Of a stretch of 49,808 nt of DNA, positions 1-49,808 are shown one piece after another. The notes beneath the pieces are model-generated. The model was not told the origin of the DNA. It worked only from the letters and a program-made list of their open reading frames with translations, and searched no databases. This DNA is from Candidatus Saccharimonadota bacterium. Lineage in GTDB: Bacteria; Patescibacteriota; Saccharimonadia; Saccharimonadales; Saccharimonadaceae. The position numbers and the translations under genes were made by a program. How positions within the stretch are numbered: the stretch's first letter is position 1; every line of letters starts with the position of its first letter. The stretch is taken from assembly GCA_017404685.1 (NCBI GenBank), contig JAFRBW010000007.1:1-49808 (forward strand), read 5' to 3'.

Positions 1-2256
1 ACCGCAGTTCCACTCAATAAAACCACCGCACCACTAGCTAATGGCGATGAGACAGATATTACTTTTGCTGCCAAAGTAGATGCCGATACTGTAGCCGGTA
101 GTTACAAAACTACATTAAGTTTTACTGCAGTTACTAATGCCAATACCTATAGTATTACCTTCAATCCTGGCTCTGCCTCAAGCGATGCATCTCTCGTAAG
201 CATGCCTTCCCCAAACCCTCAAACCGGCGCATTGGAATCTGGTTCTTCCACTAGCATCACCATCTCCAGCTCCACCCCAACCAGAGCCGGCTATAGCTTC
301 CTCGGCTGGTGTTCTGTTGCTCCAACTACATCAAACAACACCGACTCGTGCACCAATGCTATTGATGGTAGCGGCACCACATATCAGCCAGGCGGCTCCA
401 TCACCATCTATACTGATACGCCAGATATCACCCTTTACGCCATGTGGGGTATCAACAGCTACGCCATTACTATTACAAACTCCAACACTTCGTCAAACGT
501 AAACAGTCTCACCATTCCTTACGGAGGCTCCGCTATGGTTACGGTCACTCCAGATTCTAACTACTATCTCTCCGATGTCTCCTGTCCAAGTGGCTACACC
601 TGCTCTGGCTATAGCACCGGCACAGGTTACACCAGCCAGCAAACCGTAACGGTCACGAACAACGGCACGACAAGTGGAGGTACTCTATCCTTTACTGGCA
701 CAGTCAGCGGGTACACAGTATCCTTTAATGCTAACGGCGGTACTAGCACCCCAAGTAGTGAGTTTACTACATCATCCGTCACTTTGCCATCCGCAATATC
801 ATACCATACTGCATCTACCACTAACACTAGCACAACCTACGCCACCTTCGCCGGTTGGAACACCGCCCCGGATGGCTCCGGCACTACCTACTCTGCCGGT
901 TCGTCCTATACTCCAACCGCCGACACTACTCTCTATGCGACCTGGAACTTCAATTCTGGCACTCTCCAAGGTGCTGCCGAGTCCAGCGCAGCCTCCTGTG
1001 GCGCAAACCTAGTAGATGCTCGCACCGGTGTCTCTTATCTCACATATACAATCTCTGGCAAATGCTACATGGAACAAAACCTCTATCTCCCAACTGGTTT
1101 CACTCTCTACGCAGGCGACTCCAATATCTATAGCACCGCAGCATCTAAGAACCAGAAACTCTCCTGGACAACTCCATCCTCCAGTACCATGCCATCCAAT
1201 AGCTATGATACCCCGTACATGGTAACAGGCACATACACTGATAATACATACAATGTCACCGGTGGCTGGTACAACTACTGCGCTGCTTCCGCCCAAACCG
1301 TCTGTGATAACACTACGAAAGAAAACGCTAACTCTGACATCTGCCCTAAAGGCTGGCGTCTCCCAACCAGTGCAGAAATGGGCAACGTTGCAAGTGCAGC
1401 CCGCTTCAACTGGAAGTTCTACGCCGGGAACTACTACAATGGTTCTCTTCAGAATGACTCGTCGAGCTCGTACTGGTGGTCTGCTACTGAGGGCAATAGG
1501 ACTGGTCAGTTCTACCTGACCTACTACAATGGCAGCCTGAATATCAACGGCTACTACAAGTACTACGGGTACTTCGTACGCTGCGTCTCCGACACCGTCG
1601 CCAAGCAACCAACTATGCAAAACTTCAGCTCTGACGACTTTGCTAGCATGAGCGTCGGCGAATCCATAACTCTTCCAGATTCCCGCACTGGCACCAGCTA
1701 TACCGTTAAGATGCTCTCCCTAAACGGCACCAAAACCCTCTGGATGATGTCTAACCTCAAACTCCCAGGAGGCACGAAACTCACTACTTCCGACTCCAAC
1801 GTCACCGCCGACTACACCCTCCCAAGCGACACCGGCTCCTCCGGCTGGGTAAACGACTATTGTAAACCATACATGGCTACAGCTGATGGAGAATACTACT
1901 ACAACTGGCCAGCGGCTACAGCTAGGACTAACTCTACATCAAGTACTTCCGGTGGTTGTTCCAACGATACAGGTAACTCCGTAGGCGATATCTGCCCTAA
2001 AGGTTGGAGACTCCCAGTATACTCAGGTGAAGCAGATAAACCTGCATGGCTCTCCGGTGTTCTAGGCTCCTTAACTACTACCGGTAACTTCCACTCCGGC
2101 TCCCAGTACGGTGTCGACTCGTACGGCCACTGGTGGACATCTACTCGGTACAATGGTAACTACGCGAGGCTCATGAGTTTCAATGGAAGTACGGCCAGCG
2201 GCAGCTACAACAATAAGTACTCCGGTAGCTCAGTGCGGTGTATGCGTACGAGTTAG
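1..2256 (+). CDS. Large Ser/Thr-rich surface protein, 5'-partial: InlB B-repeat/Listeria-Bacteroides repeats plus two FISUMP (Fibrobacter succinogenes major paralogous, C-type-lectin-like) domains
   Basis: The frame is open from base 1, so the ORF-track start at 202 is internal. PTRAGYSFLGW and FAGWNTAPDGSGTTY...TLYATW repeats are present, plus two domains with D.RTG..Y, YYNW/WYNY.AA, DICPKGWRLP, WWS/WWT and VRC ends. Confidence 0.85.
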   Translation, partial: TAVPLNKTTAPLANGDETDITFAAKVDADTVAGSYKTTLSFTAVTNANTYSITFNPGSASSDASLVSMPSPNPQTGALESGSSTSITISSSTPTRAGYSFLGWCSVAPTTSNNTDSCTNAIDGSGTTYQPGGSITIYTDTPDITLYAMWGINSYAITITNSNTSSNVNSLTIPYGGSAMVTVTPDSNYYLSDVSCPSGYTCSGYSTGTGYTSQQTVTVTNNGTTSGGTLSFTGTVSGYTVSFNANGGTSTPSSEFTTSSVTLPSAISYHTASTTNTSTTYATFAGWNTAPDGSGTTYSAGSSYTPTADTTLYATWNFNSGTLQGAAESSAASCGANLVDARTGVSYLTYTISGKCYMEQNLYLPTGFTLYAGDSNIYSTAASKNQKLSWTTPSSSTMPSNSYDTPYMVTGTYTDNTYNVTGGWYNYCAASAQTVCDNTTKENANSDICPKGWRLPTSAEMGNVASAARFNWKFYAGNYYNGSLQNDSSSSYWWSATEGNRTGQFYLTYYNGSLNINGYYKYYGYFVRCVSDTVAKQPTMQNFSSDDFASMSVGESITLPDSRTGTSYTVKMLSLNGTKTLWMMSNLKLPGGTKLTTSDSNVTADYTLPSDTGSSGWVNDYCKPYMATADGEYYYNWPAATARTNSTSSTSGGCSNDTGNSVGDICPKGWRLPVYSGEADKPAWLSGVLGSLTTTGNFHSGSQYGVDSYGHWWTSTRYNGNYARLMSFNGSTASGSYNNKYSGSSVRCMRTS

Positions 2257-2290
2257 GCTCTTCCCTTAGCCCCCCAACCAAAAACGAACA

Positions 2291-2319
2291 ATTATACCAC
2301 ACGGCGCAACGTTTTTCAA
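2291..2319 (-). promoter_or_regulatory. Sigma70-like extended promoter pointing antisense into the FISUMP gene 3' end
   Basis: Minus strand reads TTGAAA-17 nt (ending TGG)-TATAAT. Confidence 0.5.
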
Positions 2320-2361
2320 CCCCCCACCTGAAAACCCAAAAATTACCCAGGTAGGGGGTTG
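2317..2361. repeat. 14-bp inverted repeat (1 mismatch), 17-nt loop
   Basis: CAACCCCCCACCTG (2317-2330) / CAGGTAGGGGGTTG (2348-2361). Confidence 0.8.
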
Positions 2362-2412
2362 TATATTTTTTATAAGTATGCTAGGGTAACTTCACAATTA
2401 ATAAGGAGTTTT

Positions 2413-3264
2413 ATGCCCACAAAAACCATCACTACAATCAAAGTCAACCAAAATAACATTGGTGTTATGAGAATCGGTCAAGTCGATTATATATCACTAA
2501 CAGATCTAGCAAAATATGCAAACACGGAGAAGCCTTCGGACGTCATAGTGCATTGGCTTAGCAATAAAACAACCTTTAATTTTCTTGGTTTATGGGAAAA
2601 AATCAACAATCCAAATTTTAATTTCGCGGAATATCGCGCAATTAAAACCAATGAAGTTGGCTGCAATGCCTTTACTCTTAGTCCAAGAAGGTGGATTGCA
2701 TCCACAAACGCCAGTGGTATTATTTCTAGGGGTGGAAGATACAGTATTGGCACCTTCGCCCACCCAGATATCGCCTTTGAATTTGCCTCGTGGCTTAGTC
2801 CGGAGTTCAAACTCTACCTCATCCGCGAATTTGAACGCCTTAAAAAGAACGAACAATATCACGAGAAACTTGAATGGCACGCTAATCGCCTACTTGCAAA
2901 AGCTAATTACCTCATCCAGACCGACGCTATCAAAGAAAACATCATCCCAACCATCACCGAAAAACAAAAACGTTTCGTCTATGCTGAAGAAGCCGACCTC
3001 CTCAATGTTGCCCTCTTTGGTATGACTGCCAAAGAATGGCGTGACCAAAACCCCGATTTGGCCGAAAACGGCAACATTCGTGATTATGCAGATTTATTGC
3101 AACTCATCATCCTTAACAATCTAGAAAACATCAACGCACAGCTAATCAAAAACGGACTCCCTCAGTCAGAGAGAATTGCGCAACTCAATGAAGCTGCAAG
3201 ATCACAAATTAGACTCTTGCTTGGTAGTAAAAGTTTTGGTGAAGCATTATGTTTAAAACCATAA
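2413..3264 (+). CDS. KilA-N domain DNA-binding protein
   Basis: DYISLTDLAK, W...NPNFN and GTFAHPDIAFEFASWLSPEFKLYLIREFERLK motifs. AAGGAG precedes ATG 2413. Confidence 0.88.
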   Translation: MPTKTITTIKVNQNNIGVMRIGQVDYISLTDLAKYANTEKPSDVIVHWLSNKTTFNFLGLWEKINNPNFNFAEYRAIKTNEVGCNAFTLSPRRWIASTNASGIISRGGRYSIGTFAHPDIAFEFASWLSPEFKLYLIREFERLKKNEQYHEKLEWHANRLLAKANYLIQTDAIKENIIPTITEKQKRFVYAEEADLLNVALFGMTAKEWRDQNPDLAENGNIRDYADLLQLIILNNLENINAQLIKNGLPQSERIAQLNEAARSQIRLLLGSKSFGEALCLKP

Positions 3265-3274
3265 TGGCCCCTCA

Positions 3275-3303
3275 TTGACAAAAAACCACAAAAGTGATAT
3301 AAT
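3275..3303 (+). promoter_or_regulatory. Consensus sigma70 promoter
   Basis: TTGACA-17 nt (ending TGA)-TATAAT. Confidence 0.8.
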
Positions 3304-3406
3304 GGAACTTATCTGGCATTTTTGTACCAAAAATATCGTAAAGGGGGACGAGAAAAAGGTAAGCCAGAGGTACGCACATTAACAGATTTGAAGGAGGAAA
3401 CAAAAA

Positions 3407-4102
3407 ATGGTTATTTTGTCCGATCTTTCCGGGGTATTCGTGGGTGGCGCCAAGCAGGCTGCCCTCATCATCAAAGAGCGATACGGCGACTCCGTATTTC
3501 TCCGTTGCAAGCGGCGCTTGGCTGAGTTGTCGGTCGAGTATCAGGCGCTCCTCAGAGGCGAGATCCACGAAGATTTTTTCTGGGACGAATACTTTTTACT
3601 GCACGAAGAGCAAACCGATGTGAATCCATGGCCGTTTGGGCCAGATGAGGCCAAGGCAACTCTTACCGAAGCCATCAAGCAGACCATACCAGGCACGCTG
3701 GAGCTTCTGAAGAGCATCGTGGCCTACCCGGACATCATCAACCCGAAGTTTTCGCTGGACGACACCGTCATCGTGGACGCTGGCAACCCGCCCGAGCTCT
3801 ATATCCTCTCCGACTACAGCAACGAGAGGATCAACGAGGTGCGTTCCTGGCATCCGGAGCTCTTCCGCTTCACGAACGATGAATATTGGTCTTGCGATCT
3901 CGGGCTGACCAAGCTCCAGGACGAGTTCTTCGCTGAGGTGTTGCAGGATCTCTGCATCGAACCGTGCGAGGCGATTTATATCGACGACTCCGAGATCAAG
4001 TTAGATGTTGCCCGGCGTGCCGGCCTCACCGGCATTCGTTTCGAGAACTCCACCCAACTCCGCACGGTCTTCGAAGGCTACGGCTTCCGCTTCAAATTCT
4101 AA
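3407..4102 (+). CDS. HAD-superfamily hydrolase-like protein (divergent)
   Basis: N-terminal ILSDLSGV (motif I-like), LYILSD, K, and AIYIDDS...ARRAGLTGIRF (motif IV). AAGGAGG RBS. Confidence 0.7.
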   Translation: MVILSDLSGVFVGGAKQAALIIKERYGDSVFLRCKRRLAELSVEYQALLRGEIHEDFFWDEYFLLHEEQTDVNPWPFGPDEAKATLTEAIKQTIPGTLELLKSIVAYPDIINPKFSLDDTVIVDAGNPPELYILSDYSNERINEVRSWHPELFRFTNDEYWSCDLGLTKLQDEFFAEVLQDLCIEPCEAIYIDDSEIKLDVARRAGLTGIRFENSTQLRTVFEGYGFRFKF

Positions 4103-4104
4103 CC

Positions 4105-4130
4105 AAAAGTCCCCCTCAGGGGGACTTTTT
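4105..4130 (+). terminator. Intrinsic (bidirectional-type) terminator
   Basis: AAAAGTCCCCC-TCA-GGGGGACTTTT perfect 11-bp stem. Confidence 0.85.
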
Positions 4131-4158
4131 CCTGCAGATATGGTATAATTAATACATT

Positions 4159-6063
4159 ATGGATGCAAATGAAATTCGTCAAAAGTTCTTAGATTATCAA
4201 GTCTCAAAAGGCCACAAAATCATTCAGCCAGCCCCGCTCGTGCTTGAGGGCGACCCAACCACGCTCTTTACTGGCTCCGGTATGCAGCCTTTGCTTCCTT
4301 ATCTCCTTGGCGAGCCACATAAAGACGGCACGCGCCTCACAGATTCTCAGCCATCCATGCGCCTCCAGGATATTGAGGACGTTGGCGATCCGCGCCACAC
4401 CACGGTTTTTGAGATGCTTGGCAACTGGTCCCTCGGCGATTATTTCAAAAAAGAGCAAATCCGTAATTTCTTTGAGTTTTTGACGAAAATCGTTGGGCTA
4501 GACCCGGCCAAAATCTACGTCACCTGCTTCATTGGCGACGAAAAGTACGGTATCCCAAAAGACGAAGAAGCGGCACGCATCTGGCAAGAAGTGTTTAAGG
4601 AAGCCGGCATCGACGCCAAAATCGCCGAAATCGGCTCAGCAGAAAACGGCGACAAGCGCGGCATCAAGCCTGGCGAGCGCATTTTCTTCTACGACGACCA
4701 CGAAAACTGGTGGAGTCGCGGCGGCGGTATCGAGACGACTCCGCTTGGCGACCCATGCGGCCCGGATTCCGAGGTGTTTTATGACTTCGGCGAAGACAAG
4801 CAAGACGTCGAGAAATACGGCCTTGCCCACCCGGCCTCTGATGGTGCGCGCTTTATGGAAATCGGCAACCAAGTTTTCATGCAGTATCGCCGTTTGCCGG
4901 ATGGTAATTTTGAAGAGCTTCAGCACAAAAACGTCGACTTTGGCGGCGGTCTTGAGCGTATCGCCGCGGCCGCGATCGGCTCGTTTGACGTTTTTAAGAT
5001 TTCTCTCATGAAGCCGATTATCGACAAGCTTGAAGAAATCTCCGGCAAAAGCTACGACACCAATACCGACGAAATGCGCGTCATTGCCGACCATGTCCGT
5101 GGCGCATATCTCTTGGCCGCGCAAGGTCTCACACCATCCAACAAGACCCAAGGCTATGCGATGCGTCGCCTTATTCGCCGCGCGATTCTTCGTGCGCTCG
5201 ATCTCGGCATTTCCACTAATTTCCTTTCCGAAATCGTCCCGATCGTCGCCGATAACTACAAAGAACTCCCAGATAGCATCCTTACTCATCGCGATATGGC
5301 CCTTGATGTACTTTTAAAAGAGGAAAAAGCCTTCCGCACCACCTTGAATAAAGGCCTCAAGGAATTGCGAAAAATGGCACGTTCATCCGATTCCGCGGCA
5401 TCGGCCAAAAACACCGCCCTCTCAGGTTACGACTTGTTCAAGCTGCAGGACACTTACGGTTTTCCTCTTGAGCTTTCTGTCGAGGAATGCTATCGCGAAG
5501 GCATCGACCTCACGTCGGATTATAGGGCCGAGTTCGATCAGGCCCTCAAAGAGCAGCGCGAACGCTCTCAGACCGCATCCAAGGGTATGTTCAAAGGCGG
5601 CCTCGAAGATCACGGCGAAAAAACCATCAAATATCACACCGCCACGCATCTTCTTCTGGCAGCGCTAAAAAAACACGTCGCTTCCGACATTTCACAAAAA
5701 GGTTCCAATACCACCGCCGAGCGCACACGTTTTGATTTTAATTGCGACCACAAGCTCACTCCAGAGGAAATCGCCAAGGTCGAAGCCCAAGTCAACGAGT
5801 GGATTAAAGCTGATTTGCCAGTAGTGTTTGATGAGTACGATAAATCCTACGCGCGTGACGTCCTGAAGGCCCACGGCCAGTTCTGGGACAAATATCCAGA
5901 AAAACTCAAAGTTTACACCATCGGCGATTTTGATTCTCCAATTTCCCGCGAAGTCTGTGGCGGCCCGCACGTAGAGCATACCGGCGTCATCGGCCATTTC
6001 AAAATCGTCAAAGAAGAGTCATCATCCGCCGGCGTCCGCCGCATCAAAGCTGTACTAGAATAA
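4159..6063 (+). CDS. alaS: Alanine--tRNA ligase (short form lacking the C-Ala domain)
   Basis: DPTTLFTGSGMQP, HTTVFEMLGNWSLGDYFK, DFGGGLER and IADH motifs, editing HTATH and CGGPH, ending GVRRIKAV. Confidence 0.97.
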   Translation: MDANEIRQKFLDYQVSKGHKIIQPAPLVLEGDPTTLFTGSGMQPLLPYLLGEPHKDGTRLTDSQPSMRLQDIEDVGDPRHTTVFEMLGNWSLGDYFKKEQIRNFFEFLTKIVGLDPAKIYVTCFIGDEKYGIPKDEEAARIWQEVFKEAGIDAKIAEIGSAENGDKRGIKPGERIFFYDDHENWWSRGGGIETTPLGDPCGPDSEVFYDFGEDKQDVEKYGLAHPASDGARFMEIGNQVFMQYRRLPDGNFEELQHKNVDFGGGLERIAAAAIGSFDVFKISLMKPIIDKLEEISGKSYDTNTDEMRVIADHVRGAYLLAAQGLTPSNKTQGYAMRRLIRRAILRALDLGISTNFLSEIVPIVADNYKELPDSILTHRDMALDVLLKEEKAFRTTLNKGLKELRKMARSSDSAASAKNTALSGYDLFKLQDTYGFPLELSVEECYREGIDLTSDYRAEFDQALKEQRERSQTASKGMFKGGLEDHGEKTIKYHTATHLLLAALKKHVASDISQKGSNTTAERTRFDFNCDHKLTPEEIAKVEAQVNEWIKADLPVVFDEYDKSYARDVLKAHGQFWDKYPEKLKVYTIGDFDSPISREVCGGPHVEHTGVIGHFKIVKEESSSAGVRRIKAVLE

Positions 6064-6082
6064 GAATACACCCTATCTTGTA

Positions 6083-6111
6083 ATTATATCACACTTATGC
6101 TAAAAAGTCAA
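6083..6111 (-). promoter_or_regulatory. Promoter-like element duplicated at 49341-49369, overlapping a plus-strand promoter for the HD gene
   Basis: Minus strand TTGACT-17-TATAAT; plus strand TTGTAA(6078)-17-TAAAAA; 28/29 identity with 49341-49369. Confidence 0.6.
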
Positions 6112-6125
6112 ATTTAAGGAGTAAA

Positions 6126-6836
6126 ATGGAGCCAGATTATAGCGTACTAAATCCCGAAATCGTAGATTATATTAGGGATAATATCTTCTCGCGATATAAC
6201 CCTGCCAATGGCCATGGCCTCGACCATATTAAAAACGTCGCCCGCCGCAGCCTCGATCTCGCTAAGCGCATTAACGACGGCAGCATCAAGACTACAGCAA
6301 AAGATTTTAAAAATCTCCCTGAGGAGTTGAAAAATCCACGCAAAATCGATTACGACATGAGTTTCGTCATTGCTTCGTATCACGATCTCGGTCGCGAGAA
6401 AAACAACAAGCTTCATCATCTCATCTCTGCTGCATGGCTACTTGACGACGATTTTATCGAAGACCATTTTTCGCGCGCCAAACTTCGTGTTATGGCAGAC
6501 GCCGTTATGGACCATCGCGCTTCAAACGAGCTTGTTCCAGCCACAATTTACGGAAAAATCGTCTCCTCCGCCGATCGCGACACCGATTGCTACGACATTA
6601 TGCGCCGCGCCTACGCTTACAATCGTCATATTTATCCAGACAAAACCGAGTCCGAAGCCCGTGATTTCTGCTACGAAAAAATTTGCATCAAATTTGCCAA
6701 TAAAGGCGCCTATGGTGTCAAGAAAATGTTTTTTGACAACCCCGAATTCGACGCCATGGTTAAAAAGTTCCAAGAAATCTGCGTCGATCGTGCCACGTTT
6801 GATGTCGAGCTAGACAAAGCTTTAGGAAAAGACTAG
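6126..6836 (+). CDS. HD-domain metal-dependent phosphohydrolase
   Basis: HGLDHI...YHDLG...HH...DHRAS...SADRD. AAGGAG RBS. Confidence 0.85.
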   Translation: MEPDYSVLNPEIVDYIRDNIFSRYNPANGHGLDHIKNVARRSLDLAKRINDGSIKTTAKDFKNLPEELKNPRKIDYDMSFVIASYHDLGREKNNKLHHLISAAWLLDDDFIEDHFSRAKLRVMADAVMDHRASNELVPATIYGKIVSSADRDTDCYDIMRRAYAYNRHIYPDKTESEARDFCYEKICIKFANKGAYGVKKMFFDNPEFDAMVKKFQEICVDRATFDVELDKALGKD

Positions 6837-7156
6837 CAAATCGTAGCAAATTGGTCATAATATCGTTGCATTTTGATGGGGTCAGTGTTCCAAGAATTAC
6901 CATCAAAATAGTCACAAAACTCTTCGCGCGCGCGGCAAATTTCACCTAGCCTCGCTGGTGTTTCTGACTCAGCTGCATATTCTATTGTAATGTCAAAAAG
7001 CTCCAATGCACGTTCATATGCCCCCTGAAATCGCGCTGGTTTATTGATGTTATTGAGCGACCGTGACACCTCGCTGCCGATGTTTGCCAATTGCCAGTAG
7101 AGGGAGTGGTTTTTCCACTCGCTTTCTAATCCTTTATGTTGAATTAATTCAACCAT
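6833..7156 (-). CDS. Small helical hypothetical protein, partner of the DUF5674 gene
   Basis: QHK.L...W...S...QLANIGSEVSR...ERALELFD...EICRAREEFCDYF; overlaps the upstream gene's stop. Confidence 0.75.
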   Translation of the reverse strand: MVELIQHKGLESEWKNHSLYWQLANIGSEVSRSLNNINKPARFQGAYERALELFDITIEYAAESETPARLGEICRAREEFCDYFDGNSWNTDPIKMQRYYDQFATIC

Positions 7157-7482
7157 TTGTACACTACCTCTAAAATTTTTGCTCTAGTTTCTGCATCTTC
7201 GACATATCGACTCCGATTATTCTGGCGTGGACGTACATTTATCATAGAATCAAACTCTACAAAATCATCAGGAGTATCTTCCGGATATAAGTTAATCCCC
7301 CAAAGGTTATCTTGCTCCGAACCATGTTCTAATAAAAATCGTTCCAAATCAGCATGCAGACCAGCATCGACCGCTACTACTCCTTTGGCAATATCTACAA
7401 CAGCTTTTATCATTGGGCCGTCAAAAACTATTTCCGATTTTAACAGCTCAGCTTTATCGATCTTAGATTCAATTATTCTCAT
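7144..7482 (-). CDS. DUF5674-family protein
   Basis: MIKAVVDI...LHADLE..LL..GS.Q.NLWGINLYP...EFDSMINVRPRQNNRSR. True start is ATG 7482, 6 nt after TATAAT. Confidence 0.8.
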   Translation of the reverse strand: MRIIESKIDKAELLKSEIVFDGPMIKAVVDIAKGVVAVDAGLHADLERFLLEHGSEQDNLWGINLYPEDTPDDFVEFDSMINVRPRQNNRSRYVEDAETRAKILEVVYKWLN

Positions 7483-7513
7483 AAAATAATTATAGCACAG
7501 AATGCACCAAGCC

Positions 7514-8647
7514 TTAGATGATAATTCCGCCACCCAGGCATATTTCGCCGTCATACAAAACTGCAGATTGTCCGCTGGCTGGGCGTTTGATTTCACTTTC
7601 GAAAGTCAAAGTTTCGCCATCAAATTTAGCTGGTACTAAAGGTGCGCGGTGACGAAGACGCACTAGTACCCTAGCCTCGCTTAAATAGCCACGCAAAAAG
7701 ACATCTTTTAGTTTTAGCTCTTTTGTCCAGATGGCGGAGTGATTGAGATTTTTGGAAACATAGACGATGTTGTGCGCGAGATCTTTTCTCACGACGTAGT
7801 ACGGCAGGCCGTCGTTTACAGCGCCTTTCTCGCCAGACAAATATAATCCGTGACGCTGGCCAATCGTATAAAACACTGCGCCCTCGTGGTATCCGAGCAC
7901 TTTTTCGGTTTCGGCCTCACGAATCTCGCCTGGCGCGATATCGATATATTCTTTCAGGAAATCTTTCATACCGACTTCGCCCACAAAGCACACACCCATA
8001 GATTCTTTTTTGTAGGCATTGTGGAGACCATTTTTCTCGGCCAGTTTTTTGACATCTGGCTTCAGCATTTCACCAATCGGGAATAAAGTGTGCTCTAGCG
8101 CTTCTTTAGAAATGCGGTAAAGGAAGTAGGTCTGGTCTTTATTCTCGTCCACTGCCCGCGCTAGCTTGCCGTCTATTTTCCTAGCATAGTGGCCGGTAGC
8201 AATAAAGTCCGCCCCCCGCGCCATCGCTTTTTCGTAAAACAATTTGAACTTGATTTCTTGGTTACACATCACGTCGGGATTTGGCGTGTTGCCAGCTTTG
8301 AACTCGCGGAGCATATACTCCACGACTTTTTCGCGGTAGGCGTCCTCAAAATCCCAGACCTCAAAAGGAATCCCGAGCTTCACCGCTACGCGTTTGGCGT
8401 CGGCGAGGTCCTCGGCCCAAGGACATTTCATGCCAGGAAGATCGCGACTCCAGTTTTTCATGTAAATGCCGGTAACGTCGTAACCTTGGTTAAGAAGCAG
8501 CATCGCTGCAACGGAAGAATCTACACCGCCGCTCATGCCAACAAAAACCCGAGCGGGGGTCCTGCCGGTCGCTGTCCTTCCCCGCGTCGCCAAGTCTCCG
8601 CGGGAGTTCCCCTCCGCGACCGTCATCTCCTCGTACATTTTAGTCAT
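7514..8647 (-). CDS. mnmA: tRNA-specific 2-thiouridylase with an N-terminal extension of about 30 aa
   Basis: GMSGGVDSS, TPNPDVMCN, ATGHYA, KDQTYFL, ESMGVCF, TIGQR and GQSAVLY...CLGGG motifs. Confidence 0.97.
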   Translation of the reverse strand: MTKMYEEMTVAEGNSRGDLATRGRTATGRTPARVFVGMSGGVDSSVAAMLLLNQGYDVTGIYMKNWSRDLPGMKCPWAEDLADAKRVAVKLGIPFEVWDFEDAYREKVVEYMLREFKAGNTPNPDVMCNQEIKFKLFYEKAMARGADFIATGHYARKIDGKLARAVDENKDQTYFLYRISKEALEHTLFPIGEMLKPDVKKLAEKNGLHNAYKKESMGVCFVGEVGMKDFLKEYIDIAPGEIREAETEKVLGYHEGAVFYTIGQRHGLYLSGEKGAVNDGLPYYVVRKDLAHNIVYVSKNLNHSAIWTKELKLKDVFLRGYLSEARVLVRLRHRAPLVPAKFDGETLTFESEIKRPASGQSAVLYDGEICLGGGIII

Positions 8648-9764
8648 AGAGCCTCCTTTGCTCCTTTGCGACGACTTCGTTAATTACACGCGCGGCCTCC
8701 TCTAGCTGCTCCTTGGTGTTGGTCTCACCAAGCGTAAGCCGGAGCGAGCCAGCGATTTCGGAATCAGACAACCCAATGGCTTTTAGAACGTGTGATTTTT
8801 CGCCCTTTGAAGCGGCACAGGCGGCACCAGTTGCCACATAGATTTCGTGATCCTCAAGCAAGAAAACTAAACGTTCTCCATCTATACCATTATAGCACAA
8901 ATTCACGAAATTGTCAAGCTGATGCTTTTTGACGATTAGCTCGTACCCCTGTAAATTGGCTAGCAAAGTACGCTTAAGTTCAGCGTATTTTTTGCGGTTA
9001 CCATTCAGATGCTCTTTTGCTAGTTCTATTGCCTTAGCAAAACCAATCACGCCCGGGACATTCTCGGTGCCAGAGCGAAGACCGTTTTCCTGGCCGCCGC
9101 CAATAATTGCTGGCGAGAGCTTTGCCTCGTGCGAAGCATAGAGCGCGCCGACACCTTTTGGACCGTAGATTTTGGCAGCATTCAGAGTAAGTAAATCTAC
9201 GCCGAGCCGCGCGACACTCACGTCTAGCAAATTGAGTGCCTGTGATGCGTCGGAGTGGAGCAGTAAACGAGTCTTGATACCGCGCCTCAGGCGGTCTAGC
9301 CGCACCTCGCGGATAATCGCTGCGATTTCGGCGAGCGGCTGGATCACGCCAATCTCGCCATTTACAAGCGCCACCGAGATGAGCTCGGTCTCGTCGGTGA
9401 TTTTGGCTTTCAAATCTTCTAGATCAATCAGTCCAGACCGTAGAACCTTGATGGCCACGCCACCACGCTGCTTTGCGACTTCACGAACAGAATCATGCTC
9501 GGTCTCAAGATATAGGACGCGCGAAATGCCGTTAAATGCGAGATTGTTTGCCTCTGTTGCGCCGGCAGTGATAACGAGATCGGCAGCTTTGGCACCAATT
9601 GCGTGTGCGATAGTAGCTTTCGCGGCTTCGTAATCCGCTGCCACTTTTTTAGCCGGCAAATACGCTGCGCTCGGGTTAAAGAAATCATGCGAAAAATACG
9701 GCCTCATCGCCTCAATAACTTTGTCCGACATTGGCGTCGCCGCCGCATGATCCAAATATATCAT
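8640..9764 (-). CDS. iscS: Cysteine desulfurase (IscS/NifS type)
   Basis: MIYLDHAAATP, GATEANN, KIYGPKGVG, RSGTENV and TGAAC motifs; coupled to mnmA. Start is ATG 9764. Confidence 0.9.
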   Translation of the reverse strand: MIYLDHAAATPMSDKVIEAMRPYFSHDFFNPSAAYLPAKKVAADYEAAKATIAHAIGAKAADLVITAGATEANNLAFNGISRVLYLETEHDSVREVAKQRGGVAIKVLRSGLIDLEDLKAKITDETELISVALVNGEIGVIQPLAEIAAIIREVRLDRLRRGIKTRLLLHSDASQALNLLDVSVARLGVDLLTLNAAKIYGPKGVGALYASHEAKLSPAIIGGGQENGLRSGTENVPGVIGFAKAIELAKEHLNGNRKKYAELKRTLLANLQGYELIVKKHQLDNFVNLCYNGIDGERLVFLLEDHEIYVATGAACAASKGEKSHVLKAIGLSDSEIAGSLRLTLGETNTKEQLEEAARVINEVVAKEQRRLYD

Positions 9765-9861
9765 AAGTATATTATAACATATTTTTACAAAAAAGAAAAT
9801 TAGCAAAAATGCCCCATCATCAAAATCCTATGATATAATAAAATAATGATAAGGAGGACCA

Positions 9862-11328
9862 GTGACAAAAAAGTGCTTTGATGCCGAAAAATACCTAAAA
9901 ATCCAAAAGAAAAAAATCAAACAACGCATCGCAATGTTTGACAAACTCTATCTAGAATTCGGCGGCAAGCTGATCGACGACCAACATGCTGCTCGCACTC
10001 TCCCCGGTTTCTTACCAGACCTCAAGATTCGTCTCCTTCAGGAGTTCAAGGACGACGCCGAGGTCATTTTATGTATCAACGCCAGCGCCATCGAAAACTC
10101 CAAAATCCGCGCCGACCACATGATTTCCTACGAGACCGAAGTCCTGCGTTTGATCGAATTCCTGCGCGCCAAGGGCATTTTCGTGAGTAGCGTCGTCATT
10201 ACGATGTTTAATGGCCAGAAAAAAGCCAAAGATTTTGCCGCAAAACTCAAAGATTATAAGGTCAAGACCTATTTTCACACGTTTACCAAAGGCTACCCAA
10301 CCGATGTTGATACCATTGTATCCGACGAAGGCTACGGCGCCAATCCATTCGTCAAGACAGAAAGACCGCTCGTGGTGGTTTCCGCCCCTGGCCCATGCTC
10401 TGGCAAGCTCGCTACGGCGCTCAGCCAGCTTTACCATGAGTCCAAAAACGGCGTTAACGCCGGCTACGCCAAGTTCGAGACTTTTCCAGTCTGGTCTTTG
10501 CCACTCAAACATCCGGTCAACGTCGCCTACGAAGCCGCCACGGCCGATCTTGGCGACGTCAATATGATTGACCATTTTCACCTGGAAAAATACGGCACCA
10601 CCGCCATCAATTACAACCGTGATCTCGAGACTTTCCCAGTTCTAAAGGAGATTCTCCATCGCATCACTGGCAAAGATGTCTATTTCTCCCCTACCGACAT
10701 GGGCGTGAACGTCATCGGCGAATGTATCACCGACGACAAAGCCGTGCAAAGAGCCGCCAAAGACGAAATCATCCGCCGCTACTACCGCGCGCTTACCGAT
10801 CTTAAAAAAGGCATCGTTGCGCCAGAAGTTCCAGAGCGCATCAAGCTTCTCATGAACGAGCTTGGCATTTTGGAACAAGACCGCACAGTCGTTGCCATGG
10901 CCGAAGCAAAGCGTCAAAACTCCGGAAATCTGCCAAGCGCTTCTATCAGTATCGGGAAAAAACACATCACAGGCCGCAAAACCGGCTATCTTTCCCCTGT
11001 TTCTGCCACATTTCTCAATGCACTCAAAGTTATTAATAAAATTCCCGATGAAGTCGATCTCATTGCGCCAGCCGTTCTCGAGCCGATTCTGGAAATCAAA
11101 AACAAAACCAGCAACTTCAAAGAAAGCTACCTGAAACTTGGCGAAGTGTTGATTGCTCTCTCGATTTGTAGCACCACCAATCCAGTCGTGAAAAAACTTC
11201 TTGACAATCTCGATAAGCTCTCTGGTGCTGAACTTCACGCCACCCATATGATTACGGACGACGAAATGGTCGTGCTTTCAAATCTCGGCATCAATGCCAC
11301 TTGCGGTACGGAGATAGATATTAGCTAG
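9862..11328 (+). CDS. DUF1846 family protein
   Basis: KLYLEFGGKL, APGPCSGK, GYAKFETFPVW, HPVNVAYEAATADL, NYNRD and SPTDMGVN motifs. AAGGAGG precedes GTG. Confidence 0.9.
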   Translation: MTKKCFDAEKYLKIQKKKIKQRIAMFDKLYLEFGGKLIDDQHAARTLPGFLPDLKIRLLQEFKDDAEVILCINASAIENSKIRADHMISYETEVLRLIEFLRAKGIFVSSVVITMFNGQKKAKDFAAKLKDYKVKTYFHTFTKGYPTDVDTIVSDEGYGANPFVKTERPLVVVSAPGPCSGKLATALSQLYHESKNGVNAGYAKFETFPVWSLPLKHPVNVAYEAATADLGDVNMIDHFHLEKYGTTAINYNRDLETFPVLKEILHRITGKDVYFSPTDMGVNVIGECITDDKAVQRAAKDEIIRRYYRALTDLKKGIVAPEVPERIKLLMNELGILEQDRTVVAMAEAKRQNSGNLPSASISIGKKHITGRKTGYLSPVSATFLNALKVINKIPDEVDLIAPAVLEPILEIKNKTSNFKESYLKLGEVLIALSICSTTNPVVKKLLDNLDKLSGAELHATHMITDDEMVVLSNLGINATCGTEIDIS

Positions 11329-11343
11329 GCAAATAGCGCCACA

Positions 11344-11781
11344 CTAGTTAGCCGGCACAAACACGATGCTTTCATTCAAGATGAGCTCCGGCTCATCTTG
11401 AGATAGCACGTAAGAAAACTCGTCTTCAAGGTTGTGCAGCCACTCTGTCTCAACTTCTAGCTTATCGCCACTAATCGCCCAGATAAAATCGTAGTCATTC
11501 GTGTGCGCATTGGTCGTGAGCGTTCCCTTTCCCACCTCTGTAAACTGCCAAATCACGCTTGGTTGATCTTTCCTCGTCCATGTTCCAATTTCTACCAAAT
11601 ATTCCGCATCGCGAAGTCCCGGTTCTGTGAACAAATTCACCAAGAAAAACGTGAGGCCAGCCACTGATGTCACCATGCCAAGACAAAATACAATAATTCC
11701 AACTTTTTTCTTGCCAGACTTTGATTCTGGGCTAGGCTTTTCCTCTACTTTTATCTCAATTTTGGTTTTTTCTTCATCCAT
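11344..11781 (-). CDS. Membrane-anchored hypothetical protein
   Basis: Single N-terminal TM helix followed by a beta-rich domain; TACAAT-N6-ATG start. Confidence 0.75.
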   Translation of the reverse strand: MDEEKTKIEIKVEEKPSPESKSGKKKVGIIVFCLGMVTSVAGLTFFLVNLFTEPGLRDAEYLVEIGTWTRKDQPSVIWQFTEVGKGTLTTNAHTNDYDFIWAISGDKLEVETEWLHNLEDEFSYVLSQDEPELILNESIVFVPAN

Positions 11782-11805
11782 AATCTTATTGTATCACAAA
11801 ACCAG

Positions 11806-12192
11806 CTAGCTATACATTTTTTCCTTCACAAGTTCGTAATACATTTTAGCGGCATTCACAAAATTATCCAGTTCGCGCCCGCCCAGTCGTTCATAGGTTC
11901 CGCCCTGTGGTTTTTTATAAACCCCGTCCGGCCGCACCTCATACCGAATCGTCACATCTTGCGCTAGGCCATTCTTGTTCTTCCAGCTCTCATGCCACAC
12001 CCACACATTGCTCCGATGCATAAAAAACTCGCGCCGATGCCCCTCTGGAATCGGCCCAAAAATCGTCCGGCCATACTCGCTCTCCGCATTCACGAGTTCA
12101 TCGTAAGAGAGCTTGTTGGAATACTGCTCCCCCAAGATTTTTTGCCTCATCACCGGCAGATTGAACACGTCTAAGAGTTTCTTTGTCGGCAT
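11806..12192 (-). CDS. Conserved hypothetical protein (Saccharibacteria-type)
   Basis: AESEYGRTIFGPIPEGHRREFF...WVWHE...RYEVRPDGVYK. GAGGAG RBS. Confidence 0.75.
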   Translation of the reverse strand: MPTKKLLDVFNLPVMRQKILGEQYSNKLSYDELVNAESEYGRTIFGPIPEGHRREFFMHRSNVWVWHESWKNKNGLAQDVTIRYEVRPDGVYKKPQGGTYERLGGRELDNFVNAAKMYYELVKEKMYS

Positions 12193-12320
12193 TTTTCAAT
12201 CTCCTCGGCGATCGTATTTAGCTCTTTGACCGCCTTGAGTTGTGCTTTTATCTCTTCAAAACTATATGCCGGCATCCTGGCAAACTCTGGGATTTCAAAT
12301 TCTGAAGAGGTTTTCGACAT
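12171..12320 (-). CDS. Putative 49-aa small protein (MSKTSSEFEIPEFARMPAYSFEEIKAQLKAVKELNTIAEEIEKCRQRNS)
   Basis: Read manually. It bridges the gap between tatD and the next gene and overlaps both; AGGAG lies upstream. Confidence 0.45.
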   Translation of the reverse strand: MSKTSSEFEIPEFARMPAYSFEEIKAQLKAVKELNTIAEEIEKCRQRNS

Positions 12321-13029
12321 TCCTAGTGGTCTCCTGCTCAATTTTAGCAAAATCCTCGCCTAGTTTCTCGCTTAGCCACTCGGCAATATTGCGAATATAG
12401 GCTGGTTCATTTATTATACCACGAAATGGCACAGGCGTCAAGAAAGGTGCATCCGTCTCTAGCAAAATCCTCTCTAGCGGCGGCGTCGGCAAAGTCGAAT
12501 ACGTCGCCAGGCCATTCACCCCCACATAAAAGTCCGTCGTCTCAAGAATCCGCTTCAGAACTTTCTTGCTATCCGTAAATGAATGCACCACTCCGCGCAC
12601 ATTCGGAAAGTTTTCTATCACCGCAAAGAAATCCGAAAACGCATTCCGCACATGAAACGACAGCGGCAAATCATTATCCATGGCAAGCTGCAGCATCTCT
12701 TCAAACAGCCTAATCTGTGCATCCCGAAAATACCCCTCGGAATGATAATCTAGTCCAACTTCGCCAATGGCTACAGGGAGATGCTCTTTTGGTAGCACAA
12801 AGTCCACTCCACCCGCTTTAGTAGTTTCTTCCGGATGCACGCCGTAAGTCCAATAAACATTCTTATGCGCCGCCGCAAAATCCCTCGCCGCCAGCGAATC
12901 CAACGGGTCGGTTCCGATGCAGACGATCTTCTCCACGCCGTTCTTTTGCGCGTTCATAAGCATCGTCTCCGCCTGCTCCTCCGAGAAAAACTGCCTATCG
13001 TGCAAATGACAATGCGAATCAATTAGCAC
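12295..13029 (-). CDS. tatD: TatD family deoxyribonuclease
   Basis: [26 protein letters not shown] and ETDAPFL motifs. The GTG start overlaps the typA stop. Confidence 0.93.
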   Translation of the reverse strand: MLIDSHCHLHDRQFFSEEQAETMLMNAQKNGVEKIVCIGTDPLDSLAARDFAAAHKNVYWTYGVHPEETTKAGGVDFVLPKEHLPVAIGEVGLDYHSEGYFRDAQIRLFEEMLQLAMDNDLPLSFHVRNAFSDFFAVIENFPNVRGVVHSFTDSKKVLKRILETTDFYVGVNGLATYSTLPTPPLERILLETDAPFLTPVPFRGIINEPAYIRNIAEWLSEKLGEDFAKIEQETTRNVENLFRI

Positions 13030-14836
13030 GGTTCTCTCGCTTCCGCTTAATTGGATCAAGCTGCCGCTTGCGAAGCCGCAAGGATTTCGGCGTCACCTCT
13101 AGGAGCTCATCGTCTAGCAAGAAATCCAGGCACTGTTCCAGCGAAAGTTGAGTGTATGGCGTCAGTTGAATCGCGCCGTCCGAAGCATGCGTCCGCATAT
13201 TGGTGAGCTGTTTTTCGCGACAAACATTGATATCCAGATCTTCTTTCTTATTGGAAAGTCCCACAATCATCCCCTGATAGACTGGCACCTGCGGCGGTAT
13301 ATATAACACGCCCCGCGCCTGCGCGCCATCTAGCGCATAGGCCGTAGAAACGCCAGACTCGGAGGCAATCAGCGCCCCATTTCTCTCTGGACGATATTTT
13401 CCCTCCACCGGCCGATATCCAGACGGAATCGAAGACATGATCACCGTACCTTTGGTAGCAGTCAATAGATTGTTGCGTAGCCCGATTAGAGCCGCCGTCG
13501 AAATCTCATACACAAACCGCGTTGCGCCGGTTGTTGTAAGCTCTTGAGATTTTAGTTCAGCCTTACGCACGCCCAACTCTTGAGATACTGCACCTACAAA
13601 CTCCGGTGCCACTTCTATCGTCAGAGATTCAATCGGCTCCGATTTCACGCCGTCAATCTCACGATATACCACTTCCGGCCGCCCCGCCTCTAGCTCGTAG
13701 CCTTCGCGCCTCATTGTTTCAATCAAAACCGAAAGATGCAGCTCTCCCCGCCCAGAAACTTTATAACCCAGCCCATCCGGCTGCAGCTTCAAAGCAATAT
13801 TTGTTTCTAGTTCTTTCTCAAGCCGCTCCGCAATCTGCCGCGAAGTCGTAAACTCACCCTCGCGCCCCTTTAGTGGCGACGTATTTGGCCCAATATAAAT
13901 AGACAGCGTTGGTGCCTCCAGCTCGATTGTCGGTAGCGCCTCCGGATTATCACCCGTCGCAATCGTATCGCCAATGTTTGCCTCGGAAACTCCGGTAATA
14001 GCCACAATATCGCCAGCAATCGCTTCTTGTACCTCTTCCCTACCTAAACCTTTATAAATAAACAAGTTTTCAATCTTAGCATTCTTTATAGTATTTTCGT
14101 GCAAAATCTTCACACTTTGACCCTTTTTCAGCCGACCGCGGAAGATTTTCCCGATGCAATACTTCCCAAGATAATTATCTGCCGCGAGCGCCGCCACCAG
14201 AAGTTGCGCGTTCGAAGCATCCGCATCCACCGAAGGCGCCGGAATATCATTAATAATAGCGTCAAAAATCACGTGGAGATCATCGTCAAGCTCCGTCGTT
14301 TTTCCAGCCCGCCCCTCTCGCGCGATCGCATAATATACCGGATAATTCAGCTGTGACTCGTCCGTAGCAAGTTCCAGGAACAAACTCTCCACTTCGCCTA
14401 GCACTTCTTCAATACGCGCCGCCGACTTGTCGATCTTATTAATCACCACCACCGGCTTCAGCCCCAGCGACAGCGCTTTCGACAGCACGAACTTTGTCTG
14501 CGGCATCGGCCCTTCCTGCGCATCCACAATCAGGAGTACGCCATCCGCCATGTTGAGCGTTCTTTCTACCTCTCCAGAAAAATCCGCGTGTCCCGGCGTA
14601 TCAATAATATTAATCTTATAGCCATCATAATACACGCAAGTCTGCTTCGCGGTAATTGTAATCCCTCGCTCGTGCTCCTGATCCATAGAATCCATGATCA
14701 GAGTCTGCTGCATTTCCGCCTGATTATCCCGAAAAGTATGCGACTGCTTCAAAAGCCCATCCACCAGCGTAGTCTTGCCGTGGTCGACGTGCGCAATAAT
14801 CGCTACATTGCGAATTAAATCTTTATTCAAAATCAT
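13019..14836 (-). CDS. typA: Translational GTPase TypA/BipA
   Basis: [40 protein letters not shown] and KQLTNMR motifs. Start is ATG 14836. Confidence 0.97.
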
Positions 14837-14864
14837 AACGACAATTATACCATAATTTCGAAAT

Positions 14865-14894
14865 AAAAACAACCAGTTTTCACTGGCTGTTTTT
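14865..14894 (-). terminator. Intrinsic terminator of the surface-protein gene
   Basis: Minus strand AAAAACAGCCAGT-GAAA-ACTGGTTGTTTTT. Confidence 0.75.
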
Positions 14895-14906
14895 ATGCGT
14901 TCTTGT

Positions 14907-16838
14907 CTAGCGTTTGAAGAGTCTTTTATCAATCATAATCACCAGCACCGAAGCCACCGCCACGGCAGAAATCAACGCCATCATCTTCACGCTCATTGAC
15001 GCCGACATCATTTCGGTCGTTTCACCAGTGTCTGGGGTTGCCACTGTCCGCGAGGCAATCGCGTAGTTCGAGAAGCTCGAAGTCATGAACGAAATCGTAT
15101 TCGTTTCCGCATCGTAAATCGTCTCAATAATTTCATAAGTCCCATCATGTTTTTCGTGCACAATCACAATCTCATTTCCGTCCACGCCATCTTCAAGCTG
15201 CAAAGTAATCATCGCAGGCTCGTTCAAATCGCTAATCCGTTCGTTCCAAGAATCCTCATCTGTTCCCGTGCAAGTCTCCGCCCCACGACAAGTCATATTG
15301 TAAAGCGAAATATCCAAGTAATTCTTTATCTCATAATCTCCTGCCGCCTCTTCGAACGCCGCAATGTTGTCATCACTTAGCTCCACGTCCGCGACATCAA
15401 GCCTCGCCGAACCATGTGTCAAAGTCGTTTGGTCGTCGCCAAGCTCAATCGAACCGCTCGTCACCAAATCCGTTTTCGCATTCACCGTGTCTTCTACCGG
15501 CACCACATCAGCCACGAAATATGCTGCCCCGCCCGGCACCTCAAACGTAAACTCCCCCACACCATTTTCCGAAGTCGTGAGCTCGCTCATATTCACGTTC
15601 ATCACTTGATATCCATAATCTGGCACAATCCGCATAGTGATAAACGCCCCCGCCGGAATCACCAGCGATCCGTCATCGTAATCTTCGTTCCCAGCGTAAA
15701 ACTCCACATATGGTACGCTACAATCTTCATCTTCCAGACTACAACTATTCACATCATCCGGATTATTGGCCGACCACCATTTGCAAGTTCCAGTATCCAC
15801 ATTACAAGCATAATTTACCCCGCCAACTTCGTAGAAAATCTCCACGAGCGTCAACGACGCGTTCCCGATATAATCCCTCCCTGGAATCTTATCGCCATTC
15901 TCATCTAGGATATATTCGCAAACTACCTCATCATTCTCGTCAAAGAAACAATTCCGCTCCCACTTTTGCGCTGGGTCCGCCGTCCAAAGGAAGTTCCCAA
16001 TAAACTGGTCTTCATTTCTCTCTACATCCACGCTGATCTCGTAAACATCATTTTTGGCGACATTCTCAATCGTAAAACTCACAATCTGCCCAGCATAATG
16101 ATCTAGATAGTCTACCTTATCGCTATAATCAACATAATCCGACACATTATAGGCTGTACCATTAATCGTAATCGCCCCATTAAACTTAAGATGCCATAGC
16201 GTCGCAAACATGAAATCTACCGTCGTATCTTCATTATCGCTATCATACCAATAAGTCGCTTCGCTATAATCCTCACCTTCCACAGCGTCCTCCGGCATCA
16301 TCTGATAAAGCCACCCATCATTGATCGCAAACGTTGTCTCCGTATAGTCGCCCTCGCCACTCAGCCTAATCGTCGCTTCGGTATTCCCCGGAGCCGGCCC
16401 CGGCTCATCACTGAATACAAAATCCATATCATACGTCTCATTGGCCTGCATATTTTCTATCGCGTGAGTATTATTTACTAGCTCCACTTCATACCCACCG
16501 ACATACAGCCGCGCATTAGCCGTAGCCGTGAGTGTAACCGCCTCATCCTTCGTATAAATAATCAACATCTCCCCAACATGGTCGCCAAAGTTCCAGTTCT
16601 GGTCAAGCTCCACCGTCGGTTGCTCCGTAAACCCAGTCACTGCTACCTCGCCGCCCTCGTAGGCAAAAGTATAATTCAATCCATCATTCGCAAAAGCCGT
16701 CGCTCCACGCATCAAAATCCGCGCATATTCTTCCTGATTGTCAATCGCGCTCGCCCTTAGCATCGGCACGAGATTTGCCGCTACGAGCATCATAACAGCG
16801 CAAACGCTTACAATCCGCTTCATCATTTTACCCATCAT
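14907..16838 (-). CDS. Acidic secreted surface protein with a C-terminal TPDTG-TM-basic sorting signal
   Basis: Signal peptide, D/E-rich beta region, ISFMTSSFSNYAI and TPDTG, then a hydrophobic helix and KRLFKR. Confidence 0.8.
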   Translation of the reverse strand: MMGKMMKRIVSVCAVMMLVAANLVPMLRASAIDNQEEYARILMRGATAFANDGLNYTFAYEGGEVAVTGFTEQPTVELDQNWNFGDHVGEMLIIYTKDEAVTLTATANARLYVGGYEVELVNNTHAIENMQANETYDMDFVFSDEPGPAPGNTEATIRLSGEGDYTETTFAINDGWLYQMMPEDAVEGEDYSEATYWYDSDNEDTTVDFMFATLWHLKFNGAITINGTAYNVSDYVDYSDKVDYLDHYAGQIVSFTIENVAKNDVYEISVDVERNEDQFIGNFLWTADPAQKWERNCFFDENDEVVCEYILDENGDKIPGRDYIGNASLTLVEIFYEVGGVNYACNVDTGTCKWWSANNPDDVNSCSLEDEDCSVPYVEFYAGNEDYDDGSLVIPAGAFITMRIVPDYGYQVMNVNMSELTTSENGVGEFTFEVPGGAAYFVADVVPVEDTVNAKTDLVTSGSIELGDDQTTLTHGSARLDVADVELSDDNIAAFEEAAGDYEIKNYLDISLYNMTCRGAETCTGTDEDSWNERISDLNEPAMITLQLEDGVDGNEIVIVHEKHDGTYEIIETIYDAETNTISFMTSSFSNYAIASRTVATPDTGETTEMMSASMSVKMMALISAVAVASVLVIMIDKRLFKR

Positions 16839-16933
16839 ATCTCCTATTACTTATAAAACCATTATAGCATTATAAAACCCACATTTCAAGCACTTTTTCG
16901 CCATCATAACCCATCCCGATAACAGATATAAAA

Positions 16934-16962
16934 TTGACAAAAATCCCAAAGTGTGCTATAAT
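16934..16962 (+). promoter_or_regulatory. Consensus sigma70 promoter of the small protein gene
   Basis: TTGACA-17 nt (ending TGC)-TATAAT, with ATG 8 nt downstream. Confidence 0.8.
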
Positions 16963-16970
16963 GAAAAGAT

Positions 16971-17171
16971 ATGGCACAAAACAAACATCCAAAATACGGC
17001 TTCTATGAACCAGAACGTTGTTGGGTTGGTGAGACCCACAAAATTTGCTATAGCACCAAAGAAGAAGCCGAGCTCGCTGCCCGCGTCGCCGAATACGATC
17101 ATCATATGACCACCAAACTAGGCGTCTATAAATGCGAATACGGCGACCACTGGCATCTCACCGCCGCATAA
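16971..17171 (+). CDS. 66-aa hypothetical protein, possibly Zn-binding
   Basis: C...K.CY.T..EA...YKC...DHWHLT pattern; has its own strong promoter. Confidence 0.75.
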   Translation: MAQNKHPKYGFYEPERCWVGETHKICYSTKEEAELAARVAEYDHHMTTKLGVYKCEYGDHWHLTAA

Positions 17172-17172
17172 A

Positions 17173-18924
17173 CTACATTCTTCCAGTATCCGGCGCTTTT
17201 GGCACAAACTCCAACTCTGGTTCATCAAGCGTCTCAATCACCACATCAACCATTTCTCCCCTTCGCGTCTCACTCAATGCTACCAGCCGCAAAGTATTTT
17301 CGCGCCCACGCTCCAGGTCGCCCACAATCACAAAATCATCCTCACATATCCCTAAAATCGCTTCATTCAAAATCACTAGTGCCCGCCCGCCGCTACTTTC
17401 AAATTCCACGCGCACATTGTCGCCATCATCCACCACGCGCGTCACTTCAATTTCTGGCACATCTTCATCACCATATCCCCAGTCCTCCACTCTCGGCAGA
17501 GAGTCGTACCGCGCCACTATATAATCAGTCAAAGATATTTCATCCACGCCAATCACCGCCACGCGCCCATCCGTCCGCTCGGTCATTTCCTCGTAATACG
17601 AAACTACATCGCCACGCGTTATTACGTAAATATTCACCGGATCAATCATTTTTGAAAGCGCCACTACTTGATCGAGCGTTGTTCCGTCCAAATCCGGATT
17701 GTGATAAGAAGCGTCAGTCAATATCACGAGCGATTTTGTTGCTCCCACTCGCCACTCTAGCTCGTTCATCGCTGTTAGTGCTGCATTTAAATCCGACTCT
17801 GGCCAATCACCACCATCCTTGATGTTCTCTGCCCGAACCGCATTTAACTTACTTTCAAATATCTCATAGGTACAATCATCAAAACCACAATGTAAGTTCG
17901 GATAATAGCCCTGCCTCACATCTTTAAAATCATAGAGTGCCACTCGCCCGCCGGCATCAAGCGTCTCTTTTGCAAGCCGTAGGGCTTCTTTTATATATTT
18001 ATTAATTATATTCTCCATCGACCCGGTAGAATCAATCAGAAACACCGTATCATGTGCAGACACATATTGTCCCTCCACATCAAACGTATCCGCGATTTTG
18101 TTCACGATGACCTTCCCGACATCATCATAAATATGCTCAGATACATACGCCGTGTGGCTAGATACACTAAAATACGACGAGCAAAAAATATCATATTTAT
18201 TGCACCAAGTCCCCAGCTTTTTGCTATATCCTTCTGGCTGATACGGCTGGTAACTCCCAAGCAGCCCTTCATACGCATAGCAATCTGGTACATACGCACG
18301 GTATTCTGACAAATTTTCGTTCTTGCACGCCGCCGGAATCGCGCCAGTTTTCAAATAATTTTTCCCCACGCCAAAGAGCGACGACCCAAACCACGCCTTC
18401 CCCTCCGGCAGGTAGATTTTCGGATCTCCTATCGTTGCCGCAAAGATAATCTTGTCTGGATTCAGGCTATGTATCGCCCTGGAAACCACCATCGCACCTT
18501 GCGAATATCCTGCAATCACGTATTTTGTCTCCGCACACGTCCCGCCGTTAATCTCCGCCATCAAATTCCTCACTCCAGTATCCACGCTTTTTCCAAATTC
18601 GTAACTATCGCCCGCCCCCGCGTAGGTCCCAACCAGAACGTCGAGCGCGCCGATTCCAATCGCCGGATAGTCCAGGTCCAAAAACTCATACGTCACCCCA
18701 TCAAAAGTCATTTTGTTTTCAATCTCATTTTTGAACGCCAAATAATTTTGGTCCGTCCATCTCTCCCCTCCGCTCCCCCGCGCAAAAATAATTTTCACAT
18801 CCGGGCAGCTCGCCGCACTTACCGCCGGCGCTTTCATTGTGCATATTGCTGCCGCCGTGAGCATAATTACCGCGGCAAGAACCCTCACTTTTGGTTTGAT
18901 AATTTTGCGTAATTTTTTTGGCAT
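17173..18924 (-). CDS. Secreted cutinase-like alpha/beta hydrolase fused to a vWA domain
   Basis: CPDVKIIFARGSG, YPA, GYSQG nucleophile, GDP and C...DIFC...H; vWA MIDAS DSTGS, GGD.PES and LTDA. GGAGG precedes ATG 18924. Confidence 0.85.
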   Translation of the reverse strand: MPKKLRKIIKPKVRVLAAVIMLTAAAICTMKAPAVSAASCPDVKIIFARGSGGERWTDQNYLAFKNEIENKMTFDGVTYEFLDLDYPAIGIGALDVLVGTYAGAGDSYEFGKSVDTGVRNLMAEINGGTCAETKYVIAGYSQGAMVVSRAIHSLNPDKIIFAATIGDPKIYLPEGKAWFGSSLFGVGKNYLKTGAIPAACKNENLSEYRAYVPDCYAYEGLLGSYQPYQPEGYSKKLGTWCNKYDIFCSSYFSVSSHTAYVSEHIYDDVGKVIVNKIADTFDVEGQYVSAHDTVFLIDSTGSMENIINKYIKEALRLAKETLDAGGRVALYDFKDVRQGYYPNLHCGFDDCTYEIFESKLNAVRAENIKDGGDWPESDLNAALTAMNELEWRVGATKSLVILTDASYHNPDLDGTTLDQVVALSKMIDPVNIYVITRGDVVSYYEEMTERTDGRVAVIGVDEISLTDYIVARYDSLPRVEDWGYGDEDVPEIEVTRVVDDGDNVRVEFESSGGRALVILNEAILGICEDDFVIVGDLERGRENTLRLVALSETRRGEMVDVVIETLDEPELEFVPKAPDTGRM

Positions 18925-18950
18925 AAAATCCTCCATTTAATTAGTGCTGT

Positions 18951-18996
18951 ATTATAGTCACATTTCACTAAAAAAATCAACCCCCCACCCAAAAAT
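18951..18996 (-). repeat. Direct repeat copy 1 (promoter cassette)
   Basis: Matches 20753-20799 with 2 substitutions and 1 indel. Minus strand reads GGGTGGGGGG-TTGATT-18-TATAAT. Confidence 0.85.
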
Positions 18997-19070
18997 TGTA
19001 AAATAACAGGGGCGACAGAACCTCCTATTTTCTCGTGGGATATGCTATAATTAATAAAACTGGAGGAGTT

Positions 19071-19631
19071 ATGAACGAAAAACAACGTCGGTGGGATGAA
19101 TACTTCATGAAAATTGCCGAGACCGTGGCAGAAAAGTCTAAAGACCCATCGTCCAAAATGGGCTGCGTGATTGTGGACCAAAACAAACGCGTCGTATCGC
19201 TTGGCTATAACGGCATGATCCAGGGTGCCGACGAGTCCAAAATGACCTTAAAGGAACGCCCGATGAAATACTATTTTGCCATTCACTCCGAAATGAACGC
19301 CGTCTTGTTCGCGCACCAAGATTTGTCTGGTTGCACAATTTATAACCGCGTCGCCACTTGCGAAAATTGTCTCAAGTATTGTCTGCAGGCCGGCATCACG
19401 CGTTTTGTTTATAAGGAGCTTCGCGTCCGCTCTCATTCCACCGATCCTAAGAAATCCATGACCAACATCGAGACCGACGAAGCCGTAATCCGTCTGCTCG
19501 CATCTATGCCTCACGTAGAAACCCTAAATCTCACAAACGGCAAGACCTATATCGAAGATATTCTCGATTCCTATCCAAAAGAGTCTGCCGAATATTCCCG
19601 CCTCGCCAAATGGCTTCCTGCCAAATCCTAA
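19071..19631 (+). CDS. dCMP deaminase (ComEB-like)
   Basis: WDEYFM.IA..VA..SKDPS..GCVIV, GYNG, HSE.NA and C..C motifs. GGAGGAG precedes ATG 19071. Confidence 0.88.
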   Translation: MNEKQRRWDEYFMKIAETVAEKSKDPSSKMGCVIVDQNKRVVSLGYNGMIQGADESKMTLKERPMKYYFAIHSEMNAVLFAHQDLSGCTIYNRVATCENCLKYCLQAGITRFVYKELRVRSHSTDPKKSMTNIETDEAVIRLLASMPHVETLNLTNGKTYIEDILDSYPKESAEYSRLAKWLPAKS

Positions 19632-19713
19632 AACCTTTGTTATAACATCATTAACGGAAAGATCCTAAATTTTTATGTTTTTGTGTATAATTTGTGTAAA
19701 AAGCTAGGGCCGG

Positions 19714-20727
19714 CTACTGTTCTTCAATATCAATATGCAAGTTCAAATCCTCCTCCGTTGGCATCTGCTCCATAATGTCTTCTGGCAATAGTTTGCCCGT
19801 CTCAAACGTACTGACTCCTATAGGCTTATTAATATCCTGTAGAGAATACTGTGCAGTAAACCCATCCTTATCACGACATAAAATTAGCCCAATAGATGGT
19901 CCATCTTCTGGAGTTTTTACGAAGTCATTTACTGCGGACAAGTAGAAATTCATCTTCCCGGCAAACTCCGGCTCAAACTTTCCAGCCTTTAGCTCCACCA
20001 CGATATACCTTTTCAGCCTAGTATGATAGAATAATAGATCAATGAAATAATCTTCCTTCCCTACCGTCACTTTATATTGATTCCCCACAAAGCTCCACCC
20101 CTTGCCAAGCTCCAGCAAAATATCTCGTATTCTCTCAACCATCGCCCTTTCCAGCTCCTGCTCTTTATACTTCTCTCGCAGAGTCAAAAAGTCAAAAATA
20201 TACGGATCTTTAAACGTCTGCTCCGCAAGAACGCTATCCTCCGGCGCCAAAGTCCTAGTGAAGTTATGCGTCTCCGCTCCGACTCGTTTATGATACTCAT
20301 TTCGTATTTGCTCCTCCAGCCTACTCCTGCTCCAGCCGTTTTCTATAGCGGCCTCCGCATATATTTTACGCACCCCCAGGTCCTTAATCTTTTGAATCAA
20401 CAGCATATTATGCCACCATGGTAATTTGGCAGCAAGCTGCTGCCAAAATATATCATTCTCATATTCATCATAAAACAGCTTCATGCTTCTCAAATTCCTA
20501 TCAGAGAATCCTTTCAGATCAGGAAATTCGAGCGTCAATTCTGTAGAAACATTTTTGATAAAACTATTCCCATACTTACTATTCTTCGCCAGTATCTTCC
20601 CAATCCTAAAATACATCATTATCAAATTACTATTCACCTGCTGCATCGTCCGGTACTGTGTAGTCCGTATTTCGTTCTTAATTCCCACCACAACACTAAT
20701 AAAATCACTTTTGCTTATTTTATCCAT
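19714..20727 (-). CDS. DUF1016/YhcG-family PD-(D/E)XK nuclease-like protein
   Basis: GFS.RNL..M, LPW.H, ENGWS, KDPYIFDFL, ELGKG..FVG.Q, IDLLFYH, ELK.G.F.PE..G and IGLILC motifs. Confidence 0.92.
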   Translation of the reverse strand: MDKISKSDFISVVVGIKNEIRTTQYRTMQQVNSNLIMMYFRIGKILAKNSKYGNSFIKNVSTELTLEFPDLKGFSDRNLRSMKLFYDEYENDIFWQQLAAKLPWWHNMLLIQKIKDLGVRKIYAEAAIENGWSRSRLEEQIRNEYHKRVGAETHNFTRTLAPEDSVLAEQTFKDPYIFDFLTLREKYKEQELERAMVERIRDILLELGKGWSFVGNQYKVTVGKEDYFIDLLFYHTRLKRYIVVELKAGKFEPEFAGKMNFYLSAVNDFVKTPEDGPSIGLILCRDKDGFTAQYSLQDINKPIGVSTFETGKLLPEDIMEQMPTEEDLNLHIDIEEQ

Positions 20728-20752
20728 AGCACTCCTTTTAAATTAATGGAGA

Positions 20753-20799
20753 ATTATAGTCACATTTTACTCAAAAAATCAACCCCCCACCCCAAAAAT
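20753..20799 (-). repeat. Direct repeat copy 2 (promoter cassette)
   Basis: Matches 18951-18996. Confidence 0.85.
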
Positions 20800-20853
20800 C
20801 ATATTCTACCTCTGTAAAACCGCCCAGGCTTAAAGAAAACTAATTACAAAATC

Positions 20854-21501
20854 CTACCACTCAATCGGTTCCATCCCATGTTCAATCAAAAACTCATTAC
20901 ATCTCGAAAAATGATGGTTCCCAAAAAATCCATTGTGTGCCGATAGTGGCGACGGATGCGCAGACTCTAGAATCAAATGCCGCGAAGCATCAATCAGCCC
21001 CTTTTTGCCGCGCGCATCTCGTCCCCAAAGCAGAAACACCAAGTGCGGCCGCACACCAGACAAATACGAAATCGTCGCCGTTGTAAAAGTCTCCCAACCT
21101 TTGCCGCGATGCGACCCAGCCCGATGCGCCTCCACCGTTAGAACAGTATTGAGCAGCAGCACTCCCTGTTTTTGCCACGCACGCAAACTCCCAGACAAAA
21201 GAGCATGATGTCCAATATCCGCGTCAATTTCCTTGTAAATATTCACGAGCGACGGCGGAATCGGCTGCGAACTAGGCACCGAAAACGCCAGCCCCTCCGC
21301 CGCCCCAGGCGTATGATACGGGTCCTGGCCCAAAATCACCACCTTTACATCGTTTAAATCCGTTGTGAACGCCGAAAACACCAACTCCTTCCGCGGAAAG
21401 ACCGTTTTATGCTCATACTCTTCATGCAAAAACGCCGCCAGCTCCTTAAAATATGGTTTCTCAAACTCCCCCGCCAAAAACTCCTTCCAACTCTCATGCA
21501 T
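20854..21501 (-). CDS. ung: Uracil-DNA glycosylase (family 1)
   Basis: GQDPYH, PPSL.NI, GVLLLN and HPSPLS motifs. Confidence 0.97.
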   Translation of the reverse strand: MHESWKEFLAGEFEKPYFKELAAFLHEEYEHKTVFPRKELVFSAFTTDLNDVKVVILGQDPYHTPGAAEGLAFSVPSSQPIPPSLVNIYKEIDADIGHHALLSGSLRAWQKQGVLLLNTVLTVEAHRAGSHRGKGWETFTTATISYLSGVRPHLVFLLWGRDARGKKGLIDASRHLILESAHPSPLSAHNGFFGNHHFSRCNEFLIEHGMEPIEW

Positions 21502-21553
21502 ATAATAATTATAACATGGCAGGTCTCACCGAACGTGATATAATATATATCAT

Positions 21554-22201
21554 ATGGCAAAGTTATATTTTCGTTACGGAGCAATGGGGTGCGGCAAAAC
21601 TATGCAGCTTCTGCAAGTTGCGTTCAATTACGAGGAACGCGGCCACAAAGTCTGCGTTATCAAACCAAAAACTGACACCAAAAACGGTACCAAACTCTTA
21701 ACTCGCATCGGCCCAGAACGCGAAACTGATTTCTGTTTTTCAAAAAGTACGAATTTGTATGATAAAATCTCCGCGGAGTATAAAAATGTAAGCTGCATTT
21801 TGGTCGACGAAGCCCAGTTTCTCACCCCTGTTCAGGTCGATCAGCTCATGCAAATCACGATTGAGTATGATATTCCAGTGATGGCGTATGGTCTGAGATT
21901 GAATTTTCGCCGCGAGGACGATGGCTTCGAAGGTGCCACGCGGCTTCTCCAAATCGCCCACGACATTGAAGAGCTCAAAACCATTTGCACTTGCGGTCAC
22001 AAAGCCACCTACAACGCCAGATTCATGAATGGCAAATTTATTTCCGATGGCCCTGGCGTCCTGATTGACGGTTCCGATGCCAAGATCGAATATCGCGCCA
22101 TTTGTCCAAAATGCTACGATAAATATCTAAAGGAGCAGATGGCAAATGAGGATGCTAGAGATAATCATCCAGCAAAGTCCGCCCAGAAAGGAGTCAAATA
22201 A
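21554..22201 (+). CDS. tdk: Thymidine kinase
   Basis: YGAMGCGKT, VDEAQFL, YGL, C.CG and C..C zinc motifs. Confidence 0.96.
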   Translation: MAKLYFRYGAMGCGKTMQLLQVAFNYEERGHKVCVIKPKTDTKNGTKLLTRIGPERETDFCFSKSTNLYDKISAEYKNVSCILVDEAQFLTPVQVDQLMQITIEYDIPVMAYGLRLNFRREDDGFEGATRLLQIAHDIEELKTICTCGHKATYNARFMNGKFISDGPGVLIDGSDAKIEYRAICPKCYDKYLKEQMANEDARDNHPAKSAQKGVK

Positions 22202-22800
22202 TGTACATCGTCATTGAAGGCCAAGATGGTACTGGCAAATCCACCCAGGCTCGCAAACTCGCCGAATATTACGAAAAACAAGGCAAGGAGGTAGTCGTAA
22301 TGGATGAGCCGGACGGCAATCTTCCGCAAGCCCACGACATTCATGACATCCTCCTTACGAAAGGCTACGACCTAGAGCCACTTACTAATGTATTACTATT
22401 TACCGCCTCCCGCTCCGAACTTTGGCGCAAAATTGCCGAGCCTACTTTGCGGCGCGGCGGCATTGTTATTTCTGCGCGCAATTTCTACTCTACCCTTGCT
22501 TACCAAGGCTACGGTGAAGGTGTCTCTCGTAGCAAAATTATCAAAATCACCAAAGAGGCATTGCCGGATAGGTATTGTCATCCAGATAAAAGTTTTATCT
22601 TGACCGTATCTGACAAAACTCGCCTAGAGCGCCAAGGAGACCGTGGTAAAGCCGCTGAAACTTTCGAGGCAAGACTAGGCGATTTCCAGCAAAAAGTCAA
22701 CGCCGCTTACCCAAAAATCGCCAAAGATTTCAATATTCCCATCATTGACGCCTCCGGCACCATCGACGAAGTCTTCAATCTAATTCTCCGCGAATTGTGA
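22201..22800 (+). CDS. tmk: Thymidylate kinase
   Basis: IEGQDGTGKSTQ, LLFTASR and R..YSTLAYQGYG motifs. Confidence 0.95.
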   Translation: MYIVIEGQDGTGKSTQARKLAEYYEKQGKEVVVMDEPDGNLPQAHDIHDILLTKGYDLEPLTNVLLFTASRSELWRKIAEPTLRRGGIVISARNFYSTLAYQGYGEGVSRSKIIKITKEALPDRYCHPDKSFILTVSDKTRLERQGDRGKAAETFEARLGDFQQKVNAAYPKIAKDFNIPIIDASGTIDEVFNLILREL

Positions 22801-24564
22801 GTTGTATAATTCCGCGTAAAACCCGCCGCGTTTTAAAAGCGTCGCGTGATTTCCGGATTCCACAATCTGCCCATCGCGCATCACCAGAATCAAATCCGCA
22901 TTTCGGATTGTCGATAGCCGGTGCGCAATCACAAACGACGTTCTCCCGGCGGTAATTTTCTCGAACGAATCCTGGATCAGCTGCTCCGTCCGCGTATCCA
23001 CGTTTGAAGTTGCCTCGTCCAAAATCATCATCGGCGGATTCGCCACCATCGCTCGTGCAATCGTGAGCAGCTGCTTCTCTCCAGCCGAAACGTTATCCGA
23101 ATCCTCCGAAATCGCCGTCTTGTATCCGTGCGGCAGTGCCTCTATAATATGCTCAATATTACAAAACTTCGCCGCTTTTTTAATGTCAGAAAGCGAGGCA
23201 TCCTTCCGCCCATAGCGCAAATTCTCCTCCACCGATCCAGAAAACAGCCAAGTATCCTGTAGTACCATCCCAAAAAGTCCACGCACATCGCTTCGTTTCA
23301 TTGTATTGATCGGCACTCCATCCACCACGATATCGCCAGAATCCGGCTCATAAAATCGCATCAAGAGATTTATAATCGTGGTTTTGCCAGCGCCAGTCGG
23401 CCCCACAATTGCCACGTTCGTCCCCGGCGCAACTTTCACCGAAAAATCCCGAATGATCGGATGCTCGCCGTCATAGCTAAAGTTCACATTTCGAAACTCC
23501 ACTTCACCACGCACATTCTGAAGCACCGCCGCCGGCTCAAGATCCGGTAGCTCCTCCGGCTCCGCCAAAAACTCAAAAATCCTCTCGCTTGCCGCGAGCA
23601 GCGCCTGCACCGTCGCCGTAGTCGAAGCAATCTCCGTAATCGGCCGATTAAACCGCGACACATACTGGATAAACGCCTGTACACCGCCAATCGTCAGCGC
23701 GCCATCAATCACAAACTTCCCGCCCAAAATACAAATCGCAATGTATCCAAGATTCGTAAAAATATGCGTCACCGGAAACGACAGCGAAGAAAACACTTGT
23801 GCCCTCGTCGCCGCCTTGGCGAGTTTTGCATTCGTGGTATCAAAACTGTTCGTTGCCGCCCCCTCAAACGAATTCGACTTGATAATGATTAGCCCCGCAT
23901 AATCTTCCTCAATTTTGCTATTCAAAACCCCAAGCGTATTTTGCTGCTCGCGGAAATATTCCTGCGCAAAATTCGTAATCTTCCCCACCACCAAAACCGA
24001 AATCGGCACCACCACGAACGAAACTAAAGACAGCGGCACAGATATCGAAAGCATCATCACCATCACGCCCACCAAGATCGTGAATGACAGCGAAATATCC
24101 GCAATCTCCTGCGACATCGACGTCGTCAGGACGTCCACATCGTTCGTCATCCTAGAGAGCGTGTCGCCATATTTATGCTTATCAAAATACGAAATCGGCA
24201 GCCGCGCAATTTTCGCCAGAATCTTTTCACGCAAATCCTTCGTGTAATGCGCCGACACCACCGCTAGCACAAACGCCTGCGCGTAATTCAAAATCGCCGA
24301 CACTAAAAAGAGAATCACCACGGTAATCGCTTTGCTAGAAATCGCATTCCAATCAATTCCCGCATCAAAAGTCGCCACCGCAATGTTTGTCATATCACCC
24401 AGCAGTTTCGGGATAAAAATCCCCACCACCGCCGACGAAGCCGCTAGCACAATCGAGAAAAATATCGAAACCCAGTACGGCCGAATCGAATGCAAAAACT
24501 CATGCCAAGCCTTCCGCGAATTCTTGACTTTTACTTCTGCCCCACCATGATTATGCGGCCCCAT
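22780..24564 (-). CDS. ABC exporter, fused permease/ATPase (consensus half)
   Basis: 6 TM helices plus GPTGAGKT, SAGEKQ, ILDEATS and AHRLST. Confidence 0.95.
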   Translation of the reverse strand: MGPHNHGGAEVKVKNSRKAWHEFLHSIRPYWVSIFFSIVLAASSAVVGIFIPKLLGDMTNIAVATFDAGIDWNAISSKAITVVILFLVSAILNYAQAFVLAVVSAHYTKDLREKILAKIARLPISYFDKHKYGDTLSRMTNDVDVLTTSMSQEIADISLSFTILVGVMVMMLSISVPLSLVSFVVVPISVLVVGKITNFAQEYFREQQNTLGVLNSKIEEDYAGLIIIKSNSFEGAATNSFDTTNAKLAKAATRAQVFSSLSFPVTHIFTNLGYIAICILGGKFVIDGALTIGGVQAFIQYVSRFNRPITEIASTTATVQALLAASERIFEFLAEPEELPDLEPAAVLQNVRGEVEFRNVNFSYDGEHPIIRDFSVKVAPGTNVAIVGPTGAGKTTIINLLMRFYEPDSGDIVVDGVPINTMKRSDVRGLFGMVLQDTWLFSGSVEENLRYGRKDASLSDIKKAAKFCNIEHIIEALPHGYKTAISEDSDNVSAGEKQLLTIARAMVANPPMMILDEATSNVDTRTEQLIQDSFEKITAGRTSFVIAHRLSTIRNADLILVMRDGQIVESGNHATLLKRGGFYAELYNSQFAEN

Positions 24565-26299
24565 TCATCTCCTTTCTATATTCCTCATCCGAGAGTTGTG
24601 ACTTCACGATCGACTGATAAACTTTACAAGCTCGAAGTAGTTCTTTATGCGTTCCTTTCCCCACCATCTTCCCTTTGTCCAGCACTATGATCTGGTCTGC
24701 ATCCTTAATCGTCGAAACTCTTTGCGCCACAATCAAGACCACCGCATCCTCCACGATCGGCTTAAGCGCCGCGCGCAGCTTCGCATCAGTTTTCATATCT
24801 AGCGCCGAGAACGCATCGTCAAACACAAAGATATCCGGTTTTTTGCAAATCGCCCGCGCGATCGAAAGCCTTTGTCTTTGTCCACCAGAAACATTCGTTC
24901 CGCCCTGCGCAATATGAGCGTCGTACCCGCCCGGCAGTTTTTCGATAAACTTCGCCGCCTGCGCCACTTCCGCCGCTTTTTGCACTTGCTCGTCCGTCGC
25001 ATTTGGCGCGCCAAACTTAATATTCGACTTCACCGTCCCAGCAAACAACACGCCTCTCTGCGGCACCAACCCAATTCTCGCCATCAAATCATCTTGCGAA
25101 TAATCCCGAATATTCAGCCCGTCAATCAAAATCTCCCCGCTCGTCGCTTCGTAAAACCTCGGCACCAGATTAATTAGCGTAGATTTTCCCGACCCAGTCG
25201 AGCCAATAAACGCCGTTGTTTTTCCTGCCTCCGCCTTAAACGAAATATCGTCTAGTACTTTCTCCGCCGCGTCCGGATATGCAAAGCTCACCTTAGAAAA
25301 CTCCACCGACGCTTTTTTCTCCGGCACGCCCCGCGTTTTCTTCACAAAATGTACTTTCGGATTCACTTTCAGAACCTCATTAATCCTCCCCGCCGACACA
25401 TTCGCCCTCGGAATCATGATGAAAAATAGCGACAGCATCAAGAACGACATCATCACAAACGTCACGTATTCGGAAAACGCCGTCATATTTCCAAGATAAG
25501 CAAAATCCTGGTTGAGCAGCGAAATCCCAATCCACGAGCAAAGCAACGTCGTGCCATTAAATATGATATTAATCAGCGGGTTCTGTAGCTCCAATACCCG
25601 ATCCACAAAAATCATCAGCCGCGTCAATTCTTCATTCGTGCGCGAAAACTTTTTCTGCTCGATTTTCTCATTATTAAACGCCCGAATCACTTTTAGTCCA
25701 GTCAGATTCTCGCGCGTAATTAAAGTCACGCGATCAATCAGCTTCTGGAAAATTTTAAACTTCGGCCCCACAATCGCCATGATTATCACCACCGAAATCA
25801 CCACCGCCGTGATCCCCACCACGATAATCCAACTCATTTCCGGCGCCGTTTGCACCGCCATCACGAGTCCCAGCACACAAAACAGCGGCGCACGCAGAAG
25901 CATCGACAGCATCATCGTTACTACCATTTGCACTTGGTTCACATCGTTCGTCGTCCGCGTAATCAAACTCGCCGTGCTATAATCTTTAATATCCGCCAGA
26001 TTAAAAGTCAAAACTTTCCGAAACACCGCCGCGCGCAAATCACGCGAAAAATACGCCCCCACTTTTGCCGAAAAATAGCTCGCAATAAACGCCGTCACCG
26101 CTGATAGGAGCGCAAGCCCCAGCATAAAAAGCCCATCTTTCCATACCGTATCCATCTGCCCCGGCACAATGCCATTATTGATAATATCCGCCATCAGCGC
26201 CGGTAGTTGCAACGTCGCATAAACTTGCCCACCAGTGGCAATCACCAATATCAAGACCTGCCACCAATATGGCTTCAAATACCGAAATAACTTAAACAT
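24551..26299 (-). CDS. ABC exporter, fused permease/ATPase (degenerate half, TM287-like)
   Basis: GSTGSGKS, SGGQRQ, FDD (degenerate Walker B) and AQR switch. Confidence 0.95.
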   Translation of the reverse strand: MFKLFRYLKPYWWQVLILVIATGGQVYATLQLPALMADIINNGIVPGQMDTVWKDGLFMLGLALLSAVTAFIASYFSAKVGAYFSRDLRAAVFRKVLTFNLADIKDYSTASLITRTTNDVNQVQMVVTMMLSMLLRAPLFCVLGLVMAVQTAPEMSWIIVVGITAVVISVVIIMAIVGPKFKIFQKLIDRVTLITRENLTGLKVIRAFNNEKIEQKKFSRTNEELTRLMIFVDRVLELQNPLINIIFNGTTLLCSWIGISLLNQDFAYLGNMTAFSEYVTFVMMSFLMLSLFFIMIPRANVSAGRINEVLKVNPKVHFVKKTRGVPEKKASVEFSKVSFAYPDAAEKVLDDISFKAEAGKTTAFIGSTGSGKSTLINLVPRFYEATSGEILIDGLNIRDYSQDDLMARIGLVPQRGVLFAGTVKSNIKFGAPNATDEQVQKAAEVAQAAKFIEKLPGGYDAHIAQGGTNVSGGQRQRLSIARAICKKPDIFVFDDAFSALDMKTDAKLRAALKPIVEDAVVLIVAQRVSTIKDADQIIVLDKGKMVGKGTHKELLRACKVYQSIVKSQLSDEEYRKEMNGAA

Positions 26300-26314
26300 A
26301 TATACTATTATACA

Positions 26315-28351
26315 CTATTTTTCCGCACAAATCGCATTTTTGAGATCAACCACAAGTCCAGTCGCAAGCAGGTAATGCTCTAGCGAGTCATATCGTCCGT
26401 CATTATATTTCCCCGTCGCAATTTCCGTCGCCGCTTCCACCCCCACGTACCGATAATGCCAGGTCTCAAATAGCCCCGTCGAACCATTTTCATCTACATT
26501 CAGTGGCTCGCTCATCGAGCCACCCGCCCATTCCTCCGGGAACCGATCAATAAACCCATACCGATACGAATTCGCCTTTAGCCATTGCCACTCCGGATGC
26601 GCCGCATAATCATCCGTATCAAGTTCCGTACCATAAGCCGTATCAATCAAATCACAAGTCAGCCCCGTGTGATGATCACTCTCGCCCGTTGCCGCGCAAA
26701 GCCGCCCGCAAGAAGTTCCTTTCATTCTAAAACAAGACCGCGTCCCCATCGTATGTCCAGGATTTTCCGCCGTGTAGGCTGCAAGCATTTCGTCAAGATG
26801 CTTTGCCGCTTCCTCGTCCATCAAATTATCGCCATTAGACGCTTTGAACTCCAAAATACCGTACGTTGCCGACACCGAAATCAGCTCCTCTTTCCGCGCC
26901 GCAATAAAATCATACTCCACCTTGAAATTCGGATTCACGAGCATGAGATAACCATACTTTTTCGTACAATTTTCTGTCGGTGCTTCCGTAACAGGGGTAA
27001 GATTAGCCAAAAAATCGCCCAAAGAATTCGTACTCGCATCATACTCCTCATCTTTTTCATCATACTCCGCGTCAAATGAATCATACTCCGCGTCCGAAAT
27101 CTCATCGCCAGCACTTTCACTAGTACCATCATCAGCCTTCTTCCAGCCAAAAAGATGCAGGAATCTTTCTACAAAACTCGGCTCGGCATTATATTCCCCA
27201 GCCTCCACAGGCACGGCCACATTCTCTCCCGCCAGCGTCAACTTTAGCACCCCATCCTTTCCATCCATCAAAAGCTCCACATTGCTATCCATATTTTCCC
27301 AAGTCACCGCTCCCGCCATGTCGGAAGATGTAATCTCCACTTTTCCAGTCCACCAGCTATCATAATACCCTACCACGTCGCCAGCCGCCACGAGCGGTGT
27401 TTCCGTAATCACTTCTTGCGCAGATTCAACAATTGAAAGCGAATCACTAAACGATTTTTCTCTCGTCGGCGCATTGAGAAGCGCCACCGTCACCACGCGC
27501 TCTTTCTCCATGTAGCCAGACACCAAACAATACCCAGACGGCTCGCCAATAAACCCAGTCTTCACGCCAATAATACCTTTCTCGCCGAGCAGTTTATTCG
27601 TGTTTTCTAGTGTCCCCGCCACCGGCACGTCGGCCGATTTAAGCCCCACAATTTCTCTAAGCACCGGATTCTCTAGCACCTTCGCACCGATCCGCGCCAA
27701 ATCCTCTGGCGTACTTGTTGTGCTCTCATCAAAACCGCTCGCATCCACGCCGATCGTCGTGTCTACTATTCCCCACTCGGACAACTTTTCCGTTGCGTAC
27801 TCGCGATAGTTATCAAGCGACCCAAAAGCCCAAATCGCCAACGTATCCGCCATGTTGTTGGACGACGGCAAAAACACACTAGAAAGCGCATCGTATTCCG
27901 AAATCTCTTCGCCAGTTTTCACGCGCGAATTTGAACCGCCATTTTTCACGTACCACAAATAACGACCATAGTCATCCTCAGAAATCGTAATCGTCTCGCC
28001 TTTTTCGCCGAGTGAAAACGGTTTTTCTTCCATCACCATCAGCCCCAGAATCATCTTTGCCGTACTAGCCGTGGGGCGCACTTTTGGCTCCATGAAATCC
28101 GCACCGGCTACCACTTCGCCATCCACTGCCACCGCCCAGGCCGCCTCGCTGATTCCATTTAGCGTCTCTAGGCTCTTCGCTTCCGGCAACTTATACGTCG
28201 TTACCACTAAAAGCTCCGCCTTTTGATTGACTAGCCCCACCGTCACAAAAGTCAAAAACGCCACCAAAATCCCAGTGCATGCAGCAACAATTCCAAACTT
28301 CACTGGATGCATCTTAATGCGTTTTCGGCTAATGAAGTTTTTTCGTATCAT
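26315..28351 (-). CDS. Fusion of serine D-Ala-D-Ala carboxypeptidase (S11) and VanY-like Zn DD-carboxypeptidase (M15B)
   Basis: STAK (SxxK), SSN and KTG; C-terminal SDHHTGLTCD, YGFIDRFP and ETWHYRYVG. Confidence 0.85.
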   Translation of the reverse strand: MIRKNFISRKRIKMHPVKFGIVAACTGILVAFLTFVTVGLVNQKAELLVVTTYKLPEAKSLETLNGISEAAWAVAVDGEVVAGADFMEPKVRPTASTAKMILGLMVMEEKPFSLGEKGETITISEDDYGRYLWYVKNGGSNSRVKTGEEISEYDALSSVFLPSSNNMADTLAIWAFGSLDNYREYATEKLSEWGIVDTTIGVDASGFDESTTSTPEDLARIGAKVLENPVLREIVGLKSADVPVAGTLENTNKLLGEKGIIGVKTGFIGEPSGYCLVSGYMEKERVVTVALLNAPTREKSFSDSLSIVESAQEVITETPLVAAGDVVGYYDSWWTGKVEITSSDMAGAVTWENMDSNVELLMDGKDGVLKLTLAGENVAVPVEAGEYNAEPSFVERFLHLFGWKKADDGTSESAGDEISDAEYDSFDAEYDEKDEEYDASTNSLGDFLANLTPVTEAPTENCTKKYGYLMLVNPNFKVEYDFIAARKEELISVSATYGILEFKASNGDNLMDEEAAKHLDEMLAAYTAENPGHTMGTRSCFRMKGTSCGRLCAATGESDHHTGLTCDLIDTAYGTELDTDDYAAHPEWQWLKANSYRYGFIDRFPEEWAGGSMSEPLNVDENGSTGLFETWHYRYVGVEAATEIATGKYNDGRYDSLEHYLLATGLVVDLKNAICAEK
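27038..27094. repeat. 3 x 21-bp in-frame tandem repeat (D[AE]EYD-x2)
   Basis: ATCATACTCC(T/G)C(A/G)TC at 27038, 27059 and 27080. Confidence 0.8.
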
Positions 28352-29387
28352 GCTTTTTCTCCCAGTGCATTCTTAGATAGATTAGCGGCCCCACCAGGAT
28401 ATATACATAATACGAGAAGAATCTCCACGTTAGCATCGCCCAGAAAATATACCCTTGCGAAAGCGCCGAAAACACCACATAGAAAGTCCCCTCTGCCGCG
28501 CCAGCATTGCCCGGCGTTGGCACAAAATACACGGCGCTCGTCACCGCGAGAGTCGTCGTAAAGCATTCAAAAAATCCCACGTTCCCGCCAAATGCTAGAA
28601 GTACGAAAAATGGAATCGCCGCCATCAGCGCCTGATAACACGCCGACAAAATAATCGTCTGAAAAAACAATCCGCGCGTTTTCAGAATCATTTTCACCGA
28701 CTTGGCATATTCGGTTACTTCCGACTCGATTTTTTTCAGCGCATCCTCGCGATTTTTCACAACCCGGATTTTTGCCAGCACTTTTGTCAAAAACTGCAAA
28801 AACTGCGTCGTTTGCTTCGGGAAAAAGCTAATTCCCGCAATCATCACTGGCCAAAATGCGTAGAAAAGTAGTCCCACCCATGCTAGCGTCATCAGCGCCG
28901 GATTCTTCATTGTAATTCCGCTGATTAAAAACGCCGTAATCGCCACCACGAGAAACCCGATCTGTCCAGCCACCATTCCGAAAATCGGAATCGACGTAGC
29001 ATGCCCAGCCGCGAGGCCACTATTCTTCCGCATATAATAAATCTGGAACGGCTGCCCACCAATCGCCGCCGGCGTCACATTGTCGTAATACTTCCCTAGC
29101 ATCACCACCCGCCACGCGATCTTCCAAACTTCCGGCAAAGTATGCCGTTCGTCGCGCGATTCAGACCTTATAATCATCAGCACGTATTTCAGCACGTTCG
29201 CCAAAGTCGCCAGCATAAACACGAGGATCGCTGGCAAAAGTAGCCACCATTTCAGCTCGACTTCCTTAAGATTCGCCGCCGATTCCGAGCCACCAAACTC
29301 ATTAATCGCGGTAGCCGCAATCACCACCACATTAAGTAGCACGAACGCCAAAATCCCGACAGGCTTTTTCCAGGATTTTTTTGCCAT
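28329..29387 (-). CDS. Lysylphosphatidylglycerol-synthase TM / flippase-like membrane protein (UPF0104)
   Basis: NVTP...GGQP, PTPGNAGAAEG and WRFFSYY motifs. Confidence 0.88.
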   Translation of the reverse strand: MAKKSWKKPVGILAFVLLNVVVIAATAINEFGGSESAANLKEVELKWWLLLPAILVFMLATLANVLKYVLMIIRSESRDERHTLPEVWKIAWRVVMLGKYYDNVTPAAIGGQPFQIYYMRKNSGLAAGHATSIPIFGMVAGQIGFLVVAITAFLISGITMKNPALMTLAWVGLLFYAFWPVMIAGISFFPKQTTQFLQFLTKVLAKIRVVKNREDALKKIESEVTEYAKSVKMILKTRGLFFQTIILSACYQALMAAIPFFVLLAFGGNVGFFECFTTTLAVTSAVYFVPTPGNAGAAEGTFYVVFSALSQGYIFWAMLTWRFFSYYVYILVGPLIYLRMHWEKKHDTKKLH

Positions 29388-30493
29388 TACCGTCTCGCCG
29401 CTTTAATATTTGGATATTCGTCAACCAAAACCCGAATGCATCCCGCCACCGGCACCGCGATAATTGCACCAAGCAGTCCAAACATGTACATCCCGATCAC
29501 GATCGCTACGAGAATTGCCACCGCTGGCAGATTTAATGCGTCGCCCTGAATCTTCGGCGCGATTACATTGTTCTCCACTTGCGCATATACAATATATGCC
29601 ACCGCAAACACCACCGCCGCAATCGGACTACTAAAGAGCAGAATCAACGTCACAATCGTCCCGCCGATAAACTGCCCAAACATCGGAATGAGGTAAAACA
29701 ACATCGTCGTCATCCCCATCGGAATCGCGAGGCTCGATGGCACCGGCGTAAAGAGCGAAATCAAAAACACCAGCAATGCGCTTGCACAGCCATCAATCGC
29801 CGCCACAATTACTTGTCGCGAAACGTAAGTCGAAACTACATTCGCCATTCTGGAAAACACGCGCTTTGCCACCGCCACTGGTTTTTTGTCTTCCTCGGCC
29901 GCGCCCATATTTTTCCAAAATCCATTTGCAAGCGCCGGCCCTTCGAGTAGAAAGAGCAGCGTCAGCACTAAAACCAGCACGACTTTCATCACCACTCCCG
30001 CAATACTACTTACGCTAGAAAGCAAGCTATTCCCCAGCACGCCCAAGATGTCGTTCGAAAGGTTTGTTACTGCGCTAGTAATCTCCGAATGCAAATCCGA
30101 AATCCCAATCGATTGCCCAAAGCTATTCACTCCATCCCAGCCGCCAAAAGTCTTCTCAAACGTCTCCGGGAAGTTCTGCACGAATTTAGTCGTTTCATTC
30201 ACCACTACTGGCCCTACAACCGCCACAATTGTGCCAATGACAAGTACTACGATGAGATACGCCAGCACCGCCGACAACGTCTGGTGCTTTTTCTGCTTCC
30301 CGAAAATCCTGCCGAGAAACCCATTGACTTTCCGGACCAGCGGCTTTAGCGCCAAAGCCAAGAAAATCGACGCCCCCACTATGACCAACCCGTCTATCGC
30401 TGAATACAAGAACAGCGCTACCAATACTATCCCTAGTGGCACCAGCCAAAACTTAATGAAAGTCCTTAAATCCGTCTCGATCACTTTAGACAT
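29387..30493 (-). CDS. AI-2E family transporter
   Basis: LIPMFG..IG, QVENNVIAPKIQG.ALNL and GLLGAIIAVP motifs. Confidence 0.9.
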   Translation of the reverse strand: MSKVIETDLRTFIKFWLVPLGIVLVALFLYSAIDGLVIVGASIFLALALKPLVRKVNGFLGRIFGKQKKHQTLSAVLAYLIVVLVIGTIVAVVGPVVVNETTKFVQNFPETFEKTFGGWDGVNSFGQSIGISDLHSEITSAVTNLSNDILGVLGNSLLSSVSSIAGVVMKVVLVLVLTLLFLLEGPALANGFWKNMGAAEEDKKPVAVAKRVFSRMANVVSTYVSRQVIVAAIDGCASALLVFLISLFTPVPSSLAIPMGMTTMLFYLIPMFGQFIGGTIVTLILLFSSPIAAVVFAVAYIVYAQVENNVIAPKIQGDALNLPAVAILVAIVIGMYMFGLLGAIIAVPVAGCIRVLVDEYPNIKAARR

Positions 30494-30611
30494 AAACCTC
30501 CTTCATATTCTCATTATAACACAAAAAACTACCATTTTGAACAATTTCGCTCCGTCACATCCGTCATCAGCGCATTTGCAATACCGCAGCAAAATATGGT
30601 ATAATATAAGA

Positions 30612-32767
<2,156 letters not shown>

Positions 32768-34108
32768 TTACAAATAGCTCCAAACCGTGCCGTTTGACGT
32801 GTCTTTCACTATGATGCCTTGCTTTAGCAGCAAATCTCGCAACTCGTCAGACTTCGCGTAATCTTTTGCTTCGCGTGCGGCCTCGCGCTCACGAATCAAG
32901 TTATAGGCCTCGTCCGGCAAATTTGGCGTATCTTCGATCAACCGTAGCCCAAACAAATCATTAATCTTTTTCCAATCGCTGAAAGTAAGCTCAGAATTGT
33001 CAATCAAGGCACACGCTTCCGCAGCGTTGAGGTTGTTTGATACAGCCGCCAGGATTGCGTCAAAGTTCCCCGATTCCTTGCCTTCGTCATGCAGATAGCA
33101 TTCCGAAACTCGCGCCCGCCAATTCGCTCGCCGGTTACGCGCCGCTTCAAGCGACCGGAAAGTAAAGTTCCTGGTGCCTTGATAATGCCCAGAAAGCAGC
33201 CACATTTTGTAATCCATCGGGTCAAAACCCCGTTCCACCAAATCTTCTAACGTATAGACATTTCCTAGGGATTTCGAGATCTTCTGCCCATCAATCGTAA
33301 TGAAATCACAATGTAGCCAGTATTTTGCCAGCTCGTGACCATACGCTGCGTAAGTCTGCGCAATTTCGTTGGTATGATGTACCGGCACGTGATCAATCCC
33401 ACCAGTATGGATGTCGATTGGCTCACCCAGCGTTTCGTGAATAATCGTCGAACATTCTAGATGCCAACCCGGATATCCCGGCCGACCCAAATAGTCCCAA
33501 CGCATCGCGTGTTTTTCGCCAGGCTTGATAAATTTCCACACCGCAAAATCCGACGCGCTAAGCTTCTCGCTCGAAAACCCAACTCTTGCGCCAGCCTGGA
33601 GGCCAGCTAAATCTAGATGCGCGAACTTAGCATAATCGGCAAATTTTGATGTATCAAAATACACGCCATCTTCGGTTTCATACGCAAAACCATTCTGAGT
33701 CATTAAATCCACCGCCTGCTTGTCCTCTTCAATATAATCAGTCGCCCTAGCTAGTACATCTGCCGGCAAAAACTCCATCGCCTTGTAATTATTCAAATAC
33801 ACATTAATATAATAATCTGCGATTTCAAATGGAGTTTTGCCTTCGCGCGCCGCGCCTTTTTCGAGTTTATCCTCACCTTCATCGCCATCAGAAACCAAAT
33901 GTCCCACATCCGTCAAATTCAGCACGCGTTTTACTTTATAACCATTTGCCTTGAGGGTACGCACGAGCAAATCCCAGTAGGTATAAGCAGCATAATTTCC
34001 AATATGCGGAAAACTATATACCGTCGGCCCGCAGGTATAGATTTTTACCACATCACCAAGTGGCTTGAACTCTTCTAGTTTTTTGCTGGCCGTATTATAT
34101 AGTTTCAT
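32768..34108 (-). CDS. cysS: Cysteine--tRNA ligase
   Basis: CGPTVY, HIGN, PGWHLECS, HTGG.D...HH.NE and KISKS motifs. Confidence 0.97.
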   Translation of the reverse strand: MKLYNTASKKLEEFKPLGDVVKIYTCGPTVYSFPHIGNYAAYTYWDLLVRTLKANGYKVKRVLNLTDVGHLVSDGDEGEDKLEKGAAREGKTPFEIADYYINVYLNNYKAMEFLPADVLARATDYIEEDKQAVDLMTQNGFAYETEDGVYFDTSKFADYAKFAHLDLAGLQAGARVGFSSEKLSASDFAVWKFIKPGEKHAMRWDYLGRPGYPGWHLECSTIIHETLGEPIDIHTGGIDHVPVHHTNEIAQTYAAYGHELAKYWLHCDFITIDGQKISKSLGNVYTLEDLVERGFDPMDYKMWLLSGHYQGTRNFTFRSLEAARNRRANWRARVSECYLHDEGKESGNFDAILAAVSNNLNAAEACALIDNSELTFSDWKKINDLFGLRLIEDTPNLPDEAYNLIREREAAREAKDYAKSDELRDLLLKQGIIVKDTSNGTVWSYL

Positions 34109-34856
34109 TGATTTCCTCCTCCAGGATTTCGCGTATTTTATTGTATTTTTCGCGGGACATTCCGTGGCGCCCCACCGTTTTGATCGCCGACAAGTATTTT
34201 TTGTTTTCGCGGACTACTTTCGGGATATTCCGAGGTGCGATGATTTGGTCAAGTTCCCCGTAAATCAGCATCGCCGGCGTTTTTAGTTCACTCAGCACTT
34301 TGTAGTTTTTGCGATTGCACACGATATTTTTCATAAAGTTCTGATACGATTTTTCTTTAGTAATGCCATGCACTTTGACTTTCACCGCATCGTTAAAAGC
34401 TTTTAGCGCCACTTCAAATGCTGGGTTGTCCAAATCATCCTCAGTGTAAACCGGTGGCGACACCAAAATCAGTTTTTTCACTTTCTTTTTGTGAGTATCC
34501 GCATAGCGTGTTGTAATCAAAGTCCCCATTGAATGCCCGACTAGAATTAGTGGCGTATTCAGATTTAGTTTTTCTATTGACCTATGGAGTGCATCCAGTT
34601 GTTCTTTGAAATTATATTCCAGACGATCATTCTTGTACGATTTGCCTGCGCCAAGCAGATCAAAAGTCACAAATCTTATATCCTTAAGAGAACGCGTACC
34701 TTCTAGATACTTCAGGGCGTTACTGAAAGTCGCAGAGTTTGATGCAATCCCATGAATCAGTACAACCGTAAGCACTGGCTTTCCCGAAACACAAAAATCG
34801 TGAGTTTTCTTTAGCTCTAAAGGTTGATTCAAAAGATCATACTTCAGGCTATACAT
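34095..34856 (-). CDS. Alpha/beta hydrolase (esterase/lipase-like)
   Basis: LIHG, FDLLGAG, GHSMG, D and H motifs. Confidence 0.88.
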   Translation of the reverse strand: MYSLKYDLLNQPLELKKTHDFCVSGKPVLTVVLIHGIASNSATFSNALKYLEGTRSLKDIRFVTFDLLGAGKSYKNDRLEYNFKEQLDALHRSIEKLNLNTPLILVGHSMGTLITTRYADTHKKKVKKLILVSPPVYTEDDLDNPAFEVALKAFNDAVKVKVHGITKEKSYQNFMKNIVCNRKNYKVLSELKTPAMLIYGELDQIIAPRNIPKVVRENKKYLSAIKTVGRHGMSREKYNKIREILEEEINETI

Positions 34857-35832
34857 TTTCCGCCTCCAGCTGCGGTACGATTCTCACGAGATCACGGACC
34901 ACTTCTTCATAATTTGTGTCGTAAGTCCTAAACCCAGCCGCATAGGCATGCCCGCCGCCACCAAAATACGCAGCGATTTTTTCCGCAATTGGCGCACCAT
35001 TACTGCATCGAATTTTTCCAGTCACTTTTCCGTCCGGATAAGTTTTGACTGCTACTGCCACTTTTACGCCTTCCACCAGTCTCAGCTCTTCTAAAATCAG
35101 TACATTTGGATTATACTCGTCCGAATACTCCTGGATATCATTCCACGGAATATGTACAGTTGCCAGCTCTCCATCCAACGAGTAATCAATGCGTTTAATA
35201 AGATCCGCTTTGTAGTCAAGAATACGTGGCGACTTTTTCATGTATTCGCGACGCGCCTCCTCAAGCTCAGCAATCGCTGCGCCGCGCCGCGTGAGATCCG
35301 CAAAAATCTCATACGTCCGCGCCGTCACAGACGAACTCGTGAGCCCCAGCGTGTCGGACATAATCGCCTGCATAATCGCCTCCGCTGCCGGCTTCGTGAT
35401 ATCTATTCCTTGCTCTGTCGCAATTTCATAAATCAATTCTGCCGATGCCGATCTCGTCTCGATAATGCTCTCATGCGGAAAATCCAAGTCATCTTCAGTC
35501 TCGTGGTGATCAATCACAAATACCGGCGCTGAATATAGGCGGTTTCTAATCGCTGTATCTTCAAGCAACTTAGACAGCAGCACCGTCGCCGCTGTATCTA
35601 CAATAATATAACCATCCGCGCGGTAATCAAATTCGTCCGTCACCCTCGACCAATCCGCAAAATAATGCAGATATCTCGGAATGTCAATCGGACAATACAT
35701 CGAAACCTCAATATTGTCAAGCAAATAATCCAGCGCAATCGCGCTGCCAAGAGAATCCCCATCCGGGTTCTCCGCTTGAATTACACAAATTGTCTTTTTG
35801 TCCTTTATAAACTCCGAAAACTTCTGATACAT
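34849..35832 (-). CDS. nrnA: DHH/DHHA1 phosphoesterase (nanoRNase NrnA-like)
   Basis: NPDGDSLGS, VD, IDHH, SDT and GGGGH..AAG motifs. Confidence 0.88.
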   Translation of the reverse strand: MYQKFSEFIKDKKTICVIQAENPDGDSLGSAIALDYLLDNIEVSMYCPIDIPRYLHYFADWSRVTDEFDYRADGYIIVDTAATVLLSKLLEDTAIRNRLYSAPVFVIDHHETEDDLDFPHESIIETRSASAELIYEIATEQGIDITKPAAEAIMQAIMSDTLGLTSSSVTARTYEIFADLTRRGAAIAELEEARREYMKKSPRILDYKADLIKRIDYSLDGELATVHIPWNDIQEYSDEYNPNVLILEELRLVEGVKVAVAVKTYPDGKVTGKIRCSNGAPIAEKIAAYFGGGGHAYAAGFRTYDTNYEEVVRDLVRIVPQLEAENV

Positions 35833-35840
35833 ATAATATA

Positions 35841-36383
35841 TTATATCATAAGTTTACGACTCTTGATAAGATAGTCGCACCCCGAAAACACCGTTAGCGC
35901 CACTACTATATATAATAATACTGTATTTATCACGCCAAAAACCTCGTTTCCGATAATTACGTTCATTAAAATCAAAGTAATCGTAATCATCTGCACCATT
36001 GTTTTTAGTTTACCATATTTTGATGCCGCAATTGTAATCCGATTTTTTGCAGCCAGCATCCGAACCCCATCCACAATGAAATCTCGCACCAGAATAATCG
36101 CAAAAACCCACACCGGCACGCGCCCCAGCACTACGAGCGCGAGAAAAGTTAAATTTACCAGCATTTTGTCTGCCAGCGGATCCAAAAACTCACCGAGCGT
36201 CGTCACTTGCTTATTCTTGCGCGCTAGCCGCCCATCCACAAAATCCGTTATGCTCGCCAAAACGAAACAAAGTATCGTAATAATCTGTGCTGTTAGATTG
36301 TTCATAAAAATACAAATCATCAGCGGAGCTATCAGGACAATCCGAAGTATAGTCAAAATCGTCGGCAAATTGAGCGTTTTCAT
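35841..36383 (-). CDS. pgsA: CDP-diacylglycerol--glycerol-3-phosphate 3-phosphatidyltransferase
   Basis: NLP..LT..R, TDFVDGRLARK...T.LG.FLDPLADK and GKLKT motifs. Confidence 0.95.
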   Translation of the reverse strand: MKTLNLPTILTILRIVLIAPLMICIFMNNLTAQIITILCFVLASITDFVDGRLARKNKQVTTLGEFLDPLADKMLVNLTFLALVVLGRVPVWVFAIILVRDFIVDGVRMLAAKNRITIAASKYGKLKTMVQMITITLILMNVIIGNEVFGVINTVLLYIVVALTVFSGCDYLIKSRKLMI

Positions 36384-36811
36384 ACGATATCTCTTCTGTG
36401 CTCAACTTTCCAAGCTCGGATTTTTGCAAATTTCGCCGCCAACACGTCCGTGGACCATTTGTCTCCCAGCATCACGGTTTCTGATGGTTTGAACTTATAG
36501 TCCTCCATTGCCGCAGTCAGTTTTGTAGATAAAGGTTTCTTCGCCCACCATACGCAATCAATTTCAAGTGGCTCGCAAAACTTCTGCATCATTTTTTTAC
36601 GTCCATTATTGGAAATAATCACCACCTTCACCCCGGCCTTTTTGCATTCCATAATCCAATCAATCAGCTCGTCCGCCGGCTCTTTTTCTGAATGCAGCCG
36701 GAGCGTATTGTCTAGATCGCAAAGTAGCAGCTTCACCCCCGCTTTTTTCAAAATCTCCGGCGTAACATCTTCAAATCTTTCGAACTTTTTGTCTGCGTGC
36801 AATAAAATCAT
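36380..36811 (-). CDS. yqeG: YqeG-family HAD IIIA phosphatase (candidate phosphatidylglycerophosphatase)
   Basis: DLDNTL, SNN, KP and GD...TD motifs; overlaps the pgsA start. Confidence 0.85.
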   Translation of the reverse strand: MILLHADKKFERFEDVTPEILKKAGVKLLLCDLDNTLRLHSEKEPADELIDWIMECKKAGVKVVIISNNGRKKMMQKFCEPLEIDCVWWAKKPLSTKLTAAMEDYKFKPSETVMLGDKWSTDVLAAKFAKIRAWKVEHRRDIV

Positions 36812-36818
36812 ATAACTA

Positions 36819-37505
36819 TCATACCATAAAACTTATTATTAATAGTATAGTTGTGCTAAAAGCCGTAGAGTCAATTCTATCCAAATATCCGCCATGTCCC
36901 TCCGACCCGCCAATAAGAACCTCGATCCCGCGAAACATTTTGTTTTTAATCAAAATCTCGTTTGAATCCTTCACATCAAAGCGACGCTTCAAAAAGCTCT
37001 CATATAGATCACCAATCAGCGCCAAAGGTCCGCACAAAAGATACATCCAATCCGTGCTAGAAGTTCCCCTCGCCGCCATTAGAATTGCCACCATTCCTAT
37101 GGCCATCAGAAGTCCGCAAAAAGTCCCTTCCCAAGTTTTGTTTTTAGAAATATGTGGGAATGGTCGCGACTTCTTGAAAAACTTCCCGCCAATCATTTTC
37201 CCAAACAAATATGCAAAAATATCATACCCCGGCACGCCCAAAATAATATACCAAAAATTCGAGACGTCAGTTTTCGCCACAAAAATCGTGCTACAAATCA
37301 AAAACGTAATTTCAAAAATCACCAAAATGCACTTTTCTGCCGAGAAACCTTTTTTAAAGAAACTCAGAAGCTCGATCGCCGCAATCAAAGCAAACAACCC
37401 AAAAATGATTTTAAACGGAATCGAGTCAAAAACGTACAATGAAACTATCGATACGGCAAACATCATCGTTCCAACTAAAACTCGCACCTTGAAGTTCTTG
37501 TCCAT
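36819..37505 (-). CDS. cdsA: Phosphatidate cytidylyltransferase
   Basis: DIFAY..G, IS.NKTWEG, GDLYES.LKR...VKDS and GHGG.LDRIDS motifs. Confidence 0.93.
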   Translation of the reverse strand: MDKNFKVRVLVGTMMFAVSIVSLYVFDSIPFKIIFGLFALIAAIELLSFFKKGFSAEKCILVIFEITFLICSTIFVAKTDVSNFWYIILGVPGYDIFAYLFGKMIGGKFFKKSRPFPHISKNKTWEGTFCGLLMAIGMVAILMAARGTSSTDWMYLLCGPLALIGDLYESFLKRRFDVKDSNEILIKNKMFRGIEVLIGGSEGHGGYLDRIDSTAFSTTILLIISFMV

Positions 37506-37511
37506 AAATTA

Positions 37512-37531
37512 ATTATATCATATGTTATAAT
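37512..37531. promoter_or_regulatory. Back-to-back extended -10 promoters for cdsA and the acyl-CoA ligase
   Basis: ATTATATCATATGTTATAAT near-palindrome; each TATAAT lies 6 nt from an ATG. Confidence 0.75.
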
Positions 37532-37537
37532 TGTTAT

Positions 37538-39265
37538 ATGCTCGAATTTACAGTCAACAAAATCAAAAAACTCGTTCGCACCGTGGATATGTATCTTGAG
37601 CGCAGTAAATATGGCTACATCGAAAAATTACCGAAAGATTTCGAATATCCCGAAGGTGGTCTTTACGACGTCGTTTATGATTCTGCGCAAAAATGGGCGC
37701 GTGGCATTGCTATCAGCTATTATTCTACCGAAATCACCTATAAAGAGCTCATCAAAAAAATCGATCGCACCGCTCGCGCTCTCAAAGCCATCGGCGTCAA
37801 TAAAGGCGATCGCGTCACGGTCTGTATGCCAAACACGCCCGAAGCGGTCTATATGTTTTACGCTATCAATGAGGTCGGTGCCGTCGCTAATATGATTCAT
37901 CCGCTTTCTTCCGAAAAAGAAATCGAAGAATACGTAAACCGCGCCGACTCCAAAGTTATGTTTTGTATCGACATCGCTTATCCCAAGGTTGAAAGCATCA
38001 TCAAAAACACCAATCTAGAACATGTGGTGGTTATTTCTGCGACGCGTTCGATGGATCTTTTTCTCCGCGCCATTTATAAACTCACCAAAGGCCGCAAAAA
38101 TCACGTCAAAAAATCCCAAACCATCACAACTTGGGATCGGTTCCTTTATGGCGCATCGAAGTTTATCGGCAATCCGCATGTTCGCGTGAACGCAAACGAT
38201 CCGGCCGTGATTCTCTATTCTGGCGGCACCACCGGCAAGCCAAAAGGTGTCGTTTTGACCAATCTCAATTTCAACTCGCAGGCTCTCGGTGCCAAATATC
38301 TCGTGCCAGAACTTTTGAAAGCCCGCTATTCAATGCTTTGTTTTCTGCCAAACTTTCATGCTTTTGGTCTTGGCGTTTGTATGCATATTCCGCTCTATTG
38401 CGGCATGCGGCTTGTGCTTATTCCGCAGTTTAATGCCAAAAAACTGAGAGGCTACATCAAAAAATACAAAATCAACATTCTGGTTGGCGTACCAACCGTT
38501 TACGATTATTTCATGAAACTCAAATTCGGTCCGCGCGATTTGAAGCGCATCAAGGGCGCAGTTTCTGGTGGCGATATGGTTAGCCAGTCAATGAAAACTC
38601 AGCTCAACGATTTCTTTGCCGCCCACGGCTCAAAAGCCATGCTCCACAATGGTTATGGCCTCACCGAGGCTGCCGGCGGTATGATTTTCTCGCCGGCCAG
38701 CATCGCTAAAGGCGAAGGCGTGATTGGTTTTCCGTTGCCAGACAGTGAAGCCATCATTGTCGATCCAAAAACCCTAAAGCCAGTTCCGCTTGGCGAGCCA
38801 GGCGAGATTTTGGTGCGGGGCCTTACCGTGATGAAAGAATATCTTGGCGATCCCAAAGAAACCGCCGCTACTTTTGTGATGGTTGGCCGCAAAAAATATC
38901 TTCGCACCGGCGACATTGGCTATCTTGATGATCGCGGCATCGTTTATTTCAAAGGCCGCTTAAAACGTATGATTATCACGAACGGCTACAATGTTTATCC
39001 ATCCAACATCGAGGAAGTCACTTTGAAGTCTAAACTTGTTTCAAAATGTGCCTGCATCGGCGTGCCAGACAAACTTCGCGGCGAAATCGTCAAAGTATTC
39101 ATTATTCCAAAAGACAATGCTTCCGAGCGCGCCATCAAAAAAGATCTCGCGAAAATCTACAAACAATATCTCGCCAAATACGAAACCCCGCGTGCATATA
39201 GTTTTGTGGACGATTTCCCAAAGACCAAACTCGGCAAAATTGATTATCTGAAGCTAAACAAATAG
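37538..39265 (+). CDS. Long-chain fatty-acid--CoA ligase (FadD-like AMP-binding enzyme)
   Basis: YSGGTTGKPKG, GYGLTE, TGDIG, GR.K.MI and GK motifs. Confidence 0.9.
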   Translation: MLEFTVNKIKKLVRTVDMYLERSKYGYIEKLPKDFEYPEGGLYDVVYDSAQKWARGIAISYYSTEITYKELIKKIDRTARALKAIGVNKGDRVTVCMPNTPEAVYMFYAINEVGAVANMIHPLSSEKEIEEYVNRADSKVMFCIDIAYPKVESIIKNTNLEHVVVISATRSMDLFLRAIYKLTKGRKNHVKKSQTITTWDRFLYGASKFIGNPHVRVNANDPAVILYSGGTTGKPKGVVLTNLNFNSQALGAKYLVPELLKARYSMLCFLPNFHAFGLGVCMHIPLYCGMRLVLIPQFNAKKLRGYIKKYKINILVGVPTVYDYFMKLKFGPRDLKRIKGAVSGGDMVSQSMKTQLNDFFAAHGSKAMLHNGYGLTEAAGGMIFSPASIAKGEGVIGFPLPDSEAIIVDPKTLKPVPLGEPGEILVRGLTVMKEYLGDPKETAATFVMVGRKKYLRTGDIGYLDDRGIVYFKGRLKRMIITNGYNVYPSNIEEVTLKSKLVSKCACIGVPDKLRGEIVKVFIIPKDNASERAIKKDLAKIYKQYLAKYETPRAYSFVDDFPKTKLGKIDYLKLNK

Positions 39266-39293
39266 GCGGGTGACGCGCGGAAGTGGATCACCA

Positions 39294-39899
39294 CTATAAT
39301 TTGGTTCGATTTTCAAGCGCCGCACTCAGCGTAATTTGATCCGCATATGTTAGATCTACGCCCAGCGGCAATCCTCTCGCTAGCCGTGTTAGCTTGAGCT
39401 CCGGTTTTTTCTCATGCAAAACTTTCTCAAGCAGAAGCGCCGTCGATTCCCCCTCCACCGACGGATTCGTTGCGATAATCACTTCTGATACATCGTCAGC
39501 ATCTAGCCGTTCCACCAACTCGCGTATATGCAACTGATCCGGCGTAATCCCATCAATCGGCGAAATCGCCCCACCCAGCACATGATAAACGCCCTTAAAC
39601 CCGCGTGTCGCTTCTATCGCGTAAATATCTAGCGGTTCTTCCACTACTAGCACGGTGCTTTTGTCGCGCGTTGGGTCAGAATACAGCGGTGAGACTTCTT
39701 CGTCCGCGTCAATGAGGGCAAAAGTTACCGGGCAGGATTTTACTCCAGAATGCAAAGAAGAGAGCGCCGCACTGATTTCTTCGGCCACTTTGGGGTTTGC
39801 ACGAAAAAGATAGTACGCATAGCGTTCCGCCGTTTTTTGACCCACACCCGGAAGCATTCCGAGCGCATCAATCACACTCACGAGAGCTTTTGGCAACAT
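39294..39899 (-). CDS. recR: Recombination mediator RecR (zinc finger degenerate)
   Basis: LPGVG.KTAER, VVE, YHVLGG.ISP and EGESTA motifs. Confidence 0.96.
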   Translation of the reverse strand: MLPKALVSVIDALGMLPGVGQKTAERYAYYLFRANPKVAEEISAALSSLHSGVKSCPVTFALIDADEEVSPLYSDPTRDKSTVLVVEEPLDIYAIEATRGFKGVYHVLGGAISPIDGITPDQLHIRELVERLDADDVSEVIIATNPSVEGESTALLLEKVLHEKKPELKLTRLARGLPLGVDLTYADQITLSAALENRTKL

Positions 39900-40195
39900 T
39901 ACATTCCTAGACCAGAAAGTCCGCCCATCAAAGGTTTCATCTTGTCAGTTGCAATTTCTTGCGCCTTCGCAAAACCATCACGCATGCAGTTCTCTATCCA
40001 GCGCTCCAACTCGTGAATGTCATTAAGATCTACTTTATCTGGATCAATCGTGACCTTCTTCACTTTGAGCTCGCCATTAATCTGCACTACCACTGCGCCA
40101 TCGCCGGCTTCTACTTCTACAATTTCGTTTTTTAACTCTTTTTGAGCCTTGCGGAGCTGATTTAATAGCTTCATTTGGTCTATAGTCTGTCCCAT
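39899..40195 (-). CDS. ybaB: YbaB/EbfC nucleoid-associated protein
   Basis: AGDGAVVVQINGE.KV..V.ID; adjacent to recR. Confidence 0.92.
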   Translation of the reverse strand: MGQTIDQMKLLNQLRKAQKELKNEIVEVEAGDGAVVVQINGELKVKKVTIDPDKVDLNDIHELERWIENCMRDGFAKAQEIATDKMKPLMGGLSGLGM

Positions 40196-40196
40196 T

Positions 40197-41630
40197 TTAT
40201 TCTCCCTTTACAGTATATAAATATATTATATCAGATTTTTCCTTCATCGGCGAGGTAATAATCTGCAAAAGTTGATAATTCGTATTGCCAGTGCCGCCAT
40301 GGAGCACCGCCAACTTCTCCGGCGTTTCTTCCAGGCTTTCCACCACAGCAATATTCGTTGACTTTTCGAGGATTTTGTAAAAATCATCATGCTCATTGAC
40401 AAGCAAAGTCTCATCGGTCAAATTGTCACGAATAATCGCAAGATCATAATTAAACTCATTTGCTACGCTTGGATTATATCTGTATCCATAAACATACTGG
40501 AGCAAACTCGGCACAATCATGATCCCAAACAAAATCGAAAGTGGCACCACTGCCGCCACGCGTGCGTAGGGATTTTCCGGGAAAAGTCCGTACCATTTCT
40601 CCAGCAAGTATTTCAGCCCATGCGCCACTAAAATCGAGAGCGGCAAAATAAAGAAAATCACCGCGCTAGGATTAAACGCCGTGATAATTAAAGTAAACAC
40701 AAGCAAAAGCGACGCGATGGAATTACGCGATGCAAAGAAACCTTTGGTCGTAGAAAATAGCCCAATGAGAGCCAGCGCCAAAACCGGTAAGCTCAAAAGC
40801 GGCGCCAAAAATACCGAAGCAATCTCATCTCGCCATGAAAACACCGGCGAAAGCCCCGCGCCAATATTGCCCAGCATCTCATTCGCATTAAACCCTCGCG
40901 CAAACAGCAGTTCCATAATCGTATCCGGATGATTGGCTATATTCATAATTAGCGCCGCGATGCCACCAATAATCATTATCCCCACGATTGCAAGCGGCAA
41001 TTTTGGCAAACTCTTCACCACAAACCTTAAATGCGGCTGCAAAAACACGAACAGCACACAAAATACCGCAAAGTACAACATATATGGCGTAAAAATTGCA
41101 AAAAGCAGCGCAATCGCAAAAAGAAACGAGTACAGCGGCTTTGGTTTTTTCTCGCCCTGGATTTTTGAGCCGAGCCAAAGCAAAAGCGTCGGCCAAAACA
41201 AAATCATAATGAGCGGCGTCCCCGAACCCGCCAAAAACAAAAATGGCGTCGAAAGCACCACCAAGCACGATGCAAGTAGCGACACGTTACTCTTGAACCA
41301 ACGATTGAGTAGTAGTATTAGAAGTAGCCCTAGAAAAAGCCCGATAATAATGCTCGGCAGCTTGATAGCATAAGGCGTCAGCCCAAATACCATAATGGAA
41401 ATCTTTTGTAGCACCCGATATGGCAGATCCACCAAGTCGCCTTCAAGCGGCGCATCGTAACTGAGCGCGTACGAACTCACCGCCGACTCCATTTCTGCAT
41501 CAGACAAGCCATACTGCGCAAAAAGCGGCAAAACAAATAGCAGACTCACAAACGCAATTCCAAGCAAAATATACCCAATCACAAATCTATGACGATATAA
41601 AAACAACTTAGAAACTACAATTTTCTTCAT
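40197..41630 (-). CDS. Multi-pass membrane protein, GT-C/PMT-like glycosyltransferase
   Basis: About 11 TM helices, early LS.AE acidic motif and P.Y...K.S...FG......KLPS loop. Confidence 0.6.
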   Translation of the reverse strand: MKKIVVSKLFLYRHRFVIGYILLGIAFVSLLFVLPLFAQYGLSDAEMESAVSSYALSYDAPLEGDLVDLPYRVLQKISIMVFGLTPYAIKLPSIIIGLFLGLLLILLLNRWFKSNVSLLASCLVVLSTPFLFLAGSGTPLIMILFWPTLLLWLGSKIQGEKKPKPLYSFLFAIALLFAIFTPYMLYFAVFCVLFVFLQPHLRFVVKSLPKLPLAIVGIMIIGGIAALIMNIANHPDTIMELLFARGFNANEMLGNIGAGLSPVFSWRDEIASVFLAPLLSLPVLALALIGLFSTTKGFFASRNSIASLLLVFTLIITAFNPSAVIFFILPLSILVAHGLKYLLEKWYGLFPENPYARVAAVVPLSILFGIMIVPSLLQYVYGYRYNPSVANEFNYDLAIIRDNLTDETLLVNEHDDFYKILEKSTNIAVVESLEETPEKLAVLHGGTGNTNYQLLQIITSPMKEKSDIIYLYTVKGE

Positions 41631-41651
41631 ACTACCATTATATCATAAAAC

Positions 41652-43016
41652 TTATTCTTCACGAGTCTTATCAAGCGACATAAACCGCAATAACTCCGGA
41701 TGGAAGTATAGCTCAATTTTGCCAATCGCCCCGTGGCGGTGCTTTGCAATCAAAAGTTCCGTAATATGAGTCTCTTCGTAATTGTCATCATTTTGACGGT
41801 AATAATCCGGACGATGTAAAAACATCACAAGGTCCGCGTCCTGCTCGATAGAGCCAGACTCACGAAGATCAGACAACACCGGCCGCGGGTCATCACGCCC
41901 TGTCACGTTACGCGAAAGCTGCGCCAGAGCAATCACCGGAATCTCTAGTTCGCGCGCCAAAATCTTCAGGCCTCGAGAAATCTCCGTCACTTCCTGCACG
42001 CGATTGCCCTTGTACCGATCCGAACCCTGAATCAACTGGAGATAGTCCACAATCACAATTCCAATATCGTGATCATGCATCGCGCGCCGTGCCTTGTTTC
42101 TAAGATCCATAATCGTCATCGAGCTCGTATCGTCAATATAAATCGGCAGCTCGTCCATTTCAGCCAACGCATCGCCAATTTTGTTAAACTCTTCTTCACT
42201 CAGATTACCAGTACGCATTTTCCAGTTATCTACGCCCGACACGTCAGAAATCATCCGGTCCACAATTTCATTCGCCGCCATCTCCATCGAAAAGAACAAC
42301 ACGCCTTTTTTATTCATACTGGCAATATTATAAGTCAGGTTTTGTGCGAAAGTAGTTTTACCCATCGCTGGGCGCGCGCCGATAATCACGAGATCGCCTT
42401 TCTGAAAACCCGCAGTCTTTTTGTCAAGATCACGAAACCCAGTCTTGAGACCACGCAAAGCACCTTTGTTTTTCTGCAGCTCTTCAATCCTATCAAACGC
42501 ATCCGCAAGCAGCTCATTCATGGCCACATAGTCACTCTTCACGACCTTGTCGGAAACCTCAAAAAGCTCTTTTTCTGCTGCGCCAACCAAAGTCTTGACA
42601 TCCGCATCGTCTTCGTAAGCCTTATTGATAATCTCCGTTCCCGCACTAATCAATCGCCGACGCGTAGCGGCTTTTTCGACAATCTCAGCGTAAGACTTCG
42701 CATGTGCCACCGTTGGCACAAAAGTAGAAAGTTCCGTAAGGTATGGCGCTCCGCCAACGTCTTTGAGTTTCTTCTGCGTTTTGAGCTCTGCCGTCAAAGT
42801 GAGGAGATCGATCCCGCGATGCGAATCATATAGATTCATCATCGCCTCAAAAATAATCCGATGCCGCTCTTCATAAAAATCTTTTGTTTGCACAATCGTA
42901 ATGATGTCCGGAAAAATGTTCTCCGAAATCATAATTGCACCAAGAAGCGACTTTTCCGCCACAATATCTTGTGGTGGCACGCGGCCGCTTGTTTTAGAAT
43001 GGGTTTTCTCCTCCAT
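41652..43016 (-). CDS. dnaB: Replicative DNA helicase
   Basis: ARPAMGKT, SMEM, DYLQL, QLSR, DLRESGSIEQDAD and KHRHG motifs. Start is ATG 43016 or GTG 43031. Confidence 0.97.
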   Translation of the reverse strand: MEEKTHSKTSGRVPPQDIVAEKSLLGAIMISENIFPDIITIVQTKDFYEERHRIIFEAMMNLYDSHRGIDLLTLTAELKTQKKLKDVGGAPYLTELSTFVPTVAHAKSYAEIVEKAATRRRLISAGTEIINKAYEDDADVKTLVGAAEKELFEVSDKVVKSDYVAMNELLADAFDRIEELQKNKGALRGLKTGFRDLDKKTAGFQKGDLVIIGARPAMGKTTFAQNLTYNIASMNKKGVLFFSMEMAANEIVDRMISDVSGVDNWKMRTGNLSEEEFNKIGDALAEMDELPIYIDDTSSMTIMDLRNKARRAMHDHDIGIVIVDYLQLIQGSDRYKGNRVQEVTEISRGLKILARELEIPVIALAQLSRNVTGRDDPRPVLSDLRESGSIEQDADLVMFLHRPDYYRQNDDNYEETHITELLIAKHRHGAIGKIELYFHPELLRFMSLDKTREE

Positions 43017-44439
43017 CGTTTTGTACCTCACCTCCCATTATAGCAGACATTTTGGAAATCAGCGTATCTTTTTCACGATTTGGATTGTCTCCTACTTCAT
43101 GAACAACCACCTTTAGCCCATGGGCCGCCTCCACGAGAATCTTGCGATTATTATCTCGGCCCAGAATCGTCTGCGTGATTTTACGCTTCGGATAAATGTT
43201 TAATGTCCCATTGCTCACATCATGATCTACAAGTTTTAACTGCCCCGCAATCCCATCATTCAACCTCATCACATTCCCAAAAAACTCTTCCCATGAAAAC
43301 TGAGAGCCATCGCTCTGGCTTATGGCAGCCGAAGTGGCAACGTCCCGACTCGGGGTGTCATCGAGTGACTCAGCAGATGCTTTTTCTCGCATTTTGAGAT
43401 TCGTTGACGAGGAACGTATATTCCTGACGGCACCGAGAGGTTCGCCCGAAGGGCGGTTCTCTCGGCTGCCCAGCGTATGACGTTCCGAGGAAACGAGTCC
43501 GCGAGAAAAAGTATCTGCCAGGTCACATAAAGCCACCAACAATCTCGCTTCCGCATACGGCGCCTTCACCTCAGGCAACTTCGCAAGAAGAGGCATTAGT
43601 TCCGGCTTCGGCGTATCTATAATGGCGGTAATCATTTCCTCCGCCAGCGTTTCCGCCTTTATCCCCGACGACAACAAATCCTTAAGTTCCGTTGTAATTT
43701 TTACAACATCTCTCTGAATATACGCCTCAAGAAGCGTTGTAATTTTTACATCACTAGGCAGCCCCATTGCAGAAATCACCAGCTCTTTTGTAATCTCTTC
43801 GCTAGACAAAGTAGAAATCTGATCGAGTAGCGACAAAGAGTCCCGAAACGACCCTCCCCCACGTTTCACCACCACAGCCAAGGCCTCATCAGTAATCTTT
43901 ATCCCCTCTTTGTCGCAAATTCCCTTTAGGTGCGCATGCATCGTCCCTGCGTCTGCCAGCTTAAAAGTATAAGTCTGCGCCCGCGACGTAATCGTTACCG
44001 GCACCTTATAGGCATCAGTCGTCGCCATGATGAAAATGACGTGTTCTGGCGGCTCCTCTAGAGTTTTGAGAAGCGCATTAAAAGCCTCCTTGGTCAGCAT
44101 ATGCACTTCGTCGATAATATACACTTTGTACTTGCCGGCCGTCGGCGCAATTGCCACCTTTTCACGCAGCTCCCGGATATTATCAATCCCGCGGTTCGAC
44201 GCCCCATCAATCTCAATGATATCTACGTAATCGTCTTCGATCTGGTACGGGAAACCATTTACTTCATGTGCCAAAATCCTCGCCACGCTCGTTTTTCCGC
44301 ATCCTCTCGGCCCTACAAAAAGATACGCATGATTCACCTTTCCTGCCTGAATAGCCTTACTAATCGGTGTAGTCACCTGTTCCTGCCCGACAACTTCGTC
44401 CAACCGAACCGGCCTATATTTCCTATACAAACTCTTCAT
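42994..44439 (-). CDS. dnaX: DNA polymerase III subunit gamma/tau
   Basis: LYRKYRP, GPRGCGKT, IIDEVHML, LKTLEEPP and GSFRD motifs. Confidence 0.96.
   Translation of the reverse strand: MKSLYRKYRPVRLDEVVGQEQVTTPISKAIQAGKVNHAYLFVGPRGCGKTSVARILAHEVNGFPYQIEDDYVDIIEIDGASNRGIDNIRELREKVAIAPTAGKYKVYIIDEVHMLTKEAFNALLKTLEEPPEHVIFIMATTDAYKVPVTITSRAQTYTFKLADAGTMHAHLKGICDKEGIKITDEALAVVVKRGGGSFRDSLSLLDQISTLSSEEITKELVISAMGLPSDVKITTLLEAYIQRDVVKITTELKDLLSSGIKAETLAEEMITAIIDTPKPELMPLLAKLPEVKAPYAEARLLVALCDLADTFSRGLVSSERHTLGSRENRPSGEPLGAVRNIRSSSTNLKMREKASAESLDDTPSRDVATSAAISQSDGSQFSWEEFFGNVMRLNDGIAGQLKLVDHDVSNGTLNIYPKRKITQTILGRDNNRKILVEAAHGLKVVVHEVGDNPNREKDTLISKMSAIMGGEVQNDGGENPF
43365..43526. repeat. 162-bp imperfect palindrome in frame within dnaX
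   Basis: 17/18-bp outer arms (43373-43390 / 43501-43518), four more nested stems and a CGCCC-GAA-GGGCG apex. Confidence 0.85.
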
Positions 44440-44440
44440 A

Positions 44441-44959
44441 CTAGAGTGCCGCTTCTACTGCGGCCCAAGTAGCCTCGTCATTGTTGGCTGGAATCGTCAC
44501 AGATACCTGCGACCCTTCACGGAGATGAAAATACGTTACCGAAGCGTACAAAATCTGGTATTCTTTCCCTGCCACTTCAACAAAATACTTATCATCATGA
44601 TGCGTGAGCGTGCCAATCACGGTCTTGCGCTCCACCGGCCCAATCTGCTTGTACATAAACTTGCCATCATCAGTAATTGTGAGCTTCATGATATCGCCCT
44701 CAACGAGCTTCGACTTCGAAGCATAGTTTGCCGGCACCGGATAATTCTTGCCATCCGGCCCAATCATAATTTGGCCATCGAAAATCCCTTCAATAATCTT
44801 GCCATCTGGGCTAGATACTACAGATTCTCTCGGAGCTGCAATCGTTTCTCCATCGCCCAAAATAGATACCAAAAGCTCCTTTGCCGCTGCCAAACTCGTC
44901 TCAGCGTCACTAATTAACCCCCGCAGTCTTTTTATTTGTTTTTCTGGTATTTCAGACAT
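44441..44959 (-). CDS. Conserved CPR hypothetical protein
   Basis: IIEGIFDGQ.M...DGK.YPVPANYASKSKLVEGD...YKQIGP...ASVTYF. Confidence 0.8.
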   Translation of the reverse strand: MSEIPEKQIKRLRGLISDAETSLAAAKELLVSILGDGETIAAPRESVVSSPDGKIIEGIFDGQIMIGPDGKNYPVPANYASKSKLVEGDIMKLTITDDGKFMYKQIGPVERKTVIGTLTHHDDKYFVEVAGKEYQILYASVTYFHLREGSQVSVTIPANNDEATWAAVEAAL

Positions 44960-45089
44960 CACCTCGCGTCCTGTCTATATATAGTATTAATATTATATTA
45001 TACCAACCTCACCAAAAAGTCAATAATTATTTCGCAAAGTTTTCCACCAAATTAACACCGACCAGGACAAAAGTATTGTAAAAATTACA

Positions 45090-46166
45090 TTAGCTCTCTT
45101 CCCACCTACCTACGTGCTTTGTCCCATCATAAATCATCGTTGGAATGCTCTTAATGTTCAGCTCGCCCTCCACGAGTTGTTTATTCTCGGTAATCTTATC
45201 GGTTGTCTCTGGATAATCCACAATCTTGCGAAGCTCCGCCAGCCCATCTTCGTTAAAACCGGCCTCCGTAATCCACGTTTCTAGCTGCTTTACCGCCGCC
45301 TCGTGGTCAAATACGTCATTAAACATCGTCTGATAAGACGTCCCAGCATAAGGATCACTCTCGCTGTTGCCTTCGTAGCGGTCTATAAAGATATGGTCCA
45401 GAATCTCCACGGCCATCCCAGCGCGCAGCTGCTCCACCGCAAAGAGATATCGTACTATAATTTCCGAGTTCGCAAACTTATATACGCCATCTTCGTCCTG
45501 AATCGCATATGGCACAATACGCACATCATACTGATCAAAGAACCCAGCCGCTTTCTGATTCCGATACGAAACCATACACACCGAACACCCCGGATCCATA
45601 ATATCCACCGCCAGCGGTTTTTCCGCATTCGTCGCCGTATTCACACTAATATAATTAAAATCGTAATCTTCCGCATTATAACTCCGGAACTTATCTGGAA
45701 TCGCCGCAAAGATTTCGCCCCATTCCTCAAACCACCGGCCAGTCGCCTCAAAGACATTGGTCGGCTCCGACGCGTTGATGGAGCAAACCTCAGATCCCAT
45801 CCCGCAAGCCTCTGGCTTAGAAACATTACAGCTCCCAAGCGCCCAGAGTGCCAATACCGACTTCACCGCTGTAAGCACCGCCCAGACTGCCACCACCACA
45901 ATCACTATCGATAACACCTCAATCGTCACCGAGAGCGGCTTCACCCATTTCGGATGTTTCACAATCACGCGCGAGAGAATTGTATTTTTGACATCATCCT
46001 TAAACCCAGTCTCGCACTTCTGCAGCCGCACCTTCTTCCAGAGACAGCCCCAGGCTTTTTTAAACATTTTCCAGTAACTTTTCCCCACTTGTGGCTTGAA
46101 AATCGAAATGATTGCCACAAAAACGCCAATTAAGGCCAAAATTATAAACGCAGCTATACACACCAT
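45090..46166 (-). CDS. Membrane-anchored thioredoxin-fold (DsbA-like) protein
   Basis: Two N-terminal TM helices, a Cys-rich loop, DPGCSVC and a C-terminal SIPT cis-Pro loop. Confidence 0.7.
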   Translation of the reverse strand: MVCIAAFIILALIGVFVAIISIFKPQVGKSYWKMFKKAWGCLWKKVRLQKCETGFKDDVKNTILSRVIVKHPKWVKPLSVTIEVLSIVIVVVAVWAVLTAVKSVLALWALGSCNVSKPEACGMGSEVCSINASEPTNVFEATGRWFEEWGEIFAAIPDKFRSYNAEDYDFNYISVNTATNAEKPLAVDIMDPGCSVCMVSYRNQKAAGFFDQYDVRIVPYAIQDEDGVYKFANSEIIVRYLFAVEQLRAGMAVEILDHIFIDRYEGNSESDPYAGTSYQTMFNDVFDHEAAVKQLETWITEAGFNEDGLAELRKIVDYPETTDKITENKQLVEGELNIKSIPTMIYDGTKHVGRWEES

Positions 46167-46184
46167 AATAAATCTATTTTACCA

Positions 46185-47348
46185 CTAGCCTAATATTTTG
46201 CCAAGCACTTTTTTGACTTTTTCAATGTCTTCTGGACGATTATGCAGCCCCAGCGAGAACCGCATCAGCGGCGGCAGCCCCAGCACATGGTCCAGATAAT
46301 AATGCACGCAAAAATACCCAGTCCGCGCCATAATGTTTTCGCGAGAAAGCGCCTCACCCAGAAGATGCGAATCCAGCCCCTCAACATAAAACGACATCGT
46401 CGGGTTTGATTCGTTATTTACAAGATGCACTTTCTCCGATGTCTTCAAAAACTCATAGAGTTCAGTATAATTCTTCTCCAGGTTTTTCCACGCTGATTTT
46501 GGCAGCTTCATGAGCCAATCTAGCGCCGCACCTAGCCCGATAATCTCACCCCAGGCCTGGAGCCCAGATTCAAACCGCGTAAACCGATGCTCCTTGTTTT
46601 CTGCCGAGAGCTTATAAGACTCACGCTCCACATCATCCACCATTCCTCCCCCCAGCCAATACGAAAGAAGCATCTTCTCGAGCTCATCTCTCCACACAAT
46701 CACACCTAGAGATGGCGCGTACAGCTTGTGCGCGGAGAAACAAATCGCATCCACTTCCACCCCGGCCAGCACATCCACCGAATGTGCCATCGCCTGCGCC
46801 GCATCAATAATCAAAATCCCACCAGCCTTATGCACCGCCTTGCAAAGTTCCGGCAAATTCGCTAGCTTCCGCCCATCAAAGTTAGACGCGCAGTTTATCA
46901 CCACTATCGCATCGGAAAAATCATACGCGCCCACATCTATCGTCCCATCATCATTTCGCGCCATTACCTCGCGCGGCAGCCCTGTCCGCTCCGAAAACGC
47001 CATCGTCGCAAGAAACGGCGAATTATGCTCAATCTCGCTCGTCATCACCTTCTCAAACTTCCCCGCGTCAATCTGCGACAAAATCAGATTAATCCCAAAG
47101 GTCGTATTAAGCGTAAAAGACACGGTATATTTTCGCGCCGAAAGCTTCAAATATTTCAGCACCTTTTCGCGCGTCGCCTCTACCAAAGCATCCGTCTCAC
47201 GCCCCCATTTGTACTTCACACGCTCGCCGCAAGAATTATGCTCCGTATAGTATTTATTGAGCGCTTCTATCACCGGCCGCGGCCTAAGACTCTGGCACGC
47301 CCCGTCTAGATACACCTCCCCCTCACCTAAATAGTCAAAATCTTCCAT
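46185..47348 (-). CDS. Class V aminotransferase / SufS-like cysteine desulfurase
   Basis: YLDGACQS, EHNS, DAAQ, FSAHK, FESG and RTGYFC motifs. Start is ATG 47348. Confidence 0.85.
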   Translation of the reverse strand: MEDFDYLGEGEVYLDGACQSLRPRPVIEALNKYYTEHNSCGERVKYKWGRETDALVEATREKVLKYLKLSARKYTVSFTLNTTFGINLILSQIDAGKFEKVMTSEIEHNSPFLATMAFSERTGLPREVMARNDDGTIDVGAYDFSDAIVVINCASNFDGRKLANLPELCKAVHKAGGILIIDAAQAMAHSVDVLAGVEVDAICFSAHKLYAPSLGVIVWRDELEKMLLSYWLGGGMVDDVERESYKLSAENKEHRFTRFESGLQAWGEIIGLGAALDWLMKLPKSAWKNLEKNYTELYEFLKTSEKVHLVNNESNPTMSFYVEGLDSHLLGEALSRENIMARTGYFCVHYYLDHVLGLPPLMRFSLGLHNRPEDIEKVKKVLGKILG

Positions 47349-47367
47349 AGCCCCATTATAGCACATC

Positions 47368-47396
47368 TTGTAATTTTTCGCATAGTGTGATATAAT
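47368..47396 (+). promoter_or_regulatory. rplJL promoter
   Basis: TTGTAA-17 nt (ending TGA)-TATAAT. Confidence 0.7.
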
Positions 47397-47402
47397 AAGA
47401 AG

Positions 47403-47475
47403 AGTTACCAAAGACAGTGGCGAGGCTTACCTTTAATAATGCCACCGAGGAATTTCTTGTGATATTTGGTGACGC
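47403..47475 (+). ncRNA. Ribosomal protein L10 leader (autoregulatory RNA)
   Basis: AAGACAGTGGCG...TAA...TGCCACCGAGG core upstream of rplJ, closed by GTTACCAAA/TTTGGTGAC. Confidence 0.8.
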
Positions 47476-47524
47476 TATTTAACAATTAGCTAGTTCAAAT
47501 ATCAAATAACCAAAGGAACTTTTT

Positions 47525-48034
47525 ATGGCAATTTCAAAAGATAAAAAGAACACGTTGGTTGCTGATCTCACTGCGCTGCTTTCTGACTCCAAGATGGTCG
47601 TCTATGCGAAATACCAGGGATTGACCGTGGCAGAGCTCCAGGAGCTTCGCAAAATGGCTCGTGAGGCTGGCGTAAAAATCAAGGTGGTAAAGAACCGGCT
47701 CGTCAAGGTCGCGATGAAAGAAATCGCTGCCTATAAAGACACCGATGCTTCCAACTTGACCGGACAGCTCCTTTACGCGCTTGGTACCGATGAGGACTTT
47801 GACGCTGCGAAGGTTTTGACCAAATTCGCCAAAACTCACGACAAAATGGAGCTCGTGGGTGGCTTTAACGGCGAAGGCGCTGCGCTTTCTACCGAAGAAG
47901 TCAAGACTCTCGGCTCGCTCCCAACCAAGAACGAACTCATCGCCCAGGTGGTGGATACACTTCTATCTGGTATCAATGGTATCGTTTCTGGTCTTGAGAA
48001 CAAGCCAGAAAAATCGGATACAGCAACCGAATAA
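47525..48034 (+). CDS. rplJ: 50S ribosomal protein L10
   Basis: YQGLTVAELQELR, VVKNRL and LPTKNEL motifs. Confidence 0.97.
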   Translation: MAISKDKKNTLVADLTALLSDSKMVVYAKYQGLTVAELQELRKMAREAGVKIKVVKNRLVKVAMKEIAAYKDTDASNLTGQLLYALGTDEDFDAAKVLTKFAKTHDKMELVGGFNGEGAALSTEEVKTLGSLPTKNELIAQVVDTLLSGINGIVSGLENKPEKSDTATE

Positions 48035-48053
48035 TTACTGAAAGGAAAATAAT

Positions 48054-48425
48054 ATGGCAACTGATATCAAAAAACTGGCCGAAGAGCTCGTCAATATGAC
48101 CGTGCTTGAGGTCAATGAACTTAAAACCGTTTTGAAAGACGAATATGGCATCGAGCCTGTCGCCGCTGTAGCTGTCGCTGCTGCCGGTGACGCTGGTGCT
48201 GCTGACGAAGGCAAGTCTGAGTACGATGTCGTCCTGAAGGACGCTGGCGCTCAGAAGATCGCTGTCATCAAGGCTGTGAAGGAAGCTACCGGTCTCGGTC
48301 TTGGCGAAGCCAAGGCTATTGTCGATGGCGCTCCTGCTACCGTCAAGGAAAAGGTCGCCAAGGCAGACGCCGAAGCGATGAAGAAAGCCCTCGAAGAGGC
48401 TGGCGCAACCGTAGAGCTCGCCTAA
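48054..48425 (+). CDS. rplL: 50S ribosomal protein L7/L12
   Basis: [20 protein letters not shown] and [10 protein letters not shown] motifs. Confidence 0.98.
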
Positions 48426-48448
48426 TCTTCACGAGACTAGCTAATTGT

Positions 48449-48484
48449 AAAAACACCCCCAGCCTTACGCTGAGGGGTTGTTTT
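48449..48484. terminator. Bidirectional intrinsic terminator between rplL and the convergent gene
   Basis: AAAAACACCCCCAGC-CTTAC-GCTGAGGGGTTGTTTT. Confidence 0.8.
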
Positions 48485-48495
48485 ATGTCTAGATA

Positions 48496-49065
48496 TCAGC
48501 TCGCATTCCGTGCCGTCACCATAAACTGCGCCAGCGCGCCAATCCCCGCCGTCCCCACCAGTATCGGCCAATAAAACACTGTGCGATCTATCTCTGCCAC
48601 AAAGAAGAACAGCGCCATAGTCAGGATATACGCCCCGATCAGCGAGGTTGTTAAAATCGTCGCCGGTTTCATCATCTTCACCGCAAGCGCCCCCAGTATC
48701 ACCCCCACCACGCCGCCAATCGCCAGCGTCATCCACTCCGTTCCAAAATATTGCACTGTCACCACCATCGTCGCCGCAAAAGTCAGCAAAGACACGCAAA
48801 TCTTCTCAATCGTAAACCCAAGCATCGCAAGTAGCAGCCCGCCCGCAATCGGGAGCAACACCTGCCACAATTGATTCCCCGCAATCTCCGGCACGGCATT
48901 ATTGATAGTCGGCATGAGAAACCCCATCAGCAGATATCCCACGATAAACCACGCCACAAAAAACCCGATTTTCTTCACCCGATACCCCGCAAAAAGCAGC
49001 AGCGCCCCCGCCACCATCAAGATAATTAGTTCCGTTGTATTGAATTGTGTGAGGTCTAGTTCCAT
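48496..49065 (-). CDS. DUF4203/TMEM198-like membrane protein
   Basis: LLFAGYR..K, about 7 Gly-rich TM helices, TSLIGAY and GALAQF. Start is ATG 49065. Confidence 0.75.
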   Translation of the reverse strand: MELDLTQFNTTELIILMVAGALLLFAGYRVKKIGFFVAWFIVGYLLMGFLMPTINNAVPEIAGNQLWQVLLPIAGGLLLAMLGFTIEKICVSLLTFAATMVVTVQYFGTEWMTLAIGGVVGVILGALAVKMMKPATILTTSLIGAYILTMALFFFVAEIDRTVFYWPILVGTAGIGALAQFMVTARNAS

Positions 49066-49099
49066 ATATATCATTATAGCACAAAATTTTCTTGCCAAG

Positions 49100-49128
49100 A
49101 AAAAGCCCTCAGTCGTTTGACCGAGGGC
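49100..49128 (-). terminator. Intrinsic terminator of the small ORF
   Basis: Minus strand GCCCTCGGTC-AAAC-GACTGAGGGC-TTTTT. Confidence 0.8.
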
Positions 49129-49136
49129 AAGGGTGC

Positions 49137-49274
49137 TTATTGCTGGTCCTCGAAATCTTCGTAGTTCGGACCTTTGTCCGAAAAAATAATCTTTATGATA
49201 TCGACGGTCCAGCTTCCGCCAAGAATGGCGGCGCAGAGGAAGAAAACACTAGCGGAAATAATAATAGCAGACAT
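49137..49274 (-). CDS. 45-aa small membrane protein (MSAIIISASVFFLCAAILGGSWTVDIIKIIFSDKGPNYEDFEDQQ)
   Basis: Read manually. It has an AGGAGG RBS, a consensus promoter at 49341-49369 and a terminator directly after the stop. Confidence 0.75.
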   Translation of the reverse strand: MSAIIISASVFFLCAAILGGSWTVDIIKIIFSDKGPNYEDFEDQQ

Positions 49275-49340
49275 GGGGAATCCTCCTTTTTATATATAAG
49301 CATTTTTATGTACGATAAGACTTTTTGCCTTATTAATTAC

Positions 49341-49369
49341 ATTATATCACACTTATGCTAAAATGTCAA
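49341..49369 (-). promoter_or_regulatory. Consensus sigma70 promoter for the small ORF
   Basis: TTGACA-17 nt (ending TGA)-TATAAT. Confidence 0.8.
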
Positions 49370-49425
49370 TAATAATATCATAATTACAGGGGTAAAATGA
49401 CCGCAATTTTTCTGCAAAAAAGTAC

Positions 49426-49454
49426 TTGCAAAGTCTCACAAAATGCGCTAAAAT
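49426..49454 (+). promoter_or_regulatory. Sigma70 promoter upstream of the structured region
   Basis: TTGCAA-17-TAAAAT. A second extended -10 (TGTTATAAT) lies at 49492-49500. Confidence 0.65.
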
Positions 49455-49460
49455 GTAATT

Positions 49461-49808
49461 ATTAACAATCAGCAAATTGTAGTCCGCGGGTTGTTATAAT
49501 TAAAAGAGATATGCAAATCAATTTTTGACAGTAGTAAAGGCGCCAAGAGGGCCTAGGCTGTCAAATGAGATTTCTCTTTGGCTAACCCGCGGACTACAAC
49601 CTCGTGGCGCCTTTTCTGTGGATTAGCAAAGTTGCCTCGAGAGTTAACAAAGAGAGGCAAGTAAAAATGCAGGTCATACAAAAAATCAAAGCAAAACTTA
49701 ACAATTCTCCACGTAGAGTTATTCTGGATACGCGCAAAAAATGCAGCAATAACTCTACGTGCAGGATTATTAATAACAGGACGGGTGACACGCATAGGGA
49801 GACCCCCA
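49461..49808 (+). ncRNA. Candidate highly structured RNA / 5' leader of unknown family (3'-truncated)
   Basis: 16-bp, 14/15-bp, 14-bp, 8-bp and 7-bp complementary segments, nested and crossed, downstream of a promoter. Confidence 0.6.
49667..49808 (+). CDS. Possible 3'-truncated ORF (MQVIQKIKAKLNNSPRRVILDTRKKCSNNSTCRIINNRTGDTHRETP...)
   Basis: Open to the window end with GAGG 9 nt upstream; no recognisable motif. Confidence 0.3.
   Translation, partial: MQVIQKIKAKLNNSPRRVILDTRKKCSNNSTCRIINNRTGDTHRETP

Follow-up and report, generated by a model that had tools for sequence, protein, structure and literature searches.

What is the long structured element at the right end of this stretch of DNA, and does it control the gene that follows it? 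The window (the whole 49,808 nt stretch that was analysed) is one complete contig, C27, of a Candidatus Saccharimonadota genome of 670 kb in 37 contigs. A first-pass annotation, made from the letters alone, had described an unrecognised RNA at 49461-49660 whose helices cross in the order A-B-A′-B′, and every pairing that it named is present and complementary as claimed: A (49477-49492) matches A′ (49584-49599) perfectly, B (49536-49550) matches B′ (49600-49614) at 14 of 15 positions, 49503-49509 and 49524-49531 are complementary to 49573-49579 and 49558-49565, respectively, and so are the members of the alternative pairs 49573-49580/49648-49655 and 49632-49638/49654-49660. The TTGCAA-17-TAAAAT promoter, a second extended −10 (TGTTATAAT, 49492-49500) and the ATG at 49667 also lie where it had placed them. 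Absent from that description were a U-tract 3′ of B′, local decoy pairings and a family of 21 copies in the genome (below). Table 1 lists the parts of this contig-end copy.

Table 1. Parts of the contig-end leader and the start of its gene, in window coordinates.
Feature	Position	Strand	Basis
Predicted sigma-70-type promoter, TTGCAA-17-TAAAAT	49426..49454	+	sequence
5′ extension 3′ of the predicted start, TATTAACAAT	49460..49469	+	common to 8/21 leaders
Segment A, P1 5′ strand	49477..49496 (core 49477-49492)	+	pairing, covariation
Inner helix 5′ strand, pairs with 49573-49578	49504..49509	+	fold; varies among copies
P2 5′ strand, pairs with 49557-49565 and closes the loop that holds B	49524..49532	+	compensatory strain changes, covariation
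Segment B, apical loop; predicted 5′ arm of terminator helix	49536..49550	+	pairing, covariation
P3 decoy strand, GCCT	49551..49554	+	pairs with 5′ half of B
P2 3′ strand	49557..49565	+	fold
Segment A′, P1 3′ strand	49579..49599 (core 49584-49599)	+	pairing
Segment B′, GC-rich, directly 3′ of A′; predicted 3′ terminator arm	49600..49615	+	pairing, covariation
U-tract TTTTCTGT, predicted termination site	49612..49619	+	U content of 21 copies
B″, downstream alternative partner of B′	49628..49641	+	hairpin of −16.5 kcal/mol
Shine-Dalgarno (SD) GAGG	49654..49657	+	sequence; anti-SD present at 16S 3′ end
Paralogous secreted surface-protein gene, 5′ end	49667..49808	+	truncated by contig end

The segment 49455-49670 folds at −72.6 kcal/mol (z = −5.56), and none of 200 shuffled sequences was equally stable. 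The P3 strand pairs with 49538-49541 and leaves the 3′ half of B as a small loop, and B″ in this copy overlaps the TTGCCTC that can pair with the SD. Is this one of the known RNAs? The first-pass annotation did not recognise it, and neither do the Rfam 15 covariance models: at E ≤ 10, positions 48800-49808 had 11 matches of chance level, none near its gathering score (the best 24.3 bits against a gathering score of 80), and 20 homologous loci gave only a tRNA and two chance matches. ARAGORN has no match in the window, and the exclusion of RNase P RNA and tmRNA agrees with the presence of the genome's housekeeping copies of both on contig C33.

Is the element peculiar to this locus? A descriptor that holds only the topology (A..B..A′B′, gap 0-2) gave 25 matches in the genome, namely 21 sense loci and 4 reverse-strand echoes that were dropped before counting; it gave no match in five whole-contig shuffles and two in five local 300-nt shuffles. 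A covariance model returned the identical 21 sense loci, plus 13 echoes on the antisense strand and a single match that is short and weak. All 21 copies lie between their own promoter and start codon on the same strand, and all precede members of two related sets of secreted proteins, which are paralogous surface-protein genes. The last 160 bases of the window recur on other contigs as the starts of paralogs (95-99% identity); the full-length downstream paralogs have 667-1024 aa, and the four that were scanned match Flg_new, Fib_succ_major or Lcl_C. The leader is absent from at least five more distant paralogs. For the gene cut off by the contig end, the first-pass annotation had offered either a surface protein or an RT/nuclease; the first is right (a paralog of the secreted Flg_new/Fib_succ_major proteins), and the second is not, the genome's RT belonging to a diversity-generating retroelement (DGR) on another contig.

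That DGR is intact (C30:25020-30093, − strand) and involves a leader-bearing paralog (the target gene in L031). Its parts are VR (27377-27519), TR (26893-27035), an Avd-like ORF (26132-26605) and RT (25020-26171); 25 of the 26 VR-TR differences fall at template adenines, and no other paralog matches TR. Several smaller observations concern the gene starts. The paralogs' shared 5′ coding sequence contains a long hairpin (49698-49773 here), and 49774-49808 belongs to variable in-frame palindromic insertions that are also found on contigs C22, C9 and C24. Within 49661-49808, other strains (runs X14 and X20) have different gene 5′ alleles behind the same leader, which suggests that gene bodies may be exchanged by way of the common 5′ sequence. 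At the opposite end of the contig, 40-2253 is the 3′ portion of a further paralog of this surface-protein family. Upstream of the leader are rplJ-rplL (names read from the translations), a TM7S3/TM198-like membrane gene and an opposite-strand 45-aa ORF; the latter (49137-49274, −) has a hydrophobic segment and no Pfam match, and a divergent promoter of perfect consensus stands before it at 49341-49369 (−).

The pairings are maintained while the sequences change. When 27 copies are aligned with MAFFT (21 of them from this genome, six from two relatives, with the structure drawn from the same sequences), 90% of cells pair, a value reached by none of 500 shuffles, and slid registers give about 40%. 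Both sides have changed in 14/14 pairs of P1, 8/8 of P2 and 13/17 of B:B′, whose 17 pairs are paired in 95% of cells, and in a 99-row model-fitted alignment P1 covaries in 16/16 pairs. At this same locus, strains in public assemblies retain A and B; their inner helices differ by two compensatory pairs (in P2, 49524/49565 and 49527/49562), three wobble-to-Watson-Crick changes and one gained pair, with indels nearby. The structured cis-regulatory RNA of A-B-A′-B′ topology that had been proposed is thus borne out by both-side changes in all three helices; the self-complementary hexamers that had been pointed out in A and B do occur here and, in the alignment, are peculiar to the contig-end copy.

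Do these helices act as RNA or as DNA? An element acting as DNA (repeats that invert, or a single-stranded site like the attC of integrons) would explain the long, near-perfect inverted repeats and why many copies begin TGCAAC and end GTTGCA, but it is largely refuted and hardly credible. G-U pairs are far commoner than A-C pairs (39 vs 4 in P1, 33 vs 9 in B:B′), and the excess in P1 indicates single-stranded pairing of the + strand; A is only 27% identical among copies past its first 5 nt; and the contigs of eight runs, which as contigs drop rare variants, have no inversion joints, a single low-likeness skip joint being regarded as spurious. The sense fold is the superior one in 165/166 copies. 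The integron attC core RYYYAAC ... GTTRRRY is present in 9/260 copies and was rejected, the copies lying upstream of genes and outside cassette arrays.

Where would such an RNA begin and end? P1 begins at a pyrimidine-purine step 6-7 nt past the −10 in 114 of 166 copies (T at 6 in 93% and G at 7 in 92% of these), which predicts a +1 G at the base of P1; 19 of the 166, including the contig-end copy, have a longer leader, and the remaining 33 are unclear. The second extended −10 is found in 1/166 copies and so is no family feature. In the longer leader of the contig-end copy stands TATTAACAAT, possibly a boxA-like or pause element; ATTAACAAT occurs 14 times genome-wide, 8 of them at the equivalent of 49460-49469, and the rRNA leader at the end of contig C33 has the resembling GTTTAACAAT. 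Similar words also occur 5′ of SD sequences, and NusB is encoded in the genome. The hairpin spans 99-184 nt and bears a side hairpin in 98/166 copies. B′ starts 0-2 nt past A′, a spacing that the descriptor requires, yet the model-found copies have it too. A weak B:B′ pair occurs at position 5-7 in 26/28 copies. All 21 genome copies, found without a sequence filter, have a U-tract 3′ of the GC arm with a mean of 5.9 U in 8 positions; the U-tract is poor in one copy, and several have just 3-4 leading U.

B and B′ also have other partners. The local P3 hairpin of B plus linker lies below −2 kcal/mol in 159/166 copies, a figure computed without a shuffle control. An upstream complement of B, B*, which could act as its decoy, is present in 48/94 copies of the broad type vs 6/166 of the contig-end copy's type, and the B″ hairpin has z < −2 in 112/151 copies of the latter type vs 26/94 of the former. 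Finally, the end of A′ and B′ can form a short local hairpin, T (GACACC-loop-GGUGUC), which in most homologs is a canonical terminator: it reaches −5 kcal/mol or better in 20/20 model-found broad-type copies and in 102/145 other copies, with compensatory insertions in two. Stable T has been lost from 11/21 genome copies, including the contig-end copy, and these keep B:B′ and the U-tract, so that B:B′ is the sole helix left abutting the U-tract.

At what level might control be exerted? The first-pass annotation had suggested a switch-like ribosome binding site; in a translational switch of this kind, alternative B′/B″ pairings would open or close the SD. In the contig-end copy the predicted SD access does fall, from 0.57 to 0.20, when B′ is blocked, but the effect is not family-wide: among 28 copies access drops by more than 0.1 in 5, the contig-end copy included, rises by at least 0.1 in 15, as the first bases of B′ are able to base-pair with GAGG, and is flat in 8. 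In 92 copies the distance from B′ to the start codon is 37-266 nt, and in the broad type the ORF begins a median of 39 nt past the U-tract and B″ is mostly absent, so that control at the ribosome binding site is hard to place. We consider a translational switch very improbable as the main device, though in this genus it might add a further layer of control. The U-tract, the variable start distance and the inconsistent SD effect together indicate transcriptional control, and the leader is probably a transcription attenuator, of one polarity or the other.

Does docking of B on B′ then stop transcription or permit it? We lean, at somewhat less than an even chance, to the reading that the P1-P2 loop of the attenuator cages B and that docking of B would end transcription. 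The copy number, gene linkage, covarying helices, strand, U-tract and promoter spacing are those observed above; the steps that follow are inferred. Transcription would begin at the base of P1 or at most about 25 nt before it; P2/P3 and then P1 would fold first, P1 also taking the 5′ arm of T. While the long P1-P2 hairpin holds B caged in its apical loop, polymerase would read through the U-tract. Alternatively, the exposed 3′ end of B would seed on the first bases of the emerging B′ and stack on P1, docking would pass the weak pair at 5-7 and displace P3 and the top of P2, and the resulting terminator helix against the U-tract would release an RNA of 130-150 nt. After read-through, B″ (or the SD region) would take up B′.

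Folding programs cannot score a pseudoknot, and B:B′ was examined in nested folds. The nested fold of the contig-end copy has −56.4 kcal/mol vs −37.5 kcal/mol with B:B′ formed. B:B′ is part of the minimum-energy nested fold in 4/165 full leaders vs 133/165 when A is blocked, and in the broad type in 1/94 unblocked copies vs 30/94 with 13 nt of A blocked; because B:B′ enters the fold mainly when A is blocked, the caging polarity was chosen over its opposite. P1 might nevertheless help docking rather than hinder it, and the tight A′/B′ junction fits coaxial stacking. On structural reasoning, two helices of more than one turn each are unlikely to form fully together unless P2 opens, and this near-exclusion of complete P1 and complete B:B′ fits a kinetic race.

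In the opposite polarity T would be the terminator and B, docking on the loop and 3′ arm of T, the antiterminator; the weak pair at 5-7 would then stall zipping until polymerase had passed the U-tract. We regard this as unlikely, while recognising that T is canonical and covarying in the broad type, that B does pair with the loop and 3′ arm of T, that the decoys B* and P3 would then be the OFF state, and that such a mechanism has been proposed for the guanidine-IV kissing loop (PMC11611296), which supplies a precedent. It is difficult to reconcile with the 11/21 copies that have no stable T and still retain the U-tract and B:B′ with compensatory changes, or with the reach of B pairing into the U-tract, as in the 5′ arms of terminators.

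What input could tip the attenuator with caged B? Most likely it is a diffusible cell-state signal (metabolite or protein), which we place at the P1-base/docking junction because no other part is conserved in sequence; the conserved positions are those of the P1 base, the ACC linker and the ends of B and B′, and multiple pairings may explain them. The genome encodes RelA/SpoT, NusB, one NusG and RNase III; searches of this genome, which is 93% complete, found no Rho, in keeping with the attenuator, and no GGDEF or DAC gene. No conserved uORF is present in 114 copies (putative uORF lengths scatter from 1 to more than 50 codons). Searches for trans partners of A, B and B′ gave longest matches of 10-14 nt, and shuffled controls for A were alike. 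One presumed-RNA run contains a single contig over 49565-49778, which is uninformative on expression.

Could the released RNA itself be the effector? As a stable sRNA the terminated leader might act in trans on its own or sister nascent leaders, giving a burst of expression after entry of a mobile element or a choice among adhesin paralogs. Its predicted 5′ end is sealed by P1, B′ is flanked by partners, as CI is by seqA and seqC (PMC4825925), the RNA leads the cargo in serine-recombinase elements and phage morons and twice precedes EcoRI-type methylases (below), and the B′ core is nearly identical over 13 copies of genome G154. We nonetheless think it rather improbable, since in this genome cognate B:B′ pairs have −21 to −31 kcal/mol vs median non-cognate values of −7 to −20, 9/21 copies have no non-cognate partner within 3 kcal/mol, no copy is established as free of a downstream gene, and no Rfam C4/CI model matches. 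It is also quite improbable that there is no switch and that the leader is a 5′ stabilizer, an RNase III processing site or a localization element of envelope-protein mRNAs: the stable hairpin (about −50 kcal/mol) placed at the predicted +1, the encoded RNase III and the early hydrophobic segments of the downstream ORFs (below) would suit such a role, which leaves the mutually exclusive partners (P3, B*, B″, T) and the U-tract unexplained.

How widely is the leader distributed? BLAST of 49380-49808 against 100 relatives gave only short matches, in 10 of them, so a structure model was required to find the family. Covariance model R1 found it in 77/151 genomes of the genus, many with at least 20 matches, and model R3 in 90/151; 28/29 new loci pass the two-helix descriptor even though the model lacked the B:B′ pairing, as do 19/20 further copies. 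Over the order, R3 has matches in 31/151 genomes at E ≤ 0.01, and 12 of 19 order and phylum loci inspected are real, while the weakest matches are chance; in the R1 order search 3 of 5 non-own matches are real and 2 false. Phylum searches gave mostly false matches below about 30 bits, and outside the order only G328 and G305 looked real. Genomes from other families mostly carry a single copy. GTDB contains at least 119 loci with a B+B′ pattern, 107/119 of which pass the descriptor, and among the matches listed 79/80 are titled Saccharibacteria or Ca. Nanosyncoccus and one Agathobaculum. The last (L176:540-800) is a complete copy with a typical gene start beside IS-like and TetR-like ORFs on a contig titled Agathobaculum sp., and may reflect contamination, co-culture or transfer.

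Among metagenomes, a pattern made up of just B and B′ retrieved at least 116 loci, 106 of them usable. P1 is present in 96 of these, a −10 (not included in the pattern) lies just upstream of P1 in 89, and an SD-led ORF follows in 82; a bias towards B, B′ and U is built into sets found by pattern. An early hydrophobic segment occurs in 65/82 of these ORFs vs 162/568 background ORFs of this genome, and of 47 downstream proteins scanned 15 match Pfam (among the matches Fib_succ_major, Flg_new, T4SS_pilin, OmpA, DUF4352, TIG and two EcoRI-type methylases), so the genes behind the leader are mostly those of membrane or secreted proteins. Three copies lie inside serine-recombinase elements, two of these with DUF5659, and the RNA faces the cargo. 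Small integrative elements of Saccharimonadales (L240, L241, L242, L256), where the cargo begins at the RNA, contain a serine recombinase, a primase or Rep, DUF5659, a winged-helix-like gene and membrane and type I RM cargo; one query for the winged-helix-like neighbour did not find it in this genome. Phage contigs contain three further copies, each followed by a small gene for a membrane-anchored product; one of these has a G5 domain. A first viral pattern gave no match, 3 of 4 matches of a second are real (L244 is a plain terminator), and a third gave 7 loci, of which 3 are on contigs already found and 4 are false on inspection; INPHARED phages gave one 21-nt chance match only. On contig L396 two tandem copies (296-431 and 775-908) lie about 480 nt apart, each before a short ORF.

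The leader is thus a real and widespread cis-regulatory RNA family of Saccharibacteria, apparently undescribed: we found no prior description in the open-access literature, and a clustering preprint (10.64898/2026.10.21.760802) is silent on it in its main text, while its 1.5 million clusters and supplements could contain it. By our models its mode of action would resemble that of transcriptional riboswitches with a kissing loop and of leader switches in phages, but it falls outside every family tested. Riboswitches of the guanidine-IV type (PMC11611296) likewise have a 5′ leader, a U-tract and an upstream loop complementary to part of the terminator. Unlike them, the present leader has no Rfam match, pairs B over 10-18 bp and into the U-tract, has a cage of 100-185 nt whose 5′ end is the predicted +1, and serves a surface-protein regulon. 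In c-di-GMP-II riboswitches a hairpin loop pairs just 3′ of P1, and multiple copies control surface genes; the present leader is alike in both respects, but it is longer, is free in the sequence of P1 and P2 and matches no Rfam model, and the genome has no detected GGDEF or DAC gene. The c-di-GMP-II structure combines a kink-turn with a pseudoknot, according to PMC9495366. P4 CI RNA/seqA-seqC and Gifsy-1 IsrK are, as outlined in PMC4825925, leaders on mobile elements with premature termination, a central segment partnered on both sides and short and long isoforms (predicted here). In contrast to these, the present leader faces cargo genes, away from the replication module, has partners that in this genome are idiosyncratic per copy, and lacks an Rfam match.

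UGGCACC, frequent in B, presumably resembles the T-box bulge, and TGGNACC occurs in 57/260 copies (5/21 in this genome). The T-box consensus GGTGGNACC / GGUGGNACC is found in 0/260, the genes are not amino-acid related, and Rfam has no match; T-box pairing and tRNA-3′-end mimicry were both rejected. Intrinsic terminators share the A-tract, GC stem and U-tract (phage contig L244 has a plain terminator with the same stem sequence), but here the loop is 45-60 nt and contains A′, and the element stands just past the promoter and before the gene. Antisense-RNA attenuators of the pT181/pIP501 type have a countertranscript promoter within the leader, whereas in a consensus scan antisense promoters are not in excess here (44 observed vs 56 expected of 166 copies).

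Living on other bacteria, Saccharibacteria rely on surface proteins. In many species the leader is a control element that some 20 adhesin-like genes of a genome have in common, a DGR-diversified one among them, and it is carried as well on Saccharibacteria islands and phages. In the proposed design the terminator is unusual, its 5′ arm being delivered from a hairpin loop 45-60 nt away. A more ambitious proposal, which at present we think unlikely, is a new Patescibacteria-specific riboswitch or riboregulator whose pseudoknot helix is the terminator, which senses host attachment and switches the surface repertoire between swarmer and attached cells; that repertoire would take in adhesins, T4SS-type pilins, phage morons and island cargo. 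A 2024 review (PMC11665869) calls the mechanisms of the attached/swarmer switch in Saccharibacteria completely unknown, and the leader offers a small handle on it that can be tested in vitro, as well as a possible native expression tool. As a separate matter, ARAGORN identified a tRNA-Ile with anticodon TAT, unusual in bacteria, at C29:9967-10043.
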